Positions 1 through 64,000 of a stretch of 64,000 nt of DNA are shown here, one piece after another. The translations under genes were made by a program, and so were the position numbers. The stretch is taken from contig JBDRLQ010000007.1 of the NCBI GenBank assembly GCA_043812915.1, forward strand, positions 3,502 to 67,501, read 5' to 3'. This DNA comes from Candidatus Micrarchaeota archaeon (GTDB lineage Archaea > Micrarchaeota > Micrarchaeia > Anstonellales > Bilamarchaeaceae). The notes under the pieces are model-generated. The model searched no databases. It was not told the DNA's origin and was given only the letters and a program-made list of their open reading frames with translations. How positions within the stretch are numbered: position 1 is the first letter of the stretch; each line of letters begins with the position of its first letter.

Positions 1-1
1 C

Positions 2-724
2 CTCGACTGCGATGCAGACTGCCCAAGTTCACATATTATAGCGGGTACGGAATTAAGAGGAAGGGAAGAGATCCGCTCTTTTCTTCCACAATTCATCGAA
101 GAGAAATGCATGCGCTGCGGAAAATGCGTCAATGTGTGTGAATTCAATGCCCTTTATCAGCTAAAAGACAAGGTACCCACGTTAGCCAGTTCCCTGTGCA
201 GCGGATGCGGTGCATGTATGATTGCATGTCCGTGCGGTGCCATTGAAGAATCGAGCAAGGTCATAGGGTGGACATACACGGCAGAGAAATATGGCGTGGA
301 ATTTTTTTCCGGTGAGCTGAAGCCTTCAGAGCCACTGAGCGAGAAGATTGTGGATGCCGTCAAGCAGAGGGGACTGGCAAGGAAGCATGAAATCGTGATT
401 GTGGATACCGCTGCTGGTGCACACTGTCAGGTGGTATGTGCCTTAGAAGACTGTGATAAGGCGGTAGCAGTTACAGAACCGACTTTCTTTGGAGAGCATG
501 ACCTAAAGGTTATCTCAGAGCTCCTGAAAAAGCTTGAAATACCGTATGAAACGGTTGTAAACAGAAGCACCATATCCGACAGGAAAATAGAATCGAGCCT
601 GCAGATTCCTTATGACAGGGCCATGGTTGAATGTTATGTCGAGGGCATTCCAATTGTTGAAAAATTCCCTGAGCACCAGATCTCAAAGAAGATATTCTCG
701 TTTGCGAAGAGGTTGATTGGATGA
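2..724 (+). CDS. MinD/ParA-superfamily P-loop ATPase with inserted double [4Fe-4S] ferredoxin domain (COG1149-like); 5' end outside window
   Basis: The frame is open from nt 2 (LDCDADCPSSHII...). Two full cluster motifs are present (CMRCGKCVNVC and CSGCGACMIACP), followed by a MinD-like C-terminal half (IVIVDTAAGAHC). The stop overlaps the next start (ATGA). Confidence 0.8.
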   Translation, partial: LDCDADCPSSHIIAGTELRGREEIRSFLPQFIEEKCMRCGKCVNVCEFNALYQLKDKVPTLASSLCSGCGACMIACPCGAIEESSKVIGWTYTAEKYGVEFFSGELKPSEPLSEKIVDAVKQRGLARKHEIVIVDTAAGAHCQVVCALEDCDKAVAVTEPTFFGEHDLKVISELLKKLEIPYETVVNRSTISDRKIESSLQIPYDRAMVECYVEGIPIVEKFPEHQISKKIFSFAKRLIG

Positions 725-1596
725 AAGTGGCAATCCTTAGCGGAAAGGGGGGTACTGGAAAATCCTCATTTACATCTTCATTGGCACTTAGCATGTCAAA
801 GAAAAAACTGGTTCTTGTTGATGCTGATGTGGACTGTCCGAATCAGCACATCATGTTTCCAGGAAAAACATTGCGCAGGGAACCGCTGCACGTATCAAAG
901 ACTGCTGTTTTTGATGAGACTAAACACAATGCCTCTTCTCGCTGTGCAGAAGTCTGTCGATTTGGTGCCATAAAGATAGTCGATGGTAAAGCGATTATAG
1001 ATAGGATAAAATGCGAAGGATGCGGTGCCTGCGTTCTTGCATGCCCTGAGGCCATAAAGCTTGTTCCGAAGTTAAGCGGAGAACTGATCGTAAGGGAAAC
1101 ACAGCAGTTTCCGCTTGTTTACGGAAAGCTGGAGCCTGGAGAGTCCGGAAGCGGCAGAGTGGTTTTTGAGGTAAAAAAAGCCGCTGATTCCATCGCAAAG
1201 GAGAAGGGTGCGGAATTGATTCTTGTGGACGCGCCTGCCGGCATCGGTTGTCCTGTGATAGCGGCTGTGATAGGTTGTGATTATGCAGTTGGGGTTGTTG
1301 AGCCCACTCCCGCCAGCATAGCGAACCTCGAAAGGGCTCTTGAGGTAGTCAGGCATTTTAGTATTCCGTTCTCGGTAGTGATAAATAAGGCGGGCATATC
1401 CGAAATATATGAGAAAAAAATCAAGGAATGCTACGGGGACAAAGTGATTGCACTGATACCTTATGACGAAGAGGTTCCCCGTCTGCTTGCCCAGGCAATC
1501 CCACCCATTCGCGGAAACGGAAAGGGAGCTGAGGGGTTCAAAAAAGCTGTTGAGGCCGTTGAAAAAGCTATGGAAACTTTTAGTCGAGCTGATTAG
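721..1596 (+). CDS. MinD/ParA-superfamily P-loop ATPase with ferredoxin insert (COG1149-like)
   Basis: Deviant Walker A ILSGKGGTGKSS. One complete motif CEGCGACVLACP plus a degenerate first motif (CAEVCRFGA). Later LVDAPAGIGCPV. Paralog of the upstream gene. Confidence 0.85.
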   Translation: MKVAILSGKGGTGKSSFTSSLALSMSKKKLVLVDADVDCPNQHIMFPGKTLRREPLHVSKTAVFDETKHNASSRCAEVCRFGAIKIVDGKAIIDRIKCEGCGACVLACPEAIKLVPKLSGELIVRETQQFPLVYGKLEPGESGSGRVVFEVKKAADSIAKEKGAELILVDAPAGIGCPVIAAVIGCDYAVGVVEPTPASIANLERALEVVRHFSIPFSVVINKAGISEIYEKKIKECYGDKVIALIPYDEEVPRLLAQAIPPIRGNGKGAEGFKKAVEAVEKAMETFSRAD

Positions 1597-1618
1597 TTTC
1601 TTCTTGGATTAAAAGGCT

Positions 1619-1744
1619 TCAGCAGTTCTTGCACTCATGTATTCTGTGTTTGGTCCCATCAGGGTGTATGCATTCATCCCCAGAATGTTTGTGGCCCTTG
1701 CACTTTTTGCAATTGCAGTCTTTGCCTTTATGTTTGTGTAGCAT
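1619..1744 (-). CDS. 41-aa Cys/His/Lys-rich small protein (hypothetical; below ORF-track cutoff)
   Basis: Hand translation: MLHKHKGKDCNCKKCKGHKHSGDECIHPDGTKHRIHECKNC* (6 Cys, 7 His). The ATG lies about 26 nt downstream of the centre of a TTTATAAA box, so the transcript could be leaderless. Same strand as the radical SAM gene and 80 nt downstream of it. Confidence 0.45.
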   Translation of the reverse strand: MLHKHKGKDCNCKKCKGHKHSGDECIHPDGTKHRIHECKNC

Positions 1745-1766
1745 GAAGAACCAATGCATAAGGACT

Positions 1767-1774
1767 TTTATAAA
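1767..1774 (-). promoter_or_regulatory. TATA-box-like element TTTATAAA upstream of the small Cys/His ORF
   Basis: Perfect archaeal TATA-like octamer. The distance to ATG(1744) fits transcription starting at or near the start codon. Confidence 0.4.
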
Positions 1775-1824
1775 TCTATTATCAGTCTTGCATCCTTCAG
1801 AGGCAGAAATTTATTGGATAACTC

Positions 1825-2589
1825 TCAGAATTTTTCGCCAGGCCTTCTCGCGGCTGTTTCATGGATGTCCAGGGGCACTACCTGCGGTTTCCTTTTTTTG
1901 TAAACAGAGATGAATGGCAGCCCTTTGAACAAGTCCTCGATTTGGTCTATTTCATCTTCAGATAGGTGGGGGACTGGGGAATGGCGAAGAGGAGTGTCTA
2001 TCTGGACTTCGTCGGGCTTCAGTTCACGTGCAAGTTCTGCCATCTTTCCCGCGGTTTCCTGGTTATCTCTTATAAACATCATCTGCAAAGCAAACTTCCC
2101 CCCGAACTCTTTCCTGAAATCCCTCAATCCATCAAGAACAGTCTCGAAATCGATACCTTCGATTGGTTTGTTTATCTTCTGGAAAAGTCGCTCGTCAGGT
2201 GCATCTAACTTGGCTGAAACGATGTCTGCTCTGCTTAGCTCCCTCCTCACCTCTTTCAAGTGCAATAGGGAAGAATTTGTAAGAACGACGACCGGAAAGC
2301 CAAACGTCTGCGCGAATTCTATCATGTCACCGAGCTTTTGATTGAGGGTCGGTTCACCAGTGCCGGAGAAGGTTATCACTTCGCTAGTGCTTTTATCGAC
2401 CCTCTTAAGCTCTTTACATACCTGTGCATACTCCACGTATTCTTCTCTTTCCATTGTCTTGTTCTTTGTCTTCCCCAACTGGCAGTAAACGCAGTCAAAT
2501 GAACATATCTTCTTCATGCTGCATATGGGATCCACGCCCAGTGATTTGCCAAACCGCCATGATGGGACGGGTCCGTAGACTGTTTTCAT
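1825..2589 (-). CDS. radical SAM enzyme (specific function unassigned)
   Basis: N-terminal YGPVPSWRFGKSLGVDP followed by CSFDCVYCQ (Cx3Cx2C). About 254 aa, with no obvious SPASM/auxiliary cluster extension. Confidence 0.85.
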   Translation of the reverse strand: MKTVYGPVPSWRFGKSLGVDPICSMKKICSFDCVYCQLGKTKNKTMEREEYVEYAQVCKELKRVDKSTSEVITFSGTGEPTLNQKLGDMIEFAQTFGFPVVVLTNSSLLHLKEVRRELSRADIVSAKLDAPDERLFQKINKPIEGIDFETVLDGLRDFRKEFGGKFALQMMFIRDNQETAGKMAELARELKPDEVQIDTPLRHSPVPHLSEDEIDQIEDLFKGLPFISVYKKRKPQVVPLDIHETAARRPGEKF

Positions 2590-2740
2590 GATTTCTCACA
2601 TAGATATTACTCAAAAATAATATAAGTTTTACATGCAAGATATTGTACGAAAGTGCTGGATGTTGCATGTTTGACGACGGTGCCATCCTGAAATCGGCGG
2701 ACATCCCCGAGGCGTGAAAACAGAAGCTTAGCATAGCCAT

Positions 2741-2796
2741 GGGGAGCAGTGGCGCCAGCCACTCAATCCCCTAGGCGTTTGATTTACTATTTTTTT
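2741..2796 (+). terminator. GC-rich 11-bp interrupted hairpin followed by a T7 tract (orientation fits a + strand transcript)
   Basis: GGGGA(2741-2745)/TCCCC(2767-2771) enclose AGTGGC-GCCA-GCCACT, followed by T7 at 2790-2796. There is no annotated + strand gene upstream. Confidence 0.3.
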
Positions 2797-2895
2797 AATA
2801 ACAAATGGATGTACAATTAATTTTCAGGATCCGCAAAATCCTCGGTGTAATGCAGAAGAGACATGATTTGAGCCGTGGGCAGTTCACCCGCTTTC

Positions 2896-4386
2896 TTAAT
2901 CTCCCGGCATACTATCTATCTTGCCGAAATCCCCGTCAAAAAGGAAATCGAAGAAATCGTGCGCCAGCATGCCCACATAGCGCAGCGCGCCCGCATTCTG
3001 GTATTTCCTGTGCATGCTCTTTAGCTCAGGCGGGATGGCCGCCCTTTCCGCATAAACCGTTGCCGCCTCCTTCCTCATGACCGCGAACACCCTCCCATGC
3101 ATGGTCAGTATCCTGGCGCGTATCATGCCTATCAGCTCTTCCACGCCCGGCCTGCCCTGCCCAGGCGCCTCTATGACGGTCATTCCCATGCCGAGCGAGT
3201 CCGCCCCTATCACATAAAGCCCGCTTCTCCTCTCCAGCACGAATGGCAGCGTCTTGTGCTCGTCCGTCTCGAAATGCGTGTTTATGCCGTTCGCCCGGTT
3301 GAGCTCCGTCGCTAGCGCAAGATTGGTCTGGTTCACCCACAGATTGGGGTTGCCGATATGCTCCCGGTTTATCTCCTTGAGGAATTTTCTTAGCTTCGGT
3401 TCGCTCACCCGCATCTCCGCGTTCTTCGCGTACAGGCTCGCATTCCACATGGCTATGGAATCAAACCTCTGGGACAATAGAAGCGCCTCGTCAAGGGACA
3501 ATGCGCATGTTTCCACCGCGCTAAAGAGCCCGACTATAGGTATGGGCAGGTTGGGCGAGTTGAAGTTGACTGGATGGGCGATGCCTAGCGCAAGCTGGTC
3601 TTTCCCCTGCATCCTGAAGAGGATATCCAGCATATCGTACATGCCCATGCCCGAGAAGAAGGAAGCCATGCTATTCGGCACCCTCTTGTAAAGGATGTCT
3701 TCCCTCACCTCCAGCGCAGCTTCAATATTCGCCATCCACAGCAGGATGTGGGGCCCGTTCGGCTCCTTTAGCGGAGCGGTCAATTCCACTGACGGCACCG
3801 CCATCAGCCCGAGCAGGGCCGCGGACTTTGACATCAGGTTGAACATCTGTTTCTCGAAGGAGTTGTGTGTTGTGAGCGCGTAATAGTCGCTATGGTAGAA
3901 CAGGGCTTTCCTCAGGTTGTCTGTCAGGGATGACACGCCGTCGTCGTAGGGCACCAAGCCCTGCATTGCCTGCCTGCTCCCCATGGGCGGCGTAATTGCG
4001 CCGAAATGCGAGTGCGGCACGAAAAAGAAATGATCCGGCTTCTTGTGCATGGCCGCGCCCTTCGCCTGCCAGATCGCCTGTTCGACCTCGCCCCTGGATG
4101 CGTCCTTCTCCAATGTTATTGAGCGTATGAACTGCTCCCTCTTGAGTTCAAGCCCGTTCTGGTCTGGGTCGTAGAAATACAACGTCAGCTTTCCGTCATC
4201 GTGTCTTCTGGCGAGTATGCAGAAGTTCGAGCTTTTCCCGTCCAGCCCGCGGTTGAAAATCAGCTCTGCTCTGGGGTACAATGAGCGGAAGAATGCGCCG
4301 TTGATGTTTTTTCTATGTGCGAGGGGAAAGCCTGCACGCTCCATCCCGGAGACCAGCCTGTCCTCCACTTTTCCTCCTGCTCTCAT
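2896..4386 (-). CDS. hypothetical protein (~496 aa), no family recognised
   Basis: Long ORF. I chose ATG 4386 (MRAGGKVEDRL..., preceded by GGTGAAGAG) because the first 85 codons of the track ORF overlap the znuB-like gene. Confidence 0.6.
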   Translation of the reverse strand: MRAGGKVEDRLVSGMERAGFPLAHRKNINGAFFRSLYPRAELIFNRGLDGKSSNFCILARRHDDGKLTLYFYDPDQNGLELKREQFIRSITLEKDASRGEVEQAIWQAKGAAMHKKPDHFFFVPHSHFGAITPPMGSRQAMQGLVPYDDGVSSLTDNLRKALFYHSDYYALTTHNSFEKQMFNLMSKSAALLGLMAVPSVELTAPLKEPNGPHILLWMANIEAALEVREDILYKRVPNSMASFFSGMGMYDMLDILFRMQGKDQLALGIAHPVNFNSPNLPIPIVGLFSAVETCALSLDEALLLSQRFDSIAMWNASLYAKNAEMRVSEPKLRKFLKEINREHIGNPNLWVNQTNLALATELNRANGINTHFETDEHKTLPFVLERRSGLYVIGADSLGMGMTVIEAPGQGRPGVEELIGMIRARILTMHGRVFAVMRKEAATVYAERAAIPPELKSMHRKYQNAGALRYVGMLAHDFFDFLFDGDFGKIDSMPGD

Positions 4387-4591
4387 CTCTTCACCGTGTT
4401 TTATTATGGCTGATTGTATTTTTAATTGCCAAGGTCCGGGAAAACCCCGGCACAATGCGGAAGAGATACGCCATTGAGCATCAGGACGCAATGCGCAACG
4501 GGGATGCGGGTTCCATTTGCCCAATGTCCGTAGCGATTCTATCGTGAGCCGGACAATGGAGCGGCGTGGCGCCAGAGCGTCATAGGGCCTG

Positions 4592-5392
4592 CTAGCCGGC
4601 CATCTTTCTGAGCAGGTAACTGGTAAGGAAAGCGGCTGCAAGAAGGAGGATTATCGTTGCCCCGGACGGAAGGTCGAAAACATATGAGAGCCACAGCCCC
4701 CCCAAGGTCAGGATGGCGCAGGCAATCACTGAAAAGGCCATCATGCGCCCCAGGCTATTTGTGTGCTGTTTCGCTATGGCAGCTGGCAGCGTGAGCAGGG
4801 CTATTACCAGTATTATGCCAACCACCTTTATCATCACAACAACGCTGAGCGCGACCAGGCACAGCAGGAGGAGGTAAAGCCGCCTGGTCGGAACGCCCGA
4901 AACCTCCGCGAATTCCTCGTCGAAGGACAGCGCTTTCAGCTCCTTGTAAAGGAAAAACGTGAATATTATGATGACCAGGTCCAGAATGCCCATAACTGCA
5001 AGCTCAAGCACGGGCACTGTCAGGATGTTGCCGAACAGGTAGCTGAAAAGGTCCGGCGCGTAGCCCTCGCTAAGGTGTATGAAAAGTATCCCAAGGGCCA
5101 TTCCGACGGCCCAGAATATCCCTATGGAAGTGTCTTCGCTGATTTTGGTTTCCTTTGATACGATTCCCATGCCCAGTGCGGACAGGACGCTCCATGGAAC
5201 GGCGGTAAGAATCGGGTCGGCGTTTATCAGGTATCCAAGCCCGATGCCCCCGAAAGCGGTGTGGGCAATCCCGCCGCTTATCGCGACTATCCTCTTGACC
5301 ACAACGTAGGTGCCGACTATCCCGCAGGCTATGCTCACAAGGAAGGCCGCGGCAAACGCGTTTCTCATGAATTCATACTGCAGGATGTCCAT
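4592..5392 (-). CDS. znuB: metal ABC transporter permease (ABC-3 / ZnuB-MntB-TroC type)
   Basis: [34 protein letters not shown]..., multi-TM. ATG 5392 has GGAGG 10 nt upstream and sits 2 nt after the ATPase stop. Confidence 0.85.
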
Positions 5393-5393
5393 C

Positions 5394-6146
5394 TTAGTCA
5401 TGCCTCCCAAGGACCCTGTGCGGCATGCCGTGCGCAATCAGCTCAATCGGGCACTGGTAGGTTTTCTCGATGAACTTCACGCCTTCCTTTGTTTTGCCGT
5501 GGTAGTAGAGCTTTACGTTGAGGCAGGCGATTTTCTCTATGTAAAATGACGCGGCTGTTATGTCATGCGTGATAATCACAATCGCCATGTCCTGTTTCAG
5601 TTTGTTCAGCAGCTCATAGAAGTTTTTCTGGGCCTCGGGGTCGATGCTCGATAGCGGCTCGTCGAGGAGGAGCAGCTCCGGTTTTTTTACCAGCGCCCTT
5701 GCGACAAGGACCCTTTGCAGCTGCCCTCCGGAAAGCTGGCTTATCTGCCTGTTGGATTGCGGCAGCATGCCCACCTTGTCCAGCGCATCCATGGCATCTT
5801 CCCGGTCCTCTTTGGTAAACCAGCTTCCAAAGCCCCTTTTTCCAAGCCGTCCCATCAGCGTAACCTCAAGCACGGTTATCGGAAAGTCCCTGTTGAAAGT
5901 TGCGACCTGCGGGACATATCCGACTTTGTCCCTTGCCTCCTTGGGGGATTTTCCGAAAACCTTTACCACTCCTTTTGCGGGCTTGAGCAGGCCCAGTATT
6001 ATCCTGAACAGGGTTGTCTTTCCCCCTCCGTTGGGGCCTATGATGCCGACCAGGTCCCTTTTTTCTATCGACAGATTGATATCGTGAAGCGCGGGCTGCT
6101 CATCATAGGAAAAACAGACCCCGCTCATCTCTATGGCATCGGACAT
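5394..6146 (-). CDS. znuC: metal ABC transporter ATP-binding protein
   Basis: Walker [10 protein letters not shown], signature LSGGQLQR, Walker B LLLLDEP. Start [10 protein letters not shown] chosen downstream of the SBP gene stop. Confidence 0.9.
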
Positions 6147-6183
6147 GGAAATCAAACTCGGTTGGAATAAATAAAAAGGCAGC

Positions 6184-7104
6184 CTATTCCATGGAACTGG
6201 CAAAGGCGTTTGCAATCTGCTGCATGTTGCGCAGGTAATCCTTGTCAAGCGGGTCTATGAGGACAACGCTTCCTCCGATTTGTCCGGCAACCGTCCGCGC
6301 GCTATCAGCGCTGAACTGCGGCGATGCGAAAATGACCTTTATGCCGTGTTCATCCGCCTCGTCTATTATGCGCTGCAGGTTCTGCGCGGTAGGCTCCTTT
6401 CCAGCTTCTTCCATCGCGACCTGCTCCAGGCCGTATTCATGCGCGAAATATCCCCAAGCAGGGTGGAAGACTATGAATTCCCCGTCCGTCTTGTTTTCAA
6501 GCGTAGCCAGTATGGAGGAATCCAGTGCATCGAGCCTGGCCATGTAATAATCGGCGTTCGCCTTGTAGTAGGCAGCGTTTTCAGGGTCTTCCGCAACAAG
6601 GGCTTCATATATGTTCTGAACCATGACAATGGCGTTCTTCGGCGAGTTCCATATATGGGGATCAAGGCCGGTGTGGGCATGCTCCTGCTCTTCCGCCCCC
6701 TGCGCGTCGCCTTCATGCTCATCATGCCCGTTTTCCATCTCGATAAGGGTGATGCCTCTTGAACAATCGATGATTTTCATGGAGGGATTGACGCCCTCTA
6801 TATCCGCCATCCAGGCATTTTCAAATTCCACGCCGGAGCCGACCTTGAAATACAATCCGGCAGCAGCAACTTCCGTAAGCTGGGACGGGGTAGGCTCATA
6901 CGTGTGCGGGCTCGCCCCGGAAGGAATCATCACTATTACATCCACTTTCTCCCCGCCGACGTTTTCAACGAATTCCGCCTGCGGCATGATAGTTACCACC
7001 ACCTTCATCTTTTCCTGCTGCTCCGAAGGTTCTTCATGGCCCGTGCAGCCAGAGAGCATGGAGAGGAGCAGCATTACTGAAAGGAGAGCTATTTTTTCCA
7101 TCAT
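6184..7104 (-). CDS. znuA: metal ABC transporter substrate-binding lipoprotein (TroA/ZnuA-like) with His/Asp/Glu-rich loop
   Basis: Signal peptide plus lipobox LSMLSGC. Metal-ligand contexts SPHTYEP, DPHIW, FHPAWGYF. Acidic/His loop ENGHDEHEGDAQGAEEQEHAH, as seen in ZnuA-type proteins. Confidence 0.85.
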   Translation of the reverse strand: MMEKIALLSVMLLLSMLSGCTGHEEPSEQQEKMKVVVTIMPQAEFVENVGGEKVDVIVMIPSGASPHTYEPTPSQLTEVAAAGLYFKVGSGVEFENAWMADIEGVNPSMKIIDCSRGITLIEMENGHDEHEGDAQGAEEQEHAHTGLDPHIWNSPKNAIVMVQNIYEALVAEDPENAAYYKANADYYMARLDALDSSILATLENKTDGEFIVFHPAWGYFAHEYGLEQVAMEEAGKEPTAQNLQRIIDEADEHGIKVIFASPQFSADSARTVAGQIGGSVVLIDPLDKDYLRNMQQIANAFASSME

Positions 7105-7122
7105 TGTTCACCTGAACCTTTT

Positions 7123-7152
7123 TTGGAAATATAGATTAATAAATTTTTCCAA
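7123..7152. promoter_or_regulatory. Perfect inverted repeat TTGGAAA-N16-TTTCCAA in the znuA / nikR-like divergent intergenic region (candidate operator)
   Basis: Half-sites at 7123-7129 and 7146-7152. The AT-rich spacer (TATAGATTAATAAATT) looks like the TATA region for the znuA-like gene, whose ATG ends at 7104. Confidence 0.5.
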
Positions 7153-7339
7153 CATAATTATTAACTATGGGGAAAGGCAGCGGGAAAATTAATAAGAAAA
7201 GCGCGTTCGCGGGAAATGAATCCCTTGCGATGGGCGCATTATTCGCGCTTGGGCTCTTTGCATGCCCCCGCCCAATGTGCTTAGGAACGGCCGCGGCGCT
7301 CCTGCTAAACGGGATGAGGCAGAAGGCGATGGTGATTTT

Positions 7340-7720
7340 ATGGAAATAATCTCAATCTCAATAGATAAGGGGACTTTGAATGACCTGAATAACACCCAGG
7401 AAAAGCTCGGATTCAAAAGCCGCTCGAAACTGCTAAGGGCTACAATAAGTTCGCTCCTGAACGAATATTCCGTTCTGGACGGGCTATCCGGCCACTGCGA
7501 CGTTGTTTTCACGGTAACCTTCGAGCAGCATAGTGGCGGGGGATTCGGCAGGATTATGAACGAATTCGAGGGGATAATACGGACCGAGATACACCAGCAC
7601 CATGCCAAGACGTGCCTGCGGGTGATTATAGTCTGCGGGGACGCCCGGAAGGTGAGGGATTTTTTCGTCGCACTGAAAAATGAGAAAGGGGCCAAATCGG
7701 TGGCCTACTCGGTTTTATGA
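7340..7720 (+). CDS. nikR: NikR-family (ribbon-helix-helix + ACT-like metal-sensing domain) transcriptional regulator
   Basis: N-terminal RHH MEIISISIDKGTLNDLNNTQEKLGFKSRSKLLRATI. C-terminal FEQH...IHQHHAKTCLRVIIVCGD resembles the NikR His/Cys metal site. SD GGTGAT before ATG 7340. Confidence 0.75.
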   Translation: MEIISISIDKGTLNDLNNTQEKLGFKSRSKLLRATISSLLNEYSVLDGLSGHCDVVFTVTFEQHSGGGFGRIMNEFEGIIRTEIHQHHAKTCLRVIIVCGDARKVRDFFVALKNEKGAKSVAYSVL

Positions 7721-7775
7721 AATCCCGACGGTCCGGAAGCGCTAATTTTAATCCTATCGCGCGGAAATCACGATT

Positions 7776-8661
7776 ATGCCTGACTGGACAGTGACGGCCC
7801 TGATTGCGTTTTTCCTATTCGGCCTGCTGAATGTGATGCAGAAGATATACCGGAAAAAATCAAGCACTCGATGAGCCTGGTCATTCTTGTCGCATTTGGG
7901 GATTCTCTCCTGATGCTGCTTGCCTTGGTCAACGGCTTTTCGTGTCCTGATTTGCCCACTCTGCTTATCGGTATCTTCGCAGGTGTCCTCGGAGCCCTCG
8001 CGTTCATCCCATATATGGAGGCTATCCACAGGGAAGAAGTCTCGAGGGTGATTCTCCTGCTCAACCTCGTTCCTCTGTTCGTACTTGTAATCTCATTTTC
8101 TTTCTTGATGAAGTCCTTACTACTGCCCAATACGGGGCATTCGCATGCATCCTTGCGGGAGCGGTCCTAATCTCTATCCGGAGCTTCAAGGGGTTCCTGA
8201 AAATCAACAGGATGGTTGTGCTGCTAATTGGCATGTCCTCCTTCCTCTATGCCCTTCAGCTAATACTCTCAAAGTACGTGCTGACGAATATGGATTTCCT
8301 TGATGGTACTATCCTGATCGGGGGGAGCAACATGTTTGTTGTGATATCCCTTCTTCTTAGCCGCAGAACTCGGGGAAATGCTGTCGCTGACTTCCGCAGC
8401 ACAGGAGCGCTTGCCATCATAGTCTTCATAGCCGTATCCATTGCAGCCGTGCTTATCTACTTTTATGCCCTGATGCAGGGAAGCTCTTCATTGATTAGCG
8501 TGCTCTCCGGATTCCAGATGGTCGCCGTCTTCGCAATCGCCACAATCCTTTCATTCCGCGCCCCGAATCTCCTCAGGGAGGAGACCCATCCGAAGCACCT
8601 GCTCCTCAAAGCCTTCGCGATAGCGCTTATGATTGCGGGCCTTGCGCTCATTTACCTCTGA
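7776..8661 (+). pseudogene. EamA/DMT-family transporter interrupted by two 1-nt frameshifts (or sequencing errors) in homopolymer tracts
   Basis: Three consecutive frames (7776.., 7871.., 8101..8661) join into about 296 aa of EamA-like sequence. The shifts sit at the A6 run 7853-7858 and the T4 run 8095-8098. Restoring one nt gives ...VLVISFFFLDEVLTTAQYGAFACILAGAVLI. Confidence 0.7.
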
Positions 8662-8743
8662 GGCTGGCACAGCCCGGCTTCCCTTATAAGATTTTTTAAT
8701 GTGAATGGGTTAAATGATGGTTTAGCGGACAAACCGGCCACAG

Positions 8744-9955
8744 TTGATTTCTATGAGTGAAGTAGCCGTAATGGATAACATTCTGACGTTGATTCTGATA
8801 CTGAGCGCTGCGAAAGTCGCCGGTTTCATAGCCGAGAGGCTGAGGCAGCCGGCGGTGCTCGGGGAATTGCTGATCGGCATCATCCTCGGGCCGAGCCTTC
8901 TTGGCCTTATCCATGGAGATGCCGAGGTGATTGTGTTCCTGGCGGAAGTGGGTGTCATACTGCTCCTTTTCGATGTGGGCCTCAAATCCAACATCGACGA
9001 GCTCCTTACCGCGGGAAAGACCTCGAGCATCGTCGCACTAATCGGTGTTGCCGCCCCGCTTGCCCTTGGATATATCTTTAGTACCGAATTCCTGCACCTT
9101 GACCCTGTGATCGCCTTCTTTGTCGGTGCAACGCTGACGGCTACCAGCGTCGGAGTCACCATGAGGGTGCTCAATGACATAGGAAAAGTCAGGAGCGAGG
9201 AGGGCAAGGTCATCCTGGGGGCGGCGGTCATTGACGACATACTGGGCCTGATACTCCTGTCCATTATTGTTGATATCGTGGCATCCGGAGGGCTCTCCAT
9301 GCTCAATGTTGGGAAGGTAAGCCTTCTGTCGGCCGCCTTCCTGGCAGCGAGCATTTTCTTCGGAATCAAGCTCACGCCAAGGATAATCGACCTGGCGGAA
9401 TACGTGCATGTGAAAAGAACATTCATCATCGGGGCTTTCATATTCGCCCTGGGACTTGCCTTTGTTGCCAACAGCATCGGCTTGGCCACAATCGTAGGGG
9501 CTTTCGCAGCGGGCCTTGTGCTTGAGAAGACCCAAAACAAGTTCCGCATCAAGAAAAAGGTCAAGCCAGTGGCGGACCTCTTCGTGCCCGTCTTCTTCGT
9601 GATGGCCGGCGTCATTGTTGACCTTTCTTCCATCACAAGCATGGGGATAATAATTGCCGGGCTGGTGCTTACCGCAATCGCCATTGTCGGCAAGCTGGTG
9701 GCAGGGCTCGGATGCATAGGAAGCAAGGCAAAGGCGCTTCCAGTTGCGGTCGGCATGATTCCGAGGGGTGAAGTCGGCCTCATCTTCGCGAGCTTCGGTC
9801 TTACCCATGAGCTCATCAAGGCGGACATGTACTCAATCCTGATTATCGTGATAATCCTTACCACGCTGATTACTCCTCCGCTGCTGATGAGGCTGATGCA
9901 TGAGGTAAACCATGAGGATGAGGCCAATCCAGAAGATGAACTGACGGCTCAGTAG
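8744..9955 (+). CDS. cation:proton antiporter (CPA2, Kef/NapA-like)
   Basis: LILSAAKVAGFIAERLRQPAVLGELLIGIILGPSLLGLI, about 12 TM. No C-terminal RCK domain. Confidence 0.85.
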   Translation: MISMSEVAVMDNILTLILILSAAKVAGFIAERLRQPAVLGELLIGIILGPSLLGLIHGDAEVIVFLAEVGVILLLFDVGLKSNIDELLTAGKTSSIVALIGVAAPLALGYIFSTEFLHLDPVIAFFVGATLTATSVGVTMRVLNDIGKVRSEEGKVILGAAVIDDILGLILLSIIVDIVASGGLSMLNVGKVSLLSAAFLAASIFFGIKLTPRIIDLAEYVHVKRTFIIGAFIFALGLAFVANSIGLATIVGAFAAGLVLEKTQNKFRIKKKVKPVADLFVPVFFVMAGVIVDLSSITSMGIIIAGLVLTAIAIVGKLVAGLGCIGSKAKALPVAVGMIPRGEVGLIFASFGLTHELIKADMYSILIIVIILTTLITPPLLMRLMHEVNHEDEANPEDELTAQ

Positions 9956-9968
9956 TTTTTTCTTTTTT
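9956..9968 (+). terminator. oligo-T tracts (T6-C-T6) directly after the antiporter stop
   Basis: TAGTTTTTTCTTTTTTGG. This is the archaeal intrinsic termination signal type. Confidence 0.4.
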
Positions 9969-10057
9969 GGGCGCCGCCCTCCTCTCCTTATTTTTCCAAA
10001 AAATCCTCAGCAATAACGTTTTTATTTCTCCCCGCTGTAGCCTCATCTGAAAATTAG

Positions 10058-10402
10058 GTGATGGTTATGGCAAGGGCTAATTTGGACAGAAATGAGAAAA
10101 CAGTGGTCGCCCTCCTTGGCGCCCTCGGGCTTATAATACTCCTTGGCGGGGTGCTGCTAGGCTACTATTCATTCACGCTCGGCTTTGTGCTGGCATTCTC
10201 CTTCTGGGTGCTGGCTGGCGTGATTAAGATAATGAAGGGCGGAAAGAGGGAAATTGGGTCCATCATGGGGCTGCTTGGCCTTGTTGTGCTGTTCATCGGC
10301 CTCTTCACGGACCTCTACGACTTCAATCTTGGGCTCTTTGGCGCGCTCGCAATATGGATCCTGAGCGGAGTGGTGGCAACCTATCTCGGGGCAAAGAAAT
10401 AG
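10058..10402 (+). CDS. small 4-TM membrane protein made of two ~45-aa internal repeats (hypothetical)
   Basis: VVALLGALGLIILLGGVLLGYYSFTLGFVLAFSFWVLAGVI aligns with IMGLLGLVVLFIGLFTDLYDFNLGLFGALAIWILSGVV. SD AGGTGATGG. Confidence 0.6.
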   Translation: MMVMARANLDRNEKTVVALLGALGLIILLGGVLLGYYSFTLGFVLAFSFWVLAGVIKIMKGGKREIGSIMGLLGLVVLFIGLFTDLYDFNLGLFGALAIWILSGVVATYLGAKK

Positions 10403-10465
10403 CCCCACTATCATTTCATTTTGAAAAAAATGCCAGGGGCCTTTCTTACCATGCCCCATTCAACA

Positions 10466-12172
10466 TTATTCCGGGACACTGACCTTCAGGGGACTGGATT
10501 CCACGCCGAAATTGCCTACCATGTCGGCCGCCTGGATGCTGTACCAGTAGGTTTCCCCCTGGATCACCCTCTCATCCTTGAAGTTGAGGCTGCTTGTGAT
10601 GCCTGCCCACACTTTGGAGCCATCACTATCCCTCCTATATATGTAGTAGGTCCTGACTCCGCTTCCAACGTCCTTTGCTGGGCTCCAATACAGGAATACG
10701 GAAAAGGGGCTGGCTTTGGCTCCGATATTTGTCGGCGCCTCAGGGGCCTGCATGTCTAGGTATATCCTGCTGAACGCGGATGAAACGCCATAGTCATTCC
10801 TGCACTGGTAGTGCACAGTCTTGGCGCCAGTTGTGTCTGTCAGGGTAAATGTCTTCGAAGCGCTGTAGTCTTCCCATAGGGTCCACTCAAGCCCGTCTTC
10901 CCTGAGCCTGCATTGGTAGGCCCCCACCGCATTAAGCGTCAGGGAAACCAGGTTGCTCTCCGTGTACGCGTATCCTCCGTCAATCACGATGCTCATCTCT
11001 GAGGGGGGCTCTGTTGGCGCAAGGGAGTATCTTATGCCGGTGCTTACCGACCCAATCCCCTCGCCATTGCTTTTTCTGCAGTCCAGGAAGACGGCCTTCT
11101 CACCCTCGACGTCAGAGAGCATCCACGTCTTTTTCTTTTTGTATTTTTCCCACTCGCTCCAGGTTCCGCCGTCATTAGAATACCTGCACTCACTCGCGGC
11201 AAAAGCGTAAATGCCCAGCGTTACATTCCTGCTGTTGGTCCACGCATCCCCGTTGTTTATGGTTATTGAGATGTAGGGAGGGGGTGATGTGTCAAGGACT
11301 ATGCTGTCAGAAACACTCTCCGAGACAACGCCCTCAGCGTTCCTGCACTGCAGGTAGACGCTCTTCGTTCCGTCGTTGCCTGTTAGCTCCCAGCTCACTG
11401 TTGGCGAGTATGCAATCCACTCCCCCCACTCGTCCTTCGTATTCGATATCCTGCACTCTGAAGCTGTTGGCGATTCCATGCTGAGCGTGACATCCCTCTT
11501 ATCAGTGTATCCTGAGCCGCCGTCTATCATGAGCTCCACTGCCGGAGACTTTACCAGCTCAAAGCTTACTGTCCGCTCCACTACTGCGGTTCCGCCCGCG
11601 CACCGAAGCTGCAGGGTATGACTTCCTCCAAGGCCCCTTATTGATATGTTCTGAATCCTCCCGGATGTCACAACCCCGATGCTTATCGGCTTCTGGTCAA
11701 GTTCGGCACTGCAGTTCAGTGATTCGGCAAACTGGTCCGTGGCGGTGAAGATGAGCCGGAACCTGTCCACGTAGCTTTCACCCGCGAGAGGGCTCTTAAT
11801 CTCAAGCTCCGGGGCCTGCCTGTCAAGGATGATGGTGGCCGCAACAGGGGCCGAAAGCTCGCCCTCGGAGTTCCTGCACTGGTAGAATACCTGTTTTATA
11901 CCGTCCCCTCCGCCAAGCGTCCATTGCCTGCTTTGGGCGTACTGCTCCCAGCCGCCCCAGCTCTCACTATCTGTTCCGAGCCTGCATTCAGAGGCTCCTT
12001 CGGCGTACAGATGCAGTTCTACTGATTCGGTGTTGGCGTATCCTGAGCCTCCTGCGAATGAAATCTCCAAATCCCGCGGAGGCTCAAGGTCCGCAACTGG
12101 CGCAGCCGGCTGCGTGCAGCCGAAAAACAGCAATAATCCAAAAATGGCCAGCATCAGGTATTCTTTTTTCAT
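10466..12172 (-). CDS. secreted lipoprotein: four ~95-aa two-Cys repeat domains, one Ig-like domain, C-terminal fibronectin type III domain
   Basis: Lipobox LLFFGC. Repeat consensus GGSGYT..R.V.L......ECR......W..W..Y....W.L....G.K.VY.QCRN..G. FN3-like end FSVFLYWSPAKDVGSGVRTYYIYRRD...YWYSIQAADMVGN. Confidence 0.8.
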   Translation of the reverse strand: MKKEYLMLAIFGLLLFFGCTQPAAPVADLEPPRDLEISFAGGSGYANTESVELHLYAEGASECRLGTDSESWGGWEQYAQSRQWTLGGGDGIKQVFYQCRNSEGELSAPVAATIILDRQAPELEIKSPLAGESYVDRFRLIFTATDQFAESLNCSAELDQKPISIGVVTSGRIQNISIRGLGGSHTLQLRCAGGTAVVERTVSFELVKSPAVELMIDGGSGYTDKRDVTLSMESPTASECRISNTKDEWGEWIAYSPTVSWELTGNDGTKSVYLQCRNAEGVVSESVSDSIVLDTSPPPYISITINNGDAWTNSRNVTLGIYAFAASECRYSNDGGTWSEWEKYKKKKTWMLSDVEGEKAVFLDCRKSNGEGIGSVSTGIRYSLAPTEPPSEMSIVIDGGYAYTESNLVSLTLNAVGAYQCRLREDGLEWTLWEDYSASKTFTLTDTTGAKTVHYQCRNDYGVSSAFSRIYLDMQAPEAPTNIGAKASPFSVFLYWSPAKDVGSGVRTYYIYRRDSDGSKVWAGITSSLNFKDERVIQGETYWYSIQAADMVGNFGVESSPLKVSVPE

Positions 12173-12259
12173 GTAACCACGCTCTTGAATTGCGGACTAT
12201 ATTTATTAATGTGACCCAATCCGCACGGCGGACGGGACTATAGAGTAGCGAATATTATT

Positions 12260-13039
12260 TCATTTTTTGATGAATAGACCTAGCGTGAGCAGCATGAGGA
12301 AAATTGCCGCGGGGCATCCTTCTGGCCTTGGAACGCATCTCCCGCCATCACAGCCATAGCCAGGAGGGCAGTCACTGCTTCTTGCGCATTCGGGAGCAGT
12401 GGAGATGCGTATGCAGCTTTGCCCGTCACATACATCCCCAAGGCCGTTCCTCTGGCAGTACTCATCGCTGGTGCATGAGTTTAGCTCAGCCTCCATCTCA
12501 TGGCTCAAATCAGACATGGGCTCCCCATCAAGCAGGATTCCGGCAGTCTCATTCGGCTCCCAGGAATAGTACTCCTCGGCCATCCTGGCTGCGGAATACT
12601 TGGTGCTGAACCCCCTGAGCTCATCGGTTGACTCTATATAATCGGAATATGGCATTGCGAATACGATTTTCCAGTCCCCGCCCACCTTGTGCAGGAGGGA
12701 AACATAATCAAGGTCCTCCTCAAGCGTGCCCTCATACCCGCTAATCCTGCCCCGCATGCGGTATATTGCCAGCGAATAGTCGCCTTCGTCGTCAATCACG
12801 TAATCCAGCCCTGATAGCAGGTATTCATCAGTGTCATAGCGCTTCCAGGTCTCAAGCGCAAGGTCCCGCGTCATTTCCACGGCCAAAGCATCCATATCCG
12901 TCTGGTCCAGGGATGCCATGTAGGTGCCGATGTCCTCGGCCATGGCAGCGTCATAATATGCCTTCAGGGCTCCATCCACCGTGTTGGCATGTGCGATTCC
13001 GCACAGCAGGACTGCAATTAATGCGATAGCGTATCTCAT
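12260..13039 (-). CDS. secreted protein: alpha+beta (NTF2-like?) N-terminal domain, Cys-rich module, C-terminal TM anchor (hypothetical)
   Basis: Signal peptide MRYAIALIAVLLCGIAHA. Cys module ECARSSDCPPGYGCDGGRC. Tail CPAAIFLMLLTLGLFIKK. SD AGGTGG, and the ATG sits 1 nt after the upstream stop. Confidence 0.7.
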   Translation of the reverse strand: MRYAIALIAVLLCGIAHANTVDGALKAYYDAAMAEDIGTYMASLDQTDMDALAVEMTRDLALETWKRYDTDEYLLSGLDYVIDDEGDYSLAIYRMRGRISGYEGTLEEDLDYVSLLHKVGGDWKIVFAMPYSDYIESTDELRGFSTKYSAARMAEEYYSWEPNETAGILLDGEPMSDLSHEMEAELNSCTSDEYCQRNGLGDVCDGQSCIRISTAPECARSSDCPPGYGCDGGRCVPRPEGCPAAIFLMLLTLGLFIKK

Positions 13040-13040
13040 A

Positions 13041-15083
13041 TCAACCACCTGCGGTTGTTTCCGCGAAGCCGAGGTATTCCATCCTGAAATCAAAGGTTCT
13101 CATGCTCTCGAAGCCGTCCTCGTCAGAGACTTTTATTATGAATGCATCATCCCTCTCCAGCGTCTGCGCGGCGAGAATCCTCTGCTGATTCGCCTTTGCC
13201 TTGAGGGCGGCCTGCGCGGAGCCAAGGACAAAGTCCGCTACGATGTCCTCCGCAGCCGCTGTCAGGAAGCCGACGACTGGTATTTCCTTTGGAAGGAAAG
13301 TCACTATACCTATTGTCAGCTTGACCCCTTCTACTGTTAGGTCCAGGGATCGGTAAACCGTCTCGCCTGTGCTCTGCGATTGGGATATGTCGCTGATTCC
13401 CTGGATTATGTTCCCCGTGCTCTGGGTCACTTCATAAGTGCTTTTCACAAGAACGACGACCGGCACCGCGTTGGTCGCAAACTTTGATGGCATTTCGACC
13501 GCCTTCTTCACAAGGTGTGTCTTCACAACGCTGTAGACGCCGTTTATGGCCGCCCCCTTGCCGACCCCCATCATCTCCCTGGCGAAAACGATTTCGTTCT
13601 TGTTAAGGCCCCGCGCGGGGGACATCCACTGGACGGTCTCCATGTTCTTTTCAGACGCGAAGCTATACTCCCGCTCCCTGTCGTAGACGACGTGGCTGTG
13701 CCCGGGTTCGAACTCCCCCCCGAAATTGGTGATTGTGTATACCCATGCCTTTGAGCCGTCGGGATCCTGGATATTAATGCGGATATTGTGCATAAGGTAG
13801 GCCTGGGCCGGATCAGGCTCAATGCTGACAGAAGTTATCACCGGGGCCGGCGAGCGCATCTCAAGCTCCCCGCTCCCGAAAGCGGTCCAGTCGTCTCGCT
13901 CGTCATGCTTGGAAACCTGGGCACTAACCTCAAGGCCGTACGGAAGGCTCTCCCAATCGGTCCTGTAAATTGAATTTAATGACGGGAAGGAAAGGGTGGC
14001 CTGCACTATGCCGAACTCGTCGGTGTATTTGTATGCGTCCCTGAAGCCCCATATCCCCAGCACCCCGCTGTTCTTCGGGTCATTGACGCGCAGATATACT
14101 CTCGCCCCCTTTACAGGGTCTCCGGTGGAATTTAGGACTGTCACGAATATCTCAGCGCTGTCCCTTCCATTGAGGAACACGGATGGCTTGCTGAACGAAA
14201 CGGAAACTATTGGCGGCTCAAGGTTCTTCTCTATCGCTATGCACTGGCCTGATGAGGTATCGCATCCATTGTAGCAATAGTAAGCTCCGGTGTAGGCGCA
14301 TCGGCCTTCTGAAGGCTCGCAATGCCCCCCGTAATTGCTGTAATCCCCAGCGCAGGCGAATTCCGGGCAGATAACTCCATCGCACCCCCTTTCCGGGACC
14401 ACCCCGCTGTATCCGCAGCTAGTTTCCATGCAGGAGAGATAGGTGCTGTCGCATCCCGAGTGGCAGCCGCCGTTCCCTTCTCCGCATGACTGGTAGCAGG
14501 AGAGGTGCGGGCGGACGCAGATCTGCTGGCATTCCGGCAGCTCCGATATGTCGATTTCAGGCGGCTCTGGCCCCTGCGGAATATCATCGTCCGGGAAAGA
14601 GTTTCTGCACATATAGTCGCAGCTTCCAATATATGCGGCACATGGGTCATTATCGGTTGTGCAGCGGGAGATGCAGTCCTGCAGGCTTGAATATGCAGGG
14701 CAGGCGCTATCGCCTGCGGCATCGCCATCATCAACCTTTGAGCAGACCGAGCAGAATTCCCCGCGCGGGCAGTTCGTAATTAGCGTCTCCTCGTTAGTGA
14801 AGCATCCATATCCTGCCGGGCAGTCCGAGTCGCTTCTGCACTCGGCGTATGAGCCTTCGCCCTCTCCCTCGAAGGGGCAATAGCATTCGCACGGCTCTCC
14901 CTGCGGGCAGGAGCATGCCAGATAGCCATGGGATGCTTCATCCCACACGCCCTCGCAGTCCGTGGTGCATGGGATTCCCCCTGTCCCTCCGCAGAGGAAG
15001 CAGTCCGAAGCTCCTGCTGGGCACCCATCTGCGAATGAGGCCTGAAGGAGGAAGAGGAGCATGAGCAGCGCCGCGTTTCTCAT
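13041..15083 (-). CDS. large secreted cysteine-rich protein with Ig-like (Big-type) middle region (hypothetical)
   Basis: Start MRNAALLMLLFLLQASFA chosen because the upstream 190 codons of the track ORF overlap the opposite-strand ogt gene. Roughly the first 290 aa are very Cys-rich (ECRSDSDCPAGYGC...). Then SAEIFVTVLNSTGDPVKGARVYLRV. Confidence 0.7.
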   Translation of the reverse strand: MRNAALLMLLFLLQASFADGCPAGASDCFLCGGTGGIPCTTDCEGVWDEASHGYLACSCPQGEPCECYCPFEGEGEGSYAECRSDSDCPAGYGCFTNEETLITNCPRGEFCSVCSKVDDGDAAGDSACPAYSSLQDCISRCTTDNDPCAAYIGSCDYMCRNSFPDDDIPQGPEPPEIDISELPECQQICVRPHLSCYQSCGEGNGGCHSGCDSTYLSCMETSCGYSGVVPERGCDGVICPEFACAGDYSNYGGHCEPSEGRCAYTGAYYCYNGCDTSSGQCIAIEKNLEPPIVSVSFSKPSVFLNGRDSAEIFVTVLNSTGDPVKGARVYLRVNDPKNSGVLGIWGFRDAYKYTDEFGIVQATLSFPSLNSIYRTDWESLPYGLEVSAQVSKHDERDDWTAFGSGELEMRSPAPVITSVSIEPDPAQAYLMHNIRINIQDPDGSKAWVYTITNFGGEFEPGHSHVVYDREREYSFASEKNMETVQWMSPARGLNKNEIVFAREMMGVGKGAAINGVYSVVKTHLVKKAVEMPSKFATNAVPVVVLVKSTYEVTQSTGNIIQGISDISQSQSTGETVYRSLDLTVEGVKLTIGIVTFLPKEIPVVGFLTAAAEDIVADFVLGSAQAALKAKANQQRILAAQTLERDDAFIIKVSDEDGFESMRTFDFRMEYLGFAETTAGG

Positions 15084-15133
15084 GCTTTTGCTAATCCAGG
15101 AAAGTAATATATCCTTTTTCCTGGCAAGAGAGG

Positions 15134-15457
15134 ATGATGAATCCCACCCCATTTGAGAAGAAAGTATATGCCGCCTGCTCCAGGATAAGGAAAGGCAGGG
15201 TATCCACTTACGCGGAAATCGCCAAGGCAATCGGCAATCCAAAGGCGCCCAGGGCCGTTGGAAACGCCCTGAACCGAAATCCCTACAAAACAGTGCCCTG
15301 CCATCGGGTTGTCCGCAGCGACGGAAGAATAGGCGGATTCGCAAGGGGAACCGGGAACAAGGAGAAGATGCTCCGCTCTGAAGGCGTGGGGATAATGAAA
15401 GGGATGATAAGCGGTTTTGGCAGGGCATTCCAGCCGCTTCAGAAGCCTCTGGGCTGA
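15134..15457 (+). CDS. ogt: methylated-DNA--protein-cysteine methyltransferase, single-domain (C-terminal MGMT domain only)
   Basis: Active-site PCHRVV, and helix-turn-helix YAEIAKAIGNPKAPRAVGNALNRNP. Only 107 aa. Confidence 0.85.
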   Translation: MMNPTPFEKKVYAACSRIRKGRVSTYAEIAKAIGNPKAPRAVGNALNRNPYKTVPCHRVVRSDGRIGGFARGTGNKEKMLRSEGVGIMKGMISGFGRAFQPLQKPLG

Positions 15458-15509
15458 TGCAGTTTTTTATGCTTTTTCTAATTAATATCTCCAAGATGCC
15501 AATGAGCAG

Positions 15510-16010
15510 GTGTTCTACATGAAAAAAGAAACTCCGTATATGAAATCTGAAACAGGATGCTGCCCGAAGTTCGACCCAAAGCCTTGGGATGAAAAGGAAT
15601 TCGACTGGAAGGACAAGCTTTTTGTTAAGGACAGGGTGACTAGCATATTCCACATCCCGCTCAACTTCGGGAGCGTAATCAAAAGGAACATGGAGAAGAT
15701 GGAGAAGGCAGATGCCCTGGCCCCGGAATGGCTTCTTCTTTCTGATGAGAATTCCCTATGGGGCGCGGACGTCTACTTCGCTGTTACTACCAAGGTCCCT
15801 GGATGCGAGAATGTGAAATTTTCAGGGACATTCCTCTCAAAGGTCTTTGAGGGCGATTATAAGGACACGGGCAAGTGGGCCGAGCAGATGAAAGGTTATG
15901 TGAAAGCAGATGGCAGGAAGCTCAAGAAGATGTACTTCTACTACACCACATGCCCCAAATGCGCCAAGCACTATGGCAAGAACTACGTTGTCATACTCGC
16001 GAAAGTCTAG
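15510..16010 (+). CDS. conserved hypothetical protein (CCPKFDP...CPKC family seen in methanogens)
   Basis: GCCPKFDPKPWDEKEFDWKDKLFVKD...LSDENSLWGADVYF...YYTTCPKCAKHYGKNYVVILAKV. I recall similar proteins annotated only generically. Confidence 0.6.
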   Translation: MFYMKKETPYMKSETGCCPKFDPKPWDEKEFDWKDKLFVKDRVTSIFHIPLNFGSVIKRNMEKMEKADALAPEWLLLSDENSLWGADVYFAVTTKVPGCENVKFSGTFLSKVFEGDYKDTGKWAEQMKGYVKADGRKLKKMYFYYTTCPKCAKHYGKNYVVILAKV

Positions 16011-16053
16011 CCATGGCATAATAAATATAAACAATTCCTCCTAAGTCCATCTC

Positions 16054-16629
16054 ATGTCATCCAAACTGATTCCCATATTGCTGCTGGTGCTGCTCCCATC
16101 AGTTTCCTTTGCCGGGGGAACATGCGCCTACGAGGCCTTCACAAAAGCCTGCAATAACTGCCCATTCGATGCCCTAGGAAAGATAGATGAGAAGTGCTTC
16201 AAAGGATACGAGTCCCAGGGCACCACGTGCCTGGCAACGACCTATCCTGGGATGAGCCTCTCATATACTTTTGGCAACTGTCCGCAGATGGATGAGTGTG
16301 TGCAGAGGCTCAGCTCATGCAAGGAGGCGCACAAGAGCGGCTCCGATGCAAGGGACTGCAACAATCAGGAGATGATTGAGTGCTTCAGGATGGGGGACCG
16401 CTGCGCTGATGCGGCGAATGATGTCTGCAGCGGGGGGAAGACTGAAGGGGAGGCCGGATTCGATAACGCTTCAGCAGGAGGCGATGAGCCCCCACCGGCA
16501 CCACCTCCAGAGCAGCCGCCACAATATCCTCCCAAACCAGTGGGGGAGGCTCCAATGTGGGACTTCCTATGCGATATTTGGTTTATCCTGCCTATGCTGG
16601 CAGTGCTGGCATTCATAAGAAGGGAGTAA
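16054..16629 (+). CDS. secreted Cys-rich protein with Pro-rich stalk and C-terminal TM anchor (hypothetical)
   Basis: Signal peptide, about 14 Cys in the ectodomain, EPPPAPPPEQPPQYPPKP linker, hydrophobic tail ending IRRE. Confidence 0.65.
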   Translation: MSSKLIPILLLVLLPSVSFAGGTCAYEAFTKACNNCPFDALGKIDEKCFKGYESQGTTCLATTYPGMSLSYTFGNCPQMDECVQRLSSCKEAHKSGSDARDCNNQEMIECFRMGDRCADAANDVCSGGKTEGEAGFDNASAGGDEPPPAPPPEQPPQYPPKPVGEAPMWDFLCDIWFILPMLAVLAFIRRE

Positions 16630-16683
16630 TGCCCTAATAAAAGAAAGGGGACTGGCCCCACCATTCTCTTTTTCTGGAAAAAA

Positions 16684-17922
16684 CTATTCATACTTCAGAG
16701 CCTCAACCGGTGATATCCTTGCCGCATTCCTTGCCGGGGCAACTCCCGCGATTATGCCTACTGCCACGGAAAAGACCAGGCCAAGGGCAACGAGGTCGAA
16801 CGTTATCAATGTTGGTATGTCCAGGCTACTGAGCAGCGCCGATGCCAGCAAGCTCAGCACTATCCCGAGTGCCCCTCCAATCAGGCCGAGCATGCCCGCT
16901 TCAATCAGGAAGAGTGCGACTATATGCCTGTCCTTGGCTCCGAGGGCCTTGAAGACACCTATTGTCTTCGTCTGCTCCAGGACGCTCATGAACATGGTAT
17001 TCAGGACTCCGATGCCACCTACTATCAGGGATATGGAGGCTATCCCGCCTAGGAAAAGGCCCAGGGTATCCGATATTGAGGATACTGCGGACTGGACCGA
17101 TGCTGCGGTTGTCACCGAGAAATCCGGCTCCCCGTTCTCAAGGTTGTGCAGCGAGAGGAGCTCCTCCTCAAGGTCTGCTGCGACTTCGTCAACATCATGG
17201 CCTTCCCGCACATAGACTATGGCCTGCCCGACCTCATCATCACTCCCGAAGATCTCTCTTGCCGTCTTCTGAGGTATGTAGATGTTGCTGTCCGAGCCGC
17301 CCATCCCACCGCTCTCCTCAAGGATTCCAACGACCCTGAAGGCAAGGCCGTCAATCTCTATCTGCTTGTTGAGCATATCCTCGTCGTCCTGAAAAACCCT
17401 ATGGGCAACTGCATGGCCGACAACGGCTGAATACCTATCATTGATGCTAAGATATCTCCCGTCCTCCAGCTCCGACCCGATTATGTCCGCAAAGGAATCT
17501 GGCTCGGTCCCGATTACGGTGAGGCTGGTATTCTCGCTCATGAAGGAGATGTCCATGCGTTCCTGCACCTGCGCATCGAGCTTGTATACCCCCGGCATCG
17601 TGCGGAGAATGTCTGCTTCCCGGAATGTTATTATTTCGTCCCCTTCCTCCTCTTTCCCAGAGCCGCCGGGGGGCCTGCCGCCCATCATCATGCCGGCTCC
17701 AGGCATGCGTGCCGCCCGCTCCGAGCCTGGGCTGATTGTAATTAAATTCGAGCCAAGCGAGCTCGTCTGCGCAGTAATCTGGGCCTGCATGCCGAGGCTG
17801 ATGGATATGAGGGAAATGATTGCCGCAACTCCAATCACAATGCCAAGTATGGTCAGCCAGCTGCGTAGCTTCTGGTGCCTGATGTTGGTCAGGGCGATAT
17901 CCAGCATATCCTCTGTCTTCAT
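16684..17922 (-). CDS. ABC transporter permease, MacB/FtsX (LolCE-like) family
   Basis: MLDIALTNIRHQKLRSWLTILGIVIGVAAI..., large extracytoplasmic loop, C-terminal FtsX TM bundle. ATG 17922 forms an ATGA overlap with the upstream stop. Confidence 0.85.
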   Translation of the reverse strand: MKTEDMLDIALTNIRHQKLRSWLTILGIVIGVAAIISLISISLGMQAQITAQTSSLGSNLITISPGSERAARMPGAGMMMGGRPPGGSGKEEEGDEIITFREADILRTMPGVYKLDAQVQERMDISFMSENTSLTVIGTEPDSFADIIGSELEDGRYLSINDRYSAVVGHAVAHRVFQDDEDMLNKQIEIDGLAFRVVGILEESGGMGGSDSNIYIPQKTAREIFGSDDEVGQAIVYVREGHDVDEVAADLEEELLSLHNLENGEPDFSVTTAASVQSAVSSISDTLGLFLGGIASISLIVGGIGVLNTMFMSVLEQTKTIGVFKALGAKDRHIVALFLIEAGMLGLIGGALGIVLSLLASALLSSLDIPTLITFDLVALGLVFSVAVGIIAGVAPARNAARISPVEALKYE

Positions 17923-19427
17923 TCCGCTCCCTTCCTCTGTTTCCACTTCCGGTATCCGAAATAAAGAACTGCCAGCAGGGCAATCCCACCCAGGATGAAA
18001 ATCGGGCTGAATCCGCCCCCTCCTGGCCTGGCGCCCCGCTCGGCCATGGCCTCTGATTCGGAAAGCACCATAATCCCATCAGAGCCGACAGAAACAAGCC
18101 GGCTTATCGTGTGCTTTTCATTATCATTGTCCTTGAACTCTATCGTTATCGGGAGTTCGCCCTGGCCCTGCACGCTCACCTGGAATGTGGCAAAATCATC
18201 CACATTGAGGGTGCCGATGAATTTCTCATCCTCTCCAGATATCCTGAGCGATTCTGTGGATTCTGCATAAACATATACCGCCCTTATCGGTGTGTTCCCT
18301 GAATTTGCTATCCGTATCGTCGCCTCCGTCCCTCCAGTATCAGAGCTTGAGGTCTCGGTAGTCAGCACAATCTCCGGAGTCGCCTCAACGACTATCCCGC
18401 TGTCATATTCGATATCCTCGCCATTTGTCTTGAGGGTCATTGGCAGTATATAGTATCCTGAAGATGACCCGGCATCAATGCCAAGGCGTATGGTCTCGGA
18501 CCTTTCCTCTCCGGGCATTATCGAATCGAAGTAGAGCATGTTCGAGCCTATAGGGGTGAATATATCGTTATCGTCTATTATGAGAGTTGCGGACTGCGTG
18601 CTGCTCCCCCGGTTCTCGATGGTTATCTCATATATAAGCTCGGAACCTATCTCGCTTCCTGATTTGGCCTGCCCAAATACTCTGAAGAGGGATGAGGAAT
18701 CCATCACAAGGACCGGTCCTACACCCACCGTCTCAGATATCTCGTTCTGCAGGGCATCGTTGAACGTGACTTTCAGGGGGATTGTGTATTTGCCCTCATC
18801 GGCTGATGAAGATGCGACCACGCTTACGGTTACATTCGCGCTTGAACCGCTGGCAACGCTTCCGACCCTCTGGCTTGTTGTGCCAACCAGGCTGAAGGCC
18901 GAACCATCAGGCGAGCTTATCACCACATTGTTCATAACTCCCCCGGTATTCATAATTTCAAGCTCAACGTCCAGGGTCTCCCCCTTCCTGATGGTATCCT
19001 TACTCATGCCCAGGGTGTCAATCTCAAGAATCTGGTGCTGGCTAACTGAAATGGGGATTGATGCCTTTGATGTCTTTAGCGAAGTCCCGTCCTCCCCGTT
19101 GTAGTATATCGTTAGCTCAAGCAGCATTATCCCCGTATCGGTCTTCTCGGGCACCTTGAAGGGTATGGAGGTTATTGCCTCCGAGTTGGCCCCTACATCC
19201 CCGAGGAATATGCTCCATCGATCGCCCGGGCTGTAGTCGTAGTAGATGCTGGCTCCGGTCGCCGTCTCGCTCCCGCTGTTATGGACCGTCACCCGGAGCT
19301 GGCCTTCTGTTGAAGGGTATACACTTTCAGGGTAAACGTCAAAATCGCCAATCTGGAGGACCGGCCCCGCACAGCTCGCGATATTAGCAAGCAGCAAAAT
19401 CGAGAAAATCCAGTATGTTCTGTTCAT
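17919..19427 (-). CDS. secreted multi-domain beta-rich protein (COG1361 / CARDB-like S-layer-domain protein) with C-terminal TM anchor
   Basis: Signal peptide, repeated Ig-like segments (LRVTVHNSGSETATGASIYY; LELEIMNTGG; YEITIENRGSSTQSA; IRIANSGNTPI), tail ILGGIALLAVLYFGYRKWKQRK. Confidence 0.7.
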   Translation of the reverse strand: MNRTYWIFSILLLANIASCAGPVLQIGDFDVYPESVYPSTEGQLRVTVHNSGSETATGASIYYDYSPGDRWSIFLGDVGANSEAITSIPFKVPEKTDTGIMLLELTIYYNGEDGTSLKTSKASIPISVSQHQILEIDTLGMSKDTIRKGETLDVELEIMNTGGVMNNVVISSPDGSAFSLVGTTSQRVGSVASGSSANVTVSVVASSSADEGKYTIPLKVTFNDALQNEISETVGVGPVLVMDSSSLFRVFGQAKSGSEIGSELIYEITIENRGSSTQSATLIIDDNDIFTPIGSNMLYFDSIMPGEERSETIRLGIDAGSSSGYYILPMTLKTNGEDIEYDSGIVVEATPEIVLTTETSSSDTGGTEATIRIANSGNTPIRAVYVYAESTESLRISGEDEKFIGTLNVDDFATFQVSVQGQGELPITIEFKDNDNEKHTISRLVSVGSDGIMVLSESEAMAERGARPGGGGFSPIFILGGIALLAVLYFGYRKWKQRKGAE

Positions 19428-19431
19428 AGTA

Positions 19432-20175
19432 TCACTTCTTTATCTTGATGTCGGCATCCTCATGGGGCACGTCTCCCCCTTTCCGCGGTATGTCCTTCTC
19501 CACCCTGCCATCGCGTATATGCACCGTACGATTCGCGTACGATGCAACGACTGGCTCATGCGTCACTATGACGACCGTCAGCCCCTTCTTCCACAGGCTG
19601 TGGAGGGTTTTCATGACCTCCTTGCCCGAGACCGAGTCCAGGTTTCCTGTCGGCTCGTCAGCAAGTATTATCTCAGGGCTGTTGGCAAGGGCCCTTGCGA
19701 TTGCGGCCCTTTGCCTTTCCCCCCCGCTAAGCTGCGAGGGAAGGTTCCCTGCCTTTGCAGCCATGCCAACCGCCTCAAGCAGTTCGCCCGCCTTCCTGCG
19801 GCGCTCGCCCTTGGGCTTCCCGTCAATTACCATGGGCAGCTCGACATTCCTGAAAACGCTGAGGGTGGGTGCAAGGTTGAATGACTGGAAGACGAATCCG
19901 ATTTTCCGGTTCCGCACTTCCGCGAGCCCGTCATTGTTGAGGCTGAGCATGGATTTGCCCTCCACGAAAGCGTCCCCTGAAGTCGGCTTGTCAAGAAATC
20001 CGAGGAAGTGCAGGAGGGTGCTCTTTCCGCTTCCGGATGGACCCATAATCGACATGAACTCCCCCCTGCAAATTTTCAGGCTGACCTTGTCGAGGGCGCG
20101 GAAGGTGGACTTGCCGATTTTGTATTCCTTGGTCACTTCCTGCAATTCCAAAACTGGTCCGCTCTTGCACTCCAT
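19432..20175 (-). CDS. ABC transporter ATP-binding protein (MacB/LolD-like)
   Basis: GPSGSGKSTLL, LSGGERQRAAIARAL, ILADEPTGNLD. Confidence 0.9.
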   Translation of the reverse strand: MECKSGPVLELQEVTKEYKIGKSTFRALDKVSLKICRGEFMSIMGPSGSGKSTLLHFLGFLDKPTSGDAFVEGKSMLSLNNDGLAEVRNRKIGFVFQSFNLAPTLSVFRNVELPMVIDGKPKGERRRKAGELLEAVGMAAKAGNLPSQLSGGERQRAAIARALANSPEIILADEPTGNLDSVSGKEVMKTLHSLWKKGLTVVIVTHEPVVASYANRTVHIRDGRVEKDIPRKGGDVPHEDADIKIKK

Positions 20176-20257
20176 CAGGCCAACACCAAAGGCTTGGGGC
20201 GGGCCTGACGTATATATTGCTTTGCCGAAATATCACCCAAATTATCCCGCAATCGGC

Positions 20258-20692
20258 CTATTTTGAGCTGACCCAGACCAGTATGGCAAGAGAGATGCTG
20301 GCAAAAAAGTAGGGCACAAGGGTAAATAGCCCCCCGCTTCCGTAGATGCCCAGGAACTTGTGGAGGAGGGGGTTGGCGGCAACCGCAAACAGCATGAAAG
20401 AGAATATTGCAAGCAGCAGGCCAAGAGTGAATCTACTCCTTAGCATCAGGTAATCTCTCATGTATGTGAAGAGCAGGAAGACTGAGAGGGCCAGCATGAA
20501 AAACGAGAGGGCCGTGTGGGCGATGAAAATCTGCAGCATGGCATCCCCGAATTCTGGGCCGGGGCCAAGCTGCCTAAATGGCATGAGCAGGTTAGCCACC
20601 AGGAAAATCCCGACCGAAAGGAGCAGGGCAAGGGCCGTTCCAACTATCGCCTTAAGGGTGAAATCATCCTTTTTTCCTTTTTCCATCATCAT
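20258..20692 (-). CDS. 4-TM membrane protein (hypothetical), translationally coupled to the upstream wHTH gene
   Basis: Hydrophobic segments. The start overlaps the 3' end of the regulator gene by 29 nt. SD GAGGTAAT. Confidence 0.6.
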   Translation of the reverse strand: MMMEKGKKDDFTLKAIVGTALALLLSVGIFLVANLLMPFRQLGPGPEFGDAMLQIFIAHTALSFFMLALSVFLLFTYMRDYLMLRSRFTLGLLLAIFSFMLFAVAANPLLHKFLGIYGSGGLFTLVPYFFASISLAILVWVSSK

Positions 20693-20966
20693 TACCTCGC
20701 ATAAGTTCTATTAAATACTCATTGTCTTCCCACTCCGGGCTGATGAAATAGACCGAGCCGTATTTTTTTCTCGGCGTCTCCAGGACATGGTTTTCCATGA
20801 GCAGCTCTACATGCCCCTGGACAGTCTTGTAATCGAGCTTCGTGGCAAGCGCCAGCTGCCGCATGTTCATGGGCTTCCTGCAGAGTACTCCCAGAATCCT
20901 CACTCTTGTCGGCCCCCCTCTTGATGCGCTAAGCAGCCAATAGAGCAGGCGGGTTTTCGAATCCAT
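20664..20966 (-). CDS. winged-helix (ArsR/PadR-like) transcriptional regulator
   Basis: RVRILGVLCRKPMNMRQLALATKLDYKTVQGHVELLMENHVLE, a typical wHTH. Confidence 0.7.
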   Translation of the reverse strand: MDSKTRLLYWLLSASRGGPTRVRILGVLCRKPMNMRQLALATKLDYKTVQGHVELLMENHVLETPRKKYGSVYFISPEWEDNEYLIELMRGNDDGKRKKG

Positions 20967-21048
20967 CTGGAATCAACATTGGGCTAATCTGATATTAATC
21001 TTGCGGTTTGGGGCTGCGACTCATGGCGCCCGTGCGCTGAAATGGCCT

Positions 21049-22419
21049 CTATCCGACCTTCCAGGCATGCACTATGCTATTGCCGTCTGCATCCGCTAGC
21101 CGCTCGAATATATAGAGCAGGCCGTTCTCCTGGTCATATGCCGCGGCTCCAAGAGAATACATCTTGTCCATCTCATAGTCATAGCCAGGCTCGAAGAGCA
21201 CGTTGTCGATGCTCATCACGGCGTAGGGCTGCGGCTCCCACGTTTCCATCTCTCCCCTTGCCACGGATGCCAGGCCGGCAGGGTCGAAGAACAGAATCTG
21301 CGCCTGTATGCTCTCGGACCACCATCCCCTCCCGTCATGCGGCCAGTCCGGAACTTCCGGATACGCCTCTCCTGGGTCGCCGGATGTCGGCCAGACAACT
21401 CCATTGGAAAATCCATACCAGGTATTGCCCATGCCCTTTGTGCCGACGAGAATCATCGCGGATTTCTCACCGGAAGTCAGCCACGCGCCTCCGGACCATT
21501 CATCAGATTCAGCGAATCTGTCCATCGCCTGTGACTCATCACTTACAATCACAAGGCTGTCGACTCCTTCTTCTCCATAAAGGAGAAGCGGGGTGACCTG
21601 CTCAAGGGTGCTTCCAGGCTCCGGAGGATTGCCCTCGTTATACGGGCCAATCGCATAAAGCGCCGGCCCTCTTCCTGACCACAGGCCGTCGCGGAACCTT
21701 CCGGTCGCGAGCCTCAGTCCCGGCGTGTTCGCAGAAGCCCATTCCTGTGGAATTTCGAACATGTAATCATTTGTGGTGTAGCTGCTCCAGCCATCCACAT
21801 ACCACGGGCCAGCGGTCCGCGGGTTCGACAAATCAAGCTCGCTCCACCCATGCGTAGGGTTGTTTTCCCCCTCAAGGTGCTGGCCCCAGGAGAAGTAGAG
21901 CTTTCCTGAATCCTGGCCATCCTGGGCAGGGAGGTATTGCAGCCCTGCCCGCGGAATCTCAAGCTCCCCGAACATGCCGCCGGTAATGTCGGCAAACGGC
22001 TGCAGCGTCTCCGCGGTATTCAGCTCTTCGATATTATCAGAAATAACTGGGACAGGAATGCTTATCTCTGAGACCATCTGGTGGTGGTCATGGCCGACAG
22101 CAAAAATGGAACCCGGGAATCCGTCATCAGCGCCGGCAGCGTCCCCATCAGGATAATATGTGGCGGCATATCCGCTCCAGAGCCAGTTCGAGCCGCCGGA
22201 CTCTCCGGGGAGCCTGAATGCCCCGAGATAAACCAAATCAGACGGGGCAATTAATTCTCCGGGTATATATTCCGGAAGCCCGGGAGCTTCAATCGAAGTG
22301 CCCTGCCCTGGCGGCTCTCCTCCTGGTGGCGCCTCAGCCTGCGGCCCTTCTCCAGGGGCGGACGGCGTGATGCATCCAAAAAGCAAAATCCCAATAACAA
22401 GCAATACCATCAGTCTCAT
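21049..22419 (-). CDS. secreted lipoprotein, function unknown
   Basis: MRLMVLLVIGILLFGC lipobox. ATG 22419 has AGGAG 9 nt upstream and sits 2 nt after the upstream stop. No recognised catalytic motif. Confidence 0.65.
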   Translation of the reverse strand: MRLMVLLVIGILLFGCITPSAPGEGPQAEAPPGGEPPGQGTSIEAPGLPEYIPGELIAPSDLVYLGAFRLPGESGGSNWLWSGYAATYYPDGDAAGADDGFPGSIFAVGHDHHQMVSEISIPVPVISDNIEELNTAETLQPFADITGGMFGELEIPRAGLQYLPAQDGQDSGKLYFSWGQHLEGENNPTHGWSELDLSNPRTAGPWYVDGWSSYTTNDYMFEIPQEWASANTPGLRLATGRFRDGLWSGRGPALYAIGPYNEGNPPEPGSTLEQVTPLLLYGEEGVDSLVIVSDESQAMDRFAESDEWSGGAWLTSGEKSAMILVGTKGMGNTWYGFSNGVVWPTSGDPGEAYPEVPDWPHDGRGWWSESIQAQILFFDPAGLASVARGEMETWEPQPYAVMSIDNVLFEPGYDYEMDKMYSLGAAAYDQENGLLYIFERLADADGNSIVHAWKVG

Positions 22420-22420
22420 A

Positions 22421-23644
22421 TCATTCATCTCCTGCACTCGCGCTGAACCAGTCAATCAGGTCCCCTTCATCATTTATCACAGAAACAAGCATCTTATCCC
22501 CGTCGATTTCCATCCTCGAGAAATGGTAATCCTCGGCAGCCGCGACTACGAACGGGTAGTTATGGTCCGGGAGGTAGAGTGGAGCGCCGCCCCCTCCGAG
22601 CGTGAGATACTGTATGCCGTCCACCTCCGCCCTTGCGTAATAATGGTTGTGCCCCTGCACAACTACCTTCACGCCATTCTCCAGGAAAACAGGGTGCAGG
22701 TCCTGCTGCACCACCTCGTTGTCATCATGCGGATACACATTCGGGCCCGGAATACCGTATGCGCTGTATCCTGGCTGGTGGAACATCACAACCTTCCAGG
22801 GTCTGTCCGTCCCCCGAATGTCATCAACAATCCAGTCGTACTGCGCGCTGCCGTTGGAATAGTTTGCCGTGTACTGGTCAATCACAGTGACATGCAGGGG
22901 GCCGTAATCGAAAGAATAGTAGAAATGCCCCTCCTCCGCAAAAAGCGGGTTCGGCCAGTATTTCCGGAATAACATTCCCTCATCAGGGACATCAGCGACA
23001 TACTCCCCGTTGTCGAAGTTCTCATGGTCGCCGATTGCCCCCATCATGGGCATCACCGAAAGGAATTCTTGGATATTCGGCCGCTTCCTGCTGAAGAATT
23101 CGTCATCCCAGTGCGCCTCGTCCAGGCCGAAGGTGACATAGTCGCCCGCATGCAAGGCGATGGTCTGCCTCCTGCCCTGATCCTGCATCATGTCGGCTAG
23201 CAGCTGTCCAAGGACCGCATCCTGCGCGCCGGGATTTGTCCTGGTGTCCCCGTATGCGTAGAATGTGAGCGAATCCGCATCATCTGCCGGTGCGGTCCTG
23301 AAGGACGATTCGTACTCCTGCCCGTCAATTGTAATCCTGTAGTTTATCTTCCTGTCCGGCCCGAGGCCGGTTATCTTGTGCTGGAACTGGTGCCCGTCAC
23401 TTCCGCTTCCATACTCCGAGAGCTCGGTCTTCCCAAGCTCGAAGTAGCCGCCCTCGCCCCATTCCAGGACCGCGCTCCCGGGCGTCCCATGAGTCTGGAA
23501 CAGCACAATCATCGATGACTGGTCGCCAGGGTAAATCAGGTACGGGCCTTTCCTCAGGGCATCCTGCGCTGCATCTCCTTCCGTGCACCCGAAAAGGAAA
23601 AGTGAAATAGCAAGCAGCCCGATAATCATCGGCTTGGTCTTCAT
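22421..23644 (-). CDS. secreted metallophosphoesterase (purple acid phosphatase-like) lipoprotein
   Basis: Lipobox LFLFGC. N-terminal FN3-like PAP domain (GPYLIYPGDQSSMIVLFQT...YRI). Metallophosphatase motifs YGDTR, HAGDY, GDHEN, VQGHNH. Confidence 0.8.
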   Translation of the reverse strand: MKTKPMIIGLLAISLFLFGCTEGDAAQDALRKGPYLIYPGDQSSMIVLFQTHGTPGSAVLEWGEGGYFELGKTELSEYGSGSDGHQFQHKITGLGPDRKINYRITIDGQEYESSFRTAPADDADSLTFYAYGDTRTNPGAQDAVLGQLLADMMQDQGRRQTIALHAGDYVTFGLDEAHWDDEFFSRKRPNIQEFLSVMPMMGAIGDHENFDNGEYVADVPDEGMLFRKYWPNPLFAEEGHFYYSFDYGPLHVTVIDQYTANYSNGSAQYDWIVDDIRGTDRPWKVVMFHQPGYSAYGIPGPNVYPHDDNEVVQQDLHPVFLENGVKVVVQGHNHYYARAEVDGIQYLTLGGGGAPLYLPDHNYPFVVAAAEDYHFSRMEIDGDKMLVSVINDEGDLIDWFSASAGDE

Positions 23645-23723
23645 GGACTTTCTATGCAATCGCAGAATAATAAATGTTTTGAGCACAGTCGCCCTATAAA
23701 GCTTTTAAACTTTTAACTTTTCT

Positions 23724-26700
23724 ATGCTCCCCATGAGGAGTCTCCCGTTTTTGGCGCTCGCCCTTGCTCTGCTCATGGCGCTTTCTGGATGCATGGATGT
23801 CTGCCCGGAATCCTGCGATGATTACAACCCATGCACCGACGATTTCTGTTCCTCAAGGACAAATTACCATTGCGCGCACATGCGCCTTGACGGGGCCCAG
23901 GGCAGCTGCTTCGGGTCGGTCCCGGGCGAGCAGTGCCAGAGGTACTCCTGCGTGGCCGGGAGCTGCATGATACAGGAGCAGCTCGGATGCGTGCCTGACA
24001 ATGGCGACGATGACGATGGCAGCACAACCGTAACAGGCGAGGCCGACTGGACCTTCATAGTCTATCTGGACGCGGACAACAACCTGGAGAGCGCGGGCCT
24101 TATAGACTTCAATGAGATGGAGGCCGCCGGCTCCACTGATGATGTGAACATTCTCGTGCAGATGGACCGGATTGAGGAATCCGATTATTATCTTGGCTAT
24201 GATTCCTCAAACGGCGACTGGGCTGATGCAAGGCGTTTCTACATAGTGCAGGACACCGACATGGATAGGATGAGGAAGAGCGAGCTTGAGGCCCTTGGAG
24301 AAGTGAACATGGGGGCTGGGGCGACGCTCAAGGAATTCCTGCTCTGGGCGGTTGAGGAATACCCCGCCAAGCACTACGCGGTCATCATCTGGGACCATGG
24401 CGCAGGATGGGACTATTCCGCATCTGGATATGAGGAATACGGCATGGTGGCCTTCGATGACACGAGCGGGGGAGATGGGATAACCCTTGCCGAGCTCGGC
24501 TCCGCTCTATCCGCAATGAAGGATAAGATTGGCAGGAAAATCGACATCATCGGCTTCGACGCCTGCCTCAATGGAATGCATGAGATTGATTATGAGATTG
24601 CCGATTATGCCCACATAAGAATCGCCTCGGAGGAACTTGTCCCCGGCGATGGATGGGATTACAGGAATTCGCTTTCCGCCCTTGTGGTCAATCCTGGAAT
24701 GAGCCGGGAGGAGTTGGCGACAACGATAGTTACCGATTTCGAGAGGTTCTATGTGCTTAGCGGCGAGGATGAGATGATTACCCTTTCCGCGGTGGACCTG
24801 GGCAAGGTTGGAACCCTCAGCAGCGCGATAGACGAGTTCTCCGCAACCATCGCAGGGCGCATGAGCGGTCAGACCGCGACCGAAGTCGGAAGGGCAAGGG
24901 CTTATGTAGAGGAATACGGGAATGACGAATACGGGTTCATAGACATAACCGACTTTGCGAAAATCATGCATGATGTCACCCAAGATCCGGACATAAAGGC
25001 CTCGGCAAAGAAGGTGGTCGAGGCGCATGATGATTCCATAATCGCCGAAATCCACGGGAATGGCCGCTCGCACTCATACGGGCGTTCGATATATTTCCCC
25101 AGGACAAGCTCGGTTTATGTCTCCAACTACAGGACCGACTCAAGGTTCTCGACAGAGACTGCCTGGGATGCGTTCCTGCGCTCATATTATACCGGCCAGA
25201 CCGCGGACCTGAGCGCGCCGACTGTCAGGGGAATGTCAGCCAGCTCGGACACTGTCAGCGCGGAGAGCCCGATGGAGATCACTGCGACAGTATCCGGAAA
25301 CCAGATTGCTGATGTTCAGCTTGAGGTGTACATGGAAGGAGACCCTGAATACGGGGACTACATCGTGCTGCTCAACTACCTTCCGTATTCATCCCCCAGC
25401 TTCATGCTTGGGGATGGGAGCACGATACCGTTCTGGCTTGACGGGGACAACCCGCTTGAGATAAAATGGAACGGATACGGAATCGCGGTGGAGGATGACG
25501 AGGGATATCTATTCATCCCGCTCGAGCCGGTCGAGAGGGGGAGCCAGTACTATTTCATCTCAGGTGAGTACACCCAGAAGGGGGCGATCAGCCCTGTCTA
25601 TGCATCCCTCGTGTTCGATTTCGATACTGGGGCGCTTGAATATGTCTGGGACCATGAGAACGTGATGGAGCTGCAGCCGAACAAGGGCGACAGGTTCTCA
25701 GCATATATATACATAATAGACTTTGATGAGGATGATGAGTACTATGTCCCCTGGACAGAGCTTATCTACGGGGAGACCGGCTTCAACCTGGGGTACTATC
25801 CCCTGCCCGCGGGCGGGTATTACCTGAACCTCGTCGCCGAGGACATCGCGGGCAACACCCAGTCTGATTCCATATACATCACTGTCGGCGACTACGTGGA
25901 GACCGGATACGAGTGCTATGACGGGACTATTGACGGTTACTGCTCTTACATCTCTCCTGGCTACTATTGTGAGGCTGGGGAACTGGCTTATGATGAGTTC
26001 TGCCTTGAGAGCCTCACATGCATGGACGGCACGCCGGACGGCTTCTGCTCATTCGACTATGACGGATACATGTGCACTGGCGGAACGCTTGAGTACAGCT
26101 CAGAATGCCTTGACTCGAACTTCTGCTATGACGGGACTCCAATCGGGGAGTGCTCATACTTCTACAATGGATATCTCTGCGCTGATGGGGATTTCGTCCT
26201 GGACGAGGCGTGCTATGATGAGTTCTACACCGATGAATGCTCGGACGGCACAATGAACGGGTTCTGCTCCAATGAGAATCCGGGCTACTACTGTTTCTTC
26301 GGCGAGCTTCTGGATGATCCTGAATGCGTCGGAAGCTGCCCTGACGGGACTCCGAATGAGTACTGTTCCTTCACGATGGAAGGATACTCCTGTTACGATG
26401 GCGTGCTCAAGGCGGATGAATCCTGTGTTGAGAGTTATGGTTCGGAGACGGGATGCCAGGACGGCACGCAGCATGGATACTGCTCACTGCTCTATGACGG
26501 CTACTGGTGCAACAACGGCGAGCTTGAGTATGAAGACTCCTGTCTCGCAGGAGACTATGGCCTCGACTGCCCGGACGGCACTGAGCATGGGTACTGCTCG
26601 GATGCCAATCCCGGCTACGGATGCTGGGACGGATTCCTTGAGGAATACGCGGAGTGCGGGGCGGTTCTTGACTATGACTGCCCGGACGGCACGCTTAGCG

Positions 26701-27101
26701 GATACTGCTCGAATCCAAATCCGGGATATTACTGCTTCTATGGGGAGCTTATTGAGGATGAGGAATGCATCGGCAGCTGTGCCGATGGCACGCCCAACGG
26801 CTACTGCTCATATTCAAAGGATGCGTACGCCTGCTGGGATGGGCTGCTCAAGCCGGACGATTACTGCGCCAGCTCTTATGATGAGGATACGGACTGCCAG
26901 GACGGCACTGAGCACGGCTCCTGCTCGAACTCCAACCCTGGATACTTCTGCTGGTCTGGAGGGCTGCTTGAGGATGAGGAATGCATCGGCAGCTGCGAGG
27001 ATGGGACACCCAACGGCTACTGCTCATATTCAAAGGATGCATACGCCTGCTGGGGCGGGGCGCTTGAGCCTGACGAGTATTGCACCGGGGCTTTCCAGTA
27101 G
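23724..27101 (+). CDS. secreted clostripain-like (peptidase C11) cysteine protease with Cys-rich N-terminus and 11 C-terminal 4-Cys modules
   Basis: Lipobox LMALSGC. WTFIVYLDADNNLE, VIIWDHGAGW (His) and IIGFDACLNGMHE (Cys) fit the C11 catalytic dyad. The C-terminal 395 aa are repeats. Confidence 0.8.
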   Translation: MLPMRSLPFLALALALLMALSGCMDVCPESCDDYNPCTDDFCSSRTNYHCAHMRLDGAQGSCFGSVPGEQCQRYSCVAGSCMIQEQLGCVPDNGDDDDGSTTVTGEADWTFIVYLDADNNLESAGLIDFNEMEAAGSTDDVNILVQMDRIEESDYYLGYDSSNGDWADARRFYIVQDTDMDRMRKSELEALGEVNMGAGATLKEFLLWAVEEYPAKHYAVIIWDHGAGWDYSASGYEEYGMVAFDDTSGGDGITLAELGSALSAMKDKIGRKIDIIGFDACLNGMHEIDYEIADYAHIRIASEELVPGDGWDYRNSLSALVVNPGMSREELATTIVTDFERFYVLSGEDEMITLSAVDLGKVGTLSSAIDEFSATIAGRMSGQTATEVGRARAYVEEYGNDEYGFIDITDFAKIMHDVTQDPDIKASAKKVVEAHDDSIIAEIHGNGRSHSYGRSIYFPRTSSVYVSNYRTDSRFSTETAWDAFLRSYYTGQTADLSAPTVRGMSASSDTVSAESPMEITATVSGNQIADVQLEVYMEGDPEYGDYIVLLNYLPYSSPSFMLGDGSTIPFWLDGDNPLEIKWNGYGIAVEDDEGYLFIPLEPVERGSQYYFISGEYTQKGAISPVYASLVFDFDTGALEYVWDHENVMELQPNKGDRFSAYIYIIDFDEDDEYYVPWTELIYGETGFNLGYYPLPAGGYYLNLVAEDIAGNTQSDSIYITVGDYVETGYECYDGTIDGYCSYISPGYYCEAGELAYDEFCLESLTCMDGTPDGFCSFDYDGYMCTGGTLEYSSECLDSNFCYDGTPIGECSYFYNGYLCADGDFVLDEACYDEFYTDECSDGTMNGFCSNENPGYYCFFGELLDDPECVGSCPDGTPNEYCSFTMEGYSCYDGVLKADESCVESYGSETGCQDGTQHGYCSLLYDGYWCNNGELEYEDSCLAGDYGLDCPDGTEHGYCSDANPGYGCWDGFLEEYAECGAVLDYDCPDGTLSGYCSNPNPGYYCFYGELIEDEECIGSCADGTPNGYCSYSKDAYACWDGLLKPDDYCASSYDEDTDCQDGTEHGSCSNSNPGYFCWSGGLLEDEECIGSCEDGTPNGYCSYSKDAYACWGGALEPDEYCTGAFQ
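25913..27098 (+). repeat. Eleven tandem ~33-39-aa modules C-x-DGT-x2-G-x-CS-x4-GY-x-C-x2-G-x-L-x4-5-C inside the C11 protease gene
   Basis: Modules start CYDGTIDG, CMDGTPDG, CYDGTPIG, CSDGTMNG, CPDGTPNE, CQDGTQHG, CPDGTEHG, CPDGTLSG, CADGTPNG, CQDGTEHG, CEDGTPNG. Segments 26754-26841 and 26970-27057 are about 93% identical at the DNA level by eye. Confidence 0.85.
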
Positions 27102-27150
27102 CCCCACAATATTAAATGGTTACGGAACACGTAGTTGAAAAGGTGAAATT

Positions 27151-27306
27151 ATGTCTTTGGTTGAATTCGATGAATATAAGGGGAACAAGCTGATTGTTCT
27201 GAAAAGGGACGAGAATGACCAGTACGCCTTCAAGTTCGGGAAGGGAAAGGCAAAGCTGATTGTGGAGAACTTCGAGGCAATCAAGAAATTCGCGGAAGAG
27301 GAGTAA
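27151..27306 (+). CDS. 51-aa small protein, possibly PC4/YdbC-like ssDNA-binding fold (below ORF-track cutoff)
   Basis: Hand translation: [59 protein letters not shown] 4 nt upstream. The stop is 2 nt before the parvulin start. Confidence 0.55.
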
Positions 27307-27308
27307 TC

Positions 27309-27584
27309 ATGAAAATCAGGGCAAGCCACATACTAGTCTCCACCCGCGAGGCGGCCAACAAGATTAGCCACGAGCTGAAATCTGGCAAGGATTTTGGTGA
27401 AATTGCGAAAAAGAATTCCTTATGTCCGAGCAGGGAAGCCGGAGGAGACCTCGGTTTCTTCGGAAAGGGGCAGATGGTCAAGGAATTCGAGGATGCCGCA
27501 TTCGCGCTCAAAGTCGGTGAGATATCGGGGCCTGTGCAGACCGAGTTCGGCTACCACATAATAAAGGTAACTGAAAAGAAATAG
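27309..27584 (+). CDS. parvulin-type peptidyl-prolyl cis-trans isomerase (PpiC family)
   Basis: IRASHILV...[43 protein letters not shown]. Confidence 0.9.
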
Positions 27585-27587
27585 CTG

Positions 27588-28847
27588 CTATCTGTCCCGC
27601 GGCTTCCGGCCCCTGCGGTCGGAAGGCCTTCTGCTTCCGCCGCCGCGGGAATCCCGGTTTCCGCGCCTTTCATTTCTTCCGGAATCCCTTCCACCGCTTC
27701 TTCCATACGGAGGCCCGCGCCTTTGGTATGATTTCCTCAATGTGTCCATGTCCAGCCCGCCCTTCATCCATGCGAAATCGGGATGCTGCTCACTATATCT
27801 CTCATCAAGGCTCTCTTTCCTCTCTGTGAATGTTATCGCCTTTCCCTCTGCGCCCATCCTTCCGGTCCTTCCGACCCTGTGGAGGTGCGTGTCCTCATCG
27901 CCCGCCTTGTCGTAGTTGACAATAAGGCCCACATCATCTATGTGGAGCCCCCTTGCCGCGACATCCGTGGCAACGAGAATCCTGAGTTCACCCTCCTTGA
28001 AATTCTTGAGCACCCTTTCCCTGGCAGCCTGGGACATGTCTCCCTGCAGGCTGTCCGCCTTCATTCCCCTCTCGCGGAGCCTGCCGGCGAGCTTGTCGGC
28101 AAATATCTTCGTTGAAGTGAAAATGATTATCTTGCTCTCGGAATGATTCTGGAGGATTTCCTTGAGCTTGGCGAACTTTTCCATCCTTGTGGCCTCCACC
28201 ATCTCTTCTTCGATTTCAGGAGGCTTCTCCTTCTCCCCCACCTCGACAATCTTGGGCTTTCCCATATACCTGGAAGCTGCCCTCATGATTTCCTGGTCAA
28301 GCGTGGCCGAAAGGAGTAGCACTGTGCGCTCTTTGGGGATTTTGTCCATGACGCGGTCCATCTCGTCCCGGAATCCCATGTCAAGCATGCGGTCCGCCTC
28401 ATCAAGCACAACTACATCAAATTCGGAGAGGTCCACTGTCCTCCTCTCCATGTGGTCAAGCAGTCTCCCTGGGGTCGCGACAAGTATGTCCACGCCCTTC
28501 TTAATCGCGCTTATCTGGGGGTTGATGCTGTAGCCCCCATAGACCTCGACGGTTCTTAGCGGGTAGTTGCTGGCTATCTTCTTGAGTTCCTTTGCCACCT
28601 GGACAACGAGTTCCCTGGTCGGCGCCAGCACCAGCGCCTTGTGGGCCGTTCCGCCCATGATGCGCTCCACAATTCCGATTCCGAACGCGGCGGTCTTGCC
28701 AGTTCCGGTCTTGCTTCTGGCAACGACATTGCTGCCGTCAATTATCAGCGGTATCACTTTCTCCTGCACGTCTGTGGGGACATCGTATCCCATCTTTTCA
28801 AGGGCAGCAATGGTCTGCTCCCTCAGATTCATCTCATCGAATCTCAT
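27588..28847 (-). CDS. DEAD-box ATP-dependent RNA helicase with C-terminal Arg/Gly-rich tail
   Basis: Q-motif region, AKTGTGKT-like SKTGTGKTAAF, VLDEADRMLDMGF, SAT, HRVGRTGR. Tail RRGPPYGRSGGRDSGRNERRGNRDSRGGGSRR. Confidence 0.9.
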   Translation of the reverse strand: MRFDEMNLREQTIAALEKMGYDVPTDVQEKVIPLIIDGSNVVARSKTGTGKTAAFGIGIVERIMGGTAHKALVLAPTRELVVQVAKELKKIASNYPLRTVEVYGGYSINPQISAIKKGVDILVATPGRLLDHMERRTVDLSEFDVVVLDEADRMLDMGFRDEMDRVMDKIPKERTVLLLSATLDQEIMRAASRYMGKPKIVEVGEKEKPPEIEEEMVEATRMEKFAKLKEILQNHSESKIIIFTSTKIFADKLAGRLRERGMKADSLQGDMSQAARERVLKNFKEGELRILVATDVAARGLHIDDVGLIVNYDKAGDEDTHLHRVGRTGRMGAEGKAITFTERKESLDERYSEQHPDFAWMKGGLDMDTLRKSYQRRGPPYGRSGGRDSGRNERRGNRDSRGGGSRRPSDRRGRKPRDR

Positions 28848-29121
28848 ATTTTCAACTCTGGAATTCAGAAATATTATACAGAATTAAACTGTCTAACATT
28901 AATTATACTTTACTATAACATTATTCATATTTAAACATATGTATATTCCTGATTATTTCATTTTTCTCTGCAATGACATGCCCCACAACATTTTTTAAAG
29001 TTCACAAAAAAGCATGCCCGGGGAATCCCGGCTTGCGAATCATTATATACTGCCTCTGCCCCCCATTACAATACTTGGGAACCGGCATGGACAAGGAAAA
29101 CAAAATGGATCGGGTGCGCGG

Positions 29122-29532
29122 ATGCAGGAAATCGGACAGATACTTGAAGAGGCGGAAGTGATTGCGGTGGTCGGCCTTTCTGACAATCCCGATAGACCGA
29201 GCTTCCAGGTGGCAAGCTATCTCCTTGGGCATGGCTACAAGATAATCCCGGTCAATCCGAGCATAGCGGAATGGCGCGGGATAAAATCATATCCATCCCT
29301 TCTTGAGATAACAGAGAAAATCGACATAGTCGATATCTTCCGCAGGAGCGAGCATATGCCTGAAATCGTGGAGCAGGCAATCAGGATAAATGCGAAAACA
29401 GTGTGGATGCAGCTTGGCCTTGTGAATGCCGAAGCCGCCAAGAAAGCGGAAGAGGCTGGCCTCAATGTTGTGATGGACAAGTGCATGAAGATTGAGCATT
29501 CAGCAAGGCTCAGCACGCACGGTGGATTCTGA
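29122..29532 (+). CDS. CoA-binding domain protein (YccU/YneT-like)
   Basis: IAVVGLSDNPDRPSFQVASYLLGHGYKIIPVNP...IDIVDIFRRSE...AKTVWMQLG. Confidence 0.8.
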   Translation: MQEIGQILEEAEVIAVVGLSDNPDRPSFQVASYLLGHGYKIIPVNPSIAEWRGIKSYPSLLEITEKIDIVDIFRRSEHMPEIVEQAIRINAKTVWMQLGLVNAEAAKKAEEAGLNVVMDKCMKIEHSARLSTHGGF

Positions 29533-29580
29533 AAACCCAACAACAAGGGTTATATTCCCTTTTTCCTTTACTAGTCCTTT

Positions 29581-30405
29581 ATGACAAAGACAATATTATT
29601 GCTATTGGTATTCGGGCTCCTGTTCTTCGGATGCACAGCGCCTCCGGAGACCTCGGCGCCTGAACAGGTGGAAGCTCCAGCCGGGCCAGGGTCACCGCAT
29701 CCTGAGCCTGGAGTCTCACCGGAACCGGAGCCTGAAACTGCTCCTGAGCCTGAGGTGCCCCCAGAAGCGCCTGAGGATGGCACGCTCATCCCAGCTCATC
29801 CCCAAGGAACGCAGGTCCTGATGACTGGCCGTTCTGTGGCCTACTACTGGACTGAATACATGGGCCTTGAGTGGACTTGCGATGACGAGGAGTGCGCAAC
29901 AGGCAGCCCGAGGGGCAACTATGATGACTATTATTTCATCTACTACGAGCTTGAGTATCCCCCGGATATCGCAAGGTCCGCCGCTGACGCGGTCGACATG
30001 TACGGCGGCGATGCAGAAGTGGTCTTCTTCAAGTTCTGCTTCGTTGATTTCGCGGCTGACGACTCCCTTCAGAACGCATATGACAATGAGGGGCTGATAG
30101 AGGATGTCTACCAGTATGTTGTAGTTGAGCGGGGCAAGAAGCTCATAATAGGGAACGCTTTGCCCCAGGTCCGGGCGCACACCGAGCCCGCTTTGGTCGC
30201 CAACCACCGGGAATTCAACGCATGGCTTGACAATTTCGCGGCGACGCACGGCAATGTGCAGGTTCTTGACCTGAATGGCATGCTCACGGACAGCTCAGGA
30301 AACCTGATGAGCGAGTATGCGGTTTCGGCTGATGACTCGCACCTGAACAGCAACGGCTACGCGAGAATCACTCCGGAATTCCTTGAGCTTATCGAGAGCG
30401 CTTAA
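29581..30405 (+). CDS. secreted lipoprotein, tentatively SGNH/GDSL-like hydrolase fold
   Basis: Lipobox LLFFGC, Pro/Glu-rich linker. C-terminal DDSHLNSNGY resembles SGNH block V (DxxH). Other blocks are not clear. Confidence 0.4.
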   Translation: MTKTILLLLVFGLLFFGCTAPPETSAPEQVEAPAGPGSPHPEPGVSPEPEPETAPEPEVPPEAPEDGTLIPAHPQGTQVLMTGRSVAYYWTEYMGLEWTCDDEECATGSPRGNYDDYYFIYYELEYPPDIARSAADAVDMYGGDAEVVFFKFCFVDFAADDSLQNAYDNEGLIEDVYQYVVVERGKKLIIGNALPQVRAHTEPALVANHREFNAWLDNFAATHGNVQVLDLNGMLTDSSGNLMSEYAVSADDSHLNSNGYARITPEFLELIESA

Positions 30406-30832
30406 GCTCTCCCCTCTACTTTTCTTTTGACTCGGGCACAAACCTATTCTTCTTCAAGGAAACATGCGTTTATTATAGTCGCGCTGGCGGTCGGGCTATA
30501 AACTACGACATTTCCCTCGAATATCATGTTGTAGACCTCATGGTCCCTTGGAATCTCATCCGCTTCTCCAGTTGCGAGATTGATTATCCGGATTACGCTG
30601 CTTCCCTGGGACACGAAACCATCCTGTCACCAGAGAGGTCAAACCATGTGCGCCCTCAATCGGCTGCGAAACGACGGTTGAGGATATGTGTGGCGACTCA
30701 AATGTAATTAGTATTTTTTATATTTCAATCGCTCTTCTACTTTTGGCCGTAACTATGATTGCAGAAAAAATCGCAGAAAAAATAAGCAGTAATATCATCC
30801 CATATTGTGGCTTTTTTGAAACGCTGTTCCTG

Positions 30833-30864
30833 AAAAAAATCGAAGAATAAGAAAAAAGAAAAAA
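30833..30864 (-). terminator. three oligo-T tracts (T6, T6, T7 on the minus strand) immediately after the stop of the 30865-31206 gene
   Basis: The forward strand shows A7 (30833-30839), A6 (30852-30857) and A6 (30859-30864). Confidence 0.5.
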
Positions 30865-31206
30865 TTACTCCTGGTCTGTAGGAGTTTCGATGTCAAGCCC
30901 CTCGTCTTCCAGCGGCTGGTCCGTATCTATCTGGAAGAGATCCGCCAGCTTCTCCTCATCTGTTTCAGATGGGGGCAGCTCTACTGGTCCTGGCCCCTCA
31001 GGAACCGTCAGGTTTTCAGGCTCGGCTGGAGGCGCATCAGGCTCCGGAGTCTCCGGGACCGCGTCGGGCGCGGCTTCAGGAACTTCGCCAGCAGGGCCAA
31101 GCTCCCCTTCCGGAGACAAGGTGGTATCCGGCTCTGCCTTCTTGGCGCATCCAAAGAGCACCAGGGACATTCCCAGCACCAGCAAAAGCATCAGTTTCGT
31201 GTTCAT
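30865..31206 (-). CDS. small secreted acidic Pro/Glu-rich lipoprotein (hypothetical)
   Basis: Lipobox LVLFGC, then low-complexity PEAAPDAVPETPEPDAPPAEPE. ATGA overlap with the upstream gene. Confidence 0.6.
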   Translation of the reverse strand: MNTKLMLLLVLGMSLVLFGCAKKAEPDTTLSPEGELGPAGEVPEAAPDAVPETPEPDAPPAEPENLTVPEGPGPVELPPSETDEEKLADLFQIDTDQPLEDEGLDIETPTDQE

Positions 31207-32123
31207 GAGAAAATCCCCCCAAGTATCTTCATTCTTATGCCGTTGAAGTCATCGAACAGGTCCAGGGAGTCTTCCCAGCACTCGAAGTTCTGCCCTCCGT
31301 ATTCGCCAAGGTCATCAACTTCGGCGGAATACTCACAGTCTGCAAGACTATCCTCAATGTCGCCCTCAAGCTGGTCCATATCCTCGAGAACCTCCTCCTT
31401 GTTGGAGTTGCTGCTAGCCTCTATCATGGGCCTTGCGTAATCGATTGTCGAGAGCATCTTCTGCATCCTGAAAAGAAGAAGAATCCTGGAGTGGCGAAGG
31501 TACAGCGCCCTAATCTCACTTGTCTCCCCCGAGTCGAATGCCCGGTCGATGTCCGCCTCCAGTTCATCTCCGTATCCGATTACCTCTACCATGCCATCTG
31601 TGTTGGCCCCGAGCCTGTCGAGCTCGTCAACCTGGTCATTGGCATAGCGAATCTCATTCCCGACATACTTCTTGGAAGCGGTCCGCTCCTGCTCCATGGC
31701 ATTATGCTTGCAGTCTTCCAGGTCATCCATGAGCGGCTTCTCATCATCCCTTACGCATGAGAAGAAATGCATGTTCTTGTGTCCGTCAAAGGCATCCCCC
31801 AGGAGCGCCCCAAGCAGGCGGACTGAGTGCCCACCGTACTGGAACATCGCAACGCCGAACTCGAACTGGTCATCTTCGTCAGCGGCTTCCTTCAGGTCAG
31901 CAAGGTCTTCCCTTATGTCTTCCATGTGCTCTGATGAGTCGAAGACGCTGGCGTTGTTCCTGTGCCCGCAGCCTTCCCTCATGGAGAGCCATTCCTCCGC
32001 ATAGTCCACGTTGCATGCCGCGTATTGGTATCTGGCCTGCAGCATTTCGCCTGTTGCTTCATTGGTCCAGGCGAACGAGAAGGTCGACATCGCGACAAGC
32101 ACGAATAGTATAACAAATTTCAT
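31203..32123 (-). CDS. secreted acidic helical protein (hypothetical)
   Basis: Signal peptide MKFVILFVLVAMSTFSFA, highly D/E-rich, several paired Cys. No family recognised. Confidence 0.6.
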   Translation of the reverse strand: MKFVILFVLVAMSTFSFAWTNEATGEMLQARYQYAACNVDYAEEWLSMREGCGHRNNASVFDSSEHMEDIREDLADLKEAADEDDQFEFGVAMFQYGGHSVRLLGALLGDAFDGHKNMHFFSCVRDDEKPLMDDLEDCKHNAMEQERTASKKYVGNEIRYANDQVDELDRLGANTDGMVEVIGYGDELEADIDRAFDSGETSEIRALYLRHSRILLLFRMQKMLSTIDYARPMIEASSNSNKEEVLEDMDQLEGDIEDSLADCEYSAEVDDLGEYGGQNFECWEDSLDLFDDFNGIRMKILGGIFS

Positions 32124-32233
32124 AGGCTTACCTCGTTGGTGCTCTCCTAGGTGGGCTAAGCTTTATAAACTTTGCCTATTCACTTACCAGCCCAATAACG
32201 TTTCAGTGGGATTATATATTTGAGGCGGAGGTT

Positions 32234-32266
32234 TGGGGGATTTGGCGCATCAGGCGCCAACCCCCA
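32234..32266. promoter_or_regulatory. 13-bp GC-rich interrupted inverted repeat in a divergent intergenic region
   Basis: TGGGGG-AT-TTGGCGC-ATCAG-GCGCCAA-CCCCCA, between the minus-strand start at 32123 and the plus-strand start at 32334. Confidence 0.35.
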
Positions 32267-32333
32267 CCCCATTATTCTTCTGCAATTCAACGATAGGCTT
32301 TTATTATTTCTAATTACTTTCATTCTGATTAGT

Positions 32334-33074
32334 ATGAATCTGAAACGCGTGTTGCTTAGCCTTCTCTTACCCGGAATCATGCTTACCGGATTTGTATCGC
32401 TTTTTTCCATCATTACGATTTACATCGCCATGAAATTTCTTGAAACTCCGCTTATTGCTCTCCTGATAATGTCCCCTCAGCTATTATTCTCTCTTCTAAT
32501 TGTGATTTTCGCTGTTCTCTATTACGGGGTGCTTAGCAAGAAAGAAAGGCTGGGCTATTGGATTGGACTTTGTACCTGGCGTGAGAAGCTTCCACTGGTT
32601 GGTATGCACATAAATGAGAACTATGAACTTCTTCCAGGAGAGAAAATTGTAATCCCTCGGACGCTATGCATGGCATCTAACACTCTTCCTGTACTTAGCT
32701 TTCTTTGGAGGCCAATGGGTTTTATGGTCACGAACAAGCGCATCATGATGGCGCTCCGATTAGATCTGTTAATCTACACACGCGAAACATTTGGAAGATC
32801 GAACTACTGGAAAAGTGATGTCAAGGAAATGCCAGAGCATCGCTTTCCGCTAAGGAGCAATTTCAGGATAGATAATATCCAGTATGGGGAGGATGAAGGT
32901 GTGCCTTTTATGGAAATAGCTCCGGCTGTGGTAGAAACGAATATGGCAGGTTTTCTAAAAACTGAAGTGCCCCCATCCCACGGCAAGCTATTTGGGCGGC
33001 TTGCCAAAATCAGGGTGTATCATCCACAAGCAAAGAAGATTTCCGAACTCTTTGGAAAAACCAAGAAACAGTGA
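32334..33074 (+). CDS. membrane protein with C-terminal soluble domain (hypothetical)
   Basis: Start MNLKRVLLSLLLPGIML chosen. Three N-terminal TM segments. MGFMVTNKRIMMAL resembles bacterial PH/GRAM-like motifs. Confidence 0.55.
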   Translation: MNLKRVLLSLLLPGIMLTGFVSLFSIITIYIAMKFLETPLIALLIMSPQLLFSLLIVIFAVLYYGVLSKKERLGYWIGLCTWREKLPLVGMHINENYELLPGEKIVIPRTLCMASNTLPVLSFLWRPMGFMVTNKRIMMALRLDLLIYTRETFGRSNYWKSDVKEMPEHRFPLRSNFRIDNIQYGEDEGVPFMEIAPAVVETNMAGFLKTEVPPSHGKLFGRLAKIRVYHPQAKKISELFGKTKKQ

Positions 33075-33334
33075 CCTTTGGTATCCTGATGAAAGCCAAG
33101 CTGCTTTCTCAGTTACCTTTATAAGCGCTTGTATCCAAATTCAGTGCTACGCCTTATCTTAATACAGGGTCGTTTGCCCGATTCTGTCAAGGTCACACTT
33201 CGGTCTTTCATTGAGGCCGCCTCGTACGAACACCTTGTGCGTTTGGCATGAGATTCGTCCGTTGTACGGAGGGATATGCTCAATAAACGAATCAGCGAGC
33301 GTCTCTGAACTAAGATATACATTCAAAAGAGGTC

Positions 33335-33640
33335 ATGACAATGGCTGAAGAAACATGCAACGATAAGAAATGCTACAAACATTCCGGCCTGAAGGTCCGC
33401 GGAGAGCGGCTAGAGGGCAAGATTGTTAGCTCGAAAGGAAAGAATACTGTCGTCATAGAGAGGGACAGGACGCAGTTCTTCCCGAAGTACCAGAGATGGG
33501 CAAAGGAGCGCTCCCATATGGCCGCGCACAACCCTCCCTGCATCGCAGCGAAGGTAGGCGACATCGTCGCGATTGCCGAGACGAGGAAGCTCAGCAAGAC
33601 TAAGGCATGGACAGTGCTGGAAGTAATCAAGCCAGCCTAA
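33335..33640 (+). CDS. rps17: 30S ribosomal protein S17 (uS17)
   Basis: CNDKKCYKHSGLKVRGERLEGKIVS...VGDIVAIAETRKLSKTKAW. Confidence 0.95.
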   Translation: MTMAEETCNDKKCYKHSGLKVRGERLEGKIVSSKGKNTVVIERDRTQFFPKYQRWAKERSHMAAHNPPCIAAKVGDIVAIAETRKLSKTKAWTVLEVIKPA

Positions 33641-33651
33641 AGGTGGTAATC

Positions 33652-34050
33652 ATGAAGGGACTTAGCGGAAAGGTATCAAGAACCCTGACACTGGGCACCC
33701 AGCTCACGTGCAGCGACAACAGCGGTGCGAAAGTGCTGAATATAATCGGCGCGCTAAAGTTGAAGGGGACGAGGGGAAGGAATCCTACTGTCGGCGTCGG
33801 AAATATCGTGATTGCATCAGTAAGGAAAGGAAAGCCTGACATGGTGAAGAAGGTCGTAAAAGCCGTCATCATAAGGCAGAAGAAGGAATACCGGAGGCCG
33901 AACGGCATGCGTGTGATGTTTGAGGACAACGCCGCGGTTCTGGTGACCGACGACTTCCTTCCGGTGGCGACCGAAATCAAGGGTGTGGTCGCAAGGGAAA
34001 TCACCGAGAGGTTCCCCAAGGTTGCGGCTATCGCAGCAGGGGTTGTGTGA
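33652..34050 (+). CDS. rpl14: 50S ribosomal protein L14 (uL14)
   Basis: LTCSDNSGAKVLNIIG...IASVRKGKPDMVKKVVKAVIIRQKK. SD AAGGTGG. Confidence 0.95.
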   Translation: MKGLSGKVSRTLTLGTQLTCSDNSGAKVLNIIGALKLKGTRGRNPTVGVGNIVIASVRKGKPDMVKKVVKAVIIRQKKEYRRPNGMRVMFEDNAAVLVTDDFLPVATEIKGVVAREITERFPKVAAIAAGVV

Positions 34051-34060
34051 GGGGAGTAGA

Positions 34061-34588
34061 ATGAAATCTGATACCGAAAGAAAGCATTTTCATAAGGAAA
34101 AGAAGCACAAGAGGAAAAAGAGGCTCAGTGTCCACCTCTCAAAGGAGCTTCGCGGAAAGCTTAAGGTGAAGAAGCGCTCCCTGCTCCTGCGCAAGGACGA
34201 CTCTGTCCGCGTGATGCGCGGTCCTGGAAAAGGCAAGGAAGGCAGGGTCACTCGCGTTAGCGTCATGAAGAGGAAGGTTTATGTGGACGGCGTAACCACG
34301 AACACCGCAAAAGGGCGGGAGATCCTGGTTGCGCTTGAGGCATCCAACCTGCTGCTAATCTCTCTTGAGGCGACCGAGGAGAGGAAGAAGTTCTTCTCCG
34401 TAGACGTGTTCAAGAAGCCGAAAGCCGAGAAGCCGAAGGAGAAGCCCGCGCCAAAGGAAAAGGGAGAGGCGAAGGTGGAAGTGAAGAAGGTCGAGAAGCC
34501 CGAGGCACAGAAATCCGCGCCAAAGATTGAGGCTGCAGCAAAGTCTGCACCGGCAGTGCCGGGCAAAGCCGGAAACTCCGGCATCTGA
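34061..34588 (+). CDS. rpl24: 50S ribosomal protein L24 (uL24) with long K/P/A/E-rich C-terminal tail
   Basis: KOW motif DDSVRVMRGPGKGKEGRVTRV. The tail starts around KKPKAEKPKEKPAPKEKGEAK. Confidence 0.9.
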   Translation: MKSDTERKHFHKEKKHKRKKRLSVHLSKELRGKLKVKKRSLLLRKDDSVRVMRGPGKGKEGRVTRVSVMKRKVYVDGVTTNTAKGREILVALEASNLLLISLEATEERKKFFSVDVFKKPKAEKPKEKPAPKEKGEAKVEVKKVEKPEAQKSAPKIEAAAKSAPAVPGKAGNSGI

Positions 34589-34616
34589 ATAATACTAATA
34601 GATAAATGGTGATTAT

Positions 34617-35336
34617 TTGGGAAAAAGAGGAGGAACAACGCATCTGAAAAGGCTCGCGACCCCGAAGGCCGTGCCCATTTCAGACAAGAAGGCGAATGAA
34701 TGGATAATCAGGCAGGAGCCTGGCCCCCACCCGAGGGAACGCTCCATTGCGCTCGGAGTGCTGCTCAGGGATGTGCTCAAGCTCGTCAAGACCGCAAGGG
34801 AAGTGAAGACGGTGCTGACCGGCAGGCTAGTCCTGGTGGATGGGAAAGTGCGGACCAGCGAGAAGTTCCCGGTCGGGTTTATGGATGTCGTCTCATTGCC
34901 GAAGATGAAGAAGCACTACAGACTGGTCGTTGACTGGAAGGCGAGGCTTGTCCCTGTCGAAGTTGATGACAAGGGCTCGGCAACCAAGCTGCTCCAGATA
35001 TCCAGGAAGCACACGGTTAAGGGAGGGAAGCTCAACATCACGCTTCATGACGGCAAGAACATGCTCGCTGACAACAACCTGCATGTGGGGGACACAATCT
35101 CCGTGTCGCTTCCTGATGCGAAGATACAGTCCCATCTCAAGCTCGAGAATGGTGCGCGCTGCCTCATAGTCGAGGGAAAGCACGCAGGAAACCTCGTCAC
35201 CCTCAAGGGGATAATCCCGAGGGCCGGTGGAAAGCCGAACGAGGCGAAGGTTGAGGGAAAAGACGCAGAATTCATCACTGTCGCGAAGTATCTCTTCGTT
35301 GTTGGCGGTGATTTCGAGGTAGGTACCCATGGCTGA
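34617..35336 (+). CDS. rps4e: 30S ribosomal protein S4e (eS4)
   Basis: TTG start after GGTGAT. GKRGGTTHLKRLATPK...EKFPVGFMDVVSL. Confidence 0.95.
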   Translation: MGKRGGTTHLKRLATPKAVPISDKKANEWIIRQEPGPHPRERSIALGVLLRDVLKLVKTAREVKTVLTGRLVLVDGKVRTSEKFPVGFMDVVSLPKMKKHYRLVVDWKARLVPVEVDDKGSATKLLQISRKHTVKGGKLNITLHDGKNMLADNNLHVGDTISVSLPDAKIQSHLKLENGARCLIVEGKHAGNLVTLKGIIPRAGGKPNEAKVEGKDAEFITVAKYLFVVGGDFEVGTHG

Positions 35337-35847
35337 AAGCAATCCGATGAGGGAGCTGCTCGTTGAGAAGGTCACCGTGAACATCGGTGTCGGCTCACCT
35401 GGCGATAGGCTCGATTACGCGAAGCAGCTGGTCAGCAGGCTCGCGGGTGACCGGACCCCAGTAATAACCAAGGCAAGGAGGAGGGAGCCGGTCTTCAAGC
35501 TCAGGACGGGCCTTCCAATCGGCGTGAAGATTACCCTAAGGGGAAAGCCGGCGACGGAATTCCTCGAGAAGGCGTTCGCGGCGAAGAGGAAGATGATACA
35601 CAAGAGGAACTTCGATAAGGAAGGGAACTTCTCCTTCGGTGTCGCGGAATACATTGATTTCCCCGGAGCGAAGTATGACCCGGAAATCGGCATGTTCGGT
35701 TTCGATGTCTGCGTAACCATGAAGAGGAAGGGAAAGCGTGTCACGCAGAGGAAGCTGCACAAAGCTAAAATCGGCAACGCGCACAGGATTTCCCAGGATG
35801 AAGCAGTAGCCTTCGTGCGGGACAAGTTCGGAGTGACTGTTGAGTGA
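35329..35847 (+). CDS. rpl5: 50S ribosomal protein L5 (uL5)
   Basis: [11 protein letters not shown]...[21 protein letters not shown]...[11 protein letters not shown]. Confidence 0.95.
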
Positions 35848-35860
35848 TGGTGATTCTCTC

Positions 35861-36019
35861 ATGACTGATAAAGATGATGATATGAAAGGAAAGGGGAGAA
35901 GGGTTTGCCGAAACTGCGGCAATGCAAGAGGCCTTATCCGCAAATACCAGCTTTACGTTTGCAGGAGATGCTTCAGGGAAATGGCTGAAAGCATTGGCTT
36001 CAGGAAATACGGTGGATGA
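35861..36019 (+). CDS. rps14: 30S ribosomal protein S14 (uS14, zinc-binding type; below ORF-track cutoff)
   Basis: Hand translation: [60 protein letters not shown]. Expected position between L5 and S8. Confidence 0.9.
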
Positions 36020-36023
36020 TACT

Positions 36024-36404
36024 ATGGATTATCTTGCTGAAGCGCTTAACACGATAAAGACGCATGAAAATGTCGGGCAGGAACTCTGCTCGGTCAGGGC
36101 CACCAAGCTGATTGAGAAAGTGCTCAACGTACTGAAAGAGCACAAGTATCTAAAGAGCTTCGAGACGGTCGACAATGGCAGGGGGGGATTCTTCAATGTC
36201 CAGCTGGATGGCAGGATTAACGACTGCGGGGTCATCAAGCCGCGCATGCCTGTCAAGAAGACTGACTGGGCCAAGAAGGAGCAGCAGTACATCCCGGGTA
36301 TCGGGGTGGGGCTGCTCATTGTATCCACTTCTGAGGGTGTCATGACAAATGCTGATGCCGAGGAGAAGAAAATCGGAGGGAGGCTTCTAGCCTACGTCTA
36401 TTAG
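36024..36404 (+). CDS. rps8: 30S ribosomal protein S8 (uS8)
   Basis: MDYLAEALNTIKTHENVGQ...GLLIVSTSEGVMT...GGRLLAYVY. Confidence 0.95.
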   Translation: MDYLAEALNTIKTHENVGQELCSVRATKLIEKVLNVLKEHKYLKSFETVDNGRGGFFNVQLDGRINDCGVIKPRMPVKKTDWAKKEQQYIPGIGVGLLIVSTSEGVMTNADAEEKKIGGRLLAYVY

Positions 36405-36413
36405 GTGTTCACA

Positions 36414-36902
36414 ATGGTTGAGATTCCAGAAGGAGTGACTGTCGAAGTAAACGGGCCGGTTGTCACGGTCAAGGGCCCCAAGGGTACGCTTACCCGCGCG
36501 TTCGTAAAGACCGTCGACATAAAGGTCAACGGTAACAATGTGGACGTCATGGGAAAGCGGCTCGCTTATGTAAACACCGTTAGCTCCGTAATCAATAATA
36601 TGTGCATCGGGGCTAAGGACGGATACGAGAAGAAGATGAAAATCCTGTTCGCCCACTTCCCGATAAGCCTGGAAGTGAAGGGAAAGGAAATCCTGGTGAA
36701 GAACTTCCTTGGGGAGCGTTCCCCGCGGAAGACCTCGCTTGCCGGGGATGGCACCAAGCTCCAGGTGAAGGGCCAGAACATTTCGATTACCGGCCCTGAC
36801 AAGGAAGCTGTTGGCCAGACCGCCGCGAACCTGAGGTCCGCCACCAAGATAAAGGGGAAGGATGGCCGGATTTTCCAGGACGGCATCTATGACGAGATGT
36901 GA
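36414..36902 (+). CDS. rpl6: 50S ribosomal protein L6 (uL6)
   Basis: VEIPEGVTVEVNGPVVTVKGPKGTLTR...FPISLEVKGKEILVKNFLGE. ATG 36414 follows AGGTG. Confidence 0.95.
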   Translation: MVEIPEGVTVEVNGPVVTVKGPKGTLTRAFVKTVDIKVNGNNVDVMGKRLAYVNTVSSVINNMCIGAKDGYEKKMKILFAHFPISLEVKGKEILVKNFLGERSPRKTSLAGDGTKLQVKGQNISITGPDKEAVGQTAANLRSATKIKGKDGRIFQDGIYDEM

Positions 36903-36907
36903 TTATC

Positions 36908-37360
36908 ATGGCAGAAAAGAAGAAACCCAGCAAGAAGAAAAAACCGACGTTCAATGTCATGAACCTCGGCTTCAAGAAGAGGGTGAAGTCCAGGTGGAGG
37001 AAGCCGAGAGGCACCCACAACAAGAAGAGGATGAGGAAGGAGTTCTGCGGAGCTTCACCGTGCATCGGGTACAGGAACCCTGTGTCTATGCGCGGCCTCG
37101 GAAAGGGCGGACTGCCCGAGATGCTTGTATGCAACGCGGCCGAGTTCGAGGGGGCCAAGGACGTGGTGCTCAGGATTTCCTCAAAAGTAGGGAAGAGGAA
37201 GAGGGTTGAAATCCAGAAGAAGGCCGAGGCCATGGGCCTCAGGGTGCTCAACGTGAGGAAAGATACTGCGGAGAATGCGAAGCCCGCAGCCAAGCCGGCG
37301 GAGAAGAAAGCTCCGGAAAAGAGCCCGGCACCGAGCGCACCGGCGCCTTCAAAGAAGTAG
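36908..37360 (+). CDS. rpl32e: 50S ribosomal protein L32e (eL32) with A/P/K-rich tail
   Basis: RWRKPRGTHNKKRMRKEFCGASPCIGYRNP. Tail AKPAAKPAEKKAPEKSPAPSAPAPSKK. Confidence 0.9.
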   Translation: MAEKKKPSKKKKPTFNVMNLGFKKRVKSRWRKPRGTHNKKRMRKEFCGASPCIGYRNPVSMRGLGKGGLPEMLVCNAAEFEGAKDVVLRISSKVGKRKRVEIQKKAEAMGLRVLNVRKDTAENAKPAAKPAEKKAPEKSPAPSAPAPSKK

Positions 37361-37369
37361 GTGATTCTC

Positions 37370-37888
37370 ATGAGTATGGCTACAATAAGAAGGCTCGCAG
37401 CTAACATCCTGAATGTGGGTGAGCGGAGAATATGGATAAACCCCGGGGAGGTTGAAGAGGTCAAGAAGATGGCAACCCGTGCGGATGTCCGCGACCTCAT
37501 CTCCAAGGGGACCGTCAAGAAGCTGCCTGTCAAAGGAAGGAAGAAGGTAGAGAAGAAGAAGAGGCGCGGCAAAGGCAGCAAGAAGGGCACGACATCCGGA
37601 GAGCAGAAGAAGCGCTGGATGGAAAAGGTCCGTGCGCAGAGGAGGCTCTTTGCGGCGATGGTCTCGAGCGGCGCTCTTGACCAGGAGAAGAGGAGAATCT
37701 ACAGCAGAATCAAGAGCGGGCTCTTCAGGAACAAGAAGGCGATGCTCATCTACCTCAAGGAGAACAAGCTTATCGCGGCCGACTACGAAGAGGTCAGGCC
37801 AAAGCCAGTGAAAAAGGAGAAGGTGCCCAAGGCGCCGAAGAAGGCAGCCCAGAAGAAGCCTGTCAAAAAGGAGGGTGAATCCAAATGA
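37370..37888 (+). CDS. rpl19e: 50S ribosomal protein L19e (eL19) with K/P-rich tail
   Basis: TIRRLAANILNVGERRIWINP...RRGKGSKKG...KRWMEKVRAQRR. Tail RPKPVKKEKVPKAPKKAAQKKPVKKEGESK. Confidence 0.9.
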   Translation: MSMATIRRLAANILNVGERRIWINPGEVEEVKKMATRADVRDLISKGTVKKLPVKGRKKVEKKKRRGKGSKKGTTSGEQKKRWMEKVRAQRRLFAAMVSSGALDQEKRRIYSRIKSGLFRNKKAMLIYLKENKLIAADYEEVRPKPVKKEKVPKAPKKAAQKKPVKKEGESK

Positions 37889-38379
37889 CGAGAGCAAAAG
37901 GTCCGGCTTACAATGTCCAGTACAGGAGAAGGAGAGAAGGCACTACCGACTTCGCGAAGAGACTCGCGCTTATAAAGTCGGGCAAGCCGCGCATGGTTGT
38001 CAGGAAGAGCAACAAGGGACTGGTAGTGCAGTTCATAGAGTTCGACCCCAAAGGGGACAAGACGCTCCTGACTGTGAATGGCGCAATCCTCAAGAAAGCC
38101 CTTAAGTGGGAATCCAAGAGGAACGTCTGGACTGCTTATCTTGCAGGGCTTTATGCTGGCAAGGAAGCCGGAAAGAAGGGCGTCAAGGAATTCGTCTTCG
38201 ACATGGGCCGGTATACGCCCTCAAAGGGGAACATACTCTTCGCGGTGGTTAAGGGAGCTGCGGATTCTGGCCTGAAGACCAATTTCTCAGACAAGATGGT
38301 ACCGTCAGACAAACTGGCGAATCCGCCCGAGGCGCTGAAAAGCGCTTTCGAGAAGGCGAAGAGCAGCATTGCAGGGTGA
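37885..38379 (+). CDS. rpl18: 50S ribosomal protein L18 (uL18)
   Basis: YRRRREGTTDFAKRLALIKSGKPRMVVRKSNKGLVVQFIE. ATGA overlap. Confidence 0.9.
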   Translation: MTRAKGPAYNVQYRRRREGTTDFAKRLALIKSGKPRMVVRKSNKGLVVQFIEFDPKGDKTLLTVNGAILKKALKWESKRNVWTAYLAGLYAGKEAGKKGVKEFVFDMGRYTPSKGNILFAVVKGAADSGLKTNFSDKMVPSDKLANPPEALKSAFEKAKSSIAG

Positions 38380-38385
38380 TGATTC

Positions 38386-39030
38386 ATGAGGAAAAGATCC
38401 AGCGTTGAAAAACTTCGGATGATAAACAAGGAGGACTGGGAACCCAAGACCTCCATGGGAATGAAGGTTAAAGCCGGTGAGATAACTACAATAGAGGAAA
38501 TCATGGAATCCGGAAAGCCTATCCTGGAGCCCGAGATTATCGACATCCTGTTCAGGGACATGGAGGCCGAGACGCTCCAGATAAATACCACCCAGAGGGT
38601 GACTGACTCAGGCAAGAGGACCAAGTTCCGCGTGGTTACCGTCATCGGCGACCGCAACGGGCACGTTGGCCTCGGGGTTGGCAAGAGCGAGGAGCTCAAG
38701 CCCGCGGTGGACTACGCAATCAGGAACGCGAAGAAGAACGTCTTCGCAATCCAGATGGGATGCGGCAGCTGGGAGTGCAAGTGCTCAGTAGCCCACTCGC
38801 TAAGGAGGGCCACGCAGGGCAAGGAAGGGAGCACGGTGGTGCACCTGAAGCCCGCGCCAAGGGGCCTTGGCTTGGCTGCAAACGACATCGTAAAGAAGGT
38901 CCTGAAAATGGCCGGCATAAAGGATGTCTGGAGCTCAACAACCGGTGGAAAGGGTAACATTTACAACATGGCGTCGGCAACAATCTGTGCGCTTGACAAT
39001 CTGAACACGATTAAGCCGCCGGCAGAATGA
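38386..39030 (+). CDS. rps5: 30S ribosomal protein S5 (uS5)
   Basis: RVTDSGKRTKFRVVTVIGDRNGHVGLGVGKSEELKPAVDYAIRNAKKN. Confidence 0.95.
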   Translation: MRKRSSVEKLRMINKEDWEPKTSMGMKVKAGEITTIEEIMESGKPILEPEIIDILFRDMEAETLQINTTQRVTDSGKRTKFRVVTVIGDRNGHVGLGVGKSEELKPAVDYAIRNAKKNVFAIQMGCGSWECKCSVAHSLRRATQGKEGSTVVHLKPAPRGLGLAANDIVKKVLKMAGIKDVWSSTTGGKGNIYNMASATICALDNLNTIKPPAE

Positions 39031-39043
39031 AAGGTGAATCAAA

Positions 39044-39481
39044 ATGACTAAGCTCGCACTGATACGCGTCCGCGGCGCAAGGGGGCTGAAGCCCAAGATA
39101 GCCAAGACTCTTGGGCTATTGAGGCTGAACAAGCCCAACCACTGCGTTGTGGTAGAGGATACGAATGAAATGAAGGGCATGATTAATGTGGTGAAGGATT
39201 ACATCACCTTCGGGCCTGTGGATGAGGATACCATCGTCCGCCTCATGAGCAAGAGGGGAACGAGGGGTTCGAAGTCACTGAAGGATGTAGCCTCAGCAGA
39301 TGAAATCAAGGCGGCTGCAAAAGAGATGGCAGGCGGCAAGAAGCCGAAGGAAGGCTTCGTGAATCCTGTCTTCAGGCTGACGCCCCCAAGGAAGGGATAC
39401 AAGAGCATCAAGCTTCCTTACCCTGAAGGGGACCTTGGAGCGAGGGATGAGATACTTCCGCTCCTTAGAAGAATGATGTGA
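39044..39481 (+). CDS. rpl30: 50S ribosomal protein L30 (uL30)
   Basis: LALIRVRGARGLKPKIAKTLGLLRLNKPNHCVVV. Confidence 0.9.
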   Translation: MTKLALIRVRGARGLKPKIAKTLGLLRLNKPNHCVVVEDTNEMKGMINVVKDYITFGPVDEDTIVRLMSKRGTRGSKSLKDVASADEIKAAAKEMAGGKKPKEGFVNPVFRLTPPRKGYKSIKLPYPEGDLGARDEILPLLRRMM

Positions 39482-39486
39482 TAATT

Positions 39487-39906
39487 ATGGCGAGCAGAAG
39501 AAAAGCAGGACAGAAGAAAAAATATCTCGGGAAAAGGAGCTTCGGCTGCGGGAACTGCAAGAACCGCAGGGGAAGCGGAAACCGGGGCGGAAGGGGAAAG
39601 GCCGGAATCTGCAAGCACAAGGGCACCTGGGCGGCGAAATACGCGCCAGGCTACTTTGGCAAGCACGGATTCGCCAACCCGAATTCCAAGTCGCTAATCA
39701 AGGTGGCCCACCTCTTTGACATCAACCGCAGGGCAATTCTGGGCAAACTGGAGAAATCAGGGGATAAGTTCGTTTTCCAGTTCAAGGGCAAGGTCCTGGC
39801 GACGGGGAATGTCACCGTACCGCTCTTAATAAAGGCAAATGCATGGAGCAAGCGAACTGAGGAGAAGGTCAAGGCAGCTGGCGGAGACATTTCTAACCTC
39901 GGGTGA
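39487..39906 (+). CDS. rpl15: 50S ribosomal protein L15 (uL15)
   Basis: RRGSGNRGGRGKAGICKHKGTW...YFGKHGF. Expected position before secY. Confidence 0.9.
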   Translation: MASRRKAGQKKKYLGKRSFGCGNCKNRRGSGNRGGRGKAGICKHKGTWAAKYAPGYFGKHGFANPNSKSLIKVAHLFDINRRAILGKLEKSGDKFVFQFKGKVLATGNVTVPLLIKANAWSKRTEEKVKAAGGDISNLG

Positions 39907-39914
39907 GCGTTCCA

Positions 39915-41321
39915 ATGGGCGTTATCGATTTCGTACATTCTTTCTCGAAGCACCTGCCGACAATCAAGCAGCCGGAGAGGCCTGTCCCGACAAAGGACAA
40001 GCTGATCTGGACTGGTGTCGCGCTCGTGATCTTCTTTGCCATGTACCACACCACCGCTCTTGGTGTCACCACCGCCGGGGTTGGCATGGATTTCCTGCAG
40101 ACGATCACCGCGTCCAAAATAGGCTCCCTCCTGACGGCAGGTATCGGGCCGATAGTGCTCGCCAGCATTTTCCTGCAGCTCTTCTCAGGCGCGGGAATCA
40201 TCAAGCTGGACCTTAAGGACAAGAACGACAAGCAGAAGTTCCTGGAAACACAGAAGGTCCTTGCGATACTTATCGCCTTCGCTGAAGGCATCATATTCGT
40301 GATAACCGGCAGGACGATCCTCGCGCCCCTCCTGGGTCTTCCGACCGAGATCGTGATGATTCTGGTGGTGCTGCAGATTGCCGTCGGTTCCATAATAATC
40401 ATCTATCTTGATGAGCTTGTGACCAAGTACGGAATCGGAAGCGGAGTGAGCCTCTTCATCGCGGCCGGTGTCTCCCAGTCTATCATAGGAGGGCTTCTGG
40501 GCCTGGTATTCGGGGCAAATGGCGTCGTCCCGGTAATGGCTGAGGGGGGAGCGGAAGCGTTGCCCCTGGCCTTGCTTGCGCTGATGCCATTCATATTCAC
40601 CATCATCGTGTTCCTTGCCGTCGTTTACTCGGAGGGGATAAAGGTGGAGATTCCGATAGCTTTCGAGCGTGTCCGGGGGATGGTCCCGAAGCTTCCATTG
40701 AAGTTCTTCTATGTGTCCAACATACCGGTCATCTTCGCTAGCGCGCTGATTATGAACATCCAGCTTTTCGCGGGCATGTCCCTTGCCGGAGCCGACCTTC
40801 CCTTTGTCGGCTATGTCACCGAGGACGGGCAGCTCCGTGACGGTCTGCTATATTTCCTGACCCCCGTCTATGGGTTCGGGAGGAACACGGCTGCGCAGTG
40901 GGACTTCATAACCACCGCGGTGACCCCGTTTTACGGAATACCGGAATGGGTCCATGCCCTTACCTATGTATTGTTCTTATCGCTCTTCTCGGTCCTGTTC
41001 GGGCTGTTCTGGGTGGAGACATCCAACATGGACGCAAAGGCAGTCGCGGGGCAGCTGACAAGCTCGGGAATGCAGATTCCAGGCTTCAGGAGGGATCCTC
41101 GGATGCTTGAGAAGATACTGCACAAGAACATATTCCCGCTAACCGTGATGGGGGCCTTTTCCGTGGGGCTGCTTGCCGGTGTGGCTGACCTTACTGGTGC
41201 CCTTGGAACTGGAACGGGCATCCTTCTTACTGTGGGCATCCTCTACAGGATGTACGAGCAGATGGAGCAGATGCAGGCATTCGAGCTCTATCCCGCCTTT
41301 GGAAAGCTTATAGGTGAATGA
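39915..41321 (+). CDS. secY: preprotein translocase subunit SecY
   Basis: 10-TM protein. LIWTGVALVIFFAMYHT, GIGPIVLASIFLQLF, YLDELVTKYGIGSGVSLFI. Confidence 0.95.
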   Translation: MGVIDFVHSFSKHLPTIKQPERPVPTKDKLIWTGVALVIFFAMYHTTALGVTTAGVGMDFLQTITASKIGSLLTAGIGPIVLASIFLQLFSGAGIIKLDLKDKNDKQKFLETQKVLAILIAFAEGIIFVITGRTILAPLLGLPTEIVMILVVLQIAVGSIIIIYLDELVTKYGIGSGVSLFIAAGVSQSIIGGLLGLVFGANGVVPVMAEGGAEALPLALLALMPFIFTIIVFLAVVYSEGIKVEIPIAFERVRGMVPKLPLKFFYVSNIPVIFASALIMNIQLFAGMSLAGADLPFVGYVTEDGQLRDGLLYFLTPVYGFGRNTAAQWDFITTAVTPFYGIPEWVHALTYVLFLSLFSVLFGLFWVETSNMDAKAVAGQLTSSGMQIPGFRRDPRMLEKILHKNIFPLTVMGAFSVGLLAGVADLTGALGTGTGILLTVGILYRMYEQMEQMQAFELYPAFGKLIGE

Positions 41322-41854
41322 GCATGATAATCGTAATGGGTTTGCCCGGAGCCGGAAAGACGACTGTCCTCAAGGGGCTGGACACCGATTATCGGGTCCA
41401 GAACTTCGGGGACCTCATGTTCGAGATTGAGAAGGAGAAATTCGGCATCACGGACAGGGACCAGATGAGGACGATTTCAAAGGAGAAGCAGGGTGAAGTC
41501 CAGAAGCTTGTTTATGAGCGGCTCTCAAAAGAAAAGGGCAAGTTCATCCTTGACACGCACTGCTCTGTGAACACCCCGAAAGGATTCCTTCCAGGGGTGC
41601 CATTCGAGTATCTCAAGATGCTCAAGGTGGACTACCTAGTTCTTATTACCGCGGATGTGGAAGCGGTCGCCAAGAGGCGCTCTGATGACCCCTCAAGGAA
41701 GAGGGATGCTGACAACATCGGTCTCCATGACCAGATGAACAAGTCGTTCTTAGCGGCCTACTCGGCTTTCACCGGCGCTCCTGCGGTAGTGATAATAAAC
41801 GAGCAGGGGAAGGCGCAGGAGGCGACTGCCAGGCTGCAGGCGCTTCTTGAGTAG
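41318..41854 (+). CDS. adkA: adenylate kinase, archaeal type
   Basis: P-loop VMGLPGAGKTT. About 178 aa. Canonical position after secY. ATGA overlap. Confidence 0.85.
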   Translation: MSMIIVMGLPGAGKTTVLKGLDTDYRVQNFGDLMFEIEKEKFGITDRDQMRTISKEKQGEVQKLVYERLSKEKGKFILDTHCSVNTPKGFLPGVPFEYLKMLKVDYLVLITADVEAVAKRRSDDPSRKRDADNIGLHDQMNKSFLAAYSAFTGAPAVVIINEQGKAQEATARLQALLE

Positions 41855-41896
41855 CTTCCATCCTTCTTTTAAATTCTTTTTTCCTATTTCTCCCCT

Positions 41897-43174
41897 ATGC
41901 TAGACATTCGGCTCCTTCGGGACAACCAGGACATCATCCTCAATTCACTTCGGGACAGGCAGTCCCCTAAAGAGACCCTCAAGCTCATAGAGCAGATTGG
42001 GGGGAAGGACCGGCAGTGGAGAAAGATAAAATTCGAGGAAGAGGAGCTCCGCGCGGAGCGCAACAAATTGAGCGCTGCGATAAACGAGAAGAAGAAGGCC
42101 AAGAAGGACGCCTCAAAGGAGATTGCGCGCTCGGGCGAGGTCGCCAAGAGAATCAAGGAAATCTCCCAGGAGACCGAGATGATAGAGCTTGGCATAAAGG
42201 AGCACATGCTGGGGATACCCAACATACCCGACAAGTCAGTTCCCAAGGGGAAGGACGAAAGGGAGAATAAGGAAATCAGGAAATGGGGGAAGCCTGAGAA
42301 GGATGGGAAGGACGTTTTATCACACTATGAGATATCCAAGCAGTGCGATCTCATCGACCATGAGAGGGGCGTGAAGCTTGCTGGCCACAGGTTCTCGGTG
42401 CTCAAGGGCCCGATGGCAAGGCTTGAGCGCGCACTGACCAATTTCATGCTCTCTGTGCAGACACAGCAGGGGTATACAGAAATAGCGCCTCCGTACCTGG
42501 TCAACACCAAGACGATTACAGGCACCGGCCAGTTGCCGAAGTTCGCCGATGACCAGTACAAGATTGAGGGCGAGGATTTATGGCTGATACCGACAGCCGA
42601 AGTGCCGCTAACCAACCTCTATGCCGACGAGGTGCTCAATGAAAAGGACCTTCCGGTGAAGGTGACTGCCTACACCCCCTGCTTCAGGAGGGAGGCCGGG
42701 GCGTACGGAAAGGACATCCACGGATTAATCCGGCAGCACCAGTTCGACAAGGTGGAGCTTGTGAAATTCGCGCATCCGGAGAGGAGCTTCGAGGAGCTTG
42801 AAGGGCTGACAAAAGACGCGGAAAGGATTCTCCAGCTCTTGGAAATCCCATACCGGGTCATCGAGCTCTGTACCGGGGACCTTGGTTTCTCAGCCGCCAA
42901 GACATATGATATCGAAGTGTGGATTCCGAGCCAGAACACGTACAGGGAAATCTCATCGTGCTCCAACTGCACGGACTTCCAGGCAAGGAGGGCGAACATA
43001 AGGTACCTCGCGCCAAGCGGGAAGATGGAATTCGTGCACACCTTAAACGGCAGCGGGCTCGCAGTGGGCAGGACATTGATAGCGGTTCTGGAGAACTGCC
43101 AGGATGATAAAAAAACAGTAAGAATCCCAAAGGTCCTGAGGGACTACATGGGAGAGGCTGAAATCAGGATTTGA
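41897..43174 (+). CDS. serS: seryl-tRNA synthetase
   Basis: MLDIRLLRDN..., coiled-coil arm, class II motifs (FRREAG, TLNGSGLAVGRTL). Confidence 0.95.
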   Translation: MLDIRLLRDNQDIILNSLRDRQSPKETLKLIEQIGGKDRQWRKIKFEEEELRAERNKLSAAINEKKKAKKDASKEIARSGEVAKRIKEISQETEMIELGIKEHMLGIPNIPDKSVPKGKDERENKEIRKWGKPEKDGKDVLSHYEISKQCDLIDHERGVKLAGHRFSVLKGPMARLERALTNFMLSVQTQQGYTEIAPPYLVNTKTITGTGQLPKFADDQYKIEGEDLWLIPTAEVPLTNLYADEVLNEKDLPVKVTAYTPCFRREAGAYGKDIHGLIRQHQFDKVELVKFAHPERSFEELEGLTKDAERILQLLEIPYRVIELCTGDLGFSAAKTYDIEVWIPSQNTYREISSCSNCTDFQARRANIRYLAPSGKMEFVHTLNGSGLAVGRTLIAVLENCQDDKKTVRIPKVLRDYMGEAEIRI

Positions 43175-44702
43175 CTGTTGCGGGAGCGGCCGTCCATGAA
43201 GTCCTTGGCCCTTTCTGATCCTTTTTCGCGCGCCTGTTCATCTTGCCGACTGCTATGGCGGTGGTCATGTTACGCGCGAAGTCGTACACCCCCACAACGT
43301 TAGTGCGGGCCCTGATTCCTTGAAATGGTTTCAGGGTTTTCAGCCTATCCCAGTCAGTCTCGAATCCGGCCAGCTCCAGGCTCCTTTGTTTCTGCTCAAC
43401 AGTCTCCAGCGCCTCTAGGAAGAACATCTCCGGAACACTCTTCCCGTCTTTCCTCAGTTCGGCAAGCTCATTCTTTTTCTCTGCGGAGAATCTCCTTATG
43501 TCACCGATGACGCTCTCGGGGAGCCCAAGCTGCACCACCCTCTCATTAAAGCTCATCCCATCCGGCCTGCACGCAATCAGTTCGGCAGCGGCGGCTATCT
43601 TTGCGTCTTTTGCTGGCATGCCATTGAGTATGATAAGCTCAGACATCCGATGCTGCATCCTCTCTTGGACAGAAGTTTTTACCTGGACTTCGTTTTCTCC
43701 CCTCAGGGCCTCCAGTTGCCGGCCTATCTCGCATATGTATCCCCTGAAGATGGAGTTGGCGTTGCGCTCTTCCTTCGGAAGCTCGGCTTCAAGCCTTTCA
43801 ACATCACCTTTTTTCACCCCGAATTTGTCCATGAACTCGCCAACCAGGTGGGCGCTTCCATTGAGCTTCTCAAGGAGCGGAACCACGAACGCAGGGTGCT
43901 GGCAGATGCTCATGTGCCAGTCGCCGAAAGCAAGAACACCATCCTTTGCCATCTTGTTGCGTATGCGCAGCAGGTATCCCGGGAATGAGTTATGGTGGAA
44001 AACCGCGTTTGACACCACAATGTCCAGGACATTTGGAGCCAGGAATGGAAGATGCATCGAGTCGCTCGATGTGATGACCTGGGAGCAGAGCCTCCTGATT
44101 TTATTGTTGATTGGGTGGTCTCCGAGGTTCTGCGATATGTCCCTCACCCTTTCCGGGGAAAGCTCCAGCATGTAGAAATTGCATCTTTCGGCCAGATGCT
44201 CCCTGCCATCCATCTCGTTCAGTATGGCAAGGCTGGTAGCCCCGGTCCCTGCGCCGATGTCACAGAGCGTGAAAATCCGCCCAGGCTCATTCTCATGCAT
44301 CGCGTCCAGGATATCCACGACCATTCCGGCTATCACGCCGTTGAGGAGCTCGTTACCGTCCCTGAGGCCGACCCTTGTTGTGGCCTTGCTGATTATACGA
44401 TTGTTCGTCTGGTCGCTTGTGAGCCACTCCCTCAGGATGGACTCCTCCGCCTTTTCCATGAGCCATTCGACATTCTGCGGGGTGACTCCTACGGTCCATG
44501 AGTGGAGCGCGTGCCAGACCACTCTTGCTATGCTGCCTGGCGGCATGGTCAGCTCATGCCCGATATCCGCAAGGAACCTGTCAAGCTCCTCCAGCTCGCC
44601 GATTGAGGTTCGCAGCCGCATATCAGGATGCGTCTCATAGCCGCTGCTGGCAAGTATTCGAAGGAACGAATCGATATCTGCCTGTCTGTTAACTGGCTGC
44701 AT
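43164..44702 (-). CDS. large class I SAM-dependent methyltransferase with N-terminal extension and internal insertion (function unknown)
   Basis: Motif I LCDIGAGTGATS, post-motif HHNSFPGYLLRIRNKMAKDGVL. Paralog of the upstream gene. SD GAGGTAGG. Confidence 0.75.
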   Translation of the reverse strand: MQPVNRQADIDSFLRILASSGYETHPDMRLRTSIGELEELDRFLADIGHELTMPPGSIARVVWHALHSWTVGVTPQNVEWLMEKAEESILREWLTSDQTNNRIISKATTRVGLRDGNELLNGVIAGMVVDILDAMHENEPGRIFTLCDIGAGTGATSLAILNEMDGREHLAERCNFYMLELSPERVRDISQNLGDHPINNKIRRLCSQVITSSDSMHLPFLAPNVLDIVVSNAVFHHNSFPGYLLRIRNKMAKDGVLAFGDWHMSICQHPAFVVPLLEKLNGSAHLVGEFMDKFGVKKGDVERLEAELPKEERNANSIFRGYICEIGRQLEALRGENEVQVKTSVQERMQHRMSELIILNGMPAKDAKIAAAAELIACRPDGMSFNERVVQLGLPESVIGDIRRFSAEKKNELAELRKDGKSVPEMFFLEALETVEQKQRSLELAGFETDWDRLKTLKPFQGIRARTNVVGVYDFARNMTTAIAVGKMNRRAKKDQKGPRTSWTAAPATVKS

Positions 44703-44706
44703 TTTC

Positions 44707-45858
44707 CTACCTCTGCCTCCTGGGTTTCATTGATGTTAGCACTACTGCGAAGTTGGAGTTTGCAATCTCCCTTCTGGGCCCAATAGGAAGCCTCGCCCCT
44801 GGGAATACCCGGGCGATTTCTTGCATGTCAACTTCGAATCCGGCCTCTTTCATCTGGCACATCCTTTCCAGTACCGTTACGTGGCCACCCAGGAAATATC
44901 TCCTGATTTTCGGCGCTCCAGGCCTTTTCATCTTCTTTCCTATCTCATTCCAGTATCCAAGATGCTGAACTGTTGCCATCTGCTCCGAAGTGATGCCGCT
45001 TGGGTTGCTGCCCGAAGGCAGCCGCTTCTCTTCCGCATCCGTAATCCCGAAGAACCTCCTATACTCCAGGCATCGCCTCTCATTCGCCTGCAGGTTCCTG
45101 AGCATCAGCAGCCCGTATTCCGGGTCGCTCCAGGCGTCCGAGAACCAATCGGCGTCGATGACCAGGCCGCCGGGCTTGAGAACGCGATTGAGTTCCCTCA
45201 TATAGTCAGGAAATGGATTATGGTGCCCTGAAGAGAGCATTACCAGCAGGTCGATTGATTCATCCGGCACTTTCGCGATGAGCCCTTCACAGTCCACGTC
45301 CCTGTCTTTGCTGGTCCCGGTTATCGTCGATATGTTCAACTTCTGGAATCCCAGGCTGGTGTTCGCAATGCCAGCCCTCATTGAAGATGGTTCGATAAGG
45401 TGGAAAGTTGTCCTCTCCAGAATCCCGCGCCCGTCATGCGGAAAGCTGATTTTCCCAGCGACAGAGCTCGTTGCCTTGCCGTCCCTGGCTCCAAAATCAA
45501 GGATATCGAATCTCCTCTTTCCATCATCAAGGAACCGGACAACGCCATCAACTATTTTGCCAACCGTGTACGCCATTCTCGCTTCCGCGGTTTGCCGAAT
45601 CTCTGTCGAGAGGATCTCATCCACGTCTGTCGGATCGACCCTCTCAAGCTCGCGGTCATCCTTTCTTCCGAAATAGCGCCCCCTCTCCTTTATGGCTTCC
45701 CGGTTTTCGGGGGTTATTCCGATGCCCCACCTGTGCATCTTCAGGCAGCTGATTTTTGTCAGGCTGCCCGGGACAAGCCTGACTGGGAGGCCCTTGGTAA
45801 TCTCCCAGAACTCCTCGTCTCGTTCCGTAATCTCATTTATTGAAGTAGCGTTTTTCAT
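44707..45858 (-). CDS. class I SAM-dependent methyltransferase, paralog of 43164-44702 (function unknown)
   Basis: Motif I ILDFGARDGKATS, HHNPFPDYMRELNRVLKPGGLV, shared N-terminal H.W..G.TP.N block. Start MKNATSINE chosen. Confidence 0.75.
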   Translation of the reverse strand: MKNATSINEITERDEEFWEITKGLPVRLVPGSLTKISCLKMHRWGIGITPENREAIKERGRYFGRKDDRELERVDPTDVDEILSTEIRQTAEARMAYTVGKIVDGVVRFLDDGKRRFDILDFGARDGKATSSVAGKISFPHDGRGILERTTFHLIEPSSMRAGIANTSLGFQKLNISTITGTSKDRDVDCEGLIAKVPDESIDLLVMLSSGHHNPFPDYMRELNRVLKPGGLVIDADWFSDAWSDPEYGLLMLRNLQANERRCLEYRRFFGITDAEEKRLPSGSNPSGITSEQMATVQHLGYWNEIGKKMKRPGAPKIRRYFLGGHVTVLERMCQMKEAGFEVDMQEIARVFPGARLPIGPRREIANSNFAVVLTSMKPRRQR

Positions 45859-45943
45859 GAATACACCTATCCGCCTAAACCATATACTTATAATAACAAA
45901 CATTTTAAAATGGTGTGTGAAATCATCGGAAAATGTAAAAATT

Positions 45944-46636
45944 ATGTGCAAAAGCAGCGATGGCAAAATCTCCTTCTATACCGACGGCAGTTTCATATAC
46001 GCGGATAAGGATGGCGAGACCTTCCGCCTTGCGCTATTCGACAACGGATTCTACAGGCTCAGGCTCTGGAACGATGTCCCAATCCTGGAAGTTGACGGCC
46101 TGAGGATGCACCTTGTCAAGGACTTTGCCAGTCCCTTTGATTACTCGAAGGAGGTCGCATCCGCGCTCAAGGTGAAATCAGGGGATAATGTCCTGGATAC
46201 CTGCATGGGACTTGGCTACACTTCGATGGCCGCCGGAAAGAAGGTGAAAGCAGTCACCACCTGCGAATACAGCGACGCTGTCTACACCCTTGCCAGCTGG
46301 AACCCATTCAGCGAAGAGTTATTTTCAGACAAGAAGTATACAATCCTGAGGGGCGACATATTCGAGAAGATAAAGGAGCTTCCGGACGATTCCTTCGATG
46401 TAATAATACACGATCCGCCAAGGTTCTCCAAGGCAGGCAATCTATATTCAGAGGAATTCTACAGGGAGCTCTGGAGGGTGGCCGCCCCCGGCGCCAGGCT
46501 ATACCATTATGTCGGCACAGTCGGGAAAAGGACTGGCAGGAAGATAGAGCAGGAAGTGGAGAAAAGGCTGAAAATGGCAGAATTCAAGAAAATTAAATAC
46601 AACAGGAGGCTTCAGGGCCTCCTGTTCGAATTATAA
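45944..46636 (+). CDS. SAM-dependent methyltransferase with HDPPRF motif (predicted archaeal methyltransferase, COG2521-like)
   Basis: VLDTCMGLGYTSMAA (motif I), IIHDPPRFSKAGNLYSEEFY (motif IV). The start is uncertain: ATG 45944, or the in-frame GTG at 45917. Confidence 0.75.
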   Translation: MCKSSDGKISFYTDGSFIYADKDGETFRLALFDNGFYRLRLWNDVPILEVDGLRMHLVKDFASPFDYSKEVASALKVKSGDNVLDTCMGLGYTSMAAGKKVKAVTTCEYSDAVYTLASWNPFSEELFSDKKYTILRGDIFEKIKELPDDSFDVIIHDPPRFSKAGNLYSEEFYRELWRVAAPGARLYHYVGTVGKRTGRKIEQEVEKRLKMAEFKKIKYNRRLQGLLFEL

Positions 46637-46647
46637 AAAGAAAAAAT

Positions 46648-48840
46648 TCACTCCATGAAGAACTGCGGAGTGGGCGGCTCTGGCCTCTCGCCTTTCCTTT
46701 CGCGAATCTGGGCGACCACTTTGGGGACGATGTCCCTTGGGACCGGCCAGTACCCGGCATATTCCTGGTACCAGATTGCCCTTCCCTGGGTAACTCCGCG
46801 CAGGTCGTTCGCGAATCCGAACATCTCGCCAACAGGGAGGAGCGTTGTGATGACTGCGTTCTCCCCCTCCTGCTCCATGCCCTCAAGCTGGCCTCTCCTT
46901 CCGTTGGTGAGCGTAATAACGTCACCGGAGTACTCCTGCAGGGTGTTGATGAGCACTTTCTGCCTCGGCTCAATGAGCGTCACCCCTCCTGTTAGCAAGG
47001 CGGCATAAATCGGCCTTCTCACAGCGGGCAGCATCTGCGCGGGCCCCCTGTGGATGTTGTCCTCGTGCAGAGTGGCATCGACAAGGGTGACCTTCACCCC
47101 TGTCATCTTCTCCTTTGCCAGCGGGCCTGCGTTCAGGCACTCCTCGAATCCCTGAATCATCAGCTCCTCGACTTCATTGAGGTACTGGATGCCCTTGGTC
47201 GCGTTCACGAAGATGCTGGAGTTGTAAATGTCGTAAATCTTCCTGGCCTCGTCACGGTCCATGCCGAGCTCGACAAGCTTTTCCCACACCTCTCTTCCCT
47301 TTGGCCTTCCAGCGGGAATATCTCCGCTGTCCAGTGCTTTCTTGAGCTCATCGCTCAGAGGCTCCACAGTGAACTTGAGCTTGTTGTGCTTGTTCGGCGA
47401 CTTGCCCTCAATCGGGCCTGCAGGGCCGATAAGGGCCTCCTGGTACACGACAATCGGAGGAGAAGTGATAATCGGAATCTTCTTCTCGTTCTTTATCTTG
47501 TACTCGATGATTTCCAGGTGCAGCTCGCCGTTTCCGGATACCAGGTGCTCACCTGTCTCCTGGTTGAGGTGGACCTTGATTGTCGGATCCTCCTTCGAGA
47601 TGCTCCTCAAAGCCTCGATGAGTTTCGGCAGGTCCTTCTGCTCCTTCACTTCAATCGACTTGGTGATGACCGGCTCTGAGTAGTGCTTTATTGACTCGAA
47701 CGGCTCAATCGGGTCTGTTGAAAGCGTCTCACCGACATATACGTCCTTCAGGCCGACTATTGCTCCGATGTTGCCCGCGCTTACCCGTTCTGCCTGAACC
47801 CTGTCCGGGCCCATGAAGATACCGACCTGCTGTGCCTTTGCCTTGATTTTCTTGGAAGCGATATAGAGCTCGGTGCTCTTCTGGACAGTCCCGGAGAACA
47901 TGCGGACGACTGCGACTTCTCCAGCATGCTCGTCATAGACCACACCGAAGCAGACACCGACCGCCTTTCCATTCTTGTCACATGCCCTCATGCTCTTTCC
48001 TTCTTCCGACTCCTGGTCCCCGTTCTTCCAGAGCACTTCGGTCCTGTACTGCTGCGCGTTCTTTGGAGAGGGCAGGTGCGTGATAATCATCTCGAGCAGC
48101 ACCTCGTCAAGGGGGCTCCTCTCCACAAGCCACTTGTGGTCTTCCGCCGCGCACCGGTCGTAAATCTCCTTGAACGATATGTTGAACTTGGTCATGGACT
48201 TGACCGAAATGGCCCACTTGTGGTAGGCGGTACCAAAGGCGACGTTGCCCTTGGCCACCCCGATTGCCCATTCCTCTGCCTTTTCCTTAGGCGCGTTCGC
48301 GCGGATAATCTTATTGACCTGGTTGATTACCTTGACGAATCTCTCCTGCATGGCGGTCGCGTCAAGCTTCATCTCATTAATCAGCCGGTCCACCTTGTTG
48401 ATGAAGATGACTGGTTTTGCCCTCTCCTTCAGAGCCTGCCTAAGATTGGTCTCTGTCTGGGGCATAACTCCCTCGACAGCGTCCACAACGAGGCAGACGC
48501 CGTCAACCGCGCGCATGGCGCGCACCACGTGGAAACCGAAGTCCACGTGCCCTGGAGTGTCAATCAGGTTAATAAGGTAGTCCTTGCCCTCATGCTTGAA
48601 TCCAAGCGAGATGTTCGCGGACTTGATTGTGATTCCTCTCTGCTGCTCCTGTTCGTCGAAGTCGGTCCATCTCTGGGCTCCTGCGAGCTCCTTCGAGATC
48701 AGTCCTGCCCTTGCGACGAGGGAGTCTGTCATCGTGGTCTTACCATGGTCAACGTGCGCTACGATAGCCACGTTACGGACAAAATCCGTGTTGTCCATCA
48801 GCTTCTGCACTTCCTCAACTACAGCTTCCTTTCTAGCCAT
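46648..48840 (-). CDS. fusA: translation elongation factor 2 (aEF-2)
   Basis: AHVDHGKTT, DTPGHVDF, NKVDR. Diphthamide-loop region HEDNIHRGPAQ. SD GGTGAA before MARKEAVV. Confidence 0.95.
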   Translation of the reverse strand: MARKEAVVEEVQKLMDNTDFVRNVAIVAHVDHGKTTMTDSLVARAGLISKELAGAQRWTDFDEQEQQRGITIKSANISLGFKHEGKDYLINLIDTPGHVDFGFHVVRAMRAVDGVCLVVDAVEGVMPQTETNLRQALKERAKPVIFINKVDRLINEMKLDATAMQERFVKVINQVNKIIRANAPKEKAEEWAIGVAKGNVAFGTAYHKWAISVKSMTKFNISFKEIYDRCAAEDHKWLVERSPLDEVLLEMIITHLPSPKNAQQYRTEVLWKNGDQESEEGKSMRACDKNGKAVGVCFGVVYDEHAGEVAVVRMFSGTVQKSTELYIASKKIKAKAQQVGIFMGPDRVQAERVSAGNIGAIVGLKDVYVGETLSTDPIEPFESIKHYSEPVITKSIEVKEQKDLPKLIEALRSISKEDPTIKVHLNQETGEHLVSGNGELHLEIIEYKIKNEKKIPIITSPPIVVYQEALIGPAGPIEGKSPNKHNKLKFTVEPLSDELKKALDSGDIPAGRPKGREVWEKLVELGMDRDEARKIYDIYNSSIFVNATKGIQYLNEVEELMIQGFEECLNAGPLAKEKMTGVKVTLVDATLHEDNIHRGPAQMLPAVRRPIYAALLTGGVTLIEPRQKVLINTLQEYSGDVITLTNGRRGQLEGMEQEGENAVITTLLPVGEMFGFANDLRGVTQGRAIWYQEYAGYWPVPRDIVPKVVAQIRERKGERPEPPTPQFFME

Positions 48841-48942
48841 AAATTTCACCGAATAAAGAGACGTAAAACTCTTCCTCTTAGCTTCCAATTTGGAGAGAAA
48901 CTAATATAAAGATATGGCGGCGGATTACCGCCCTAAAATCCA

Positions 48943-50184
48943 CTATGCGGCCTGCATAATGCCCTCTGGCGCCTGGCCCGGGGCTCCCCGGTATATCAGG
49001 GAGGCATTCAACAAAATCCTGCCATTCCAGCGGGGGTTCCTGAGCGTGCTTCCGATTTCCCTGAGGCCTGCCGCGATCTCATACGCTTCCCGGTGCATCC
49101 CATCTCGGTAGAGCTCAAGCGCGGTCTTGAGTATCCATTCCTCCTGGGCGAGCACTATGCCATTGAACCTGTCGTCCTGGGCGCACATCTGCCTTGCATT
49201 ATCAAGGGTCTCAAGAACCGCCACGAACCCGTTATCCAGCATCCTCTTCCGGTCGCCGGTCATCTCAAACAGGCTGGCAGCTTCCCTGTGCTTGCCCGAC
49301 ATCGCAGCCGCCTCGGCTATCTCATGCACTTCGACTGCCATGTTGAAACCAAGCAGATGCTCTCCGGCCTCAAGGAATCTACCTCCCCTCAGCATTTCCG
49401 AAGCGCTTTCCATAGCCTCCGCCTTCCTGCATTTCGCCTCTGCCCCGCAGAGCCTGATTAGCCCATAGAGCTCTGCCGCAAGGCCAAACCTCTCGGCCCC
49501 CTCGCAGATTTCAGCCAGCTGGAACACGTGATGCTTCTTCCTCTGGAATCTCATCTCCCTTGCATATTCTAGTATTTCCTCATCCTTGAAGTCTGCCAGC
49601 AGCTTTGGGTTGGGCTGCTTGTACATCTCATTGTATTTCACAACCCCCCGAAGGCCAGAGTTCCACCTGACGACGTTCACCGCCATTTCGTGGTTCCCTT
49701 CGGATTGGAGCCTGTCCACCAGGCCGAAGAATGCATCCTCGTTCCTGGTTAACATATAGACGTTTGCAGCATCCCTGGAATTCCCACGCTGCTCGAAATC
49801 GAATCCGACCATGGCCGCTTCCTGCACCCAGCCCATCTCAATGAATATCGCGACTGCCTGCAAATCCAGCATGTCGGCTTCTAAGGGGTCCATATTCGTG
49901 CCATCCTCGCGAATAAGGGCGGCCTGCTTCCTAAGTTCGAGCGCCTCCACCTTCATCTTCCTGTAATCCTCTGCGCGCTCCCCGCCTCCATTGCGCGTTG
50001 GCAAAGACCAGAGGCCAGAATCCAGATTCACCCTCTGCTTGCTAACCTGCGGCCTGCTTATCCTGTCTGGCTCCGGCTTCCTCCTGAAGACTGAGGCTAC
50101 TGCGCTAATCATGCCCTTGATTGTGATGGGTGTTGTGAGTATCTCCTTTGCTTTCTGCATCCTGGTTCTCTGGATTGTCTGCAT
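48943..50184 (-). CDS. alpha-helical repeat (TPR-like?) protein, hypothetical
   Basis: Long ORF rich in paired helices (A/E/L/R-rich). No catalytic motif recognised. Confidence 0.55.
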   Translation of the reverse strand: MQTIQRTRMQKAKEILTTPITIKGMISAVASVFRRKPEPDRISRPQVSKQRVNLDSGLWSLPTRNGGGERAEDYRKMKVEALELRKQAALIREDGTNMDPLEADMLDLQAVAIFIEMGWVQEAAMVGFDFEQRGNSRDAANVYMLTRNEDAFFGLVDRLQSEGNHEMAVNVVRWNSGLRGVVKYNEMYKQPNPKLLADFKDEEILEYAREMRFQRKKHHVFQLAEICEGAERFGLAAELYGLIRLCGAEAKCRKAEAMESASEMLRGGRFLEAGEHLLGFNMAVEVHEIAEAAAMSGKHREAASLFEMTGDRKRMLDNGFVAVLETLDNARQMCAQDDRFNGIVLAQEEWILKTALELYRDGMHREAYEIAAGLREIGSTLRNPRWNGRILLNASLIYRGAPGQAPEGIMQAA

Positions 50185-50399
50185 GTGGTCACCTGTAACT
50201 TTTCCGGGTGATTACAATAATTGCATTGTTTAAATATTTTTCGCCCGGCCCGGAACCCCCAACCGGTTCATCTGAAAGCAAAAAACCCTACGCTTTTTGC
50301 CGAAGTGGGGTTAAACTAATGTCATGTTTTTAAACCCTATCCATAAACTTATCCTCAAACTTTTTCCAATGAAAAAACCATGCAGAAAGAGTGGTATCA

Positions 50400-52313
50400 A
50401 TGGCGTCAGTAACTGAAAAAATACTGAAGGAACATATTGTGGAAGGGGAATGGAAGACGGGAGAGGAAATAGGAATCAAAATAGACCAGACCCTCACCCA
50501 GGATGCGACAGGAACGATGGCGTACCTCGAATTCGAGGCGATGGGCAAGCCCAAGGTGGATACCGAGCTGTCAGTTTCCTATGTCGACCACAATATGCTG
50601 CAGACCGACTTCAAGAACGCGGATGACCATGATTATCTGAAAACGGTCGCGGCCAAATACGGCGTATTATATTCAAGGGCGGGAAACGGGATCTGCCACC
50701 AGGTGCACCTTGAGAGGTTCGCCAGGCCCGGAAAGACCCTGCTCGGCTCCGACTCGCACACCCCGACGGCAGGGGGCATGGGCGAAATCGCGATAGGTGC
50801 GGGGGGCCTTGATGTCGCTGTCGCAATGGGCGGGGGGAGATTCTATCTTAATACCCCCAAAGTAGTCGGGGTGAAACTCAGCGGAAAGCTCAGGCCATGG
50901 GTTTCCGCCAAGGATGTGATACTTGAGATGCTCAGGAGGCTTGATGTCAAGGGCGGAGTGGGGAAGGTCTTCGAATACTTCGGCCCGGGCGCCGAGACCC
51001 TGAGTGTCCCTGAGCGGGCGACCATCACCAACATGGGTGCGGAGCTGGGCGCCACAACCTCAATTTTCCCATCGGATGCTATCACAAAGAGATACCTGGA
51101 GAGCCAGGATAGGGGCGGCCAGTTCGTTGAGATCAAAGGAGATTCCGAATCTGATTATGACGAGATTATCGAACTTGATTTGGGCGCTGTGGAGCCCCTC
51201 GTCTCGAAGCCCTCCAGCCCTGGCAATGTGGGCACGGTAAAGGAGATGGAAGGCACTAAGGTGAACCAGGTTATTGTGGGCTCATGCACGAACTCTTCAT
51301 TCCGCGACCTGATGATTGTCGCCAAAGTCCTCAAGGGAAAGAAGGTGCACAAGGACGTCTCCTTCTGTGTCCTGCCAGGCTCAAGGCAGGTATACTCGAT
51401 GATTGCGAGGAACGGCGCTCTTGCTGACCTTATCGCCTCCGGGGCAAGAATTCTGGAATCGGCATGCGGGCCGTGCATCGGCATGGGGCAGGCCCCAAGG
51501 AGCGGGGGCGTAACTGTCCGCACGTTCAATCGGAACTTCAAGGGGCGCTGCGGCACGAAGGACGCTGATGCGTACCTCTGCAGCCCTGAGACTGCGGCCG
51601 CAATAGCGATAAACGGGGAATTCACCTCGCCTGACAAGCTCGGGCAGTTCCCGGTTATAGATGATGAGATGCCCGTGATTGACGATTCAATGATTGTGAA
51701 GCCGCCTGAAGATGGCTCGTCGGTTGAAATCAAGAGGGGCCCGAACATCAAGCCGCTCCCGGAGATGAAGGCTCTGGAGGATGAGATTTCCAGGGAAGTG
51801 CTGATAAAGGTCGGGGACAACATAACAACAGACCACATCATGCCCGCTGGCGCGCAGATACTTCCTCTAAGAAGCAACATCCCGGCGATCTCCGAGTTCG
51901 TGTTCTCACAGGTGGACAAGGAGTTCCCGGCGAGGGCGAAGGAGAAGAACGGCGGCTTCATAATCGGAGGGGAGAACTATGGCCAGGGTTCCAGCCGTGA
52001 GCACGCGGCAATCGCCCCACTATATCTTGGGGTAAAGGCGGTCATCGCAAAGAACTGGGCAAGAATACACAAGAGCAACCTTGTGAATTTCGGCATCGTC
52101 CCGCTCGATTTCGAGAATCCAGCCGACTACGACAGGATAGAGCAGGGGGATGTCCTTGAGATAAAGGGCCTTCGGGACGGGGTGAAGAATGGCCGAGTCA
52201 CGATAAAGGATGTCACAAAGGGCTTCGAGTTCAAGGCAAAGACCGAACTGTCCGAAAGGGCCGCTAACGTGCTGCTCGAAGGCGGAACGATTAATTTCAC
52301 AAAGAAAAAGTAA
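50400..52313 (+). CDS. acn: aconitate hydratase, ~640-aa 'Aquifex-type' aconitase
   Basis: [36 protein letters not shown] (cluster ligands), C-terminal swivel domain [14 protein letters not shown]. Confidence 0.9.
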
Positions 52314-52332
52314 TGATTTTGCAGGTGAAACT

Positions 52333-53559
52333 ATGGAAGAGAAAGGAGAGAAAATCAGGAAGGAAAATGGAAAGCTCGTTGTCCCGGACACCCCCATCAT
52401 CCCATACATAGAGGGGGATGGGGTGGGTATTGACATTACTCCTGTCATGATTAAGGTAGTCGATGCCGCGGTTGAGAAGGCATATGGCGGAGATAGGAAA
52501 ATCGCATGGAAGAAGATTTACGCCGGTCAGGAGGCAAAGGACAAGTTCGACAACTACCTGCCCGATGAAACCATCCAGGCAATCAAGGACCATTTAGTTG
52601 CAATCAAGGGCCCGCTCACAACTCCGGTGGGTGGCGGAATCAGGAGCCTGAATGTTACAATGCGCCAGGTGATGGACCTATATTCTTGCGTGAGGCCGGT
52701 CAAATGGTATGAAGGCACTCCGGCTCCGGTCAAGGAGCCGAACAAGCTCGATGTTGTAGTCTTCAGGGAAAACACTGAGGATGTATACGCCGGAATCGAA
52801 TGGAAGGAAGGAACAGAGGAATGCAAGAAGGTCATCAGCTTCCTGAACAACGAGATGGGGAAGGATGTGCGCCGGGATTCCGGAATCGGTGTGAAGCCTA
52901 TTTCAATTACCGGCACCAAGAGGCTGGTCGCCTCCGCAATCCAGTATGCCATTGACCACAACAGGCGCTCGGTCACCCTCGTCCACAAGGGCAATATCAT
53001 GAAGTTCACCGAAGGTGCTTTCAGGGAATGGGGATATCAGGTGGCCCAGGAGCAGTTCGGGGAGAGGACCGTGACGGAGAAGGAAGTTACTGAGAGCCAT
53101 GGCGGCAAGGTGCCGGATGGTAAAATCCTAATCAATGACAGGATTGCCGATGCCATGTTCCAGCAGGTGCTGCTCAGGCCCGATGAATATGATGTGATTG
53201 CGACCCCCAACCTGAACGGCGACTACATATCCGATGCGTGCGCTGCGCAGGTCGGAGGGCTTGGGATGGCGCCTGGCGCGAACATCAACTATACTACTGG
53301 TGTCGCCCTATTCGAGGCGACTCACGGAACCGCGCCAAAGCACGCCGGCCAGGACAAGGTCAACCCGGGCTCGCTCATCCTATCAGCAACCATGATGCTC
53401 CAGTACCTTGGATGGGAAGAGGCTGCGAAGCTGGTTGAGAAGGGGCTCGCCAAAGCAATCAGCTCAAAGAATGTCACCTATGACCTTGAGAGGCAGATTG
53501 AGGGGGCGAGGCTCCTCAAGTGCTCAGAATTCGGGGATGCGATAATCGGCAACATGTGA
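52333..53559 (+). CDS. icd: isocitrate dehydrogenase (NADP-type, prokaryotic homodimeric family)
   Basis: [72 protein letters not shown]. Confidence 0.9.
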
Positions 53560-53578
53560 AGACAAGGGGAGAAGAGCT

Positions 53579-54859
53579 ATGGCAAGGAGAAAATTACGCG
53601 AATACGATGCCAAGAGGCTGCTTGCTGAGAACATGAAGGAGGCAAGCGATGGAGAGCTGCAGTATGTTTCCACATGCGTGCAGGTCGCCCAGGACACCGA
53701 CATGGACAAGCTCGGGAAGGAGAACGCTTGGCTCAAAAGCATGAAGCTGGTTGTGAAACCCGACATGCTCTTTGGCCGCCGGGGAAAGAACAACCTCATC
53801 CTCCTCAACGCCTCGTGGGAGGAAGCCAAAAAATTCATCAGGGAGAAGATGAATTCAGAGGTTGAAATCCGCGGCGTTAAGGGCGCCCTTACGCACTTCC
53901 TTGTGGAGCCTTTCGTTCCGCACAATGAAGAGTATTATTTCTCCATCCTCTCCAAGAGGGATGAGGATGCCATAAGCTTCTCTGTCGCAGGCGGAATGGA
54001 TGTCGAGGAGAACTGGGAGAAGATGGTGCATGTAACAGTGCCAACTGGCGGGGAGCCCGACGCCAAGGAGATTGAGAAGGGCCTTTCGAACCTGTCCGAG
54101 GAAAAGAGGGCCAAGACAGCGATATTCATCCAGTCATGCTACAGGGTATTCCGGGACCTGGACTTCACCCTTATGGAGTTCAATCCTTTCACCTATGATG
54201 AGGATGGAAGCCCGTTTCCCCTTGACATGCGGGGGGAGCTGGATGATACTGCCGAGTTCAAGGACTGGAAGAAATGGGGCAAGATAGATTTCCCAAGGCC
54301 CTTTGGAAGGAAACTCTATCCTGAGGAGCAGTTCGTCTCTGAGCTGGACAGCAAGAGCGGCTCTTCCCTGAAGCTTACCCTGCTCAATCCGGAGGGAAGG
54401 ATATGGACAATGGTTGCCGGCGGGGGCGCCTCAGTCATCTATGCCGACACCATTGTTGATTTAGGGATGGGGCACGAACTGGCCAACTATGGCGAGTACA
54501 GCGGAGATCCGAACGCCGAGGAGACTTATCTTTATGCCAAGACGCTCCTGGACCTTGCGACAAGGAACGCGGACGGCAAGCCCCGCGCATTGATAATAGG
54601 AGGGGGAATCGCGAACTTCACTGATGTGGCCAAGACATTTACAGGAATCATCCGGGCGCTTAGGGAATATAAGGACAAGATGAAGGCCGCCGGAATCAGG
54701 ATATACGTGCGGAGGGGCGGCCCGAACTATCAGACCGGGCTTAAGCTAATGAGGGGGCTTGGAAACGAGCTTGGAATCCCGATAGAGGTGCATGGCCCCG
54801 AGGCGCAGATGACCAACATCGTGCCGATGGCTATCGATTATGTCAAGGGAGGTGCTTGA
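53579..54859 (+). CDS. aclB: ATP-citrate lyase, small (beta, ATP-grasp) subunit
   Basis: MARRKLREYDAKRLL, VVKPDMLFGRRGK, FLVEPFVPHNEEYY, LDMRGELDDTAEFK, RIWTMVAGGGASVIYADT, IGGGIANFTDVA. Collinear with plant ACLA / the human ACLY N-terminus as I remember them. Confidence 0.88.
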   Translation: MARRKLREYDAKRLLAENMKEASDGELQYVSTCVQVAQDTDMDKLGKENAWLKSMKLVVKPDMLFGRRGKNNLILLNASWEEAKKFIREKMNSEVEIRGVKGALTHFLVEPFVPHNEEYYFSILSKRDEDAISFSVAGGMDVEENWEKMVHVTVPTGGEPDAKEIEKGLSNLSEEKRAKTAIFIQSCYRVFRDLDFTLMEFNPFTYDEDGSPFPLDMRGELDDTAEFKDWKKWGKIDFPRPFGRKLYPEEQFVSELDSKSGSSLKLTLLNPEGRIWTMVAGGGASVIYADTIVDLGMGHELANYGEYSGDPNAEETYLYAKTLLDLATRNADGKPRALIIGGGIANFTDVAKTFTGIIRALREYKDKMKAAGIRIYVRRGGPNYQTGLKLMRGLGNELGIPIEVHGPEAQMTNIVPMAIDYVKGGA

Positions 54860-54860
54860 G

Positions 54861-56693
54861 ATGGAGGACTACAGGCTATTTTCAAAGGACACACAGGCGC
54901 TGATATACAATTTCAAGCCGAATCCTGTGCAGAGGATGCTTGATTTCGATTATATCTGCAGGCGGGCGAAGCCAAGCATCGCGGGCCTTATCGCGCCTGG
55001 CAGGAACGGGTTCCACAAGGCATTCTTCGGGGGAAAGGAAATCCTGCTTCCGATCTATTCTTCTATTGATGCCGCGGCGACAAAGCATCCGAAGGCGGAT
55101 GTGCTCATCAACTTCGCATCTTTCAGGAGCGCGCACGATTCCACAAAATCGGCCCTGGAGCAGGAGGGAATCCGGACCGTTGTGATAATCGCGGAAGGGG
55201 TTCCTGAGAGGCAGATAAAGGATTTGACCGCATTTGCCAAAGAGAACAATAAGATTATCATCGGCCCGGCGACGGTCGGGGGAGTGCAGGCAGGAGCCTT
55301 CAAGATTGGCAACACCGCGGGCACTGTGGACAATATCATTGCATGCAAGCTCCACCGGCCTGGCTCGGTCGGATTCGTATCCAAGTCTGGGGGACTCTCG
55401 AACGAGATGTACAACATGCTCGCGATGACCACCGACGGCCTTTATGAGGGAATCGCGATTGGCGGGGATGCTTTCCCTGGCACGAACCTGCTCGACCATG
55501 TTTTAAGATTCGAGAAGATGCCCGAGGTGAAGATGATTGTCCTCCTTGGGGAGCTGGGCGGCCGTGAGGAGTACAGCATCGTTGAGGCCAAGAAGGAAGG
55601 GAAGATAACAAAGCCGGTGGTCGCCTGGGTCACCGGGACATGCGCCAAAGTTTTCCCGTCCGAAGTGCAGTTCGGGCATGCGGGCGCCAAGAGCGGCTCC
55701 GAGACAGAAACCGCTGAAGCCAAGAACAAGGCCCTGAAGGAAGCGGGGATAGCGGTGCCGGATTCCTTCGAGGACTTCGGCAAGAAAATCAATGAGACAT
55801 ATAAGGGCCTTGTGAAGGACGGGACAATCAAGCCCGCTCAAGAGGTTGCGCCACCCGAGCTTCCGGTGGATTTCAATGCCGCAATCAAGAGCGGCGCGGT
55901 TAGGAAGCCGACTTCATTCGTGTGCACAATATCGGATGACCGCGGGGAGGAGGTTACTTACGGCGGGGTGCCGATAAGCACAATCATCGAGGAGGACTAC
56001 GGTCTTGGGGATGTAATCTCCCTTCTGTGGTTTCGGAAAAAGCTTCCTCCCTACGCGTCAAAATTCATTGAGAAGGTGCTGATGATTGCGGCGGACCATG
56101 GGCCCTGCGTTTCAGGCGCCCACAACGCGATTGTGGCGTCAAGGGCAGGCAAGGACCTGATGTCCTGCCTGGCTTCAGGGATACTGACAATCGGCCCGAG
56201 ATTCGGAGGTGCAATCGATGATGCCGCCAGATACTTCAAGGACGCCTGCGACCGCGGGCTTTCACCCGACGAGTTCGTAGAAGAGATGAAATCAAGGAAC
56301 ATAAGGATTCCGGGCATCGGCCACAGGATAAAGAGCGCCAAGAACCCTGACAAGCGGGTGGAGCTGCTCAAGAAATACGCGAAGGAGAACTTCCCGCAGA
56401 CGAAATACCTGGACTTCGCGCTGTCCGTCGAGCAGGAGACGCTTAAGAAGGCCAACAACCTCATCCTGAATGTCGATGGCTGCATCGGCATCCTGTTCGT
56501 GGACCTCATGAGCAGCTGCGGGGCCTTTAGCAAGGAGGAGATTGATGATGTCCTCAAGGTCGGCTACCTGAACGGGCTATTCGTCCTGGCAAGAAGCATC
56601 GGAATGATTGGCCACATAATCGACCAGAAGAGGTTGCAGCAGCCCCTTTATCGCCATCCATATGATGACGTGCTCTTCCCTGAGGAAGAGTAA
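54861..56693 (+). CDS. aclA: ATP-citrate lyase, large (alpha) subunit with CoA-binding, phosphohistidine and citryl-CoA lyase modules
   Basis: PVQRMLDFDYICRR, GPATVGG, SKSGGLSNE, VQFGHAGA (catalytic His), ADHGPCVSGAHN, GHRIKSAKNPDKRVELL, LNGLFVLARSIG, YRHPYDDV. SD GGAGGTG. 1-nt gap after aclB. Confidence 0.88.
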   Translation: MEDYRLFSKDTQALIYNFKPNPVQRMLDFDYICRRAKPSIAGLIAPGRNGFHKAFFGGKEILLPIYSSIDAAATKHPKADVLINFASFRSAHDSTKSALEQEGIRTVVIIAEGVPERQIKDLTAFAKENNKIIIGPATVGGVQAGAFKIGNTAGTVDNIIACKLHRPGSVGFVSKSGGLSNEMYNMLAMTTDGLYEGIAIGGDAFPGTNLLDHVLRFEKMPEVKMIVLLGELGGREEYSIVEAKKEGKITKPVVAWVTGTCAKVFPSEVQFGHAGAKSGSETETAEAKNKALKEAGIAVPDSFEDFGKKINETYKGLVKDGTIKPAQEVAPPELPVDFNAAIKSGAVRKPTSFVCTISDDRGEEVTYGGVPISTIIEEDYGLGDVISLLWFRKKLPPYASKFIEKVLMIAADHGPCVSGAHNAIVASRAGKDLMSCLASGILTIGPRFGGAIDDAARYFKDACDRGLSPDEFVEEMKSRNIRIPGIGHRIKSAKNPDKRVELLKKYAKENFPQTKYLDFALSVEQETLKKANNLILNVDGCIGILFVDLMSSCGAFSKEEIDDVLKVGYLNGLFVLARSIGMIGHIIDQKRLQQPLYRHPYDDVLFPEEE

Positions 56694-56706
56694 TTTCCCC
56701 TTTTTA

Positions 56707-57285
56707 TTATCCGAATTCATCTAGGTTGACCTGGTGGAAAATCCGCCCCTCCCTCTTTTCCGGCTCAGATAGGAGTTCCTGCCTCATAAATCTGTTCATC
56801 ATTCTTTCCATGACCTTGTCCGGAATATAGCTAATCCTGCCGCATCCGGTCGTCTTGCAGAGTTCGACAATCGCGTAGAACAGGTATTCGCTGATTCCGC
56901 ACCCATGTTTCCTGGCAAAAGCGAGTGACATCTTTTCATCGCTTGATACAGCGACAAGATTGATGGCGTTGCCCTGCCTTTCGAATTCCCAGGCGCCGAC
57001 AACCTGGCTCCCCTCTAGCATCGCGACCCCCTCGCGGCACGCGCATGGGACATAATGCCTGCACGAGCGGAGCAATCTTTCTTTCTCTTCCTTCTGCTCA
57101 TGGTCCAGGCTGGAAGCTGGAACAATGGAATAGCCCTTGGGCACATGGACGAAAGAAATCGAGTGCCTGAGCGCAATCGCCTGCATCGTTTCCCTCACAC
57201 ACGCCCCCGGTGATAATGCGAATTTCAGGATTTTTCCAAGCGGGGACCCGAAAATGTCCTGGTATTTCTGGACCAGCGCTTTCAT
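56707..57285 (-). CDS. hypothetical protein (possible GNAT-like fold)
   Basis: Start MKALVQKY chosen. Segment LAFARKHGCGISEYLFYAIVELCK weakly resembles the GNAT acetyl-CoA motif A. Low certainty. Confidence 0.45.
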   Translation of the reverse strand: MKALVQKYQDIFGSPLGKILKFALSPGACVRETMQAIALRHSISFVHVPKGYSIVPASSLDHEQKEEKERLLRSCRHYVPCACREGVAMLEGSQVVGAWEFERQGNAINLVAVSSDEKMSLAFARKHGCGISEYLFYAIVELCKTTGCGRISYIPDKVMERMMNRFMRQELLSEPEKREGRIFHQVNLDEFG

Positions 57286-57424
57286 TCCGCACCCCCTTTC
57301 CGGGCACCCTAGCGTCCGCCTACCAGCTTTAATCATGGCAATCGCATATTCTATTGCAGGAACTAGCTTTTAAAACATTTTTTTTGCTAATATGTAACAG
57401 GAAAACAGGCACAAGGGCGGTCTA

Positions 57425-58246
57425 ATGATTCAGGCAAAAAATTCTGTCGGGGCTGATGGAAAGCGGTTGAGGTTCAGCGGCAATGCTTGCGACCTTTCAG
57501 GAACTCTTCTTGTCAGGCGGGGCTCTAAACGGCCATTCCATATTGCCGCGGGGATGGGCAACCATCTTGAGGAACCAATAAATGGTGTGGCGCTGGCACC
57601 ATGCGTCAACCTCTCTTCCAAAAAACTTACTGGGTTGGCGCTATCCGCGGACAACAAGTTCGACGCCGGAATTGACGGCCTTTCCCTTGCTATCTTCTCC
57701 CAGGCAGCAAGAGGCCGGGTAAGGGGAGCTTCCATCGGTCTTTGGGGAACCTTAGCAAAGGAAGTATCCGGGGTATCCGCCAGCCTGTGCGCCTCCTTTG
57801 TACCGGGCAATGTGCGGGGAATATCATTTTCAACTGCACTTAATGTGGCGGGCCTTGAGAAGCACATGCGGGAAGGTGTGAAAACCGAAGAGGTGTGCGG
57901 CGATATAAAAGGAGTTGCCTTCGGCGGCTGCGTGAATTTTTCATCAAGCACGGCAGGATTCGCTTTCGGCGGCCTCTTCAATGATGTCATTGGAAACCTT
58001 AAGGGAGTCGCGGCAGGCCTTATCACAAGGGTGAGGGGGGCCGCCCAAGGGCTCATCCTCTCATGCGTTGGAACGTGCAAAAGCTTCAGCGGAGTTATGG
58101 TCGGCATTGTCAATATCTGTGAGGAGCGGTCCTCAGGAATTCAGATTGGTCTCCTGAACATACGGAAGGACGCTCCATGGTTCGCAAAGGCGATTCCAGG
58201 AATGGCGGTAAGGCTCAGGAGGGCCGATTATGAAAAAAAGGATTGA
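57425..58246 (+). CDS. Gly/Val/Ala-rich ~19-22-aa repeat protein (beta-solenoid-like; hypothetical)
   Basis: Recurrent G-[VIL]-[AS]-[LFI]-[AGS] units (INGVALAP, LTGLALSA, IDGLSLAI, VRGASIGL, VSGVSASL, VRGISFST, IKGVAFGG, TAGFAFGG, LKGVAAGL, AQGLILSC, FSGVMVGI, SSGIQIGLLN). Confidence 0.6.
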   Translation: MIQAKNSVGADGKRLRFSGNACDLSGTLLVRRGSKRPFHIAAGMGNHLEEPINGVALAPCVNLSSKKLTGLALSADNKFDAGIDGLSLAIFSQAARGRVRGASIGLWGTLAKEVSGVSASLCASFVPGNVRGISFSTALNVAGLEKHMREGVKTEEVCGDIKGVAFGGCVNFSSSTAGFAFGGLFNDVIGNLKGVAAGLITRVRGAAQGLILSCVGTCKSFSGVMVGIVNICEERSSGIQIGLLNIRKDAPWFAKAIPGMAVRLRRADYEKKD

Positions 58247-58281
58247 GATTTGAAAATAGGAAATAAAAGAAAAAGAAGCGC

Positions 58282-58887
58282 TTATCTTGCACTCCTTGCC
58301 ATCCTTTCTGTTTCGTCTCTCTTCTTGATGGCGTAGCTTGTCTGCACATCGCCTTTTGCGGTGTTGATTATCTCGCCCGCAAGGGCCTCGGAGAGCGATT
58401 TCGACTTGTTGAAGCATCCCATAAGTGCCGCAAGCGCGATGTTGCGGAGCGCCATGTCAAGCCTTCTGGTTGCTGAAACGTCAACTGCGATCTGGTAGCT
58501 CACGCCACCATAGGAAACACGCGTGACATCCTCCCTCGGGGCCGAGTTCTCCACCGCACGGACAAGCATCTGCACCGGGTTCTCCTTGCTCTCCTTCTCC
58601 ACGATTTCGAAGGCATCCTCAACAATCCTGAGGACCTTGAGCTTCTTTCCCTGCAGCCTTCCCTGGGTCCTGATGACCTTGCCGGATGTCTTCTCGCCGG
58701 TTCCGCCCCTCATAAGCTTGTTTGCGAGCCTTTCCACGAGGTTGAGCTGGGTCTTTCCAAGAGCCTTCTTGGAGAACCTTCCCGAGGAGTGGGGGACGTT
58801 CACTGCCTTCATATTAATTACCTGGGCAATGCTCCTGTCCTTAACCTCGACTTTATCAAGTTCGTACTTACCGAAAAGCTTGTCCAT
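58282..58887 (-). CDS. rps7: 30S ribosomal protein S7 (uS7)
   Basis: LVERLANKLMRGG...KLKVLRIVEDAFEIV...VSYQIAVDVSATRRLDMALRNI. Confidence 0.95.
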   Translation of the reverse strand: MDKLFGKYELDKVEVKDRSIAQVINMKAVNVPHSSGRFSKKALGKTQLNLVERLANKLMRGGTGEKTSGKVIRTQGRLQGKKLKVLRIVEDAFEIVEKESKENPVQMLVRAVENSAPREDVTRVSYGGVSYQIAVDVSATRRLDMALRNIALAALMGCFNKSKSLSEALAGEIINTAKGDVQTSYAIKKRDETERMARSAR

Positions 58888-58892
58888 GATTA

Positions 58893-59318
58893 TCATCTCT
58901 TGGATTTCTCCTTCTTGCCCTTCCTGAGCATCTGGAGGTCGACTCCGTTCACGGCGACGACTTTGTACCTGATACCGGGAATCGAGCCCATCTGCCCTCT
59001 CTGGGAGCCTCCCAGGCCGGCGATGGTGATTTCGTCGTGCTCATCAATGAAGGTGATCGCCTTGTCTCTCGGCGCGAAAGCGCCTACTACCTTGCCGGAA
59101 AAGAGCTGGCACCTGACACACTTAATGAGCCCGGAGTGCGGCTGCTTCTGCTCGAGCGTGATTTTCTCGAGCACAATCGCTTTTGCCTGCGGCGCGCCCC
59201 TTAGGGGGTCGAATTTATCCTTGAGGTTGAGGGCTCTCCTCTTCCACCTTTTGGACAACCAGCGTGTCTTCTTCCTTTTTCTTTCTGTGTTTCTTCCTGC
59301 GAATTCTCCATTACCCAT
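58893..59318 (-). CDS. rps12: 30S ribosomal protein S12 (uS12)
   Basis: [32 protein letters not shown]...[21 protein letters not shown] before MGNGEFAG. Confidence 0.95.
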
Positions 59319-59399
59319 AGGAGCACCTAAGCTATATAGTTGATAAATCAACCGAATGAGCAGCCTAATCAAATCAAATGCGAGAAAGGCTTTTTAAGG

Positions 59400-59552
59400 C
59401 TACTTCTTGGCCCTAATCTCCTTTCTTTTTGGCCTGAGGTACTTGGAGCCGCACTTCCTGCATTTATCGACTCCCTTCTTGTTCCTCGTCTTGCATTTGC
59501 TGCATATCATTGTATTTGCCAGTCTTGCATCTGCTTCAGGAAATTTTCCCAT
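59400..59552 (-). CDS. rpl40e: 50S ribosomal protein L40e (eL40; below ORF-track cutoff)
   Basis: Hand translation: MGKFPEADARLANTMICSKCKTRNKKGVDKCRKCGSKYLRPKRKEIRAKK*. CxxC...CxxC zinc ribbon typical of L40e. Confidence 0.85.
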   Translation of the reverse strand: MGKFPEADARLANTMICSKCKTRNKKGVDKCRKCGSKYLRPKRKEIRAKK

Positions 59553-59630
59553 TTTATTAGCACCCAGTCGGTTATTAGGTAGTGCATTAGTTTCGTATGG
59601 TTTTTAAATGTGCGGAAATGAAATCAGATA

Positions 59631-60047
59631 ATGGAGAAAGAGCATTCAGCCGGCGCAATCGTCTTCAGGATTGAAGGCGGCAGGCGCGTTTATCTTCTTC
59701 TGCATTACGACGCCGGCCATTGGGATTTCATAAAGGGAAAGAAAGGGTCCGGCGAGTCGGACATGCAGACGATACTCCGCGAGGCCAAGGAGGAATCCGG
59801 CCTGGCCGATCTTGAGTTCAGGGAAGGGTTCAAGGAAATGATTCATTATTCCTACCCCCGTGAAAGGGAATCGATCCCGAAAGAAGTCGTATTCTTCTTA
59901 GCGGAAACAAAGAGCAGGGACGTAATGCTATCGCATGAGCACCAGGGCTCCGAATGGCTCGGCTATGAGAAGGCCAGGGAGCGGCTCACTTTCGACAATG
60001 CGAAGAAAATTCTTGACAAGGCCAACGAGTTCTTGGTGGACGAGTGA
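59631..60047 (+). CDS. NUDIX hydrolase
   Basis: Nudix box GKKGSGESDMQTILREAKEESGL (Gx5Ex7REUxEExGU). Confidence 0.85.
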   Translation: MEKEHSAGAIVFRIEGGRRVYLLLHYDAGHWDFIKGKKGSGESDMQTILREAKEESGLADLEFREGFKEMIHYSYPRERESIPKEVVFFLAETKSRDVMLSHEHQGSEWLGYEKARERLTFDNAKKILDKANEFLVDE

Positions 60048-61753
60048 GGAATGCGGAAGTCGCCCGGCTTCTGTATACCATTGCCGACATCCTGGAGATT
60101 CAGGAAGTCCCGTTCAAGCCAGTAGCCTACCGCAGGGCAGGGAGAAGCATCGAGGAGCTCCCGGAGGATATTGAGGATGTTTTCCGCAGGGGGGATTTGG
60201 AGAAGATCCCCGGCATCGGAAAGAATATCGCAGAGAAGATTGAAGAGTACCTTCAGAGCGGGAAGCTTAGGTATCTGGAGAAGCTCAAGAAAGAGGCGCC
60301 TTTTGATATAGAGGGCATGAGCGAAATAGAGGGGATCGGCCCGAAGACTGCCAAGAAGCTATATGACTCACTGAAGGTAAGGACCGTTTCTGATTTGGAG
60401 AAGGCGGCAAGGGCGCACCGGATTTCCTCCCTTGAAGGCTTCGGGGAAGCCAGCGAGCAGAGAATCCTGGATTCCATAGAGGCCATGAAGCGCAGGGGAG
60501 ACCGGATTCCACTTGGGAAGATTGCTCCTGCCGCCCAGGAGCTCAGGCGCAGGATACTCGCTGTTGCCGGAGTCTCAAATGCTGAGATTGTCGGCTCGTA
60601 CCGCAGGCGGCTCGAGACTGTCGGGGACCTTGATATACTGGCCGTATCCTCCAGCCCGGAGAAGGTGATGGATTTCTTCTGCTCGATGCGTGATGTGGAG
60701 CGCGTCCTTGCAAAGGGGAGCACCCGGTCGGCTGTCGAATTGACTGGCGGGCTGCACGTTGATTTGCGCGCCATCGAAAGCGAATCATTCGGCTCCGCGA
60801 TGCAGTATTTCACCGGCTCGAAAGAGCACAATGTTGCTACGCGGAGGATTGCTGTTTCAAAAGGGATGAAGCTCAGCGAATACGGGCTGTTCAAGGGGGA
60901 GATGCAGGTTGCCGGGCGGACTGAGAAAGGTATCTACGCTGCGCTTGGCCTGGCTTATGTCCCGCCGGAGCTGCGCGAGAACTCCGGCGAAGTGCAGGCA
61001 GCCCTTTCCGGGAAGCTTCCGAAGCTGGTTGAGCTCAGGGACATCAAGGGCGACCTGCATGTGCACACGAACTGGAGCGAGGGAAAAAACTCCCTTGAGG
61101 AGATGGCGATGAAGGGCAAGTCCCTTGGCCATGAATACATGCTTATTTGCGACCATGGAGGCAATCTGCCGGTCGCCAACTCGCTTGATGAAAGGAGAAT
61201 CGCCAGGCAGGGAAAGGAGATTGACGCGCTCAACAAGCTTGGCGCAAAGAACGGCTGGCCATTCCTGCTCAAGGGAAGCGAAGTCAACATCACAAAGGAC
61301 GGGGTGGATGTGGCCGATTCCACGCTCAGGGAACTTGACATCGTTGTCGCGGCCATACACTCGGGCTTCCGCAATTCAAGGAAAAAGATAATGGAAAGGC
61401 TTTTCTGCGCGATGGAGAACGAGCACGTGGACATCATCGCGCACCCCACCGGAAGGATTATCGGAAGGCGGGAGCCTTATGAAGTGGACATTCCGGAATT
61501 ATTGGACAAGGCGAAAGAAACGGGCACCATATTGGAAATAAATTCCCAGCCAGACCGCCTGGACCTCAAGGATGTCCACGCCCGGAAGGCAAAGGACAAG
61601 ATCAAGCTTTCAATAAGCACAGACGCCCACGCGGATTCCCAGATGGATTACCTGTGGCTCGGCGTCGCGACGGCAAGGCGGGGCTGGTGCCGGAAAAAAG
61701 ACATAATAAACACGATTGGCCTCAGGGGGCTGGGGAAGGTTTTCGATTTATAG
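60044..61753 (+). CDS. polX: family X DNA polymerase with C-terminal PHP phosphoesterase domain
   Basis: N-terminal HhH region NAEVARLLYTIADILEI...KIPGIGKNIAEKI, nucleotidyl-transferase GSYRRRLETVGDLDIL, PHP motifs DLHVHTNWSEG...HPTGR. GTGA overlap with the Nudix gene. Confidence 0.9.
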   Translation: MRNAEVARLLYTIADILEIQEVPFKPVAYRRAGRSIEELPEDIEDVFRRGDLEKIPGIGKNIAEKIEEYLQSGKLRYLEKLKKEAPFDIEGMSEIEGIGPKTAKKLYDSLKVRTVSDLEKAARAHRISSLEGFGEASEQRILDSIEAMKRRGDRIPLGKIAPAAQELRRRILAVAGVSNAEIVGSYRRRLETVGDLDILAVSSSPEKVMDFFCSMRDVERVLAKGSTRSAVELTGGLHVDLRAIESESFGSAMQYFTGSKEHNVATRRIAVSKGMKLSEYGLFKGEMQVAGRTEKGIYAALGLAYVPPELRENSGEVQAALSGKLPKLVELRDIKGDLHVHTNWSEGKNSLEEMAMKGKSLGHEYMLICDHGGNLPVANSLDERRIARQGKEIDALNKLGAKNGWPFLLKGSEVNITKDGVDVADSTLRELDIVVAAIHSGFRNSRKKIMERLFCAMENEHVDIIAHPTGRIIGRREPYEVDIPELLDKAKETGTILEINSQPDRLDLKDVHARKAKDKIKLSISTDAHADSQMDYLWLGVATARRGWCRKKDIINTIGLRGLGKVFDL

Positions 61754-61762
61754 GTGAAAAAC

Positions 61763-62041
61763 ATGGAAGGGAAAGAAGGACCAAGGGGACCTACGTGCCA
61801 GAGCTGCGCGATGCCAATGACAAAGCCCGATGATTTTGGCACAAACGGGGACGGGACGAAGAACGGCGATTACTGCGCCATGTGCTTCCAGGGGGGAACA
61901 TTCACGGAGCCTGGCATCACGATGGAGCAGATGATCGGGAAGGTATCGGCAATACTTCAGGAGCAGATGCGGCTCCCCAAGGAAGAGGCCGATGAGGTCG
62001 CAGGGGGCGCCATACCCAAGCTAAGAAGATGGGCAAAATAG
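61763..62041 (+). CDS. small zinc-ribbon domain protein (CxxC...CxxC; Zn_ribbon_2-like)
   Basis: CQSCAMPMTKPDDFGTNGDGTKNGDYCAMCFQGGTFTEP. SD AGGTGA. Confidence 0.7.
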   Translation: MEGKEGPRGPTCQSCAMPMTKPDDFGTNGDGTKNGDYCAMCFQGGTFTEPGITMEQMIGKVSAILQEQMRLPKEEADEVAGGAIPKLRRWAK

Positions 62042-62046
62042 GTGAT

Positions 62047-62748
62047 ATGATGCGGGTTGGCAAATCTGCGGATGAGATACTCGGAGAGTTGCGCCGGATG
62101 GAATCCCCCGGTGGCAGGGAAGGTATGGCGCGCTACGGAATCAACACAACGAAAGCCCTCGGAATATCGGTTTATGAGCTCAAGAGAATCGCCGGGGGGA
62201 TAAAGCGGGACCACGATGTCGCCCTGTCCCTTTGGAAGTCCGGAATCCATGAGGCGATGATGCTTGCCGCGTTCCTTGATGAGCCTGGGAAAGTAACTGA
62301 GAAGCAGATGGAGTCCTGGGTGAAGGATTTCGATTCCTGGGACATCTGCGACCAGACCTGCGCATATCTATTCGACCAGACCCCTTTCGCCTATCAGAAG
62401 GCGATGGAGTGGAGCCGGAGGGACGAGGAGTTCGTCAAGCGCGCTGGCTTCGCCCTGATGTGCGCCCTCTCAGTGCACGACAAGAAAGCGCCGGATTCGA
62501 AATTCATGAAATTCCTCCCAGTTATAAAGAGGGAGGCCAATGATGAGCGCAATTTCGTGAAGAAGGCGGTCAACTGGGCGCTCCGCCAGATTGGGAAGCG
62601 GAACCTTGCCCTCAATAAAGAAGCAATAAAAACAGCGAATGCCGTATTAAGTATGGATACTAAGAGCGCCAGGTGGATTGCCCGGGATGCCCTGCGGGAA
62701 CTTGAAAGCGAAAAGGTCCGGAAAAGGCTAGAGGGGATGAGGAAATGA
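62047..62748 (+). CDS. DNA alkylation repair protein (AlkD/AlkC-like HEAT-repeat family)
   Basis: GMARYGINTTKALGISVYELKRIAGGIKRDHDVALSLWKSGIHEAMMLAAF...FVKRAGFALM...NFVKKAVNWALRQIGKRN. Confidence 0.8.
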   Translation: MMRVGKSADEILGELRRMESPGGREGMARYGINTTKALGISVYELKRIAGGIKRDHDVALSLWKSGIHEAMMLAAFLDEPGKVTEKQMESWVKDFDSWDICDQTCAYLFDQTPFAYQKAMEWSRRDEEFVKRAGFALMCALSVHDKKAPDSKFMKFLPVIKREANDERNFVKKAVNWALRQIGKRNLALNKEAIKTANAVLSMDTKSARWIARDALRELESEKVRKRLEGMRK

Positions 62749-63215
62749 AGTGCGTTATAATCTGCAAGTCCGTGCATAACGGAAACACGAAGAAAATTGC
62801 CGATTCCATGGCCGAGGTACTTAATGCCGACGTGAGGCTGCCCACAGATGTCGAGATGAACGCCTGCGAGGAGTACGACCTTATCGGAATAGGCTCAGGC
62901 ATCTACCATTCGAAGCATCATGACTCATTATTCAGGCTCGTCCAGCAGCTGCGCCCTTCCAGGCAGGGAAACAGGATATTCATATTCTCAACTAGCGGCA
63001 TGGAGGAAAGGAAGCACCTGAACGATTACACCAAGCCGCTAAAGGACATGCTTCTGGCCAAGGGCTTTGATGTCGTTGGCACATTCTCCTGCCGTGGCTA
63101 TGACAACTGGGGCCCCTTCAAGCTCGTCGGCGGGATAAACAAGGGCAGGCCCAATGACGAGGATGTTGCGAACGCGAGGCAGTTTGCATCGAAACTGGCT
63201 GAAAGACTCAAGTAA
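62745..63215 (+). CDS. flavodoxin-like fold protein
   Basis: MKCVIICKSVHNGNTKKIADSMAEVL...YDLIGIGSGIY...IFIFSTSG. ATGA overlap with the upstream gene. Confidence 0.7.
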   Translation: MKCVIICKSVHNGNTKKIADSMAEVLNADVRLPTDVEMNACEEYDLIGIGSGIYHSKHHDSLFRLVQQLRPSRQGNRIFIFSTSGMEERKHLNDYTKPLKDMLLAKGFDVVGTFSCRGYDNWGPFKLVGGINKGRPNDEDVANARQFASKLAERLK

Positions 63216-63221
63216 ATACTC

Positions 63222-63227
63222 TTTTTT
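63222..63227 (+). terminator. T6 tract 7 nt after the flavodoxin-like gene stop
   Basis: TAAATACTCTTTTTTAAAC. Confidence 0.35.
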
Positions 63228-63252
63228 AAACATTTTGTAACATATTTACCAT

Positions 63253-64000
63253 ATGAATAATCAGAAGAACCCATCAAAGGCGGGCGCCACAATCGCCTAC
63301 GCACCGACGCAGGCCAACCGGCTTGTGCTTTCCAAGATCAGGGTGCTACCAATGCTTGATGGAATCGCTTTCTCTCCGCTTCCGGATAATCGGCCAGAGC
63401 GAATCGGGCTGCTTCAGAATATGCTCCAGAGGGAGAATGTCCTGTTCTTATGGGGCGATGGGCAGCACCACGATGAGAGCTACCATTTCACCGCAAGGCC
63501 TGCAACCGAAGGAATGCGGAGGCTGAAGGTCAATCTGGATCCGCACAGTGATGAATACACGTGCCTGGGCGGGGGCGATGGCTTTGATTTCGAAACCATG
63601 AAACCAAAGCGCGGGAACCTCAGGCTAATGACCTTCGCAAACCATATGAGCTGCACCGAAGCCGACGGCGTCCGGATATTCACTTCAGAGCGCATGAACA
63701 ACGGAGGGCTGGTATCGGCCATTATGCGGGAATTCACAGATGTTCTCCTCCAAAAGATCACCAACCAGGGGATGATGAGGTTCGTGAAGACCGCGTCCAT
63801 GAAGGCCATTTCATTCGCTGGGGAAGTGGACCTCACGCTGGACCTGGACCTTGTCCGCGGGATGCCTGTCATGGAGAAGTTCATGCAGAAACTTGATTCA
63901 GTGAATGCCGCCCGCCTGCTTTCTGTTCTTGAGGGCATTTTTCCAAGCATAGCTCTTTTCGATACCGGCGGATTTGTGGATGCGTTCCCCAACTTCACGC
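63253..64000 (+). CDS. arginase/ureohydrolase-fold-like protein (tentative); 3' end outside window
   Basis: This frame is open from ATG 63253 to the window end and is absent from the track because it has no stop. Motifs appear in arginase-family order: WGDGQHHDES, VNLDPHSDE, DLTLDLDLVRGMP. Confidence 0.5.
   Translation, partial: MNNQKNPSKAGATIAYAPTQANRLVLSKIRVLPMLDGIAFSPLPDNRPERIGLLQNMLQRENVLFLWGDGQHHDESYHFTARPATEGMRRLKVNLDPHSDEYTCLGGGDGFDFETMKPKRGNLRLMTFANHMSCTEADGVRIFTSERMNNGGLVSAIMREFTDVLLQKITNQGMMRFVKTASMKAISFAGEVDLTLDLDLVRGMPVMEKFMQKLDSVNAARLLSVLEGIFPSIALFDTGGFVDAFPNFT

Follow-up and report, generated by a model that had tools for sequence, protein, structure and literature searches.

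A 41-residue His/Cys-rich microprotein encoded in a DUF134-headed ORP-type gene cluster of Micrarchaeota

Introduction

What is the role of a 41-codon open reading frame, passed over by gene finders, that lies between two MinD-like ATPase genes and a radical SAM gene? The ORF is found in the 64,000-nt stretch of Candidatus Micrarchaeota DNA that was analysed here as a whole, and which will be called the window. It lies in a 228-nt gap that separates the radical SAM gene from MinD/ferredoxin ATPase gene 2 and has a GC content of 39% as compared with 53% for the window. The minus strand of the gap, read from 1744 to 1619 (ATG to TGA), encodes the peptide MLHKHKGKDCNCKKCKGHKHSGDECIHPDGTKHRIHECKNC; of its 41 residues, 6 are Cys, 7 His and 9 Lys. 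The start of this frame lies 80 nt beyond the stop codon of the radical SAM gene.

The ORF was first pointed out in an initial annotation of the DNA, which gave its strand, length and Cys/His/Lys content exactly as we find them in the sequence, and which also reported an ORF antisense to it; the latter is present as a 94-aa frame at 1629-1913 on the plus strand, overlapping the small-ORF region. That annotation left two readings side by side: a metal-binding or metallochaperone-like peptide, with a link to a nearby metal uptake system, and a substrate of the adjacent radical SAM enzyme. The small protein is annotated in a few public records only, and in the host genome it was missed by gene finders.

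The genes at this end of the contig (C7) are arranged in the order DUF134, DUF5320, two Nitro_FeMo-Co genes and two MinD/ferredoxin genes, followed by the convergent small ORF and radical SAM gene:

C7:1974-2279, upstream of the window: DUF134 gene
C7:2584-3006 and C7:3003-3350, just upstream of the window: two Nitro_FeMo-Co/NifX-like genes (PF02579)
2..724, plus strand: MinD/ferredoxin ATPase gene 1, cut by the window start (full gene C7:3401-4225)
721..1596, plus strand: gene 2, a MinD/ParA-type ATPase with an inserted ferredoxin domain, Orp3/Orp4-like, last in the DUF134-headed cluster
1619..1744, minus strand: coding sequence of the His/Cys/Lys-rich microprotein, stop codon TGA at 1621-1619 (from the sequence, homologues, alignments and dN/dS)
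1825..2589, minus strand: radical SAM gene (PF04055), 254 aa, CSFDCVYC motif, core domain only

The two MinD/ferredoxin proteins have CbiA/ParA and Fer4 matches and are 32% identical to each other. The cluster combines the features by which ORP (orange protein) clusters are recognized, namely paralogous MinD/ParA ATPases carrying 4Fe-4S ferredoxin motifs and single-domain Nitro_FeMo-Co proteins. The ORP-type system is widespread in anaerobes and, to our knowledge, its function has been unsolved since 2011.

Results

Homologues of the small ORF and purifying selection

When 401 genomes of the class were searched in six frames, stop-free, full-length homologues came to light in G377 (73% identity), G183 (63%) and G390 (56%), three genomes belonging to another genus of the host's family. 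G414 and G412, together with four database proteins of 37-41 aa, were added by a profile search, and members L025-L031 and L034-L037 by degenerate-pattern scans of genome and metagenome contigs. Divergent members were found at the equivalent slot in G294 (MEKKTEKKHVHPGHEGHTHTKDSCIHENGKAHKRKVKRR) and in G392, which has a 50-aa form; two short representatives, P0005 and P0006, are also family members. In all, 12 loci besides that of the window carry a homologue of 36-50 aa; they come from genomes of Micrarchaeota and from a small number of other archaeal MAGs. Their contigs are mostly assigned to Candidatus Micrarchaeota, three being labelled Thermoplasmatota, Methanobacteriota or Thaumarchaeota. 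The initial annotation had made its proposal depend on conservation of the reading frame and of the Cys/His pattern at related loci, and both are conserved over the full length, without stops, in other genomes.

One further pattern match, L033 in a bacterial HipA-like kinase (...HPDGTVHRIH...), was rejected as a chance match. L032, from a Thaumarchaeota-labelled MAG, may be a variant located beside P-II and Usp genes; its membership is uncertain.

In a codon alignment of the window gene and L025, 13 of 19.2 synonymous sites differ as against 12 of 103.8 non-synonymous sites (omega 0.07). For all computable pairs dN/dS was between 0.04 and 0.28, with synonymous sites saturated. Every homologue starts with a Met aligned with that encoded at 1744; a 46-aa alternative, starting from an in-frame ATG at 1759, is without conservation. 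Because saturated synonymous change is accompanied by few replacements, and because the start Met is common to all homologues, the alignments show that the small ORF is a real protein-coding gene under strong purifying selection.

That the frame arose by chance, or is a non-coding element of the AT-rich spacer between convergent genes, would account for its shortness, for the lack of a gene call here and for two null results: the 40 nearest relatives yielded only noise and no small-ORF homologue, and a word-index search with the single 41-aa sequence returned zero homologues. It does not account for recurrence at 12 or more other loci without stops and in four gene orders, for the dN/dS range, or for the Shine-Dalgarno sites on the operonic copies described below. 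Going by the comparative data this explanation is already refuted, and we give it a negligible probability.

Neither the peptide nor any of the 13 aligned members matched Pfam or NCBIfam, apart from a spurious Tcp10_C match below cut-off. When 1.84 billion representative proteins were searched with the profile, three tiny relatives were the only matches, with no fusion to a larger protein (e.g. in DUF134 tails), and in the PDB a profile search produced no match up to E 10. These proteins form a new, unnamed sequence family, although one of a known kind, that of small Cys/His metal-binding accessories of metal-cluster systems.

Promoter and terminator signals

Two non-coding elements flank the small ORF:

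1766..1780, minus strand: promoter island AATAGATTTATAAAA, a TATA box with a BRE-like purine stretch in front, identical in L025 (G377)
1597..1616, no strand assigned: spacer of 20 nt, CCTTTTAATCCAAGAAGAAA as read on the minus strand, identical in L025; it separates the stop codons of the small ORF and MinD/ferredoxin gene 2, which converge here

The TATA box TTTATAAA extends from 1774 to 1767 on the minus strand; measured from the A of the start codon at 1744, its centre lies 26.5 nt upstream, and 22 nt separate its end from the ATG. This octamer has only 2 occurrences in the window. The island as a whole is a block of 15 identical nucleotides, ending 21-22 nt before the ATG, shared by the window and G377 in a spacer that has otherwise diverged, and the distance from the box to the ATG is equal in the two species. 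No Shine-Dalgarno sequence (GGTGA) was found between the box and the ATG in the window or in G377. In nine operonic homologues GGTGA is present, 5-10 nt upstream of the ATG. The DUF134 genes of the host and G377 genomes share the same leaderless-type promoter geometry.

These signals support the view that in the host the small ORF has its own conserved promoter and would be transcribed into a leaderless mRNA, as the initial annotation suggested from a TATA box about 26 nt upstream; the box and its spacing now prove to be conserved in one other species. The spacer between the convergent stop codons is T-rich on both strands, which suggests that it is likely a two-way archaeal termination region. 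The locus documents predicted leaderless and Shine-Dalgarno-led forms of one gene in related DPANN archaea.

Ligand pattern and predicted fold

In the alignment of 13 sequences 15 of the 41 positions are invariant: M1, C10, C15, H18, H20, C25, H27, D29, G30, H33, I35, H36, C38, K39 and C41. When 19 sequences are compared, the universal core is H18-x-H20-x4-C25-x-H27-x2-G30-x2-H33, to which most members add the set C10/C15/C38/C41, and H36 is usual. Conservation peaks in the middle and at the C-terminus and is lowest over the first 8 residues. The window protein has the Cys pairs C12xxC15 and C38xxC41. C12 is specific to its clade, the position being His or Asp elsewhere; most relatives have C10-x4-C15, and the short members are without both pairs. 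In G294 both N-terminal Cys (C10 and C15) are replaced by His.

AlphaFold2, supplied with the 13-row alignment, predicted short strands at residues 19-21, 24-26 and 32-34 in a model of moderate confidence (pLDDT 66), for which Foldseek found no match in the PDB with E below 4. In such a model the HxH and CxH pairs would be placed on neighbouring strands.

The invariant spacing of His and Cys and the ligand-for-ligand Cys-to-His swaps are what metal sites show, and point to metal ligation; judged by this pattern, the protein probably binds metal. We envisage that H18, H20, C25, H27 and H33, usually with H36, would lie on a small three-stranded sheet and make up a His-rich site for metal, and that C10/C15 and C38/C41 would tie both ends together in a second, zinc-ribbon-like Cys4 site. 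Alternatively, the ligands might jointly hold a small Fe-S cluster.

The metal uptake genes of the window

A metal importer and a candidate metalloregulator are encoded 3-6 kb from the small ORF:

4592-7104, minus strand: ABC metal importer, Znu/Tro-type
7262-7720, plus strand: NikR-like gene

With a His-rich peptide at this distance, one might consider that it stores or chaperones nickel or zinc for the Znu/Tro-type importer and the NikR-like regulator. The 2-10 kb of sequence examined at each of the other small-ORF loci contains no NikR-, ZnuA-, ZnuB- or ZnuC-like gene, and because the neighbourhood has no counterpart near other family members it appears to be incidental in the window. In the window itself, the small ORF is set apart from these genes by the radical SAM gene and a 581-codon orphan ORF, and it has its own promoter. 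Such a role is in our estimate very improbable. Of the metallochaperone-like reading in the initial annotation, metal binding in its general form is supported by the invariant His/Cys residues and the Cys-to-His swaps, and the tie to Zn/Ni uptake and the NikR-like regulator is not supported.

The radical SAM gene

The radical SAM protein has a PF04055 match at residues 28-186 only, and five Cys in total. SPASM-family NCBIfam models scored 20-29 bits against cut-offs of 250-650, and all its NCBIfam matches were far below cut-off; the remark in the initial annotation that an obvious SPASM domain is lacking was correct. No RRE/PqqD-like Pfam or NCBIfam match was found in the enzyme or its neighbours, and its only PDB relative is TYW1, a distant one (E 6e-4). 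The gene belongs to an uncharacterised family, which elsewhere is operonic with both MinD/ferredoxin ATPase genes.

Conservation of the small ORF beside orthologous radical SAM genes, a check that the initial annotation had proposed, gave a divided answer. Four orthologues of the enzyme (51-62% identity) lie in MinD/ferredoxin operons with no small ORF adjoining them. Conversely, the enzyme was not found in the small-ORF genomes G183 and G390 (each about 90% complete) and G412 (56% complete). Where both genes are present they are close: five loci have no more than 0.7 kb between them, and in L031 the distance is about 4 kb. In G414 and G392 the small ORF precedes the radical SAM gene by 27-33 nt, and in L034 by about 600 nt. 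The order varies, the small ORF preceding the enzyme in G414, G392, L034 and L031 and the enzyme preceding the small ORF in the window. In G377 an opposite-strand, zinc-ribbon-like gene separates the two.

Closeness wherever both occur leaves some room for a functional tie to the enzyme. One form of such a tie would be a RiPP-like precursor or substrate modified by the radical SAM enzyme, e.g. with thioether or other cross-links at Cys/His, and the peptide is indeed Cys-rich and of precursor size. But the enzyme is a bare 254-aa PF04055 core with five Cys and no SPASM/twitch or RRE; each gene occurs without the other (the enzyme at the four orthologous loci, the small ORF in G183 and G390), and in G377 another gene intervenes. 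Moreover, conservation extends along the entire peptide, as in a folded protein, with invariant ligand-like spacing, and does not follow the pattern of a conserved leader and a variable core. We consider a RiPP-like system improbable, and the substrate reading of the initial annotation is not supported, in view of the lack of SPASM and RRE, the inconsistent co-occurrence and the missing leader/core pattern. The radical SAM gene is a frequent, non-obligatory neighbour of the small ORF, and the two look like independent accessories of one ORP-type cluster.

DUF134, heading an ORP-type cluster, is the constant neighbour

A DUF134 gene (PF02001, a sigma-70 region-4-type HTH protein) was found within the cluster at all 13 distinct small-ORF loci, often accompanied by further ORP genes. 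The small gene follows it directly in seven of them, with gaps of about 18-55 nt. An AdoMet_dc-like 130-aa gene intervenes in four (G183, G412, G294 and G392), and in G183 and G412 a DUF5320 gene also stands between DUF134 and the small gene. In the remaining two, the window and G377, the small gene is on the opposite strand and closes the cluster at its distal end. The comparison shows that in the host and one other species the small gene has moved to the far cluster end, behind its own TATA box.

The association was also seen with a 48-nt degenerate core DNA motif, which occurs in 8 of 99 genomes of the host family, once in each and always in the small-ORF slot; a reversed control motif matched 1 of 99. 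All 8 motif-bearing genomes are among the 37 with DUF134 (Fisher p = 2e-4, with kin not independent). Beyond the host family, 3 of about 320 class genomes match the motif. Two of these matches contain in-frame stops and were rejected as chance, and for this reason the class-wide matches outside the family fit chance.

The presence of the small ORF in 8 of the 37 DUF134-bearing genomes of the family, and the finding that G001, the sole same-genus genome, has the cluster but lacks both the small ORF and the radical SAM gene, imply that the ORP system can do without the small protein, which is an accessory rather than a core component.

A conserved 20-bp palindrome, TTATGAATATATATTCATAA, with the appearance of an operator, lies in front of the DUF134 genes or the ORP-type operon. 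It is absent before the small ORF and the radical SAM gene, and in the host genome it occurs only at two DUF134 genes. As the small ORF has a stand-alone promoter without the palindrome, co-regulation with DUF134 is not evident in the host.

The neighbourhood of DUF134 also permits a different function, a small basic zinc-ribbon DNA or RNA binder, e.g. an architectural or co-repressor subunit touching the operator jointly with DUF134, in which the metal would be purely structural. The window protein has ten Lys/Arg versus five Asp/Glu, K39 is invariant, each end carries a CxxC or Cx4C pair, and the gene can stand directly behind that of an HTH protein whose own genes are preceded by a conserved palindrome. 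However, the His-rich core outranks the Cys4 clamp in conservation, and short members do without the terminal Cys pairs. Five or six invariant His/Cys per 20 residues are more than a structural zinc site needs, and there is no likeness to known zinc-ribbon nucleic-acid binders. A nucleic-acid binder of this kind therefore seems to us unlikely.

Discussion

Proposed role

We propose that the ORF encodes a 41-residue metal-binding microprotein which, in some Micrarchaeota and a small number of other anaerobic archaea, is an accessory of the DUF134-headed ORP-type gene set; to this reading we assign a probability of about 0.6. The loaded microprotein would work with the proteins of the cluster. 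Our first choice of partner is the DUF134 DNA-binding protein: the two are usually co-transcribed, and the microprotein might sense metal or redox state on its behalf; we prefer this role because the small protein is usually translated right after DUF134. As a second choice, it could be a metal donor or carrier for the NifX-like/MinD-ferredoxin machinery.

Two cautions belong to the accessory reading. The AlphaFold2 model is of moderate confidence and matches no solved fold, and the family is patchy in its distribution. In addition, the strongly basic composition would suit nucleic-acid binding equally well.

A more specific version is conceivable, which we put forward tentatively and regard as rather unlikely. 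The microprotein may be the detachable sensor half of a split metalloregulator: loaded at its invariant His4Cys core, either with a metal or with a small Fe-S cluster, it would dock on the sensor-less DUF134 protein and switch its binding to TTATGAATATATATTCATAA. If true, this would open a first way into the function of both DUF134 and the archaeal ORP system.

Annotation systematically misses small proteins, and the family described here is an unnamed His/Cys set with sharply conserved ligands within an ORP-type cluster. At 41 residues the protein is short enough for synthesis, so that its metal preference and its effect on DUF134 are directly testable, and the operator-like palindrome is known.

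Comparison with known systems

A passage in PMC6345978, citing Maiti 2016, describes ORP complexes as metal-binding proteins of unknown cellular role, which include a small Orp5-related [2Fe-2S] protein. The host cluster resembles ORP clusters in its two paralogous MinD/ferredoxin ATPases and its NifX/orange-protein-type Nitro_FeMo-Co proteins, and the new protein resembles Orp5/Dde_3197 in being a small Cys-containing accessory encoded within an ORP-type cluster. Unlike the known ORP systems, the host cluster is archaeal (DPANN), has DUF134 and DUF5320 at its head, and has no sigma-54/OrpR control. The new protein is His-rich with an HxH...CxH...H core, and the lack of larger or bacterial relatives in the profile search argues against close homology to Orp5/Dde_3197.

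In radical SAM/SPASM RiPP systems, too, a gene for a Cys-rich peptide of about 40 aa adjoins a radical SAM gene. The differences are that here the enzyme is without SPASM and RRE, that co-occurrence is inconsistent, and that the peptide is conserved like a folded domain.

HVO_2753 and HVO_0758 of Haloferax volcanii are zinc-finger micro-proteins with two C(P)XCG motifs (PMC11241148, PMC10716476). Like the members of this class, which are often unannotated and often leaderless and need their Cys pairs for folding, the new protein is free-standing, archaeal, shorter than 70 aa and equipped with Cys pairs. It differs in that C(P)XCG is absent, the pairs being CKKCKG (within CNCKKCKG) and CKNC at the end, and in that its core is a five- to six-residue His/Cys set in place of two Cys knuckles; no sequence or fold match links it to these proteins.

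Two nickel proteins complete the comparison. With NikR and Hpn, the latter a His-rich nickel protein, the new protein shares no homology, no ACT-like fold, no poly-His runs and no conserved linkage to nickel genes. The high-affinity Ni site of NikR is a His3Cys site made of His-x-His plus Cys on neighbouring strands, which the ligand set of the small protein would resemble: in the predicted model the HxH pair would be followed, a few residues on, by Cys and His on an adjoining beta strand, making up a comparable set.

Palindrome at the DUF134 genes

Identical copies of a 20-bp perfect palindrome, TTATGAATATATATTCATAA, precede DUF134 genes in three genomes belonging to two genera. The palindrome follows directly behind a TATA-like box and ends 1-2 nt ahead of the DUF134 ATG. 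In the genome of the window (contigs C7 and C16) it is confined to the two DUF134 genes, the second of which, on C16, carries the same sequence. The palindrome is likely a DUF134 auto-operator, placed on leaderless mRNAs.

C7:1951-1970, palindrome, about 1.5 kb ahead of the window start
C16:41036-41055, palindrome
Comparison locus L026, about 4063-4082, palindrome
Comparison locus L030, about 1641-1660, palindrome
C16:41059-42751 (L042 1059-2751), second DUF134 gene and the next gene

The gene after the second DUF134 gene encodes a thioredoxin-fold/DsbD-like membrane protein of 374 aa; in G001, a genome of the same genus, a related gene comes after the ORP cluster.

Neighbors and relatives of the small His/Cys protein

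In four genomes DUF134 is separated from the gene of the small His/Cys protein by a gene for a conserved 130-aa AdoMet_dc-like (PF02675) protein, and in two genomes, G183 and G412, a DUF5320 gene stands there as well. In G377 the gene of a 95-aa Cys-rich protein (MDLFCTNCGKKFEG...CPQCKDLY), which had no match in a Pfam search, is inserted between the small ORF and the radical SAM gene and runs on the opposite strand.

L012 1624-2019 (-), L023 291-683 (+), L043 1263-1652 (-), L024 1616-2008 (-), AdoMet_dc-like gene
L011 1780-2067 (+), the same as L025 4560-4844 (-), 95-aa Cys-rich protein gene of G377
L031 4037-10096, ORP-type cluster, Methanobacteriota-labelled MAG
L032 4953-5069 (+), His/Cys-core small protein MSKCEYDPKHCKGNNKKNHKHENDQCVHPDGTKHKIHKR, Thaumarchaeota-labelled MAG

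The genes of the L031 segment form a cluster of ORP type that includes an MrpORP-like gene. A rubrerythrin-like gene comes first, followed by DUF134, whose tail is long and made of Gly/Lys, and by the gene of the small His/Cys protein; next come DUF5320, an Mrp/NBP35 ATPase gene, a pair of NifX-like genes and a pyridine nucleotide-disulfide oxidoreductase gene, and the radical SAM gene closes the series. The L032 protein shares the His/Cys core. Its gene has genes for P-II and a universal stress protein as neighbors instead of ORP genes, and the protein may represent a distant relative found in a different setting.

Radical SAM family and MinD/ferredoxin ATPases

Window 1825-2589 (-), L009 1501-2262, L010 1501-2265, radical SAM gene family (254 aa)
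Window 2896-4641 (-), long ORF, up to 581 codons

The long ORF, which has the radical SAM gene on one side and the genes of the Znu-type importer on the other, gave no match in Pfam and NCBIfam searches.

Recurrent operon partners of the radical SAM family are the two MinD/ferredoxin ATPases, often with overlapping start and stop codons and sometimes together with an MBL-fold gene. Taken together with the separate NifX-like genes nearby, the radical SAM and ATPase genes are, speculatively, reminiscent of a NifB divided into its radical SAM and NifX domains, with a NifH-like ATPase alongside.

Follow-up and report, generated by a model that had tools for sequence, protein, structure and literature searches.

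This locus raises the question of why a gene for a NikR-like regulator stands back to back with a zinc-type importer operon and, if the one controls the other, through which DNA site and in response to which metal. Zinc sensing in archaea is largely obscure, and NikR is regarded as the textbook nickel-only sensor, with a selectivity that comes from coordination geometry. The window (the whole stretch of DNA that was analysed, 64,000 nucleotides) belongs to a Micrarchaeota (DPANN) MAG of 1.3 Mb that is 89.6% complete, and its relevant features are as follows.

4592..5401, minus strand: znuB, ABC-3 permease (Pfam ABC-3, 8e-81)
5394..6146, minus strand: znuC, ABC ATPase (Pfam ABC_tran, 1e-30)
6184..7104, minus strand: znuA, substrate-binding lipoprotein of the zinc-type cluster A-I importer (Pfam ZnuA, 1e-75)
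7123..7152, unstranded: TTGGAAA-N16-TTTCCAA, the dyad of the preliminary description, present here and unconserved
7136..7164, unstranded: conserved candidate operator, TTAATAA-N15-TTATTAA, kept in the orthologs L018, L020, L021 and L022
7167..7349, plus strand: small membrane protein ORF, 60 aa; 20 of 40 loci have a homologous ORF in the corresponding place
7189..7195, unstranded: third half-site, TTAATAA, found at +53/+54 in 31 of 41 loci
7340..7720, plus strand: NikR-family regulator, 126 aa (RHH + NikR_C)

Two gene starts affect how the region between the divergent genes is read. The znuC gene probably begins at the ATG at 6146, which gives 250 aa as in the orthologs. The regulator begins at the ATG at 7340 (126 aa) and not at 7262; the 45 aligned members of its family are about 126 aa long and all but two open with ME-I-(I/V)-S. 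The preliminary description, made from the sequence alone, had treated 7105-7339 as the spacer between the znuA-like and nikR-like genes; this holds for 7105-7166 (62 bp), the true intergenic region, and fails beyond it, since 7167-7349 is a conserved 60-aa ORF. The protein sequence of this small ORF is kept in the orthologs while its DNA diverges, and its family shares the motif KGNxSLAIG...(C/H)PCPxC...NG(I/L)REK, with CPRPMC as the window's version of the cysteine segment. The ORF's stop overlaps the regulator start (ATGGAAATAA) and GGTGA lies just upstream, an arrangement that suggests translational coupling to the regulator. No Pfam match was obtained for the small ORF, and homolog searches returned nothing with the L018 version and only hypothetical Micrarchaeota proteins with a second version.

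To the right of this ORF, the regulator was confirmed as a NikR-family protein by domain, sequence and structure searches. Its NikR_C domain (PF08753) matched at an E value of 5.4e-8 (33.4 bits; cut-off 22), RHH_1 was listed for many of its homologs, and phmmer aligned it over nearly its full length with NikR of P. horikoshii (the best match, 2e-5; 2BJ1), H. pylori and E. coli. An AF2 (AlphaFold) model built on a 45-sequence alignment (pLDDT 92, pTM 0.80) consists of an N-terminal segment followed by helices at residues 10-23 and 28-47, and the best 50 Foldseek matches in the PDB were all NikR (the best being 6MRJ, the HpNikR-DNA complex, with a TM of 0.80, and 2WVD, with 0.82), with full-length alignment to NikR chains and target-normalised TM scores of 0.77-0.87 for isolated NikR C-terminal domains. 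As modelled, the regulator is a full NikR fold, with both the RHH and the NikR_C domain.

Residues that would contact DNA and metal were compared across the 45 family members. M1, I3, S5 and S7, on the DNA-reading β-strand, are invariant, matching the invariant half-site described below; E. coli NikR reads GTATGA with R3/T5/T7. H85 and C92 are likewise invariant and H87 is conserved in at least 90% of members, and these three align with E. coli H87, C95 and H89, respectively, with a His-to-Cys spacing one residue shorter than in the E. coli protein. The equivalent of E. coli H76 is position 74, which is His in 27 of the 45 members and Asn (N74) in the window protein, where H64 stands in place of H74. 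Counted over the family, the candidate fourth ligand is H74 only in 25 members, a His at 63-65 only in 15, both in 2 and neither in 3, and this swap may represent a single clade-level relocation. Three further residues, H52, D54 and H88, are near-invariant and have no E. coli counterpart. From sequence alone, a tetrahedral zinc site and a square-planar nickel site cannot be told apart.

The importer, in turn, is of the zinc type rather than the Nik type, in agreement with the preliminary description, which had pointed to a His/Asp/Glu-rich loop in the binding protein. The nearest solved structure to the window's ZnuA is that of the Zn-specific Synechocystis ZnuA (1PQ4, 3e-59), with B. subtilis YcdH (2e-42) second and Mn/Fe proteins further away; the window protein has three His ligands, its motifs PHTYEP, DPHIW and FHPAW align with those of 1PQ4, and its loop, IEMENGHDEHEGDAQGAEEQEHAHTGL, contains 4 His and 9 Asp/Glu. 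Among 19 regulator-linked ZnuA proteins, the ligand columns are His-His-His in 17 and His/acid-rich loops occur in 11, with Glu at the third ligand position (Mn/Fe type) in the ZnuA-like proteins of L061 and L062.

We then asked which DNA element between the two transcription units might serve as an operator. The preliminary description had proposed the dyad at 7123-7152 (TTGGAAATATAGATTAATAAATTTTTCCAA, or TTGGAAA-TATAGATTAATAAATT-TTTCCAA), and inspection of the sequence confirms its perfect 7-nt arms and 16-nt spacer. The search that had been suggested for further sites yielded none, the pattern being unique both in the window and in the 1.3-Mb genome, which is uninformative because 14 specified bases are expected to be unique anyway. 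Dinucleotide-preserving shuffling of the 62-bp spacer (23% G+C) produced a perfect 7-bp inverted repeat with a spacer of 5-25 nt in 18% of cases, and that of 7105-7339 did so in 34%; the real region contains three. Orthologous promoters were available on four contigs (L018, L020, L021 and L022), where regulators 73-81% identical to that of the window stand in the same divergent arrangement with znuA. In all four the left arm is gone, a loss that the preliminary description had itself named as refuting: unrelated sequence takes the place of TTGGAAA (gtatgctatgataag in L018 being one case), and the right arm survives only in part, as TTTCTTA, TTCCTTA, TTTCTAT or GTTTTGT. Nor was the dyad found at the paralogous ZIP locus described below.

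The element that these promoters do share is displaced by 13 bp to the right of that dyad, as TTAATAA (7136-7142)-N15-TTATTAA (7158-7164), and holds the right arm of the proposed dyad inside its spacer. In all five promoters (the window and the four orthologs), TTAATAA-N15-TTATTAAC is invariant while the flanks have diverged, and in the four orthologs keeping the small ORF the TTATTAAC end of the dyad leads directly into its ATG. The consensus is R-TTAWTAA-N15-TTAWTAA-Y; its TTAWTAA-N15-TTAWTAA part is 29 bp long, with a centre-to-centre distance of 22 bp between the half-sites. The idea of a dyad with NikR operator geometry facing the importer thus survives in part: it fails for the dyad originally proposed and holds for the conserved one, which has a NikR-like geometry and overlaps the divergent promoters.

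Within the source genome, this element is specific to the regulator and its paralog. The paralog (contig C16, 56% identity) is divergent to a ZIP-family transporter, and the 96-bp intergenic region between them contains a 30-bp element that matches at 25 of 30 positions. TTAWTAA-N15-TTAWTAA occurs in exactly two copies in 1.3 Mb, one beside each NikR-like paralog (at znuABC and at the ZIP gene), where approximately 0.003 pairs would be expected at this fixed spacing from the 86 half-sites found genome-wide. No TTAWTAA pairs were found in the genome at spacers of 8-14 or 16-23, and no further strict-form sites at 0-1 mismatch, so that the regulon in the source genome looks limited to two loci; the five matches with 2 mismatches had no evident metal context. 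As the half-sites are TATA-like, some of their conservation might stem from a promoter role.

To assess how widely the arrangement extends, we compared the 40 nearest relatives, of which 14 carry a regulator homolog (26-51% identity). The regulator adjoins ZnuA or ZIP in 11 of the 14 (divergently in 10, and downstream in the same operon in 1) and is unlinked to either in the other 3. Because a reversed control pattern matches equally often, counts of dyads with up to 1 mismatch are uninformative in AT-rich relatives, and only exact matches and genomes with a single match were taken as informative there. Among the matches listed, exact dyads in relatives (G004, G005, G016 and G027) all adjoin a NikR-like gene, as do the single matches with up to 1 mismatch in G003, G008, G011, G022, G024 and G031. 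Matches set aside were one inside an ORF (G001) and two upstream of nrdR/nrdD that are probably due to chance (G038).

When 185,579 species genomes were scanned with a pattern, 36 full-length loci were recovered, every one of them in Micrarchaeota or Iainarchaeum; this set may overlap with the 40 nearest relatives, so that the two are not additive. In each of the 36 loci there is a single dyad, invariably placed a short way before the regulator gene or before the operon of small ORF and regulator, with the consensus R-TTAWTAA-AT(A)TT...(A)A(A)R-TTAWTAA-C. Across the dyad, the divergent neighbour is a ZIP gene in 21 loci, ZnuABC in 11 and no such transporter in 4 (L044, L054, L055 and L060), where the scanned neighbours were not metal-related by Pfam. 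Taken across these genomes, more than 40 loci or species keep the candidate operator, and the pairing of regulator and importer noted at the window locus recurs in dozens of Micrarchaeota, the importer being either ZnuABC or ZIP, which fits the earlier suggestion of a repurposed NikR-family sensor.

The position of the dyad relative to the genes on either side points to an overlap with both promoters. A third TTAWTAA lies towards the regulator, at +53/+54 counted from the beginning of the dyad and irrespective of whether a small ORF is present; in the window its distance is 53 nt, which puts it within codons 8-10 of the small ORF, and at the paralogous ZIP locus it is found at +54 (L002, 1892-1898). 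In several loci the small-ORF ATG comes 2-4 nt after the right arm (2 nt in the window), which puts the left arm, TTAATAAA, approximately 27-28 nt upstream of it, and a BRE-like AAA precedes the left arm in most loci. A TATA-to-ATG spacing of approximately 27-28 nt is classical for leaderless archaeal mRNA, and we infer that the left arm is the TATA box of a rightward promoter with leaderless geometry. On the other side, an AGGTGA Shine-Dalgarno sequence 4 nt before the znuA ATG implies that the znuA transcript starts upstream of approximately 7116, which would place its TATA box within the dyad as well. However the half-sites are assigned to TATA boxes, a single tetramer bound to the dyad would lie over core elements of the two promoters; covering core promoter elements is the usual action of archaeal repressors.

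Considering these observations together, our favoured reading, which we hold to be reasonably probable, is that the NikR-fold regulator, when metal-loaded, represses the zinc importer and its own operon through TTAATAA-N15-TTATTAA; that its effector is Zn(II) seems to us probable to the same degree. Within the 62 bp that separate znuABC, read leftward, from the small-ORF/regulator operon, read rightward, the dyad takes up the middle and would overlap the TATA/BRE/start-site region of both promoters. The metal-loaded regulator would set its two DNA-binding domains on the two arms of 7136-7164, which lie 22 bp, or roughly two helical turns, apart, probably assisted by the third TTAATAA at 7189-7195, and would thereby keep TBP, TFB and RNA polymerase off both promoters, so that the zinc importer and the regulator operon would be shut off together. 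The paralog would act likewise at the identical dyad before the ZIP transporter, and the family, if Zn(II)-responsive, would be the zinc-uptake repressor of Micrarchaeota, doing the job that Zur does in bacteria. A more far-reaching version, in which the regulator is a NikR-fold Zn(II) sensor (the first non-nickel member of a family that reviews present as nickel-only) and the master repressor of zinc uptake in Micrarchaeota, with a three-part TTAWTAA operator laid over the TATA boxes of two divergent promoters and the co-translated CPCPxC membrane mini-protein in the same zinc circuit, appears to us evenly balanced between right and wrong.

Two other readings concern the DNA site. The dyad at 7123-7152 does have perfect 7-bp arms flanking an AT-rich core and begins, as originally described, 19 nt from the znuA ATG at 7104. 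Its half-sites, however, are 23 bp apart, centre to centre, against the conserved 22 bp; the four orthologous promoters and the shuffle test rule it out as the operator, and the comparisons mark it as a chance neighbour of the conserved element, so that a role as operator, or as a lineage-specific extra operator of this regulator, is exceedingly improbable. The conserved dyad might alternatively be nothing other than the back-to-back TATA boxes of divergent promoters, with no dedicated repressor bound to it, and both the TATA-like TTAATAA preceded in most loci by a BRE-like AAA and the left arm centred approximately 28 nt before the small-ORF ATG, in line with leaderless geometry, would suit that explanation. 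Generic TATA boxes are degenerate, however, whereas in more than 40 species both arms of this dyad match at 7 of 7 positions with the N15 spacing unchanged. Although divergent gene pairs are numerous in the genome, the paired arms are confined to the NikR-like loci, and they accompany the NikR-like gene regardless of the type of transporter on the other side. We therefore consider a purely promoter-based explanation very improbable.

The remaining readings concern the metal. A true nickel-responsive NikR, for which the Znu-type ABC importer and/or the ZIP transporter would double as a nickel route serving a [NiFe]-hydrogenase, would account for a regulator that is homologous to NikR, has its fold and keeps three or four of the His3Cys ligands across the family; with H85, H87 and C92 aligned with the nickel ligands and the fourth His mostly kept, the site could still be a nickel site, although the window protein lacks a His equivalent to E. 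coli H76 and has the shorter His-to-Cys spacing. That nickel biology is absent from the source genome can be rejected, since it has genes for a group-4 [NiFe]-hydrogenase-type large subunit, whose nickel-binding Cys motifs (RTCGICSQCH and DPCISC, of the forms RxCGxC and DPCxxC) are intact, and for a HycI protease; it has no recognised nickel importer, and neither NicO nor CbiM genes were found in it. Both of its dyads stand at znuABC and ZIP and none at nickel uptake or nickel-enzyme genes, including the hydrogenase-type cluster approximately 12 kb from the paralog, where no dyad was found. HypA had no match reaching the Pfam cut-off in the source genome and exceeded it in only three relatives, all without the regulator (0 of the 14 regulator-carrying relatives). 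The ZnuA pocket is of the unmodified zinc type, and we know of no cluster A-I or prokaryotic ZIP system that is a dedicated nickel importer. In one relative with neither ZnuA nor ZIP (G014), the only dyad with up to 1 mismatch is 34 nt upstream of a CbiM-family (Ni/Co-type) gene that has its own His-rich loop and is located behind feoB, and according to a 2024 review nickel is the one metal that NikR proteins sense (PMC11672702). Weighing both sides, we judge a nickel-responsive regulator to be unlikely.

Sensing of another divalent metal (Mn, Fe or Co), or of several, with an effector that may vary by subclade, is a further explanation, and one to which we assign a distinctly small probability. 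Transporters of Mn, Fe or Co occur in the cluster A-I as well as in the ZIP family, the binding proteins of L061 and L062 are His-His-Glu, and the fourth-ligand position varies by subclade (H74 versus H64). Against this, most linked binding proteins (17 of 19) are of the three-His zinc type, and the source genome has one separate gene for a DtxR-family regulator, the usual archaeal Fe/Mn sensor, which can account for Fe/Mn sensing. For zinc itself, a Fur/Zur domain (PF01475) had no match in the 89.6% complete source genome, under a search in which all 14 control genomes matched (12 of them above the cut-off), and Pfam found no Fur domain in the regulator itself.

If Zn(II) is the effector, as we favour, the regulator would provide an experimentally accessible example of one scaffold re-tuned to a different metal, in that a compact NikR fold is combined with a sharply defined operator and with two unrelated zinc-importer families. 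As a search motif, TTAWTAA-N15-TTAWTAA can also serve for annotating the metal regulons of DPANN genomes.

Compared with known systems, the locus has a NikR fold and an operator of NikR-like geometry but departs in its half-site, in its targets and probably in its metal. Our literature search found no paper testing a zinc-sensing NikR, and none on Micrarchaeota regulators. E. coli NikR (operator GTATGA-N16-TCATAC) has the same two-domain fold (Foldseek 2HZA and 1Q5V), and its operator is likewise a 28-29-bp inverted repeat with half-sites 22 bp apart, centre to centre, lying over the promoter of an importer encoded beside the regulator gene. It differs in its half-site (TTAWTAA here), its reading residues (R3/T5/T7 versus I3/S5/S7 here) and its target, which is the Opp-type Nik system there and a zinc-type cluster A-I ABC or ZIP transporter here; the regulator described here also has Asn at the H76 equivalent, the extra conserved residues H52, D54 and H88, a third half-site and an archaeal promoter context. 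Known NikR operators are 27-28-bp inverted repeats of the forms GTATGAT-N13/14-ATCATAC and GTGTTAC-N13/14-GTAACAC (PMC545781), and those of H. pylori NikR are AT-rich pseudo-palindromes, TRTTA-N15-TAWTA, with a 15-nt spacer (PMC5385501). The half-site-internal TAATA/TATTA of the Micrarchaeota dyad fit the H. pylori pentamer (TRWYA), with pentamers 15 nt apart there and 17 nt apart here. NikR of both H. pylori and P. horikoshii are nickel sensors of nickel genes, with approximately 20-25% identity to the window protein.

In its proposed role, a metal-loaded repressor acting on znuABC and other zinc-importer promoters, the regulator resembles Zur of the Fur family, a likeness that is functional only, since the folds are unrelated. 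The archaeal genomes sequenced by 2009 were reported by Haas et al. 2009 to be without Fur/Zur, and a DtxR-like regulator was predicted there for znuABC in Methanosarcina (PMC2770081). Control of a zinc importer by a NikR homolog was already suggested for methanogens in 2011, when Kaster et al. (2011) noted the NikR homolog MTH603 / MTBMA_c09830 beside ZnuABC in Methanothermobacter. The two cases share an archaeal NikR homolog beside a ZnuABC-type importer; the Methanothermobacter proposal is a one-sentence hypothesis without operator or comparative data, whereas in the Micrarchaeota the linkage extends to ZIP transporters, a candidate operator is defined and the lineage is DPANN.

A short open reading frame (ORF) precedes the regulator gene and two more follow it:

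7167-7349, plus strand: hydrophobic mini-protein ORF, conserved across loci
7871-8170, plus strand: short ORF downstream of the regulator gene, with only a partial EamA profile match
8212-8661, plus strand: short ORF adjoining the preceding one, with no Pfam match

The mini-protein, which has no Pfam match and is annotated only as hypothetical, belongs to a family of hydrophobic proteins of 48-61 amino acids with a (C/H)PCPxC motif (CPRPMC in the window copy). Its ORF lies upstream of the regulator gene in half of the loci (20 of 40) and, in the window's clade, overlaps the regulator start. The mini-protein could act with the regulator as a metal-binding partner in the membrane. The two downstream ORFs fit the split EamA transporter gene noted in another finding of the preliminary description.

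Across the 45-member alignment of the regulator family, His at positions 63-65 and His at position 74 were nearly mutually exclusive (H74 only, 25 members; His at 63-65 only, 15; both, 2; neither, 3), a pattern suggesting that the window's subclade has relocated the fourth metal ligand, originally at the end of helix 3, into the loop preceding that helix. At two loci (L061 and L062), the regulator-linked ZnuA-like proteins carry Glu as the third ligand (Mn/Fe type) and are missing the His-rich loop, so the regulator's effector may be different in that subclade.

Further loci were located in the genome that contains the window (G000, contig C16) and in a relative, G014:

G000:C16:38738-39928 (fetched locus L002, 1498-2700): paralogous regulator and divergent ZIP transporter
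G000:C16:~49500-53600 (L023, 3520-7559): group-4 (Mbh/Ech-like) [NiFe]-hydrogenase-type cluster
G014:C27 (L024, 279-3660): operon of a mini-protein homolog, then a DtxR-FeoA fusion, FeoB and a CbiM-family gene

The hydrogenase-type large subunit retains both RxCGxCxxxH and DPCxxC, and, besides a HycI protease, its cluster encodes subunits resembling NuoH, NuoB and antiporters; HypA, NicO and CbiM were not found in this genome, which is 89.6% complete. The G014 CbiM-family protein, whose N-terminus reads MHIHLPDG, includes a long loop rich in His, Glu and Asp, and the feoB-cbiM gap contains the only TTAWTAA dyad in that genome at up to one mismatch. ZnuA and ZIP are both absent from the G014 genome. 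Its NikR-like gene (L007, G014:C62) lacks the TTAWTAA dyad and has a different near-perfect palindrome, ATTATGAATTTATATTCATAAT, ~60 nt upstream of the start (L007 1655-1700).

The paralogous regulator is 56% identical to the window regulator; a rubrerythrin-like gene lies downstream of it. Both the dyad and the third half-site of the window locus recur at the paralog/ZIP locus. Two regulators with the same half-site in one cell raise the question of cross-talk or, alternatively, of a graded response, with the high-affinity ABC importer set against the ZIP transporter.

What the first reader, a model, noticed from the sequence alone, without database searches (positions are those of the whole stretch)
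23724..27101. Clostripain-family protease fused to eleven novel-looking 4-Cys modules
The 1125-aa lipoprotein has four parts:
- A Cys-rich N-terminal segment (CPESCDDYNPCTDDFC, like the CxDxNxCTxDxC 'Dictyostelium/Myxococcus' repeats).
- A peptidase C11 core with the His (DHGAGW) and Cys (FDACLN) dyad.
- A ~250-aa beta-rich spacer.
- Eleven tandem modules with the strict pattern C-x-DGT-x2-G-x-CS-x4-GY-x-C-x2-G-x-L-x4-5-C.

I do not recognise this module. Its regularity (four Cys, invariant DGT and GY) suggests a small disulfide-knotted or metal-binding domain, used as a stalk or as a ligand-binding array. A large exported cysteine protease on such a scaffold could act on host or prey surface proteins.
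Basis: partly seen in the sequence, partly recalled or inferred. Interest (0 to 1): 0.6.

Follow-up and report, generated by a model that had tools for sequence, protein, structure and literature searches.

The report
Archaeal surface protease with cysteine-repeat arm
A small-genome archaeon encodes a membrane-anchored clostripain-type cysteine protease whose far end carries eleven tiny four-cysteine modules; these are a shortened form of an extracellular repeat that is common in such archaea but has no entry in the Pfam, NCBIfam or solved-structure libraries searched here.

Summary
ORF 23724-27101 (+) encodes 1125 aa in five parts:
- a signal peptide with a lipobox Cys;
- a 10-Cys N-terminal knob;
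- a Peptidase_C11 domain (E 7e-53) whose His225, Cys281 and S1 Asp279 align with clostripain;
- a 240-aa all-beta region, modelled as Ig-like sandwiches (pLDDT 91);
- eleven modules, each exactly 30 aa from first to last Cys.

No Pfam, NCBIfam or PDB sequence match covers the module, and Foldseek found nothing for a confident tri-module model.

The module is not unique to this protein. An HMM of the 11 copies finds 144 representative proteins. Most carry a 48-aa, six-Cys long form (CxDGTxxGxCSxxKPxYCxxGxL...CGCPxG...C). The window's module is that form without its CGCP tail (hhalign probability 97%). The long form occurs in 69 of 201 genomes sampled from the window's phylum. It is fused to CAP, transglutaminase-like, M60, C25 and M10 domains. 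The few named records are Woesearchaeota or Micrarchaeota hypothetical proteins.

The C11-plus-array architecture is rare: four other proteins in 5.8 billion clusters.

Best reading: an Arg/Lys-specific surface protease with a distal, disulfide-braced reaching or binding arm. Function is inferred, not shown.

This scan's index held no look-alike on other DNA.

The parts
23694..23701 (+). TATA-like box CTATAAAG, centred about 26 nt before the ATG. This suggests an archaeal promoter and a leaderless or very short-leader mRNA.
   Evidence: Read directly from the sequence. Inference only; the sigma-70 scan is not informative for an archaeon.
23724..23792 (+). Signal peptide with a lipobox-like end (MLPMRSLPFLALALALLMALSG-C23).
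   Evidence: Translation. The G-C is invariant in all five orthologs. Neighbouring exported proteins in the window end their signal peptides in LFGC or FFGC. Lipid attachment itself is inferred.
23793..24038 (+). N-terminal Cys-rich knob (aa 24-105, 10 Cys; CPxSCDDxNxCTxDxC...).
   Evidence: Dicty_CTDC is sub-threshold: 18.2 and 24.5 bits against a cut-off of 27. The knob is conserved in the orthologs. It recurs at the N-terminus of other exported proteins in five same-family genomes at 40-43% identity, E 2e-11 to 3e-14.
24060..25184 (+). Peptidase C11 (clostripain family) catalytic domain, aa 113-487.
   Evidence: PF03415 E 7.3e-53, 180.8 bits. Clostripain 9cip_A E 1.1e-12 and 6n9j E 4e-10. 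It is the only C11 gene in the genome.
24396..24398 (+). Catalytic His225 (WDHGAGW).
   Evidence: Aligns with the H of clostripain ..NHGGG.. and of 6n9j ..SHGDGW... Invariant in the five orthologs. Role of the dyad: PMC4850288.
24558..24566 (+). Asp279-Ala-Cys281 (FDACLNG): predicted S1 specificity Asp and catalytic Cys.
   Evidence: Aligns with FDACLMG of clostripain and FDACYM of 6n9j. Invariant in the orthologs. The Asp two residues before the Cys is the proposed S1 residue of PmC11 (Asp177) and clostripain (Asp229) (PMC4850288).
25185..25907 (+). Conserved all-beta middle region (aa 488-728), modelled as Ig-like beta-sandwiches.
   Evidence: AlphaFold2 on a 30-row alignment: pLDDT 91.3, pTM 0.83, 19 strands. 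Foldseek gives only weak hits, all to tandem Ig/FnIII-type sandwiches (SiiE 9.5e-4, RbmA, arrestins, macroglobulin domains). The same region follows the C11 domain in 77 of the listed homologs; those that carry names are Chloroflexota.
25908..27089 (+). Array of eleven four-Cys modules (aa 729-1122), C-x8-C-x8-C-x10-C, with linkers of 3-9 residues.
   Evidence: Regex and HMM coordinates. Tri-module AlphaFold2 model: pLDDT 83.6, with a beta-hairpin plus a short turn in each module. hhalign to the long six-Cys form: probability 97.4%.
26754..27057 (+). Recent di-module duplication. Modules 10-11 copy modules 8-9 at a spacing of 216 nt.
   Evidence: 26754-26841 and 26970-27057 are 80/88 identical. 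The copies are 79% identical over 202 nt. Modules 10-11 have no counterpart in P0003 or P0004.

Best explanation
The gene encodes a cell-surface cysteine endopeptidase of a small-genome (1.3 Mb) archaeon. The few named relatives of the repeat are Woesearchaeota and Micrarchaeota, which suggests a DPANN-type organism.

Proposed order from the membrane outward:
- lipid-anchored Cys23;
- a 10-Cys knob;
- a clostripain-family (C11, clan CD) catalytic domain with an intact His225/Cys281 dyad and S1 Asp279, so it should cut after Arg/Lys;
- Ig-like beta-sandwich domains that travel with this C11 subfamily;
- a distal arm of eleven 30-residue modules.

Each module is a beta-hairpin mini-domain, most likely braced by two disulfides. 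It is the short form of a repeat that these archaea use widely on exported enzymes.

Proposed mechanism:
- The arm extends from the enzyme and binds or reaches a target surface or polymer.
- The protease then cleaves extracellular or partner-cell surface proteins, for nutrition or for contact.

Shown here: the gene, the domain identities, the catalytic residues, the module family and its distribution.

Inferred: lipidation, disulfides, substrate specificity, binding, and the biological target.
For: Gene and domain identity:
- Intact 1125-aa ORF.
- PF03415 at E 7e-53.
- Dyad and S1 Asp aligned with clostripain and invariant in five orthologs. Roles of these residues: PMC4850288. An archaeal C11 enzyme, globupain, is active and prefers Arg (PMC10104074).

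Export and disulfide capacity:
- Signal peptide with a conserved G-C.
- The genome encodes a membrane-anchored DsbA-like thioredoxin-fold protein with a CPYC motif.

The module as a domain family:
- Confident module fold.
- 144 representative proteins match at E<=1e-3.
- The short form equals the first 28 columns of the long form.
- C5 and C6 are missing together in the short form, as expected if they pair with each other.
- The long form is present in 69 of 201 genomes of the phylum.
- Its partners are exported enzymes: CAP 14, transglutaminase-like 14, M60 2, C25 1, M10 1.

Signs of constraint on the arm:
- The array is C-terminal, and so distal to an N-terminal anchor.
- Modules at the same position in orthologs are 60-77% identical, against 43-57% between modules of one protein.
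- Non-Cys identity of the array is comparable to that of the catalytic domain.
- The array has 4 Lys+Arg against 83 Asp+Glu, so it offers few sites to an Arg/Lys-specific enzyme.
Against: - No activity, expression or localisation data exist.
- The loop after His225, where PmC11 and clostripain are autoprocessed at Lys/Arg, has no Lys or Arg up to residue 265. Activation, if needed, must differ, or the enzyme may be regulated otherwise.
- Disulfide pairing could not be read, because the tools return no model coordinates. Four Cys per module could instead bind metal.
- In eight other proteins whose domain positions I could read, the modules lie between the N-terminal anchor and the enzyme. That fits a passive spacer role for the family.
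- No VKOR-type oxidase partner was found, in a genome that is 89.6% complete.
- The extreme acidity is shared by other exported proteins that carry the short module. It may reflect habitat rather than self-protection.
Confidence: 0.6

Rival explanations
1. The array is only a rigid, inert spacer or bulk surface coat, like other stalk repeats. It has no binding function of its own, and the protease is a general scavenging enzyme.
For: - In eight other module-bearing proteins with a recognised enzyme domain, the modules lie between the N-terminal anchor and the enzyme.
- Copy number varies at the C-terminal end among orthologs: 9, 9, 11, 15 and 18.
- A recent di-module duplication is present.
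- No ligand-binding family was detected.
Against: - Here the array is C-terminal and free-ended. It therefore spaces nothing from the membrane.
- The first nine positions are kept in order, with position-specific conservation about as strong as in the catalytic domain.
Confidence: 0.25
2. The four Cys of each module bind a metal ion (a Zn- or Fe-binding mini-domain) rather than forming disulfides. The array would then be a metal-dependent fold or a metal store or sensor.
For: - There are exactly four invariant Cys per 30 residues.
- Small-genome archaea of this kind are often reported from anoxic habitats, where exposed disulfides are less stable (general knowledge).
- One module-bearing protein also has a Cu-binding_MopE motif elsewhere in its chain.
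Against: - The spacing C-x8-C-x8-C-x10-C has no CxxC-type knuckle.
- The protein is exported.
- A membrane-anchored DsbA-like CPYC protein is encoded in the genome.
- The long form has six Cys in an EGF-like C..C..C..CxC..C order. The short form lacks exactly the last two, which is the behaviour of a disulfide pair.
- AlphaFold2 folds the module confidently without a ligand. This is weak evidence.
Confidence: 0.1
3. The C11 domain is a non-catalytic or tightly latent pseudo-protease, and the protein is mainly an adhesin.
For: - The canonical Lys/Arg autoprocessing site in the loop after the catalytic His is absent (PMC4850288).
- The score against the clostripain equivalog model is far below its cut-off: 57 against 550 bits.
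Against: - His225, Asp279 and Cys281 are invariant across five orthologs that share only 46-77% identity in this domain.
- The domain matches the full length of PF03415, positions 1-358 of 359.
- The processing loop differs among characterised C11 enzymes: Lys147 in PmC11 and Arg181/Arg190 in clostripain (PMC4850288); Lys137/Lys144 in globupain (PMC10104074).
Confidence: 0.05

Closest known systems
Clostripain (Clostridium histolyticum; PDB 9cip) and PmC11 (Parabacteroides merdae), MEROPS family C11, clan CD
   Same: - Homologous catalytic domain (PF03415 E 7e-53; 9cip E 1e-12).
- His/Cys dyad and the S1 Asp two residues before the Cys align.
- An exported enzyme expected to cut after Arg/Lys.
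   Different: - Not an equivalog of clostripain (TIGR02806: 57 against 550 bits).
- No Lys or Arg at the autoprocessing loop.
- About 640 extra residues: the all-beta region and eleven Cys modules, plus an N-terminal Cys knob and a lipobox. Neither characterised enzyme is described with these.
Clostripain-related peptidases of about 1000 aa in Chloroflexota (for example Ardenticatenaceae, Anaerolineae and 'Candidatus Leptofilum' records)
   Same: The C11 domain and the 245-aa all-beta region are shared as one unit, at 31-37% identity over about 57% of the query.
   Different: The one read in full (L009) has no Cys-rich knob and no Cys modules, and its C-terminal part is unrelated. These are bacterial proteins; the window is archaeal.
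Globupain, an archaeal C11 protease from an Archaeoglobales MAG (PMC10104074)
   Same: An archaeal C11 enzyme with a His/Cys dyad and an experimentally shown Arg preference. It shows that archaeal family members can be active.
   Different: Globupain is a 52-kDa single-unit zymogen processed at Lys137 and Lys144. It has no repeat array and no lipobox architecture of this kind.
The six-Cys 'CxDGTxxGxCSxxKPxYC...CGCPxG...C' repeat of small-genome archaea (uncurated; named records are hypothetical proteins of Woesearchaeota and Micrarchaeota)
   Same: The window's module is homologous to its first 28 columns (hhalign probability 97.4%, E 1.5e-11). It shares the same CxDGT, CS and G-L landmarks and the same 30-residue Cys1-Cys4 span.
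   Different: - The window's form lacks the CGCP...C tail (Cys5 and Cys6).
- Its period is 33-39 aa rather than about 48 aa.
- It has GY instead of KP before Cys3, with Cys3 shifted by one residue.
- It has no N-x-S/T sequons; 27 of 63 long modules have at least one.
- It sits C-terminal to the enzyme rather than N-terminal.
EGF-like domains (Pfam EGF and cEGF families)
   Same: The long archaeal form has the C..C..C..CxC..C order. A few copies give sub-threshold cEGF hits on the CGCPxGY tail. The model of the short module shows a hairpin that carries Cys3 and leads to Cys4.
   Different: No EGF-type Pfam hit on the window's protein even at E<=10. No significant PDB sequence or fold match. The window's module lacks the CxC...C sub-domain. 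The resemblance is a lead, not membership.
Gingipains (family C25), clan CD proteases with C-terminal adhesin and Ig-like domains (own knowledge)
   Same: The design principle is the same: a surface-attached clan CD Arg/Lys protease joined to Ig-like and adhesive modules. One protein with DGT modules carries a C25 domain.
   Different: Different peptidase family, different accessory domains, and a different secretion and anchoring route. This is an analogy only.

Membership tests
Peptidase C11 (clostripain family, clan CD) | Full-length match to PF03415 above the gathering score | tested here: met
   180.8 bits against 25.8; model positions 1-358 of 359; aa 113-487.
Peptidase C11 (clostripain family, clan CD) | Catalytic His then Cys dyad at the homologous positions | tested here: met
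   DHGAGW aligns with NHGGG, and FDACLNG with FDACLMG of clostripain 9cip. The same holds with 6n9j. Both residues are invariant in five orthologs.
Peptidase C11 (clostripain family, clan CD) | Acidic S1 residue (Asp two residues before the catalytic Cys), which gives Arg/Lys specificity | tested here: met
   Asp279 in FDAC, aligned and invariant. Role taken from PMC4850288.
Peptidase C11 (clostripain family, clan CD) | Lys/Arg autoprocessing site in the loop after the catalytic His. This is typical of characterised members; it does not define the family. | tested here: not met
   No Lys or Arg between residues 226 and 265. The clostripain Arg181/Arg190 region aligns with WDYSASGYEEYG.
Peptidase C11 (clostripain family, clan CD) | Cys-dependent endopeptidase activity | not testable with these tools
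   Needs expression and an enzyme assay.
Clostripain proper (NCBIfam TIGR02806, equivalog) | Score above the equivalog cut-off | tested here: not met
   57.3 bits against 550. It is a family member, not an ortholog of clostripain.
Dicty_CTDC repeat (PF00526) | Score above the gathering cut-off for the N-terminal CxDxNxCTxDxC segment | tested here: not met
   18.2 bits for the whole protein and 24.5 bits for the isolated segment, against 27. Relatives of the knob reach 26.0 bits. It is similar but sub-threshold.
EGF-like domain | Six Cys in C..C..C..CxC..C order, with a match to an EGF-type model or fold | tested here: not met
   The window's module has four Cys and no EGF-type Pfam hit at E<=10. 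Foldseek best E is 2.5. Only the long archaeal form shows the six-Cys order and sporadic sub-threshold cEGF hits.
Archaeal DGT Cys-repeat (uncurated family defined here by alignments A1 and A5) | Profile-profile homology and shared landmarks: CxDGT, G-x-CS, aromatic-C, G-x-L, Cys4 | tested here: met
   hhalign probability 97.4%, E 1.5e-11. The profile of the 11 modules retrieves 144 representative proteins.
Archaeal or bacterial lipoprotein | Signal peptide ending in a lipobox with an invariant Cys; lipid modification | tested here: inconclusive
   An L-S-G-C motif follows a hydrophobic stretch, and the G-C is conserved in orthologs. Lipidation cannot be tested here.

The most novel reading that the evidence does not exclude
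The DGT Cys-repeat may be a lineage-wide surface toolkit domain of small-genome symbiotic archaea, mediating attachment to the partner cell's envelope. On this reading, the C11 enzyme uses its eleven-module arm to dock on the partner's surface layer and cut it open, helping to set up the cell-to-cell contact these organisms depend on.
Probability: 0.12. Interest if true: 0.8.

Novelty: new variant of a known kind. Interest (0 to 1): 0.5.

Why it matters
Many small-genome archaea are thought to depend on other cells (general knowledge). How they hold on to partners and feed from them is largely unknown, and their surface proteins are mostly annotated 'hypothetical'.

This work defines a repeat family that has no Pfam, NCBIfam or PDB sequence match. 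It is found in about a third of the genomes sampled from one phylum. It is attached again and again to exported enzymes: proteases, transglutaminase-like domains and CAP domains.

The C11 protein is a clean test case. It has a predictable activity (cutting after Arg/Lys), a confident module model, and an array whose positions are individually conserved.

A curated model of the repeat would annotate the many hypothetical surface proteins that carry it. The repeat may also be a prokaryotic counterpart of EGF-like extracellular building blocks.

Tried and rejected
Searches on the module that found nothing:
- Pfam at E<=10 on the array, knob and middle region gave only noise: DUF7630 E 2.8, MetallophosC, Toxin_2, Big_13 E 0.16.
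- NCBIfam gave nothing for the module.
- PDB sequence searches with the short and long module profiles gave nothing meaningful; the best hit was NKG2-D at E 0.58.
- Foldseek of the tri-module model found no match with E below about 2 in PDB or BFVD. An EGF, furin-repeat or VWC fold assignment is therefore not claimed.

Searches limited by the tools:
- The word-indexed protein search on the middle region alone found only P0003, a sensitivity limit. This was solved by searching with the full-length alignment.
- The genome-contig scan returned only two bacterial C11 homologs and did not name the window's organism.
- The tools return no model coordinates, so Cys-Cys distances could not be read.

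Other negatives:
- Rfam found nothing in the window.
- The sigma-70 promoter and terminator scan was at background level and is not relevant to an archaeon.
- Four literature searches for the motif or for Cys-rich surface repeats in these archaea found no description.
- No VKOR was found in the genome.
- This scan's own index held no look-alike by sequence or by words.

Rejected readings:
- A halophile 'salt-in' explanation for the acidity: cytoplasmic proteins in the window are not acidic.
- A transglutaminase label for the knob-bearing relatives L019 and L021: Pfam does not support it.
Full report
**1. Observation**

The window holds an ATG-started ORF at 23724..27101 on the + strand, encoding 1125 residues. 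A regular expression finds eleven modules. They start at residues 731, 766, 801, 839, 872, 911, 949, 986, 1019, 1058 and 1091. Each spans exactly 30 residues from first to last Cys, with spacing C-x8-C-x8-C-x10-C.

Module 5 has E for the G before Cys2, modules 9 and 11 have AY for GY, module 3 has F for L, and the last spacer is constant.

Against a profile of the modules, each copy scores E 1e-15 to 2e-18 in the whole 1.30-Mb assembly. Nothing else in that genome matches.

**2. Organism and setting**

The window carries an archaeal ribosomal-protein cluster: ORFs at 33607-36404 resemble L14, L24, S4e, L5 and S8 (identified by eye, not profile-tested). The assembly is 1.30 Mb in 26 contigs and 89.6% complete. 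Genomes sampled from the same phylum are 0.7-1.6 Mb. The few named relatives of the repeat are 'Candidatus Woesearchaeota' and 'Candidatus Micrarchaeota' hypothetical proteins. I therefore treat the host as a small-genome archaeon of the DPANN type. The tools withhold its name.

The gene stands alone. The upstream gene is divergent, starting 37 nt away, and the downstream genes are unrelated small ORFs. A CTATAAAG box lies about 26 nt before the ATG, which fits a leaderless archaeal transcript. This is inference.

**3. Anatomy, from the N-terminus**

(a) Residues 1-23 form a hydrophobic signal peptide ending L-S-G-C. The G-C is invariant in all orthologs. Three neighbouring exported proteins end their signal peptides in LFGC or FFGC.

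(b) Residues 24-105 hold ten Cys. This segment gives a sub-threshold Dicty_CTDC match: 18-24.5 bits against a cut-off of 27. The knob is a portable unit. It recurs at 40-43% identity at the N-terminus of otherwise different exported proteins in five genomes of the same family. One of these also carries a long-form DGT module.

(c) Residues 113-487 match Peptidase_C11 end to end, E 7e-53.

(d) Residues 488-728 are all-beta. With a 30-row alignment, AlphaFold2 gives pLDDT 91.3 and pTM 0.83 with 19 strands. Foldseek finds only weak hits. All are to tandem Ig/FnIII-type sandwiches: SiiE, RbmA, arrestins and macroglobulin domains.

(e) Residues 729-1122 are the array. The protein ends five residues after the last Cys, with no C-terminal anchor.

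**4. The protease**

phmmer against PDB sequences aligns WDHGAGW with the NHGGG of clostripain (9cip, E 1e-12), and FDACLNG with FDACLMG. The clostripain-related protein 6n9j aligns the same way. His225, Asp279 and Cys281 are invariant in five orthologs that share only 46-77% identity in this domain.

In PmC11 and clostripain, the Asp two residues before the catalytic Cys is the proposed S1 residue that selects Arg/Lys (PMC4850288). An archaeal C11 enzyme, globupain, is experimentally Arg-preferring (PMC10104074). So an active, Arg/Lys-directed endopeptidase is the expected function.

There are two differences from characterised members:
- The score against the clostripain equivalog model is far below its cut-off, 57 against 550 bits.
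- The loop after the catalytic His has no Lys or Arg up to residue 265. This is where PmC11 (Lys147) and clostripain (Arg181/Arg190) are autoprocessed. Activation may therefore work differently.

**5. Relatives of the whole protein**

Only four proteins in the 5.8-billion-cluster collection share the C11-plus-array architecture. They are P0002-P0005, at 43-68% identity. P0004 lies in an archaeal assembly next to proteasome and RuBisCO genes. P0002 lies in a genome of the same class but a different family.

The ortholog was not found in 40 genomes of the window's own family, including one of the same genus that is 86% complete. C11 homologs occur in 11 of 401 genomes sampled from the phylum.

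The C11 domain and the all-beta region travel together in 77 of the listed homologs. Those that carry names are Chloroflexota proteins of about 1000 aa. The one read in full (L009) has an unrelated C-terminus. The catalytic core is thus a known bacterial-archaeal subfamily. The knob and the array are additions of the archaeal lineage.

**6. The module is a family, not a one-off**

A profile of the eleven copies was scored against 1.84 billion representative proteins. It finds 144 at E<=1e-3 and 30 at E<=1e-10. Two forms appear.

| Form | Period | Cys | Where found |
|---|---|---|---|
| Short | 33-39 aa | 4 | The five C11 proteins and a handful of others (P0006, P0007, P0009-11, P0052, P0062, P0094) |
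| Long | about 48 aa | 6 | The majority |

The long form has the spacing C-x8-C-x7-C-x11-C-x-C-x10-C in 103 of 151 six-Cys copies. Its consensus is CxDGTxxGxCSxxKPxYCxxGxLxxxxxxCGCPxG...C.

Profile-profile comparison puts the short form on the first 28 columns of the long one: probability 97.4%, E 1.5e-11. In both forms the Cys1-Cys4 span is 30 residues.

The long form was found in 69 of 201 genomes sampled from the phylum, covering 43 of 102 genera. It was not found in two large families, 0/56 and 0/36.

**7. Not in curated libraries**

- The window's protein gives no Pfam hit on the array at E<=10.
- Among 102 module-bearing proteins scanned, no Pfam family covers the repeat. cEGF appears in one member at E<=1e-3 and as sub-threshold hits on the CGCPxGY tail of two others.
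- NCBIfam has nothing.
- PDB sequence searches with both profiles are empty or noise.
- A tri-module AlphaFold2 model is confident (pLDDT 83.6). Each module shows a bridge residue at Cys2, a hairpin that carries Cys3, and a short turn before Cys4. Foldseek finds no match better than E of about 2 in PDB or in BFVD.
- Four full-text searches found no description.
- This scan's own index held no look-alike.

The six-Cys order of the long form is that of EGF-like domains. The short form lacks exactly Cys5 and Cys6, which pair with each other in EGF domains (own knowledge). This makes a two-disulfide, EGF-N-subdomain-like module a reasonable hypothesis. It is not a demonstrated membership.

**8. 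What the module is attached to**

In 102 scanned proteins the recognised partners are:

| Partner domain | Proteins |
|---|---|
| CAP | 14 |
| Transglutaminase-like core | 14 |
| zf-AN1 | 6 |
| CBS | 4 |
| Peptidase_M60 | 2 |
| C25 | 1 |
| M10 | 1 |
| CBM9 | 1 |

In the eight cases where I could read the positions, the modules lie between the N-terminal signal or anchor and the C-terminal domain. That is the position of a stalk.

The C11 proteins are the reverse. The array is C-terminal and free-ended. With an N-terminal anchor it is the most distal part of the molecule.

**9. Constraint on the array**

- Modules at the same position in orthologs are 60-77% identical, against 43-57% between modules within the protein. 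Module 3 aligns poorly because of a one-residue length difference.
- Non-Cys identity of modules 1-9 (42-59%) is comparable to that of the catalytic domain (46-77%).
- Copy number changes only at the C-terminal end: 9, 9, 11, 15 and 18 modules.
- Modules 10-11 of the window's protein are a recent copy of modules 8-9. Stretches 26754-26841 and 26970-27057 are 80/88 nt identical at a 216-nt spacing.
- The array has 83 Asp+Glu, 4 Lys+Arg, 44 Cys and 45 Tyr. The scarcity of Lys and Arg would protect it from an Arg/Lys-specific enzyme. However, other short-form proteins are equally acidic.

**10. Disulfides or metal?**

In favour of disulfides:
- The protein is exported.
- The genome encodes a DsbA-like thioredoxin-fold protein with an N-terminal membrane anchor and a CPYC motif.
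- The Cys spacing has no CxxC knuckles.
- Cys5 and Cys6 are lost as a pair in the short form.

Against, or open:
- No VKOR was found.

I put metal binding at about 10%.

**11. Best explanation and verdict**

This is a real, intact gene for a surface-anchored C11 cysteine peptidase, most likely specific for Arg/Lys. It is extended by Ig-like sandwich domains and a distal arm of eleven disulfide-braced mini-modules.

The arm most likely reaches or binds a target surface, so that the enzyme can cut extracellular or partner-cell proteins. A purely passive spacer role is the main rival.

- The protease is a new member of a known family.
- The architecture is rare.
- The repeat is a widespread domain family with no match in the curated libraries searched and, as far as the searchable literature shows, undescribed. 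The window carries a shortened variant of it.

Domain identities and distribution are shown. Lipidation, disulfides, specificity, binding and biological role are inferred.

Noticed in passing
window 23793-24038; L019:1408-3246 (+); L021:478-1773 (-): The 10-Cys N-terminal knob (CPxSCDDGNxCTxDxC...) is a portable unit of its own. It sits directly after the signal peptide of otherwise unrelated exported proteins of 431-612 aa in five genomes of the same family. It reaches 26.0 bits against Dicty_CTDC (cut-off 27). One of these proteins also ends in a long-form DGT module.
   Followed up: partly
G000:C3:72434-73321 (L016:1228-2115, +): A 295-aa DsbA-like Thioredoxin_4 protein (E 2e-25) with an N-terminal membrane anchor, a Cys-rich linker and a CPYC active-site motif. 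It is a candidate extracytoplasmic disulfide oxidoreductase for the many Cys-rich exported proteins of this genome. No VKOR partner was found.
   Followed up: partly
window 23724-27101: The 1125-aa protein has no N-x-S/T sequon at all. My rough estimate from its composition is about five. By contrast, 27 of 63 long-form modules from other proteins carry at least one sequon, often at NGT or NAS.
   Followed up: no
window 21049-23686 (-) and 29581-30405 (+): Three neighbouring exported proteins end their signal peptides in LFGC or FFGC: a metallophosphoesterase-like protein, a 468-aa W/G/P-rich protein and a 274-aa protein. Lipobox-type anchoring therefore seems the rule for this organism's surface proteins.
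   Followed up: no
proteins P0026, P0038 and four others among the module-bearing representatives (not in the window): Six of 102 module-bearing proteins begin with a zf-AN1 zinc finger, and four carry CBS domains. Both are normally cytoplasmic. This suggests membrane proteins with a cytoplasmic N-terminal domain and an external DGT-module stalk.
   Followed up: no
L027 (G324:C37, - strand, 712-aa ORF): A C11 homolog in the same order keeps the catalytic domain and the all-beta region but has neither the knob nor the Cys modules. Its N-terminal linker is full of N-x-T/S sequons and it ends in an acidic tail. The accessory parts are therefore swapped freely within the phylum.
   Followed up: partly
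long-form modules in P0012-P0146 (not in the window): 43 of 198 long-form copies have eight Cys rather than six, a third variant of the repeat.
   Followed up: no
window 13041-15653 (-) and 16054-16629 (+): Further Cys-rich exported proteins lie upstream in the window, for example one with ...CPAGYGC... motifs and a 191-aa protein with 12 Cys. They do not match the DGT module profile.
   Followed up: no
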